DNA of 20,000 bases from an uncultured virus (IMG/VR IMGVR_UViG_3300032242_002374) (IMGVR_UViG_3300032242_002374), one strand, 5' to 3'; shown: positions 1 through 20,000, counted from the first letter of the stretch. The notes: generated from the sequence alone by a model not told the origin. Translations and numbers: made by a program.

Positions 1-609
1 TATGTAAATTACGCCTCTTTTTATTTCAGTAGATGTTGCATCTGAATTGTAGTAATAATCATAGCAATCAACACCATAAATATCTTCAATATAAGGCTTA
101 ATATTTTCGTATGATATATCTACTCCATTGTAACTATCAAATCCTAAATTCGGCTCATTTGGCACTTTACAATCGTGAATCACAATTATAGGTTTAAGTC
201 CACTTTCTTTGATTATTTTAAGCTCGTCAAACAAAGGTAGTTCTTGCCAATGAGAATCAATATACGTCAATATATTACCTTCACACATTTGCAGCATTAC
301 TGGTAAAAAGTTGATACTACTTCCCAAGAAAGATGTTACATTTTTATTGTAGTCATTTATTCTTTTTAATGCTATATCCCTAAATTCTGCATTAATCTCT
401 ACTGTAAAAACGTTTTCAAAATTTTGTGCCATCCACTTTGTACTTCCCCCCACGCAAGTTCCTAATTCGATAACGTTTTTTATATTGAGTTTGTCTCGCA
501 ACCAAATAAACTCATTGGCAATGTTGAAATCTCCATTAAATTCCGAAGCCTGTTTAGGCATTAATACTTTTTCATTAAGTAATAATTCATCGTACATATT
601 TGTATTCAT
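1..609 (-). CDS. Class I SAM-dependent methyltransferase (Methyltransf_24-like), 3' end runs off the window
   Basis: Not in the ORF track. Manual translation from ATG at 609 is open to position 1: MNTNMYDELL...KNVIELGTCVGGSTKWM...VFTVEIN...YIDSHW...IIVIHD. It contains SAM motif I (VIELGT.xG.S), an acidic motif II and the D.H / HD motifs typical of this group. Confidence 0.85.
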   Translation of the reverse strand, partial: MNTNMYDELLLNEKVLMPKQASEFNGDFNIANEFIWLRDKLNIKNVIELGTCVGGSTKWMAQNFENVFTVEINAEFRDIALKRINDYNKNVTSFLGSSINFLPVMLQMCEGNILTYIDSHWQELPLFDELKIIKESGLKPIIVIHDCKVPNEPNLGFDSYNGVDISYENIKPYIEDIYGVDCYDYYYNSDATSTEIKRGVIYI

Positions 610-618
610 TATTTTATA

Positions 619-1215
619 TTAATCAATTTTTGTTGCAAATTTAAAGATAAAACCACCGTGAGTATTTCTCTTACCATAGCAAACACTAGATATTTTACTA
701 GAAGATAATTTTAAATAATCTGCTGCAATTGATATTGCTGCGAATCTGTTTTTTATTTCACCACTTTTACTGATTTGCACAACTGGCTTCCATAAAGATG
801 GTACAATATAACCTTTTCTTACTTTGCGTACATCAATAAACCTATTTTTTAATAAACCAATCTTTTTAGCGTGTGCCATATTTTCTTTTGGAGAAGCCCA
901 TTCTAAATTTTCTACCCTATTATCGTCTTTTATTCCATTGATGTGATTAACTTCTTTTTTATTAAACTCATTTAGTATGAAAGTTATAGCAACTAATCTA
1001 TGAACAAATATGTGTTTATATTTTTTATTTACTTGTAATTTTACCCTAAGATAACCTTGTTTATTTTTTATAAGTGATAAATTTTTAGCAACCCCTACGG
1101 CTCTGTAATTTAATCCTTTAACATTACCAAGATTAGAAACTAAATAATAATCTCGATAGCCATCAAAAGCAATAGGCTGCCAATATTCTACATCATTATC
1201 GTAAATATTCGCCAT
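619..1215 (-). CDS. NUMOD4-HNH-NUMOD1 homing endonuclease
   Basis: N-terminal NUMOD4 (EYWQPI...YLVSNLGNVK...GYLRVKL), intact HNH (VHRLVA...VNHINGIKDDNRVENLEWASPKEN) and C-terminal NUMOD1-like helix-turn-helix (F.SI..AA..L...S.ISSVCYGKR..HGGFIFKF). Confidence 0.92.
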   Translation of the reverse strand: MANIYDNDVEYWQPIAFDGYRDYYLVSNLGNVKGLNYRAVGVAKNLSLIKNKQGYLRVKLQVNKKYKHIFVHRLVAITFILNEFNKKEVNHINGIKDDNRVENLEWASPKENMAHAKKIGLLKNRFIDVRKVRKGYIVPSLWKPVVQISKSGEIKNRFAAISIAADYLKLSSSKISSVCYGKRNTHGGFIFKFATKID

Positions 1216-1227
1216 TAACCTATTAAT

Positions 1228-1335
1228 TTATTTTGCAAAATTTTTTTGTGCTGGATATAAGTAAACATAAATCAAACTTTCGTCAATATCGCTTTCTTTT
1301 TTTACTACATATTCAACTTGTCTTACAGTTCTCAT
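1228..1335 (-). CDS. Small hypothetical protein (35 aa)
   Basis: ATGA overlap with the stop of the upstream GT; MRTVRQVEYVVKKESDIDESLIYVYLYPAQKNFAK fills the gap. Confidence 0.45.
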   Translation of the reverse strand: MRTVRQVEYVVKKESDIDESLIYVYLYPAQKNFAK

Positions 1336-2291
1336 TTGTATTTTTTTATAAGTTCTAAAAATTCTTTAATTCTAAAATCCCAATTAGCATTTTTTTGTAC
1401 AAAGTCACATCCTTGATTTGCAATAATATCTCTTTCTTTTTTATGCTCTAGGTAGTAATAACACTTAGCAATTAGGTCTGGTATATCACTCCACACTACA
1501 AAATGCTTTTTATCTTCAAAATCCAAGTCGAAATCTTTGTATGCGTGCGATAGCACAAAAGCACCAGATGCCATTTCTCTAAATAACCTATCACTACTAT
1601 AACGTGAATAATCAAAATGGCTGCAATTGATTGCTATTGCACAAGTCCTATAAATTTCAGCTTCATCTGTATTGTTTACATTTTCATATTCAGCATTAAA
1701 AAGAGGTTTCCAGTTACCACCATACAAATTAAATTTGTCTCCAAACTCATATTTAAGCGATTCTATCATTTGTTTACGAAGTCCTGTTAATGGGAAATCT
1801 AATTGAGGATAATAGTTCGCACAAAATACTATATTATCGTGGCATTCTTTTGGGTCGCTAAATTTAAAGCTATCTAATTTTGTATTGTAATAAATATGGT
1901 CGTAACCTATTTGCAAATAATCAGATTTTAAGCCAAGATTACGCATCTTTTCTACATCTGTCATATTGGTAAATAGGGTAACAAAATATTCCCCCAACTG
2001 TATATACCAATCAATATTTCTTCTTACATCCCCAGTCCAATTAAACCCAATACTATTTTCACTTATTACTTTTGCTGCTTCTTCACTTATAATATTTGGT
2101 TGTTGTATTTGCAAAAATACTGCATCGTATTTATTTTGAATAACTTCATTTATTATTGAATAATTCAAAACATCTATTGGCATTTGTTCCCACCAGATAG
2201 TTGTAACTTCTGAAAAGTTATCAGTAAATGCTTTTGTTATTGTATAATGAGGATGCTCCTCTCCATTCATTGCTATTCGTAGTATTTTCAC
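1332..2291 (-). CDS. Glycosyltransferase, GT-B fold (Glyco_trans_1_2 / CgeB-like)
   Basis: C-terminal signature EIYRTCAIAINCSH...SSDRLFREMASGAFVLS...DLIAKCYYYL...IANQG; GTG start. Confidence 0.85.
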   Translation of the reverse strand: MKILRIAMNGEEHPHYTITKAFTDNFSEVTTIWWEQMPIDVLNYSIINEVIQNKYDAVFLQIQQPNIISEEAAKVISENSIGFNWTGDVRRNIDWYIQLGEYFVTLFTNMTDVEKMRNLGLKSDYLQIGYDHIYYNTKLDSFKFSDPKECHDNIVFCANYYPQLDFPLTGLRKQMIESLKYEFGDKFNLYGGNWKPLFNAEYENVNNTDEAEIYRTCAIAINCSHFDYSRYSSDRLFREMASGAFVLSHAYKDFDLDFEDKKHFVVWSDIPDLIAKCYYYLEHKKERDIIANQGCDFVQKNANWDFRIKEFLELIKKYK

Positions 2292-2300
2292 GTTTATTTT

Positions 2301-2936
2301 TTAATAGGTAGTTGGTAATAGTAAATAAGGTGGTGGTACTTTTTCATAATCATCGCCCTGATTCCAATATCTTATGTTTGAACTATGATAATGAAAGGTC
2401 TTTATAGTTTTACTTGGATTGATTACATTGTAGCCAGATTGTTGTAATTCGTATGCTAGTCTATTGTCTATACCTGCAACACCAAGATTCATTTCAAATG
2501 GAGTTCTAATTTTAGGAGAACCATAGAATATCCAAGTGTCCTGCGAATCTGTTCTATCAAATAATATTGAAGTGCCATCATTTGAATAGTCCCATCTACT
2601 CAAAGCTAAACAAGTATTAGCATCTAAACCATAATTTTTTATTTGCTGCAAATCTTCAAAAAATATATCGGTGTTTGCTAAAATGTTTATATCGTTAGAA
2701 AATTTAGGTTGCGACATTATTTTAAAAAAATAATTTATTGTTGGTCTATCAACTCCAACGTGCAGTTCTACGTTATTAATACCAACAATATTTACAGATG
2801 GCAAATCAGAAGGATGTATGAGAATATTGATACTATCAAACCCAGCATTGATATTTTTTTGCAAACAAAATTCTAACTCTTGTTGCCTTTCTTTACTACC
2901 TTGAGTGTAATAGTTTATGAATAGGTTAGTTTTCAT
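2301..2936 (-). CDS. Conserved viral hypothetical protein, probable GT-A-like sugar-handling enzyme
   Basis: ILANTDIFF (DxD-like), ALSRWD, DSQDTWIF, GIDNRLAYE and HYH motifs; lies between glycosyltransferases. Confidence 0.6.
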   Translation of the reverse strand: MKTNLFINYYTQGSKERQQELEFCLQKNINAGFDSINILIHPSDLPSVNIVGINNVELHVGVDRPTINYFFKIMSQPKFSNDINILANTDIFFEDLQQIKNYGLDANTCLALSRWDYSNDGTSILFDRTDSQDTWIFYGSPKIRTPFEMNLGVAGIDNRLAYELQQSGYNVINPSKTIKTFHYHSSNIRYWNQGDDYEKVPPPYLLLPTTY

Positions 2937-3099
2937 TCATTTTTTTATTTTCTTGATACAGAAAAAAAAGTCCTAGAGAATATGTTATAATTATGTAAGG
3001 ATATTTAAACCAATAATCATTACTATTTTTATCTTCCATAAATATCCCGAGAATACATAAGAATGATGTTAATAGTGATATAATAAATATATTTTTCAT
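2926..3099 (-). CDS. Small putative membrane protein (57 aa)
   Basis: Manual translation MKNIFIISLLTSFLCILGIFMEDKNSNDYWFKYPYIIITYSLGLFFLYQENKKMNEN, with two hydrophobic stretches and an A-rich leader. Confidence 0.6.
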   Translation of the reverse strand: MKNIFIISLLTSFLCILGIFMEDKNSNDYWFKYPYIIITYSLGLFFLYQENKKMNEN

Positions 3100-3111
3100 T
3101 GTTTATTTTTG

Positions 3112-3182
3112 AAGCAATATTTGGGGTCGAACCAAAACAAGCAGTACCAAAAACTGCGGTGCTACCATTACACCATATTGCC
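3112..3182 (-). tRNA. tRNA-Gln (anticodon UUG), CCA not encoded
   Basis: Minus strand folds as GGCAATA TG GTGT-AATGGTA-GCAC C GCAGT-TT TTG GT-ACTGC TTGT TTTGG-TTCGACC-CCAAA TATTGCT T, a full cloverleaf. Confidence 0.93.
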
Positions 3183-3193
3183 TGAATTGCTAA

Positions 3194-3499
3194 TTATGGT
3201 TTTACGATTTCTTTAAATGGTTTGCCATCCTTTTCAATGTTCCAGCACTTCAATGTATTTATAACTCCTTCTGTGCCATCTTTACGATTGAATGATTTGC
3301 CCTTGATGTCTATGTAAATAGTAACATAATCTCCAACTTTGTAATTGTCAATCATCTTACAATCATCTTTCCATAATTCTAATTGAAAGGTATTTGCAAA
3401 CTTTTCTGCAAGTTCTTGAATCCAGAAAATACGTTTGTCAAAGTTGTTGTATGTTTCAGTTTGAAACACTTGTTTAATTTTGCCTTGTAGCTTTGTCAT
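3194..3499 (-). CDS. DUF3127-like OB-fold protein (putative single-stranded DNA-binding protein of Bacteroidota and their phages)
   Basis: LQGKIKQVF...F.KR.F...N...ELW.D....ID...VGD.V.I..DIKG.......NTLKCWNI pattern. Start moved to ATG 3499 because the track start lies inside a promoter. Confidence 0.8.
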   Translation of the reverse strand: MTKLQGKIKQVFQTETYNNFDKRIFWIQELAEKFANTFQLELWKDDCKMIDNYKVGDYVTIYIDIKGKSFNRKDGTEGVINTLKCWNIEKDGKPFKEIVKP

Positions 3500-3517
3500 T
3501 GTTATTTTTTTTGTGTG

Positions 3518-3548
3518 CAAATATATATGTAATTGTTTTTATGTGCAA
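3518..3548 (-). promoter_or_regulatory. Bacteroidota housekeeping-sigma promoter (-33 TTG / -7 TAnnTTTG)
   Basis: TTG-N20-TATATTTG directly upstream of the DUF3127-like gene. Confidence 0.75.
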
Positions 3549-4331
3549 TTATCTTGGATGAATTATTTCTTTTGTTTCTATTTGTTTTTTAAATATTGAT
3601 TTTAAAAATACTTGTATGTATTTTAAGTTTGTTTTACCAAATCCTTGTTTCTTAAATCTTCTAGCGGAGGTTTTAATTGTTAAATTAGTATCAAAGTATA
3701 TTTTACCATATTTAATTAAATTGAGAGCCATATCGGTATCATCTCCATAAAATGTTAAGTCTTCATTCAAAGGGAATAGATATTCCTTTAAAACAAATAC
3801 ATTCCCCCCTAATATAATACCCCCTATTTTAAAAAATTGCAAAGTGTATGAAATATACTTATATAAGAATTGCTGTATAAATAAGGAAACATTTCTTCTA
3901 ATAAAATTAGTATCATCATAAAAATTCATAGCTCCAGTAACAGCAACAGCATTTTCTTTTTTTAAAGAACTGAATCCATTTCTTATCCAATTATAATTTA
4001 CTATACAATCTGCATCTAAAAAAGCTATTATATCCCCAGAAGATATTTTCCTTCCACATTCTCTCGCAGCAGATGTACCTTGTTTTTTTTCAGTTACTAA
4101 TTTAAAGTCTATATTTCTTACTTTGCAATAGTAAATATCTGATAGTGGATTATAATAGAATTTTGATTGATTTGTAAAAAAAGAAATTAATCTTAATTTA
4201 GTATTATCTGTTGAATAGTTATCTACTATAATAACTTCATAGTTATCGTAGCTTTGGCAAGAAAGAGAAGAAATTGCTTTAAAAATATACTTCTGTTCGT
4301 TATACGCTGGTATTATTACTGATACTTTCAT
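3549..4331 (-). CDS. Family 2 glycosyltransferase
   Basis: KVSVIIPAYNE, EVIIVDNYSTDNT, G.SAAR..G...S.GDIIAFLDAD, GDDTD and TSARRF motifs. Confidence 0.95.
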   Translation of the reverse strand: MKVSVIIPAYNEQKYIFKAISSLSCQSYDNYEVIIVDNYSTDNTKLRLISFFTNQSKFYYNPLSDIYYCKVRNIDFKLVTEKKQGTSAARECGRKISSGDIIAFLDADCIVNYNWIRNGFSSLKKENAVAVTGAMNFYDDTNFIRRNVSLFIQQFLYKYISYTLQFFKIGGIILGGNVFVLKEYLFPLNEDLTFYGDDTDMALNLIKYGKIYFDTNLTIKTSARRFKKQGFGKTNLKYIQVFLKSIFKKQIETKEIIHPR

Positions 4332-4662
4332 TATTAAGTCTAGTTTTGCCAGAAGGTAATACCATTATAATATTATCTTCTTTGTTATTTAATGTGTTAT
4401 TGTCTCTGTGATTAACAACTAAGCTACTATTTAAAAAATCATCCCCATATTTTTGATATGCAGCTAATTGGTGTACATATATTTCCACCCTTTTGCTTTC
4501 GTATCTGATGCCAAAAGAATAGTAAGCTAATTTGTCGGTTTTTTTCTTATAGTGCAAAAATAGTTTTCTAGGAGTATTTTTTTCTCTATAATAGACATTG
4601 CCATCTTTTACCCTATACCCATTTTCATAAGCAAATATAATCGCCTTTTTCTTCTCTGTCAT
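4300..4662 (-). CDS. HNH-endonuclease-like protein, probably degenerate
   Basis: VHQLAAYQKYG...VVNHRDNNTLNNKEDNI; the final metal-ligand Asn/His is not evident. Confidence 0.7.
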   Translation of the reverse strand: MTEKKKAIIFAYENGYRVKDGNVYYREKNTPRKLFLHYKKKTDKLAYYSFGIRYESKRVEIYVHQLAAYQKYGDDFLNSSLVVNHRDNNTLNNKEDNIIMVLPSGKTRLNNESISNNTSV

Positions 4663-4822
4663 TTTTTTGTGCTTTTATTTGATGTTGACAATTTGAGCTA
4701 TTAAAATTGTTTCTTATGTTTGAACCATATCTATCCAAATATCGTAAACATTTGTTCTTCTTTCTGCAATCAGCATTAAAGCATCTTGAATAGTCTTTAG
4801 GTAGTGTCGTAAGGAATAGCAT
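4625..4822 (-). CDS. Small Cys-rich phage hypothetical protein
   Basis: DYSRC.N..C.KK.KCLRY...C pattern; ORF track. Confidence 0.65.
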   Translation of the reverse strand: MLFLTTLPKDYSRCFNADCRKKNKCLRYLDRYGSNIRNNFNSSNCQHQIKAQKNDREEKGDYICL

Positions 4823-4847
4823 ATTATTATTGATAGGATTATTGTTT

Positions 4848-5093
4848 TCATTTTTTAAATGTTATTGTATCATTTGGTTGAAACTTTTTTGTAAAAAAAT
4901 CATCAACTAGCATTTCTTGTACACTATCAGTTAATGGTTTATAAATCTTTAAATAGTTATTAAAAACCGTAGAGTGATTAGATATTACTACCCATCCTTC
5001 ATATCTTGATAAATTATTTTGTACTTGAGGACGACCACACCCAATAAAAAACATAGATGTAGCAATTAGTAGTGTTGTTAGTGTTCTTTTCAT
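4848..5093 (-). CDS. Putative lipoprotein
   Basis: Basic N-terminus, hydrophobic stretch and lipobox-like FIGC. Confidence 0.65.
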   Translation of the reverse strand: MKRTLTTLLIATSMFFIGCGRPQVQNNLSRYEGWVVISNHSTVFNNYLKIYKPLTDSVQEMLVDDFFTKKFQPNDTITFKK

Positions 5094-5095
5094 AT

Positions 5096-5437
5096 TTATT
5101 TTTTAATTGTATTATACCATTCAATTGCTTTACCAAGTTCTTCAAATGCTTTAAGAGGTGTTTCATTTTCTAATATAGCATCTGTTATATTTTTAATAGG
5201 ATAATTATATAAACCACACTCCTTATTAAACTTAAACCATACTGGCATTAATTCATTATAATTTGAATAATACTCCAAAACACCTTTTACTTTATCTTCT
5301 ATATATATAGAATCAATATCAAGATAATAATGGGGATAATAACATTGATGTTTAGGATTTTCCCATTTTTCATAGTATTTATACCCCATAAATTCAGCCA
5401 TTAATACTGAATACTTATTAATTTCTTCTTGTGTCAT
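5096..5437 (-). CDS. Phage hypothetical protein
   Basis: ORF track; LMAEFMG...Y...YNELMPV...IEWYN pattern resembles a recurrent Bacteroidota-phage family. Confidence 0.75.
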   Translation of the reverse strand: MTQEEINKYSVLMAEFMGYKYYEKWENPKHQCYYPHYYLDIDSIYIEDKVKGVLEYYSNYNELMPVWFKFNKECGLYNYPIKNITDAILENETPLKAFEELGKAIEWYNTIKK

Positions 5438-5438
5438 T

Positions 5439-5774
5439 TTATAATATTAAGTTAATGTATTCTTCGTGACTAATTGTATAACCTTTTAACATTCCATTTA
5501 TACCATCTTGTCTTGCACAACTAATTACTTTTTCAAGTTCTTCCTTACTTAAAACATACTTGTTTGTTTCTTCTTTTAGCCAATGGGTTGGGTAATTATC
5601 TTCTTCATCACCTGTGTTAAAATTAGTTGGATATTCAAAATACGCTAAATTCATTCTTGGTATTAATGTTGAACTACCTCTATTTTCTAAAATAAAAACA
5701 GCAGTCTTATCTTGAGGCAATTCATCATTTACACTTACAGGTACAAATACCTTATCTGTCATTGTTAGTTTCAT
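5439..5774 (-). CDS. Phage hypothetical protein (DUF551-like motifs)
   Basis: VSVNDELP...PTHW motifs. Confidence 0.65.
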   Translation of the reverse strand: MKLTMTDKVFVPVSVNDELPQDKTAVFILENRGSSTLIPRMNLAYFEYPTNFNTGDEEDNYPTHWLKEETNKYVLSKEELEKVISCARQDGINGMLKGYTISHEEYINLIL

Positions 5775-5943
5775 TGTTTTCTTTTAAAAAGTTTCTTACA
5801 TCTTTAAACACAGATTCTAATTCACCAATTTTAACAATTTCTTTTTTATGTTTTATTAGAAATTCAGCAAATTCTTTTTGTGTTCTAGTTAATGGTGGAT
5901 GCTTTGTTTGTGCTGCCCATTTTAAAAATGTTTCACTATTCAT
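5752..5943 (-). CDS. Hypothetical protein
   Basis: ORF track; tightly packed and co-oriented. Confidence 0.65.
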   Translation of the reverse strand: MNSETFLKWAAQTKHPPLTRTQKEFAEFLIKHKKEIVKIGELESVFKDVRNFLKENNETNNDR

Positions 5944-6215
5944 TGTTTAATAGTTTGATTTACTTAATAAACACATTATGATAGCTGCTCCTGCCATTAA
6001 TATTGTAAACACTACACATAATATTGTTTCTTGTTTTTCATCTTCTGCTGGTGACATAATTAATCATTGTTTAATAGTTTTAATATAATAATCAAATAAT
6101 TCAGATAACGATAAGTATTTGTAATGTCCTTTAACATCGTACATTATTTCATTCCCTCTTATTGATATTGATTAATTGTCTTTGAATGACAAAAATCCAT
6201 TTAATATATTTATAA

Positions 6216-6683
6216 TTAATCATTTAATAGTTTTAATACACAATAATTCTTTGTTAAATCTATTCCTTTATGTTGTAGAAATGAGTTCCAGCTTTCTAAT
6301 GGGAAGATAAAAGTATAATGTCTTTCTTGGGTATAATCTTTAAAACACATAGTATCTTCTCTACCTTCTGACCATTCTATAAAATCCATTACTTGTTCAT
6401 CAGTTAATGTAGATGTAGTTCCTATTATTTCATATTTATTATTAGGTAAAGGATAAGTCCTATAATTAGCACTTATCCTTTCTTTCCCAACTCTATAAAA
6501 TAGAAAAGTATCTGCTAATGTATCAGCAATTTCAAAATCATAAGCATCTAAAAGAACTTCAATTAGGAGTAATGTATCTCCTTTATGTGTTTTTAATGTT
6601 TGCATTTGGTTGGTTTTTATTACAAAAATAAGATTTGCCAGTACAATAATACCCACAATGAGAACAATAATCTTCATTATCAA
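6216..6683 (-). CDS. Hypothetical protein (start uncertain, ATG 6605 also plausible)
   Basis: ORF track, 155 aa, co-oriented. Confidence 0.7.
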   Translation of the reverse strand: MIMKIIVLIVGIIVLANLIFVIKTNQMQTLKTHKGDTLLLIEVLLDAYDFEIADTLADTFLFYRVGKERISANYRTYPLPNNKYEIIGTTSTLTDEQVMDFIEWSEGREDTMCFKDYTQERHYTFIFPLESWNSFLQHKGIDLTKNYCVLKLLND

Positions 6684-6713
6684 ATATTGATAATATCCAT
6701 TTAATTAGTTTTT

Positions 6714-6929
6714 TCATAACGAATTTATTTCTTGCGTTTGGCGGTCAGTTGGATTAATACGTTCAGCAATATTCCCATTTATTGCATTGATAAATACACT
6801 TCTAAAAAAATCGTAATTCATTACTTCACCTTCGCCTTTGCCAATTTCACCTTTTAATATTTTATCAATGAGCCAATATTTTTCAGCCCATTGCATAACT
6901 TCTTATCCTACTGATAATTTTTGTTCCAT
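6714..6929 (-). pseudogene. Small hypothetical gene, possibly interrupted by an in-frame TAA at 6903-6905
   Basis: ATG 6929 with an A-rich leader is in frame with track ORF 6714..6896: MEQKLSVG*EVMQWAEKYW... Confidence 0.45.
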
Positions 6930-6940
6930 AATGTTTATTA

Positions 6941-7219
6941 TTAATTGTTTGTGTTTACTTCTGTGTTAAGGAACTCTCCTATATTTTCATAGCCAAATGT
7001 CCCATAATCATTTATTTTAAACGGTGTTTTTGCTGCATCCCAACAATATTTTAAAATAGGAGTAGCAGATGTAAGTTTTGATTTCTTTATTTCTTGTAAT
7101 TGGTCTAATCTACCTGATACATAAAAATCATCTCCACTTTCATTTAATAATTTAGATAATTTTTCAATTTCTTCATCCAACCAATTTTCATCTATTGTTT
7201 TTATTTCGTTGTATTTCAT
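6941..7219 (-). CDS. Hypothetical protein
   Basis: ORF track; A-rich leader. Confidence 0.7.
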   Translation of the reverse strand: MKYNEIKTIDENWLDEEIEKLSKLLNESGDDFYVSGRLDQLQEIKKSKLTSATPILKYCWDAAKTPFKINDYGTFGYENIGEFLNTEVNTNN

Positions 7220-7246
7220 TTTTTTAGTTTTAAATACCCATTATTT

Positions 7247-7386
7247 AGAGTTGATGCAATAGGATTTGAACCTATAAGATTAGACCATTTCGTGTTTAAC
7301 CGCTAATCCCCACGTTTCAGCCATTCTATACACTTCTTTTAGCTTACTATGCAGTATGTTTACCAGTTTCATCATACACCAACTCT
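7247..7386 (-). ncRNA. tRNA-like RNA with canonical acceptor, D and T arms but an about 80 nt central insert
   Basis: Acceptor TGGTGTA/TGCATCA (extends to AGAGTTGGTGTA/TGCATCAACTCT), D arm ATG-AAACTGGTAAA-CAT, T arm ATAGG-TTCAAAT-CCTAT; no standard anticodon arm. Confidence 0.75.
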
Positions 7387-7416
7387 TATAATAATGAGTT
7401 TTACTATCCTTTAAAG

Positions 7417-8031
7417 TCACCTATTATAAGGCTTTTTAAACTTTTCTCTTTTAGGTTCACCGCCCCACATATTTATATAAAGCTGTTTATTATTTTTCCC
7501 TAATTCTTGCAGTTCTGGCATTTTCTCCATCGTTTTACAATTATTATAAATGAATGGATTTAATGCAGGAGCTGCTATCATAGTAACTCCGCTTAGTTTC
7601 ATTCTATATTCGTAAGAACTATCTTCATAATAAGCTGGAAAAAAACATTCGTCAAAACGACCTACTTTGTTGTATATCTTTTTAGAAATAATAAATGCAC
7701 ACCAATCTGGAGTTGCTCTAATCAAATTATTCCCTCTAATATTTATCATCATCTCTATATCCAATGATGTTTTGCGTAAATAAATATCATCATTTAGTAT
7801 GAGTGCGTAATCTAATTGTTCAAATATTTTATCGCATAATACATTCCAAGATGCTGCAACGCCAATATTTTGTTTATTGGCAATAACTTCTATATTGGCA
7901 AAACTTTGTATTCCTTGATTGCCATTATCAATAACGTATATTTTTTCTTTAAAGTCCCTGCTATACATTTTCAATGATGGCAGTAATAAGTCGGCTCTAT
8001 TAAGAGTTGGTATTCCTATTGCGAATTTCAT
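7417..8031 (-). CDS. Family 2 glycosyltransferase (GT-A)
   Basis: IGIPTLNR, YVIDNG, NIGVAASWN, LILNDD and VGRFDECFFPAYYED motifs. Confidence 0.9.
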   Translation of the reverse strand: MKFAIGIPTLNRADLLLPSLKMYSRDFKEKIYVIDNGNQGIQSFANIEVIANKQNIGVAASWNVLCDKIFEQLDYALILNDDIYLRKTSLDIEMMINIRGNNLIRATPDWCAFIISKKIYNKVGRFDECFFPAYYEDSSYEYRMKLSGVTMIAAPALNPFIYNNCKTMEKMPELQELGKNNKQLYINMWGGEPKREKFKKPYNR

Positions 8032-8282
8032 ATAATAGAAAATATTATTCTTTCGTTTAATCTAAAGTTTAATGGGGCTGAATTAATACTTGTTGCTTGC
8101 TTTATTTTAAAAGATAATTTTTCTTTTTCCAAAGCGTAAGTCACTTTTGGTAATTCTTCTTCTGTATATAAACAAGTTTCTTTAAACCTATATGTTGTAT
8201 GTATGGTATCGTTAATTACTGATAAATACTGATTTTTTTCATATCCTACTGTGTGTAGAAAAAATAATTTTAGATTGTTCAT
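8028..8282 (-). CDS. Hypothetical protein
   Basis: ORF track; start moved to ATG 8282, downstream of the promoter motif. Confidence 0.7.
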   Translation of the reverse strand: MNNLKLFFLHTVGYEKNQYLSVINDTIHTTYRFKETCLYTEEELPKVTYALEKEKLSFKIKQATSINSAPLNFRLNERIIFSII

Positions 8283-8299
8283 TTTAATTGTTTTTTTTG

Positions 8300-8331
8300 C
8301 AAATATATAATAAATTGTATAATAGTACAAA
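8300..8331 (-). promoter_or_regulatory. Bacteroidota housekeeping-sigma promoter
   Basis: TTTG-N20-TATATTTG, a full consensus match, intergenic. Confidence 0.8.
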
Positions 8332-8339
8332 TATTTTAA

Positions 8340-8699
8340 TTACTCTATTATTTCGCCACCTTCGCCAATAGTGAATCCAGTATCATCATCTATTATTGTA
8401 TCATTAATCTCAAAAAGGTTTCTTTCATTCATAGGTCTTGGAGCTTCTTCTATTAAATAAACTTGTCTGAAATAAACATCGGTGTACCATTTACCATTCC
8501 AAATTTTAGATTTCATATAAATGTTAGCCTTTATTTTATCTTTAGGTTTTAGCTTCATTTCAAAAATCTTGTCTTTCCAATATCCAAATAAGGATATAGC
8601 AACAGGAACTATTTTATCATTCATTTTTTTGCGTAAAATAATTTGTGCTACCTTATCACTTACTACAACTATATCATATATTCTGCCGACAATTACCAT
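8340..8699 (-). CDS. Putative OB-fold single-stranded DNA-binding protein
   Basis: Beta-rich N-terminus (VIVGRI...D.I......KS..WNGKWYTDV) plus an acidic tail (IIDDDTG...EGGEIIE); adjacent to replication genes. Confidence 0.55.
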   Translation of the reverse strand: MVIVGRIYDIVVVSDKVAQIILRKKMNDKIVPVAISLFGYWKDKIFEMKLKPKDKIKANIYMKSKIWNGKWYTDVYFRQVYLIEEAPRPMNERNLFEINDTIIDDDTGFTIGEGGEIIE

Positions 8700-9517
8700 A
8701 ACTCTGGTGTTATTAAATTTAATATTTCATCAACGTTTTCAAATCTACTAAAAAAGTCCATTACACACCATACTTTACAATACCTTTCTTTTTGCTTATT
8801 TTCGTCTTTTTCTGTAAATTTTAAAAAGCCACCATTCGCTCTGTCTTGTATTAATTTATGGTTTGCCCATTCGGTTGCTTTGTAAGATGTTTTTTTATCA
8901 AATGTAAATTTGAAAAGTTCCTTATTATTTGCAAAAAATTCATAAGATAAACTTAGCAAATCCGTGAACTCCCCTTTTTGTTTCCACTCATTCCATAATC
9001 CTTTTATTATTATCTTTTGGTTTTCCGCTTTCTGCTCTTTAGTTGGCTCTTTACTTTTTGCATCCTCTTCTAATTTAGCTTTATCTCTACGCATAATGGC
9101 ATCAGCTAATTTTGGCTTTTTATAATTTACATAAGCATTTAATACTTGAGATATAAATAATGGAGAAAGCATACCATAAAATTGTATATCAGTATCATAT
9201 TTTTGCATAATGAATAAGTTAAAAGCTAACTCATATTCTTTAGTAGTTAGTCCACCATAATTATTATGCACAAATTGTGTTGCTATAACAAGTTCTTCTT
9301 TATTGTTATAATCTTTAGGAACTCCTAAAAGCATTCTTGTTTTAGAAATATATTCTAATAAATCTGGCGTTGCCATATTAGATATTATTATGCCATTTGA
9401 AACTGCTATGGCAACTTCTTTTTCATTTGGTTCTGTCGTAAAGTCCGACAAGCACTTTTGCATCTGCGATTGTACTTGCAAATTTTGCGAAGTTGGTATC
9501 TGTTTTTGTAATTCCAT
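8693..9517 (-). CDS. Hypothetical protein, positionally a helicase-loader/replication accessory candidate
   Basis: 274 aa ORF overlapping the 3' end of the replisome-organiser gene; function is inferred from position only. Confidence 0.6.
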   Translation of the reverse strand: MELQKQIPTSQNLQVQSQMQKCLSDFTTEPNEKEVAIAVSNGIIISNMATPDLLEYISKTRMLLGVPKDYNNKEELVIATQFVHNNYGGLTTKEYELAFNLFIMQKYDTDIQFYGMLSPLFISQVLNAYVNYKKPKLADAIMRRDKAKLEEDAKSKEPTKEQKAENQKIIIKGLWNEWKQKGEFTDLLSLSYEFFANNKELFKFTFDKKTSYKATEWANHKLIQDRANGGFLKFTEKDENKQKERYCKVWCVMDFFSRFENVDEILNLITPELW

Positions 9518-9989
9518 TTAAGTAATTTTCAAATTTAGTTTTGCAAAATAGAGTAATAGGTCGTAAATAAATTTCATCTTTAGTACCTATCCATTGTTCT
9601 GTTTTTTTATCTATGACTATTTTAAAATCGGATGTTGTATATCCGTCTTTTATCCTTGCATAGATAAGTTCTTTATTTTTACCCTTAGCTTGAAATGTCG
9701 TTCCTGCTTTTTTATTAAGGTAATCAATAATACTTTGTACTACCTTTAGTTTATTTTCGTCTTCTTTCTCTATTATTTCAAAATCTTGCCGAAGGAGCTG
9801 TATGCCAAATTCATATACTTCTTTAATTTCACAGACTTTAGGGAAAGCCTTTATTTGTTTCTCTACAAAATCTTTATTATGAATTTCATCCACAAAGTTA
9901 GATAACCAATAAAACCATATTCGGCTATACAGCTTATCCTTTTCGGCAATTCTTTTAAAAAATATTTCTGGAATGACGATATTTCGCAT
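9423..9989 (-). CDS. Phage replication initiator / replisome organiser (Phg_2220_C-type C-terminal domain)
   Basis: IIDYLNKKAGTTF...ARIKDGYT..DFKIVIDKK..QW....YLRPITLF..KFENYLN. Confidence 0.85.
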   Translation of the reverse strand: MRNIVIPEIFFKRIAEKDKLYSRIWFYWLSNFVDEIHNKDFVEKQIKAFPKVCEIKEVYEFGIQLLRQDFEIIEKEDENKLKVVQSIIDYLNKKAGTTFQAKGKNKELIYARIKDGYTTSDFKIVIDKKTEQWIGTKDEIYLRPITLFCKTKFENYLNGITKTDTNFAKFASTIADAKVLVGLYDRTK

Positions 9990-10192
9990 TACGCTATGAT
10001 TTCATCTACTGTAACATCTAATGATGTTGCAATAATTCTTGCAGTTTCAAGTGTATAGTTTGTCTTTACGCCACAAACGATTCTTGATAAGTTTGCTTTA
10101 TCAAAATCTATGTTGTGTTTTTCTTTAATTGTTCTAATCAAATCTGATTGGAGCATCTTTTTTTCTATTAGTAATTGCTGGAGTTTTGTCAT
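9989..10192 (-). CDS. XRE/Cro-like helix-turn-helix regulator
   Basis: LQQLL.EKKM.QSDL...LSRIV.G...YTLETA..IA.SLDVTVDEI. Confidence 0.85.
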   Translation of the reverse strand: MTKLQQLLIEKKMLQSDLIRTIKEKHNIDFDKANLSRIVCGVKTNYTLETARIIATSLDVTVDEIIA

Positions 10193-10194
10193 TT

Positions 10195-10545
10195 TTAAAA
10201 TGTAATGTTTATGTTTAAGTTATCGAAATCTATGTGTACTGTTTCTGGCTGCATCATTTGATATGTGGATATACCAAATTTAGCGATATTACTATGTAGG
10301 CATTGAATTTTCCATTTATCTGTCGTTGCAGCAAATGTTACCTTATGAGCTACTTTATAATCAACGTAATTATGCTTATATGTAAACGAGCCTTTTACTT
10401 CTTTTGGTATTATTTGTAATTGGGCTTGATATTCTCTTTTATCAATATCAACATCCCATTCTACATATATATCCATTTCTGTATTAATTATTTCTATCTT
10501 GGCTTTTCTTATATAGCAAGTTGCTTCTAAAATTTTCGTAATCAT
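10195..10545 (-). CDS. Hypothetical protein (possible paralogue of 15653..16063)
   Basis: ORF track; start moved to ATG 10545, downstream of the promoter motif. Confidence 0.7.
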   Translation of the reverse strand: MITKILEATCYIRKAKIEIINTEMDIYVEWDVDIDKREYQAQLQIIPKEVKGSFTYKHNYVDYKVAHKVTFAATTDKWKIQCLHSNIAKFGISTYQMMQPETVHIDFDNLNINITF

Positions 10546-10550
10546 TTTTG

Positions 10551-10579
10551 CAAATATATAATGTTGATAACTAATACAA
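10551..10579 (-). promoter_or_regulatory. Bacteroidota housekeeping-sigma promoter
   Basis: TTG-N18-TATATTTG. Confidence 0.65.
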
Positions 10580-10825
10580 CGAATTAATTTTCCAGCAATC
10601 ACAATTTGAACACATTTCATTTCTATTTTCTGTTGGGCAATACTTTAAATCTACTTTTAGGTATATCATTTGTTTTACAATTTCGTAGTGCTTATTCAAG
10701 TCATTCCTTAGTTGAGTAGTTTCAGATGTATAAAACTTTATTAATGGATTTTTTTGCTCTATTGTTTTTGCTTTCTTTTCTAAGGCTTTAATCTTAGTCT
10801 TTATGCTCCTTACTTGAGGTTTCAT
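10571..10825 (-). CDS. Hypothetical protein with C-terminal Cys cluster
   Basis: ORF track; YCP......CSNCDCW. Confidence 0.7.
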   Translation of the reverse strand: MKPQVRSIKTKIKALEKKAKTIEQKNPLIKFYTSETTQLRNDLNKHYEIVKQMIYLKVDLKYCPTENRNEMCSNCDCWKINSLY

Positions 10826-10838
10826 TTTGTTTAGTGTG

Positions 10839-11072
10839 TTAGTTGATTTCTATTTTGTCGCCACCATCGTAATTGTTTAAAAAATTATTGTTTTCATCAA
10901 TAGAATCTTCCCAAGCTGCAAAAATAATTGTCTTAATAGGTTTAATAAATTCTAATTGAGTATAGGCTGGATATTGAGTTATTTTCTCTCTAATATGGTC
11001 TAACATATTTTTCATTCCTTTAAAATCATCTTCTATAATTTGAAGATATTTACCTTGTGTTTCTAAGTCCAT
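10839..11072 (-). CDS. Hypothetical protein
   Basis: ORF track. Confidence 0.7.
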   Translation of the reverse strand: MDLETQGKYLQIIEDDFKGMKNMLDHIREKITQYPAYTQLEFIKPIKTIIFAAWEDSIDENNNFLNNYDGGDKIEIN

Positions 11073-11112
11073 AGTTTTTTTTAAAATTGTTATAGAAAAA
11101 ATATTTAATATT

Positions 11113-11319
11113 TTAATCAGAAGTAATAAATACTTTTACTGTGTCACTATTTGAATAGAAGTTAACAAATTCAACAGTCATACTTGTTTCATCATCTTCG
11201 CCTATAAAATCATCTTCCAAAGAAGATATATTAATCCAATCACCTATTCTCGGAATTGCTGGTAATTCGATTTCACATTCTTTATCATTATCGGTATTAT
11301 AAAGCAATAATTTTATCAT
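11113..11319 (-). CDS. Hypothetical protein
   Basis: ORF track; IPRIGDWI motif, common in small phage beta proteins. Confidence 0.7.
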   Translation of the reverse strand: MIKLLLYNTDNDKECEIELPAIPRIGDWINISSLEDDFIGEDDETSMTVEFVNFYSNSDTVKVFITSD

Positions 11320-11324
11320 ATCTA

Positions 11325-11543
11325 TTAGGGTGTTTTAATTGTTATAAAATCTCCTTCGGTATTTATTGTTAGACTAAAGGTTTCTTTACAATCGCATTTA
11401 ACTTTTGTAATCCAGCTTTTATTTTTATTGATTCTGTTGCAATACTTATCATCATCATCTACAAATTCTTTATTGCAATGAGGACAACTAAATTTTGTAT
11501 TTGCAAAATCTATGAAGCCATTTGGTATTTGAAATCCTATCAT
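11325..11543 (-). CDS. Zinc-ribbon protein
   Basis: CPHC ... CDC motifs. Confidence 0.7.
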   Translation of the reverse strand: MIGFQIPNGFIDFANTKFSCPHCNKEFVDDDDKYCNRINKNKSWITKVKCDCKETFSLTINTEGDFITIKTP

Positions 11544-11872
11544 TATTTAATATATTGTGTTTCTAAGTTATTATCTCCTAAATGATGTCTTGGATAGGCA
11601 AGTATAAATTCTATTGGTCTCCAAACATCTTTTTTGATAAATCTTTTTAAAGTTTTTATTTTACCATTATGATTCAAAGTGGTTGTTACAGAATGTTCTA
11701 ATACATTGAATGTATAAAAAATATACCCATCTATTGTTAGTAATGTGCTTTTCTTTTTGAACGACACTTGCTCATTACTTTCATCAATTAAATTCCATCT
11801 ACGGTGTCCTGCAACAACCTTTATTCTTGTTAGCCTTTGTTGATTTGTTGATGATGAAAATTTAAAAGCCAT
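11543..11872 (-). CDS. Hypothetical protein
   Basis: ORF track; TAATG overlap with the next gene. Confidence 0.7.
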   Translation of the reverse strand: MAFKFSSSTNQQRLTRIKVVAGHRRWNLIDESNEQVSFKKKSTLLTIDGYIFYTFNVLEHSVTTTLNHNGKIKTLKRFIKKDVWRPIEFILAYPRHHLGDNNLETQYIK

Positions 11873-11877
11873 AAATT

Positions 11878-12045
11878 TTATATAATCGCTGTTAAATATT
11901 TATGGATTTCATTTACTCGTACATATTCATTAACATCTTCATAAGAAGAAAAAAGAATCATATTAAAATCACTATCTGAAACCAATAAGTGTGAAGGTTC
12001 TCCATCGCACTCTTGTTGTAGTATTTGAATTATTATTATTCTCAT
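11878..12045 (-). CDS. Small hypothetical protein (55 aa)
   Basis: Manual translation; ATGA overlap with the upstream stop; MRIIIIQILQQECDGEPSHLL...LTAII fills the gap. Confidence 0.6.
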   Translation of the reverse strand: MRIIIIQILQQECDGEPSHLLVSDSDFNMILFSSYEDVNEYVRVNEIHKYLTAII

Positions 12046-12320
12046 ATTTTATATTTTAACGATTCTTGTACTTCATCAACAACCCAATTTTGTTTCCTAT
12101 CTATTGGTATTGTGTAGTTAATTCCTTTTTGTACTATTTTACATACACGATAGTATTTAGGTTGGTCTAAAAGAAATAATAAGGAATAACCCCTAAGACT
12201 ATTTTCTGGGCAGTATTCACCAAATGATGATAGGCTTAGTATTTCGCCAACTTGTTCCATATCATTTGTTGGTTTAATTACTTCAAATTCCAAAATGGCT
12301 GTATAACGTTCTTTTTTCAT
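12042..12320 (-). CDS. Hypothetical protein
   Basis: ORF track. Confidence 0.7.
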   Translation of the reverse strand: MKKERYTAILEFEVIKPTNDMEQVGEILSLSSFGEYCPENSLRGYSLLFLLDQPKYYRVCKIVQKGINYTIPIDRKQNWVVDEVQESLKYKI

Positions 12321-12358
12321 TTTTTCTTGATTTTTTGATAACGTATTATTTATTTTAC

Positions 12359-12745
12359 TTAATCGTGTATGTTCCCTATGACTTCAAAATTATCATTAAC
12401 ATTTAGGTCTAAATCAAATGAATAATATACATCACTTGGGAAATTATAATTAAATGCAACGTACTTATAATTATCAAAAACTATAACAAAACCTTTTTCT
12501 TCTGGCTCTGTTGCTAATTTGTTTAATATAATATCTCCTTCAAATATTTTTACGGTATTCTTACCATTTTTAGAAGTATATTGACATACAGTAGATGGGT
12601 TCACTTCAAACCAATCTGGAGAATTAAGTGGGAAATCTTCTGTTCTTGGGAATATAAATACACTTCCGTCTATATGGTTTAAATCACCAGTAATCCATTC
12701 GTGTGGGCTATGTTTTCTTTTAGCCTTAAAAATAATTTCACGCAT
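12359..12745 (-). CDS. YopX family protein
   Basis: MREIIFKAKR...EWITGDL...TVCQYT...KIFEGDI...EVIGNIHD. Confidence 0.92.
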   Translation of the reverse strand: MREIIFKAKRKHSPHEWITGDLNHIDGSVFIFPRTEDFPLNSPDWFEVNPSTVCQYTSKNGKNTVKIFEGDIILNKLATEPEEKGFVIVFDNYKYVAFNYNFPSDVYYSFDLDLNVNDNFEVIGNIHD

Positions 12746-12757
12746 AGTTTTATGTTT

Positions 12758-13096
12758 TTATGATTCCTTTAAACTTAATCCCATTGATGTAAGCGTTTGT
12801 TCAATTTCCCTTAAAGATAAAATCCCCATCCATCTAATATTTAAAATATCTTTTTTGGTACAATTAACCAAATCAGATACTAAATCTATTTTAACAGAAC
12901 GTAAACAATTAGATGTACGAACTGTAAAGTCGAGTTCTTCTATTGATGTATTAAATATTTCATCTTTATCTTTATTTTCATTTAATTTTTTGATAGCAGT
13001 ATTTGTCATAAAGTTCAATATGTCATCAGGTATAGTATTTTTATTATCCATTTTTCTTATTTTACCATAAACATCCCAAATGTCTTTTTTTGTCAT
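12758..13096 (-). CDS. Stand-alone RNA polymerase alpha subunit C-terminal domain protein
   Basis: SIEELDFTVRTSNCLRSVKIDLVSDLV...DILNIRWMGILSLREIEQTLTSMGLSL matches the alpha-CTD consensus; no alpha-NTD. Confidence 0.9.
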   Translation of the reverse strand: MTKKDIWDVYGKIRKMDNKNTIPDDILNFMTNTAIKKLNENKDKDEIFNTSIEELDFTVRTSNCLRSVKIDLVSDLVNCTKKDILNIRWMGILSLREIEQTLTSMGLSLKES

Positions 13097-13491
13097 TTTA
13101 CTAATTTTTTAGTAGTTAATAATATCAATGCTATTAAAGCACTAGAAACAAATATTCCTTTTATATATGGTGCATACTTATCAGCAAACAATTCCTTTTC
13201 TGCATCTTCATAAGAAAATATGTCTTTGCCATTTTCTTTATTTACTGAATTATGTATATCAACAGTCCACCTAAATAAAGACTTCTTATTTTCGAGTGCA
13301 GGTGGATGTTGTTTAAACTTCTTTTCATAGTTGTACGCACAATTAGGGCAAGGCAGTACATCTTTCAACGATTCAAAGAATTTGTAATAATCAATTTTAT
13401 CTTGTTCGGTTGGGGCTTCTGGATATGACAACGCAACAAAGTGTATAAATCGCCAAGCCTCCTTACCCCATATCAAAGGACTATACCCCAT
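13093..13491 (-). CDS. Erv1/Alr family FAD-dependent sulfhydryl oxidase with C-terminal transmembrane helix
   Basis: P.IWG...W.FIH..A.SYP..P, LPCPNC (CxxC), W...IHNSVN...GK, followed by a hydrophobic tail. Confidence 0.92.
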   Translation of the reverse strand: MGYSPLIWGKEAWRFIHFVALSYPEAPTEQDKIDYYKFFESLKDVLPCPNCAYNYEKKFKQHPPALENKKSLFRWTVDIHNSVNKENGKDIFSYEDAEKELFADKYAPYIKGIFVSSALIALILLTTKKLVK

Positions 13492-13792
13492 CTGTATTTT
13501 TTTTACTTTCTATAATTTGAATTTCAAAATTCGCTACTGTGCCAGAAACCCAATCTTCTGTTACTTGTTCATCAAAAGCGTTATTTCTAAATTCTTCGCT
13601 TTCAAAAGAAATAGGTAGCTGCATTCTCCCTACACCTAATAATGGTATAAACGGAATGTTTACGACTAAAAAGTGTTTAGAGCTATCTTCATCAAATGCT
13701 TTAGTTATGAAGACATCTATTTCTCCACCTACTTTAGAAATAGTTTTAAATGTTTTTGTGATGTTGTTGTTTGCGAGTAATGTCGTTTGCAT
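13481..13792 (-). CDS. Hypothetical protein
   Basis: ORF track; overlaps the start of the Erv1-like gene. Confidence 0.7.
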   Translation of the reverse strand: MQTTLLANNNITKTFKTISKVGGEIDVFITKAFDEDSSKHFLVVNIPFIPLLGVGRMQLPISFESEEFRNNAFDEQVTEDWVSGTVANFEIQIIESKKNTDGV

Positions 13793-13809
13793 ATTATTTG
13801 TTTAATTTT

Positions 13810-14037
13810 TTAATCTCTTTTTATTTCTGACAATTCCATATCTGACAACCAACGAAACAAAAATTCTCTTGACCATTTTATTGGAGCATAAAAAACGGCT
13901 GATAGATTATCATAACTTTTGTAATCAACAGTTACTTCCCATTTTTCTTTACCTTGAATAAAATCTTGATATACACAATCATAGGTTGCCATATTTGTTT
14001 CAAACTTGAAACTTGGTTGTTGATGTTTATTTGTCAT
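13810..14037 (-). CDS. Hypothetical protein
   Basis: ORF track; ATG 14037 preferred as start. Confidence 0.65.
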   Translation of the reverse strand: MTNKHQQPSFKFETNMATYDCVYQDFIQGKEKWEVTVDYKSYDNLSAVFYAPIKWSREFLFRWLSDMELSEIKRD

Positions 14038-14569
14038 TTGATTTTGAATTTTCAATAGAATTATTTATTATAAAAGAAATAGTACCTTTACTTTTAATTC
14101 CAGTTTCTGTCATTATCTGTTTATAAGATAAACCTTCCTTGTGCATATTTATTATTTTTTCGTGGTCGTGTTTCTTTGGGGATGCTTTTGTAGCAGCAGC
14201 TATACGAACCTCTTCTTTTTTTGACATTTGAGCCTCTGAAAGTGTTCCTATGCAGATATTGTCTTCACTAAAATTTTTCAAATCTCCGTCTTTGTGATAA
14301 ACAAACTTATCATTTTCAAATATTTCGTTTCCAAATTTTTTGTAGCCAACAAACCTAGCAACATTTACTTTACCATTTTGCCACTTACCATTTTTAACAC
14401 CTGTCCTTACAGAGAACGATAAACGCCCATTATCTTCTTGTTGTATTGCTCTTGGCTTACCACTAAAGGGTGATATTACTTCTCCGTTAATAACTTTATA
14501 GCCCTTTTCGTGTGCTATAATAATAGAATTGTTTCTTGATGAAAATTCTTTTTTCATATTATAATTCAA
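14027..14569 (-). CDS. HNH-endonuclease-like protein with C-terminal HTH, probably degenerate
   Basis: VARFVGYKKFG...VYHKDGDLKNFSEDNICIGT..EA; C-terminal GLSYKQIM...GI.SKGTISFII HTH. Confidence 0.75.
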   Translation of the reverse strand: MNYNMKKEFSSRNNSIIIAHEKGYKVINGEVISPFSGKPRAIQQEDNGRLSFSVRTGVKNGKWQNGKVNVARFVGYKKFGNEIFENDKFVYHKDGDLKNFSEDNICIGTLSEAQMSKKEEVRIAAATKASPKKHDHEKIINMHKEGLSYKQIMTETGIKSKGTISFIINNSIENSKSNDK

Positions 14570-14900
14570 TTTTTAGTTCTTCATTCATTCTAAAATAAAA
14601 TATGTTTTGTAGATGATGCAAACCAGTAACTTCAATTTGACTTACATACTCTATCCAAATATCATTGATGTAATTTACTTGCAACCCTCTTAAATTAAAA
14701 CTTGGAAAACATTTGAAATTTAGTTTTTGTAAGCCACCAAACTTCAATAGCAATTCTTCTGATAGTGGTATATAATTATAAATACCCCTATGATGATAAA
14801 TAGCTTCTAACACTTGAAATGTTACTTCTACCATTCTATTATGTTCGTTATAAACATAATTACCAATCCTTAAATCTTTATAATTTACCATATTTCTCAT
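14559..14900 (-). CDS. Phage hypothetical protein
   Basis: DLRIGNYV...IPLSEELLLKFG...LHHLQNIFY...EEL, a recurrent Bacteroidota-phage pattern; start moved to ATG 14900. Confidence 0.8.
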   Translation of the reverse strand: MRNMVNYKDLRIGNYVYNEHNRMVEVTFQVLEAIYHHRGIYNYIPLSEELLLKFGGLQKLNFKCFPSFNLRGLQVNYINDIWIEYVSQIEVTGLHHLQNIFYFRMNEELKIEL

Positions 14901-15264
14901 TGTAGTATTTTTCTGCTGCGATAGTTGCATCTTCAATAGTGATATAATTTTCGCCAATTAGATAGGCAAATACAAAAGCATCAATTATATTTTTCTTTTG
15001 AAGAGCCATAGGCTCACCTTTACTATCAAAAGTTTCTTCAAACCATTCGTCAACATCACATAAGGCTATAATTTCTACACCTCTTTTATCCATAGCCTCT
15101 ACTCCAGCATCGTATGATTTATAGATACATTGTTTTTCGTATGGCAATAATGATTCAGCATCTTTTATAATTTCGCTTATTACGTTTCTTACAGTATCAT
15201 CTTCATTATTTGCATAATTACTATACTGTGAAATTAATTTTTGTATTTGTAAAGGTGTTTGCAT
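14878..15264 (-). CDS. Phage hypothetical protein with internally repeated module
   Basis: EKQCI..SYDAG...EWFEETF followed by QKKNIIDAF...EKYYNEKY. Confidence 0.7.
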   Translation of the reverse strand: MQTPLQIQKLISQYSNYANNEDDTVRNVISEIIKDAESLLPYEKQCIYKSYDAGVEAMDKRGVEIIALCDVDEWFEETFDSKGEPMALQKKNIIDAFVFAYLIGENYITIEDATIAAEKYYNEKYGKL

Positions 15265-15653
15265 TAGTTTAAATATTTAAAAGTAAAGTCTTTGTGTTTT
15301 CTATTACCATTTGCACAATGGCAAATATGAGAACGACTTATTTGTAAATAGATTGATGCTTCTCCCAAAGAATCGTATATTTCGGTATTGCCATAAGTAT
15401 CAGTAACTAGAACTTTTTTTTCAAGCCCCCTTTTAGCAATAGGCTTCGCAATTTTTTGCAATATTTCATTAGCATAGTCTGTATCTTCATAAGCAAATGA
15501 AACGCCTTTAACTTGTCTATAAGTACCTTTCAAAACTTTGAATATGCTTGTGACATCTTTTATATTCAAATGAATAGAAGCATCTGTTAGGCTTTCATAA
15601 GAAAACCATTTTTTAGTCTTAATTACATAAGCTACAATAGGTCTCTTAGTCAT
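15264..15653 (-). CDS. Double NUMOD1-type DNA-binding protein lacking a nuclease domain
   Basis: Two repeats: YESLTDASIHLNI...I.KVLKG....VKGVSFAY and YDSLGEASIYLQI...ICHCANG......FTFKY. Confidence 0.75.
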   Translation of the reverse strand: MTKRPIVAYVIKTKKWFSYESLTDASIHLNIKDVTSIFKVLKGTYRQVKGVSFAYEDTDYANEILQKIAKPIAKRGLEKKVLVTDTYGNTEIYDSLGEASIYLQISRSHICHCANGNRKHKDFTFKYLN

Positions 15654-16063
15654 TAGCTTAGTTTAATACATTCACCCAATTCAATATATACATAATTAAT
15701 CAAAAAAGTACCATCTGGGTGGAATGTAACATCGTTCTCTATTTTCCAATCTGTGTTGGTACTATCAATAGATATAGAACCACTAATAGTATTGTTAGAA
15801 TATTCTTTACCCCCAGACTTAATTAAGGCTTCTTTATCCGAATCTGTCAATTCCTCGCAATCAACTTCCCAATCTATATTGCTAGTTATCTTTTTTATAA
15901 AACAATCAATAGACTTTATTCCCCATTCTTTTAGATTAAGATTCAATTCGTATTCTATTGTTACGCTTGTTTTGTCAACATAAATATCAATAAAATTGCT
16001 AACGTTTAAGAACTTATTTATTCTGTAAACTTCTGCATCATCAACTGTTATTTTAAAATTCAT
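15653..16063 (-). CDS. Hypothetical protein
   Basis: ORF track; first gene after a promoter motif. Confidence 0.75.
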   Translation of the reverse strand: MNFKITVDDAEVYRINKFLNVSNFIDIYVDKTSVTIEYELNLNLKEWGIKSIDCFIKKITSNIDWEVDCEELTDSDKEALIKSGGKEYSNNTISGSISIDSTNTDWKIENDVTFHPDGTFLINYVYIELGECIKLS

Positions 16064-16081
16064 ATTTATTTATTTGTTGCA

Positions 16082-16112
16082 CAAAAATACAATGCTTTTT
16101 AATACAAACAAA
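16082..16112 (-). promoter_or_regulatory. Bacteroidota housekeeping-sigma promoter
   Basis: TTTG-N19-TATTTTTG, intergenic. Confidence 0.75.
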
Positions 16113-16220
16113 ATTTATTTTTTAAAATGGTATAAAATTATTTAGCTTTTCCCACATCCATATTAAAAGTGTTGATTTTATTGATAATCCAGAAGATGTT
16201 CCACATATATACGTTAGCTG

Positions 16221-16499
16221 CTATACTACTTGCCTAAAATTTTTAAATAAATTTTTTGGTCTTTTTTGAATTTCTACTCCTTTACTTCCATTATCCCAAT
16301 AGAAATAAACATATTGGTTAGTTCTTTTATTTATCTGAACATCCCAATCAATATATGGTTCAAGCGATGTATCAACAGCATCAAATGAGATAGTAGCTAA
16401 AGTTATTTTATGATTTTTTACAATCTTAGATGATTGTAAATTATTGTATGGTGGTTTATTTCTACCATCATAATATTTTTCAACATTAATTATTTCCAT
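16221..16499 (-). CDS. Cassette gene 1, hypothetical (92 aa)
   Basis: ORF track; the TAG stop lies inside the flanking inverted repeat 16213-16226. Confidence 0.75.
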   Translation of the reverse strand: MEIINVEKYYDGRNKPPYNNLQSSKIVKNHKITLATISFDAVDTSLEPYIDWDVQINKRTNQYVYFYWDNGSKGVEIQKRPKNLFKNFRQVV

Positions 16500-16540
16500 A
16501 ATTTTTATTTTGACAATTACTAATTTATTTACCGTACAGC

Positions 16541-16680
16541 AGCCAACATTAGGTTTGGCGTTATGGTGGGGCTTGATGAATCCGCTATCATCTGTAAATC
16601 ATTATTCATCATTTGTACATTTTGCTATTCGGCAGTTGGAAGTCTATTTCCCCAACTGCTTCAATACTTTTTCGTTGCAC
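16541..16680. repeat. attC-like site A
   Basis: AGCCAAC attagGTTTGGCGTTATGGTGGGG ... CCCAACTGCTTCAATACtttttc GTTGCAC. Confidence 0.7.
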
Positions 16681-16699
16681 GTTACTTTAGGACACAACG

Positions 16700-16882
16700 C
16701 TAATTCATACATAGCCAAAAGAATTTTACTGTTATATCGAATTCCATTTTGCAATAAATATGTGTTTGATGTAGCATTCTAAATGGTATTTGTTTGGCTG
16801 CTGATATATCTAACCAATTTTGACTTTTATAATCAAGCATTGGTTTTTTTTCTTTTTTTACTTTTATTTTTTTCTGTTTCAT
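16700..16882 (-). CDS. Cassette gene 2, basic hypothetical protein (60 aa)
   Basis: MKQKKIKVKK...WLCMN from ATG 16882 with an A-rich leader; the longer track ORF merely reads through site B. Confidence 0.6.
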   Translation of the reverse strand: MKQKKIKVKKEKKPMLDYKSQNWLDISAAKQIPFRMLHQTHIYCKMEFDITVKFFWLCMN

Positions 16883-16924
16883 TTTTTTTATTTTGTGTCC
16901 TCGTCCTGTTGGACGAAAAGCAAC

Positions 16925-17055
16925 GTGCAACATATGGTTTGCAGCAATAAAAGCTGACGAACAAAGCCAAGCTATAAACCATATTCCCGACATCAGGAAA
17001 ATGGTCGGCTGCATCAAGTCAATTCTTTTACTGCTTCAAGCCTTTTCGATTGGGC
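16925..17055. repeat. attC-like site B
   Basis: GTGCAAC atatGGTTTGCAGCAATAAAAG ... CTTTTACTGCTTCAAGCCttttcg ATTGGGC; the arms are complementary. Confidence 0.75.
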
Positions 17056-17072
17056 GAAAAATTGCACCTTAA

Positions 17073-17300
17073 TTATGGGAATAGATTTTTTGTTTTTGGA
17101 CGACCACTAATTAAATGAATGTGTTGAAATGCTACTTCTGAAATACGCTTTTGCATTAATTCATTCACTTCTGTTAAATACGGCTCTAAATCTGAACATT
17201 GTTCAAAGTCTTTTTTTTCAACTGCATCTTTTACCATTAATGATAAATACTGAAAAAAAGACATCAGTTCTGGCGTTGATAATTCTCGTAAAAGTTTCAT
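17073..17300 (-). CDS. Cassette gene 3, helical hypothetical protein (75 aa)
   Basis: ORF track; includes AVEKKDFEQC, a weak UVR-like coiled motif. Confidence 0.7.
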   Translation of the reverse strand: MKLLRELSTPELMSFFQYLSLMVKDAVEKKDFEQCSDLEPYLTEVNELMQKRISEVAFQHIHLISGRPKTKNLFP

Positions 17301-17360
17301 TTTAATCTGCTAAGGTTACAGTACCCCTTTTTATTGTTTATAAATTAATCTACCGCCTTC

Positions 17361-17496
17361 GCCCAACATCAAGTTTGGCGTTATGGTGGGGCGACTGTAC
17401 TCGCCATCAACCAATTAATTCTATTGAACTTCACTTGTTATTTCAGCAGCAGTTTTTCAAATACCACCACGAAACGCCAAGCCTTTTTCGTTAGCT
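17361..17496. repeat. attC-like site C
   Basis: GCCCAAC atcaaGTTTGGCGTTATGGTGG ... CCACCACGAAACGCCAAGCCtttttc GTTAGCT; TTGGCGTT/AACGCCAA and TGGTGG/CCACCA pair, with bulged bases. Confidence 0.8.
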
Positions 17497-17501
17497 GACA
17501 T

Positions 17502-17732
17502 TTATGACGGCTTCCAATATTCTAAAGAGGTTGTCATAATACCTCTATTGAACTCGTGAGTTATCCATTTATAACTGTGATTATCGCCATCGGTAAACCA
17601 TTGGATTTTTTCAACATTAAAATCGCTGCCAATTGACCTACCAAGTATCTTAACTGTTTGTCTATTGTTTGGGTGGTTGGTACTTGTTAATTTAACAAAA
17701 CCATTTTCTTCCGCAAATTGTTCTATTGTCAT
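17502..17732 (-). CDS. Cassette gene 4, hypothetical (76 aa)
   Basis: ORF track; stop abuts the core site of C. Confidence 0.75.
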   Translation of the reverse strand: MTIEQFAEENGFVKLTSTNHPNNRQTVKILGRSIGSDFNVEKIQWFTDGDNHSYKWITHEFNRGIMTTSLEYWKPS

Positions 17733-17763
17733 TTTTTCGTTATTGCTTTGGACAAAAAACGGC

Positions 17764-17941
17764 AGCTAACAAGTGGTTTGGCAAAAGCAAGGCAGACGGA
17801 ATAAGCCTCAACTTTATATCGCTATTCAACCACATATCCAGCTTGACGTTCTTTGCTCAACATTGTTAATTAATATTTTACTTTTGTTCCCAGCAGACGT
17901 AACGCTAATTCCACACCTGCTTTAAGCCTTTTCGATTAGCG
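17764..17941. repeat. attC-like site D
   Basis: AGCTAAC aagtGGTTTGGCAAAAGCAAGG ... CCTGCTTTAAGCCttttcg ATTAGCG. Confidence 0.7.
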
Positions 17942-17947
17942 GTAATA

Positions 17948-18247
17948 CTACATTCCGTACTTCGATTTGAGTTGTTCTAATTGCTGCAACTCTCTGCGTT
18001 TAATTTCTTCTTGTCTTTGAGTTTCTTCATTAACACGTTTTTGGAACTCTTCATCGGTTTCTTCGCTTTCGATAAATGCTTCTATTGTTACAAAAGCAGA
18101 ACCCCAATTTGCCTCTGCTTCAATGTCAATTTCTTTAACACCAAGTTTTTCTAACTCATCTAAATCTTTTCTTAATTTTTCAATAGTTACACCGTAAGTC
18201 CAATCGAAATCGAATGGCACTTCAAATCTTTTTACTTGCTTTTCCAT
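17948..18247 (-). CDS. Cassette gene 5, acidic hypothetical protein with C-terminal coiled coil (99 aa)
   Basis: ORF track; ETDEEFQKR...ELQQLEQLKSKYG tail; the TAG stop abuts the core-site repeat. Confidence 0.8.
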   Translation of the reverse strand: MEKQVKRFEVPFDFDWTYGVTIEKLRKDLDELEKLGVKEIDIEAEANWGSAFVTIEAFIESEETDEEFQKRVNEETQRQEEIKRRELQQLEQLKSKYGM

Positions 18248-18285
18248 TTTAATATGTTTTTAAATTTGACAACCCCTAATTTATT

Positions 18286-18654
18286 TTACCGTACTACCGC
18301 TAACAACTCATTATGACTATCAAGGAGTTCTTTGTATTTAGCTTCATCTTGTTGTTTTTTCCAATTAATTCCAGCTAAATATGCTTTTTTAACACAATCT
18401 TCTACTTTCATAGGAAAACTTCCTTCCCATTTTTTATTAGCATAATTTTCAAATGCTTCTTCTACTGTTTCTATTTGTGTATTGTTAGGGACTAATTCAA
18501 ATTCACCTACTTTCAAATTTGCTCCATAAGCTCTAATAGAACCATCTTCCTTAACTTCTTCTACTTCTTCTGGTTGAATTATATAATCATCACCAAAAAA
18601 TTCTTTGCCTCTTGGTATTAATACATAGTCACCTTTTTTTATTTGTGTATTCAT
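18286..18654 (-). CDS. Mosaic phage hypothetical protein whose last codons come from the cassette core site
   Basis: ORF track; ends ...HNELLAVVR, encoded by GAGTTGTTAGCGGTAGTACGGTAA. Confidence 0.75.
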   Translation of the reverse strand: MNTQIKKGDYVLIPRGKEFFGDDYIIQPEEVEEVKEDGSIRAYGANLKVGEFELVPNNTQIETVEEAFENYANKKWEGSFPMKVEDCVKKAYLAGINWKKQQDEAKYKELLDSHNELLAVVR

Positions 18655-18668
18655 TGTTATTTAGTTAT

Positions 18669-18983
18669 TTAGTTTTTTATATTTATGCAGCCGTGTTGTT
18701 TTAGAATATCATCTACAAATTTTTTTTTTACAATCCACTTATACCAACTATCACCTTTTGGCATTGTTACAAATTTTCTGTCCACTTCAATCTGTTTTAT
18801 AAACGTGTCAACATAACAAGTTTTGCCATTTGTTTTAATATAATGTTCTCTTTTGATTATATTGAATAAACTTGGCTTATCATCAAAATAAGTAGATTCT
18901 ACTAATCGAAATTTAGTATTGATTAATTTTGGAGCTAAATGTGGCATTTTATTGCACATTCTATTAAACATTTGAATATCCAT
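18669..18983 (-). CDS. Hypothetical protein
   Basis: ORF track. Confidence 0.7.
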   Translation of the reverse strand: MDIQMFNRMCNKMPHLAPKLINTKFRLVESTYFDDKPSLFNIIKREHYIKTNGKTCYVDTFIKQIEVDRKFVTMPKGDSWYKWIVKKKFVDDILKQHGCINIKN

Positions 18984-18985
18984 TG

Positions 18986-19852
18986 TTATTGTTTTTTAAT
19001 TAGTGTGTAATGTTGTTTTTTAGCCCAATTAATAAAATCTATAAAATGTGTTTGAGTATCTTCTGGTGATGTTCTTACTGATGAAATTTCAACTTGATAT
19101 ATAAAACTTGCTTCATCCCAACTATTATCTTCTACTTTAGGTTGTGGTGGAATATAAACTAATTTAAACCTTTTATTTTCTCCAATAGACATTTCACCAA
19201 TACTAAAATATTTTTGACTACCTAAAGCCCATTTACCATCTTTTAATTTAATGTAGCAAGGTTTATCAAATTCATCTTCTGCAAGATTATACATATCTCT
19301 TACAACTGTTCCTGCTGGAAATACTTTAGGTTTAGCATAACATTCATCATCTGATTGGATAGTCATTTCTCCACAATATTTACATTCGTGTTCTTCATCC
19401 ACTTCAACATCTTTATTTACTGATAGTGATTGAACTGATTGCAAACGTCCTTGTGCATCAAAAGTAAGTTTACTACCGTCTTCACATAATGCTGTCATTA
19501 GTTTTTCTTTAACCATCAATTCTTGAATTTTTAGAGTAGTATCAATAGTTTCTTTGCCTATTTCTGTTAATTCGTCAATAACTGTTGGTTTAGAATGTTC
19601 TTTAACATACATAACTTTATAATCTTCTTCACTAGAGATAGTTCCATTAAAATAATGATTAATTAACTTAATTTGCTTGTTAGTATCTAGTTTATGCCAC
19701 CAAGAGTTTAAAATAACTTCATTATAGAATATGTTTTCTATTTTGTTGTAATTAAAACTCTCATCAAAATGATATTTAGATAAGAATTCTATATTTCTTT
19801 TGATTGGTAAGCTTTCCCACCATTGTACTGCTAAGTCTTTTATAGTATTCAT
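18986..19852 (-). CDS. Multi-module phage hypothetical protein (tandem WW helical repeat, CxxC zinc motif)
   Basis: ORF track; start uncertain, ATG 19852 preferred because the track start sits in a promoter motif. Confidence 0.75.
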   Translation of the reverse strand: MNTIKDLAVQWWESLPIKRNIEFLSKYHFDESFNYNKIENIFYNEVILNSWWHKLDTNKQIKLINHYFNGTISSEEDYKVMYVKEHSKPTVIDELTEIGKETIDTTLKIQELMVKEKLMTALCEDGSKLTFDAQGRLQSVQSLSVNKDVEVDEEHECKYCGEMTIQSDDECYAKPKVFPAGTVVRDMYNLAEDEFDKPCYIKLKDGKWALGSQKYFSIGEMSIGENKRFKLVYIPPQPKVEDNSWDEASFIYQVEISSVRTSPEDTQTHFIDFINWAKKQHYTLIKKQ

Positions 19853-19897
19853 ATTGTTTTTTTTATCTTTTTTCATACCATTTTCATTTCCCTTCTG

Positions 19898-19925
19898 CAA
19901 ACATACGGTTGTTTAATAATACAAA
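19898..19925 (-). promoter_or_regulatory. Probable Bacteroidota housekeeping-sigma promoter
   Basis: -7 element TATGTTTG; TTTG 16 nt upstream (spacing shorter than at the other four promoters). Confidence 0.5.
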
Positions 19926-20000
19926 AATCACTTTAATCAAATTTTAATAAAAAAATTTTTCAAACCGAGCCGTTTATAGCTTGTTAGGTTAGTGTTCCCC

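Follow-up and report, generated by a model that had tools for sequence, protein, structure and literature searches.

The window, as we call the whole stretch of 20,000 nt that was analysed, contains between positions 16213 and 18304 five minus-strand ORFans interleaved with four related imperfect palindromes of 131-178 nt (sites A to D). Each gene is flanked by complementary arms of its own, GTT... on one side and ...AAC on the other. On the plus strand, a site consists of an R'' arm ending in AAC, a spacer of 4-5 nt, a long imperfect hairpin, a spacer of 6-7 nt and an R' arm beginning with G/A-TT; the L stem is GGTTTG.../...CAAGCC. A first, sequence-only reading had described the locus as an integron-like cassette array, and all 10 arm coordinates and sequences that it gave were confirmed when we read the window sequence again. 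The features are listed below in window coordinates (R1 is a covariance model described in a later section).

16064..16212, no strand: AT-rich non-coding stretch at the left array edge; no ORF; GC 0.22-0.25; possible insertion-site side
16213..16226, minus: cassette 1 R' tail (GTT... on the plus strand); pairs 12/14 with 16534-16547
16221..16499, minus: cassette 1 ORF; 92 aa, no family
16534..16547, minus: cassette 1 R'' arm (...AAC); pairs with 16213-16226
16541..16680, minus: attC-like site A; 140 nt; R1 34.4 bits, E 1.8e-7, full length
16674..16688, minus: cassette 2 R' tail; 93% complementary to 16917-16931; one G.T, at position 11, minus strand
16700..16882, minus: cassette 2 ORF; 60 aa from an internal ATG
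16917..16931, minus: cassette 2 R'' arm; 15-nt pairing with 16674-16688
16925..17055, minus: attC-like site B; 131 nt; R1 36.5 bits, E 5.5e-8; one long hairpin
17049..17058, minus: cassette 3 R' tail (ATT...); 9/10 with 17358-17367
17073..17300, minus: cassette 3 ORF; 75 aa, no family
17358..17367, minus: cassette 3 R'' arm; pairs with 17049-17058
17361..17496, minus: attC-like site C; 136 nt; R1 62.2 bits, E 2.6e-14
17490..17503, minus: cassette 4 R' tail; 12/14 with 17757-17770
17502..17732, minus: cassette 4 ORF; 76 aa, no family
17757..17770, minus: cassette 4 R'' arm; pairs with 17490-17503
17764..17941, minus: attC-like site D; 178 nt; R1 77.9 bits, E 3.5e-18
17935..17948, minus: cassette 5 R' tail (ATT...); 12/14 with 18291-18304
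17948..18247, minus: cassette 5 ORF; 99 aa; weak phrog_25568 match
18291..18304, minus: cassette 5 R'' arm; half-site with no hairpin element behind; right array edge
18286..18654, minus: flanking ORF; 122 aa; last codons and stop codon inside the cassette 5 arm

Assignment of arms to cassettes

Arm complementarity was recounted with the same outcome as before: 12 of 14 positions in each of cassettes 1, 4 and 5, 9 of 10 in cassette 3, and 93% in cassette 2, whose arms are 15 nt each (14/15 in the earlier count). The raw number of GTT/AAC pairs matching at 12 of 14 positions in the window is unremarkable (7, while 100 block shuffles averaged 3.98 and reached 9 at most). Over the 11 free arm positions, self pairs have 9, 10, 7, 9 and 10 Watson-Crick matches (cassettes 1 to 5), versus 3.8 on average and 7 at most for non-self pairs, and the true assignment is the best among all 120 permutations (45 matches versus 39 for the second best). 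Thus, as in integrons, each cassette begins with a tail (R') complementary to the R'' arm, or inverse core, of its own site, the pattern that a crossover between G and TT would leave.

Deviations from Watson-Crick pairing amount to 10 positions in the five 14-nt arm stems, 7 of them being G.T on the minus strand, including both mismatches of cassette 1. A G.T occurs at arm position 11 in 5/5 cassettes (pattern GTT-N7-G-N3 ... N3-T-N7-AAC on the folding strand). Of the remaining 3 positions, one is in cassette 4 (a C.T at position 9) and two are in cassette 3, outside its 10-bp stem; the arms of cassette 3 have 7 Watson-Crick and 2 G.T pairs over the 11 free positions.

The end motifs, left and right, match exactly at 4/4 palindromes, and each has one further exact match in the 20 kb (left motif at 19896-19910, right motif at 562-576). 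The sequence-only reading also held that the outer ends of a palindrome do not match each other; this is correct for the gene-specific bases beyond the triplets, but not for the AAC/RTT triplets themselves, which both ends share. AAC is kept at 4/4 sites, with GTT at two and ATT at the other two; this G/A alternation at arm position 1 tracks the site (B and D) and not the cassette. When the strict integron cores RYYYAAC/GTTRRRY were considered, none of the 4 R' boxes (GTTGCAC, ATTGGGC, GTTAGCT, ATTAGCG) fitted the GTTRRRY 7-mer given in PMC9892861, although the core triplets are preserved.

All 5 cassette ORFs are inverted relative to the attC top strand, the opposite of the integron arrangement. 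A longer TTG-start frame of cassette 2 (16700-17017) extends into site B. Cassette 5 has no site of its own and terminates in a half-site without a hairpin, to the right of which (18291..18304) R1 had no match; the left edge (16064..16212) had none at E <= 0.01, with a weak match at 15997-16053 (E 0.4). The C-terminus of the cassette 5 ORF is homologous to a cassette ORF of the huge phage LR756500.1, and the homology of this region to the LR756500.1 cassette begins at 17936. A megablast search of the whole window against phages gave no match, and an IMG/VR search for relatives of the flanking ORF (18286-18654) confirmed none.

A site family in the window and in Bacteroidota

More than 135 stretches of genome contigs contained an 18-mer taken from site C, where about 17 would be expected by chance according to our own arithmetic, and most of the matches listed were in Bacteroidota. 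The same elements build cassette arrays in Bacteroidota chromosomes. A covariance model of attC sites had been proposed as a check of the array, and the model that we used, R1, was made exclusively of bacterial elements (26 of 53 well-paired distinct ones). Applied to both strands of the 20 kb with filters off, R1 gave exactly 4 matches at E <= 1e-6, namely sites A to D, all on the minus strand and at full length (model positions 1-199) with E values of 3.5e-18 to 1.8e-7, the next best match having E 0.4. Of 151 Bacteroidota genomes sampled evenly, 42 had R1 matches at E <= 1e-6. Site A has a mosaic structure, with a C-like left half, 87-92% identical to about 35 bacterial loci, and a right half resembling B and D.

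The elements of the family have R and L stems with spacers of 6 and 4 nt, and G.T pairs are enriched on one strand. Pairing of the R arms gives a stem of 14 bp in which a G.T wobble at position 11 is nearly invariant and keeps to the same strand throughout: among units located by context alone, it was present in 61/74 bacterial and 18/22 phage-set units, and the strand signature occurred about 100 times in one orientation versus 0 in the other (131 loci, overlapping loci being counted twice). The L stem covaries across 87 distinct elements, as for example at position 10 (TA 30, AT 27, CG 16). Extrahelical bases mark the recombinogenic strand of attC sites. In this family no conserved single-base bulge was seen among the elements; conserved mismatches occur instead, and may take the place that clear extrahelical bases have in integrons. 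L position 3 has a C.A (70/87), L position 12 a G.T (57/87), and R position 11 likewise a G.T.

Folding of the sites as single-stranded DNA, also proposed earlier as a check, gave a divided answer. On the minus strand, site B closed with the tail of its own cassette reached -28.6 kcal/mol, versus -16.9 to -22.2 kcal/mol with other tails, and site C -29.6 versus -18.8 to -22.9 kcal/mol, a gain of 6-12 kcal/mol over the two sites (7-12 for B, 7-11 for C). On the contrary, closure with the own tail gave no decrease in minimum free energy for sites A and D, A being a poor hairpin. The minus strand folded more stably than the plus strand. As in integrons, a single-stranded site folds into a hairpin whose R and L stems lie on either side of an unpaired spacer, one strand being favoured.

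Other scans of the elements were also made. An Rfam search returned tRNA matches only (Rfam holds no attC family), and a reading of the elements as tRNA-like was considered and dropped. The idea of a Bacteroidetes -7 promoter within the elements of the window was dropped as well, the motif being present only in some LR756500.1 elements. A first gapped motif scan of IMG/VR gave 42 loci, only 2 of them true relatives, a loose position-11 scan was swamped by AT-rich false matches, and an ungapped matched-end scan of LR756500.1 (24% GC) was uninformative (168 matches versus 171-210 in 5 shuffles).

Recombinase genes, cargo turnover and orientation

In six bacterial arrays (L225, L342, L343, L236, L215 and L219), a gene with Phage_int_SAM_4 and Phage_integrase domains lies directly upstream, on the top strand. 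It encodes an Xer/IntI-like tyrosine recombinase whose N-terminus is extended by about 100 aa, and it has the same orientation as the cassettes. Array-linked enzymes of this kind occur, for example, in Parasediminibacterium paludis and Mucilaginibacter arboris. By comparison with TIGR02249 this enzyme is not a canonical IntI and has no IntI-specific insert: it scored 177-188 bits (cut-off 265) in two stretches that skipped model positions 181-239, and no protein in 5 bacterial genomes exceeded the cut-off. One of the four best IntI-like recombinases, in Fibrella, has no adjoining array. The cargo of further bacterial arrays (L234, L250, L246, L284) is typical of integrons and comprises, among others, GmrSD, Mrr, methylases and a PLD nuclease.

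A scan of 36 of the 49 listed window ORFs revealed no tyrosine recombinase, and in complete genomes of related phages the same arrays occur likewise without one: PF00589 had no match in LR756500.1 nor in any of the seven phages G001-G007 (G001, G005 and G007 being rated 100% complete), while 14/14 control genomes were positive. This absence from the scanned ORFs and from 8 related phage records fits a CALIN, and for the same reason the enzyme is presumably that of the host. The sequence-only reading had placed the recombinase elsewhere, either as a host IntI or as a phage enzyme; a recombinase gene does head six bacterial arrays, but its product is not a canonical IntI, and none was found in the 8 related phage records.

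We also compared the window with related genomes, as had been suggested before. In phage G005, the cassette 4 arm and the left 120 nt of site D are conserved at 93% identity and the cargo is different. In contigs assembled from one probable source run, X1, in which several parts of the window are without cover, window frames are joined to other inserts, 1217 nt replacing 296 nt and 375 nt replacing 196 nt. These assembled contigs, in which starts, circles and rare junctions would not be visible, showed no cassette circle and no junction left by excision. G001 and G002 have common frames (92% identity over 51 nt, 100% over 25 nt) around non-homologous genes. Therefore, cargo changes inside kept site frames, in support of the earlier reading; however, G001 and G002 also differ in the interior of the adjoining site, and exchange between G and TT alone does not predict this pattern.

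Such frames could also be plain blocks of repeated homology, shuffled by general recombination with no site-specific enzyme, much as proposed for the PeSL cassettes of T4-type phages, which are described as mobile regulatory cassettes with conserved stem-loop intergenic motifs bracketing small variable ORFs in plastic phage regions, with modular shuffling proposed (available text of PMC2839356 and PMC4122927). The short G001/G002 frames beside different site interiors, the mosaic structure of site A, the Erf annealing protein encoded by G001 and the breaks of the X1 contigs inside elements all fit this process. We nevertheless consider it unlikely as the whole explanation, considering that it does not call for compensatory changes, whereas the arms vary from cassette to cassette and still pair. 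It also needs neither the invariant AAC/GTT, nor the strand-specific G.T at position 11, nor the covariation of the L stem, and it leaves unexplained the recombinase gene heading six bacterial arrays. PeSLs are promoter-terminator motifs thought to work through homologous recombination. Unlike them, the window elements have arms that covary per cassette, a strand-specific fold at the DNA level and a family common to recombinase-headed bacterial arrays. Homologous recombination probably acts alongside site-specific exchange and not in its place.

The orientation of the cargo bears on a second alternative. In the window and in G001, G002, G006 and G007, all clearly assigned ORFs lie on the wobble strand (11/11 cases found by context, plus the 4 other window cassettes by eye). 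As the earlier reading held, the cargo is of phage type and runs with phage transcription. The mRNA of the phage corresponds to the folding strand, and the stems and hairpins could insulate, stabilise or direct the processing of individual cistrons of a polycistronic transcript with no DNA recombination at all. In agreement with this, 7/10 of the non-Watson-Crick arm positions would be G.U in RNA, and the promoter-like (17 versus 17.0) and terminator-like (3 versus 1.5) sites showed no excess. On the contrary, in bacterial arrays the ORF lies opposite to the wobble strand, as in integrons, in 55/58 clear cases, with a further 16 unclear, and the G.T bias stays on the same element strand despite the opposite ORF direction. 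What is conserved is therefore not the fold of the transcript, which argues against a purely RNA-level role, as do the position of the elements at the head of arrays beside a recombinase gene and the lack of an Rfam match for them. Such a role in place of recombination seems to us less likely still than homologous shuffling, although the stems may have a secondary RNA function in phages.

Finally, selfish miniature palindromes (MITE- or REP-like) inserted between pre-existing phage genes would explain why the elements are repeated, palindromic, intergenic and higher in GC than their surroundings, but are very improbable, since the gene-specific complementary arms flank genes rather than elements, different genes occur within the same frames, the 36 window ORFs scanned included no transposase, bacterial elements stand in ordered arrays with unrelated cargo, and no empty sites with target duplications flanking a single element were seen in the relatives.

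Probable integron-like cassette exchange and known systems

Family membership, the recombinase-linked bacterial arrays, cargo turnover and the pairing of own arms support the initial proposal of an integron-like, CALIN-like array. We therefore consider it likely that positions 16213-18304 hold five gene cassettes with four attC-type, structure-specific sites, forming an array without integrase in a phage-like genome, which suggests that phages and their Bacteroidota hosts exchange genes through an integron-like cassette system. In the mechanism that we propose, the minus strand of the window would be selected for folding, the R arms of one cassette pairing over at least 14 bp with G.T at position 11. 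A tyrosine recombinase of Xer/IntI type, supplied by the Bacteroidota host and not by the phage, would bind the folded single strand and exchange it between G and TT. With the exchange at this point, the R' tail would move with the next cassette, so that each gene would receive complementary arms of its own. We infer a crossover between G and TT, excision of cassettes as circles and a host enzyme acting on phage DNA.

More tentatively, and at somewhat less than an even chance, all these arrays could belong to one large, unrecognised integron-like system common to Bacteroidota and their phages, with an Xer-like recombinase lacking the IntI insert, long sites (stem of at least 14 bp, fixed G.T) and an inverted cassette pool of the phages' own. 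In such a system, the position of phage cassettes on the strand opposite to that of bacterial ones would allow the genes to be read with phage transcription while the sites would still be substrates of the host enzyme.

The resemblance to integrons includes the tandem short genes, the imperfect palindromes between them, the AAC...GTT cores and the preference for one folding strand; in the bacterial arrays it extends to a recombinase gene of the Xer/IntI clade at the array head and to cargo rich in defence genes. Unlike integron sites, those of the family are long (median 188 nt, range 65-262), and their R stem has at least 14 bp with the fixed G.T, in place of a 7-bp box. The family also differs from integrons in its recombinase, which lacks the IntI-specific insert and has the N-terminal extension and the co-orientation described above, and in the inversion of phage ORFs relative to the site.

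According to the available text of PMC9024848 and of bioRxiv 10.1101/2024.07.02.601686, Bacteroidota are held to have few integrons or none. Here, one site family is present in 42/151 of the Bacteroidota genomes sampled and also in several phages of this group. If active, the arrays would offer a concrete route for accessory, defence and counter-defence genes between phages and hosts, and would represent a second, independent case of cassettes recombined as single strands in a structure-specific manner, in which both the enzyme and the site rules are different. Moreover, identical frames around unrelated genes bear on the question of how cassettes arise.

We found no description of Bacteroidota arrays of R1-type elements in the available literature texts, and both this attC family and the inverted phage cargo appear to be undescribed. 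Phage CALINs themselves are not a first case, as they have been published, for example, in Polaribacter phage P12002L (Qi et al. 2023, PMC9892861). According to the available text of that report, this virulent phage of Flavobacteriia lacks an integrase and has accessory genes on the minus strand with attC sites between them, as in the window, and its attC2 recombined with IntI1 while attC1 did not; the same text has no mention of 14-bp arms, of a position-11 wobble, of inverted cargo or of a link to Bacteroidota arrays. Unlike those of the window, the P12002L sites are short and AT-rich, and R1 had no match in this genome at E <= 0.001. When we re-examined P12002L, we found matched-end cassettes like those of the window, for example at 29237-30011 and 39242-39518, and the attC1 and attC2 oligos given in the available text of PMC9892861 map onto matched-end cassette boundaries.

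The array in the window

The region 16213-18304 is a phage-borne, integrase-less cassette array, and its attC-like sites belong to a Bacteroidota-specific family. On re-reading the window, the coordinates and layout described by the sequence-only reading were borne out: five cassette ORFs of 60-99 aa, all on the minus strand, alternate with four related imperfect palindromes (sites A-D, from left to right) whose GC content is higher than that of the surroundings. On the plus strand of a site, AAC is followed after 4-5 nt of spacer by the L stem, and the L stem after 6-7 nt of spacer by G/A-TT. The left and right end motifs are exact at all four palindromes, each with a single further exact match in the 20 kb. 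None of the five ORFs belongs to a Pfam family, and a weak match to a PHROG was obtained for a single ORF.

Each gene is flanked by two arms, R'' (...AAC) and R' (GTT/ATT...). Although the raw number of GTT...AAC pairs matching at 12 of 14 positions is unremarkable (7 in the window against a mean of 3.98 in 100 shuffles), arm pairing is gene-specific. Self-paired arms of cassettes 1-5 show 9, 10, 7, 9 and 10 matches over 11 free positions (non-self mean 3.8), and the true arm-to-gene assignment scores above all other 119 permutations. The five 14-nt arm stems hold 10 non-Watson-Crick positions on the minus strand: seven G.T, one C.T (cassette 4) and two positions past the 10-bp stem of cassette 3; stem position 11 is G.T in all five cassettes.

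To model the closed-circle form, we gave each site its own cassette's tail before folding. Sites A and D gained nothing from their own tails. With its own tail, each of B and C forms one rod on the minus strand (-28.6 and -29.6 kcal/mol, predicted), against only -16.9 to -22.9 kcal/mol with the tails of other cassettes; their plus strand has a weaker predicted fold.

Other details of the array were also recorded. Site A (16541-16680) is a mosaic: 28 of its leftmost 30 nt agree with site C, its right end matches B and D, and it contains two local 8-bp hairpins in place of a single long stem. At 18286-18304, the R arm of cassette 5 encodes the last six codons and stop of a flanking 122-aa ORF; the array edge therefore falls within the 3' terminal part of a gene. 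Across window sites B-D and the bacterial alignment, most elements carry two or three copies of the motif CGTC-NN-GCC, one of them directly adjoining the 3' arm of the L stem, and this motif may be a site for an accessory binding protein.

The bacterial site family and its recombinase

An 18-mer of site C gave more than 135 matching stretches in bacteria (one genome per species), against about 17 expected by chance from an arithmetic estimate. Among the listed matches, Chitinophagaceae and other Bacteroidota form the majority, isolates included. For the left half of site A, about 35 bacterial loci show 87-92% identity. Some bacterial loci are arrays with up to about 10 cassettes, and their cargo includes GmrSD, Mrr, methylases, a PLD nuclease, a hydrolase and LRR proteins (29 ORFs scanned in four loci).

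A covariance model trained on 26 attC-like elements from bacteria recovered exactly sites A-D in the window, every one on the minus strand, as well as five sites in G001 and two in G002, both viral relatives from IMG/VR. Among 151 Bacteroidota genomes sampled evenly, the model was positive in 42 with up to 16 candidates scored per genome, a ceiling that several genomes reached. Bacterial attC-like sites are about 130-200 nt long, and such integron-like arrays are common in Bacteroidota. In units located by context alone, arms are Watson-Crick at nearly all positions; position 11 is the exception, with G.T in 61 of 74 bacterial units and 18 of 22 phage-set units. A strict scan for the arm signature gave about 100 in one orientation and 0 in the other. 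The L stem covaries across 87 distinct elements, and its fixed mismatches favour the same strand as the arm wobble.

In five of these bacterial genomes, the best IntI-like protein is a tyrosine recombinase (368-399 aa). These proteins combine Phage_int_SAM_4 and Phage_integrase domains and share 48-49% identity, their nearest solved structures being a XerA-like protein and VchIntIA; they fall below the TIGR02249 and NF040815 cut-offs and lack the stretch in which the IntI insert lies. At six loci (L225, L342, L343, L236, L215 and L219) this gene directly precedes the array, on the array top strand. L340, the fourth of the best-scoring candidates, has no adjoining array.

Passages of PMC9024848, PMC4889954 and 10.1101/2024.07.02.601686 treat integrons as scarce or absent in Bacteroidota and discount recombinases without an IntI domain. 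Our literature search found no description of these Bacteroidota arrays with an insert-less Xer/IntI-like recombinase. The proposal of a CALIN-like array, that is a cassette array without integrase, holds in that the window array is integrase-less and its sites belong to the bacterial attC-like family, but several strict features of integrons are absent. Judged from its sequence, the array is integron-like in its putative recombination.

Phage relatives and the level at which the fold acts

No close match to the window was found among phage records. Through a weak blastn match we reached LR756500.1, an uncultured phage of 462 kb, which carries at about 399,875-406,250 a long array laid out as in the window; its homologue of cassette 5 starts exactly at TTAGC and has arms with compensatory changes. 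The sites of this array are AT-rich and span 18-180 nt, some being only ~20 nt and without hairpin, and in three of them TTATATTTG, which resembles the Bacteroidetes -7 promoter box, stands shortly before the GTT core when the coding strand is read.

True relatives (G001-G007) were obtained by IMG/VR motif scans. G001 is a complete temperate phage with five cassettes and five sites, encoding a portal, a terminase, a tape-measure protein, a CI-like repressor, Erf and a large serine integrase (23 of 55 ORFs scanned). G003 (IMGVR_UViG_3300028826_000141), a viral-filed contig with at least nine near-identical 200-nt sites and no completeness estimate, may represent an array of bacterial origin. 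A phage tyrosine recombinase encoded elsewhere had been offered as one possible driver; the PF00589 search, positive in 14 of 14 control genomes, found none in LR756500.1 or G001-G007, eight related records of which three are rated complete.

Qi et al. 2023 (PMC9892861) report 17 phage CALINs, and IntI1 recombined 5 of the 6 phage attC sites tested there. The CALIN sites given in that source for Polaribacter phage P12002L coincide with matched-end cassettes like those of the window. Apart from this published CALIN, P12002L has a lone matched-end cassette, gp24 (14622-15197), inside the tail-gene module, with a complete signature and its ORF in the canonical bacterial orientation.

Of 58 clear bacterial cases, 55 have the ORF opposite the wobble strand (16 further cases are unclear). 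In clear phage genomes the ORF is on the wobble strand (11/11), and the other four cassettes of the window agree by eye; the seven ORFs of G003 are on the opposite strand, as in bacteria. Because ORF orientation differs between bacteria and phages, the conserved fold tracks the site rather than the transcript, which favours a role of the fold at the DNA level, as in integrons, over one at the RNA level.

Cassette turnover and other features of the window

Frames, the sequences around the gene of a cassette, are common to different cargo in three comparisons: G001 with G002, the window with G005, and the window with contigs from one probable source sequencing run. The putative exchange at G|TT would by itself leave three features unexplained: the interior of the adjoining site differs as well between G001 and G002, site A is mosaic, and cassette 5 is without its own site. 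These features suggest that homologous recombination acts in addition, or that both R boxes serve as exchange points.

Over window 16142-17492, contigs of that run with similar depth (51-61 against 57) join window frames and site halves to other inserts, and skip site A and cassette 1. They represent variants of the array or else a second array present in that sample. Neither a cassette circle nor an excision junction was seen among the assembled contigs of this run.

Elsewhere, the window carries the following features:
619-1215, 4300-4662, 14027-14569 and 15264-15653: four HNH/NUMOD-type endonuclease genes, dispersed among small ORFs
3111-3182, minus strand: tRNA-Gln gene
7251-7381, minus strand: second tRNA match, 131 nt (Rfam 30.1 bits against a threshold of 29; not called by ARAGORN)
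12758-13096: RNA polymerase alpha-CTD-like ORF
13093-13491: Erv1/ALR thiol oxidase

The match at 7251-7381 may be a tRNA gene carrying an insertion.
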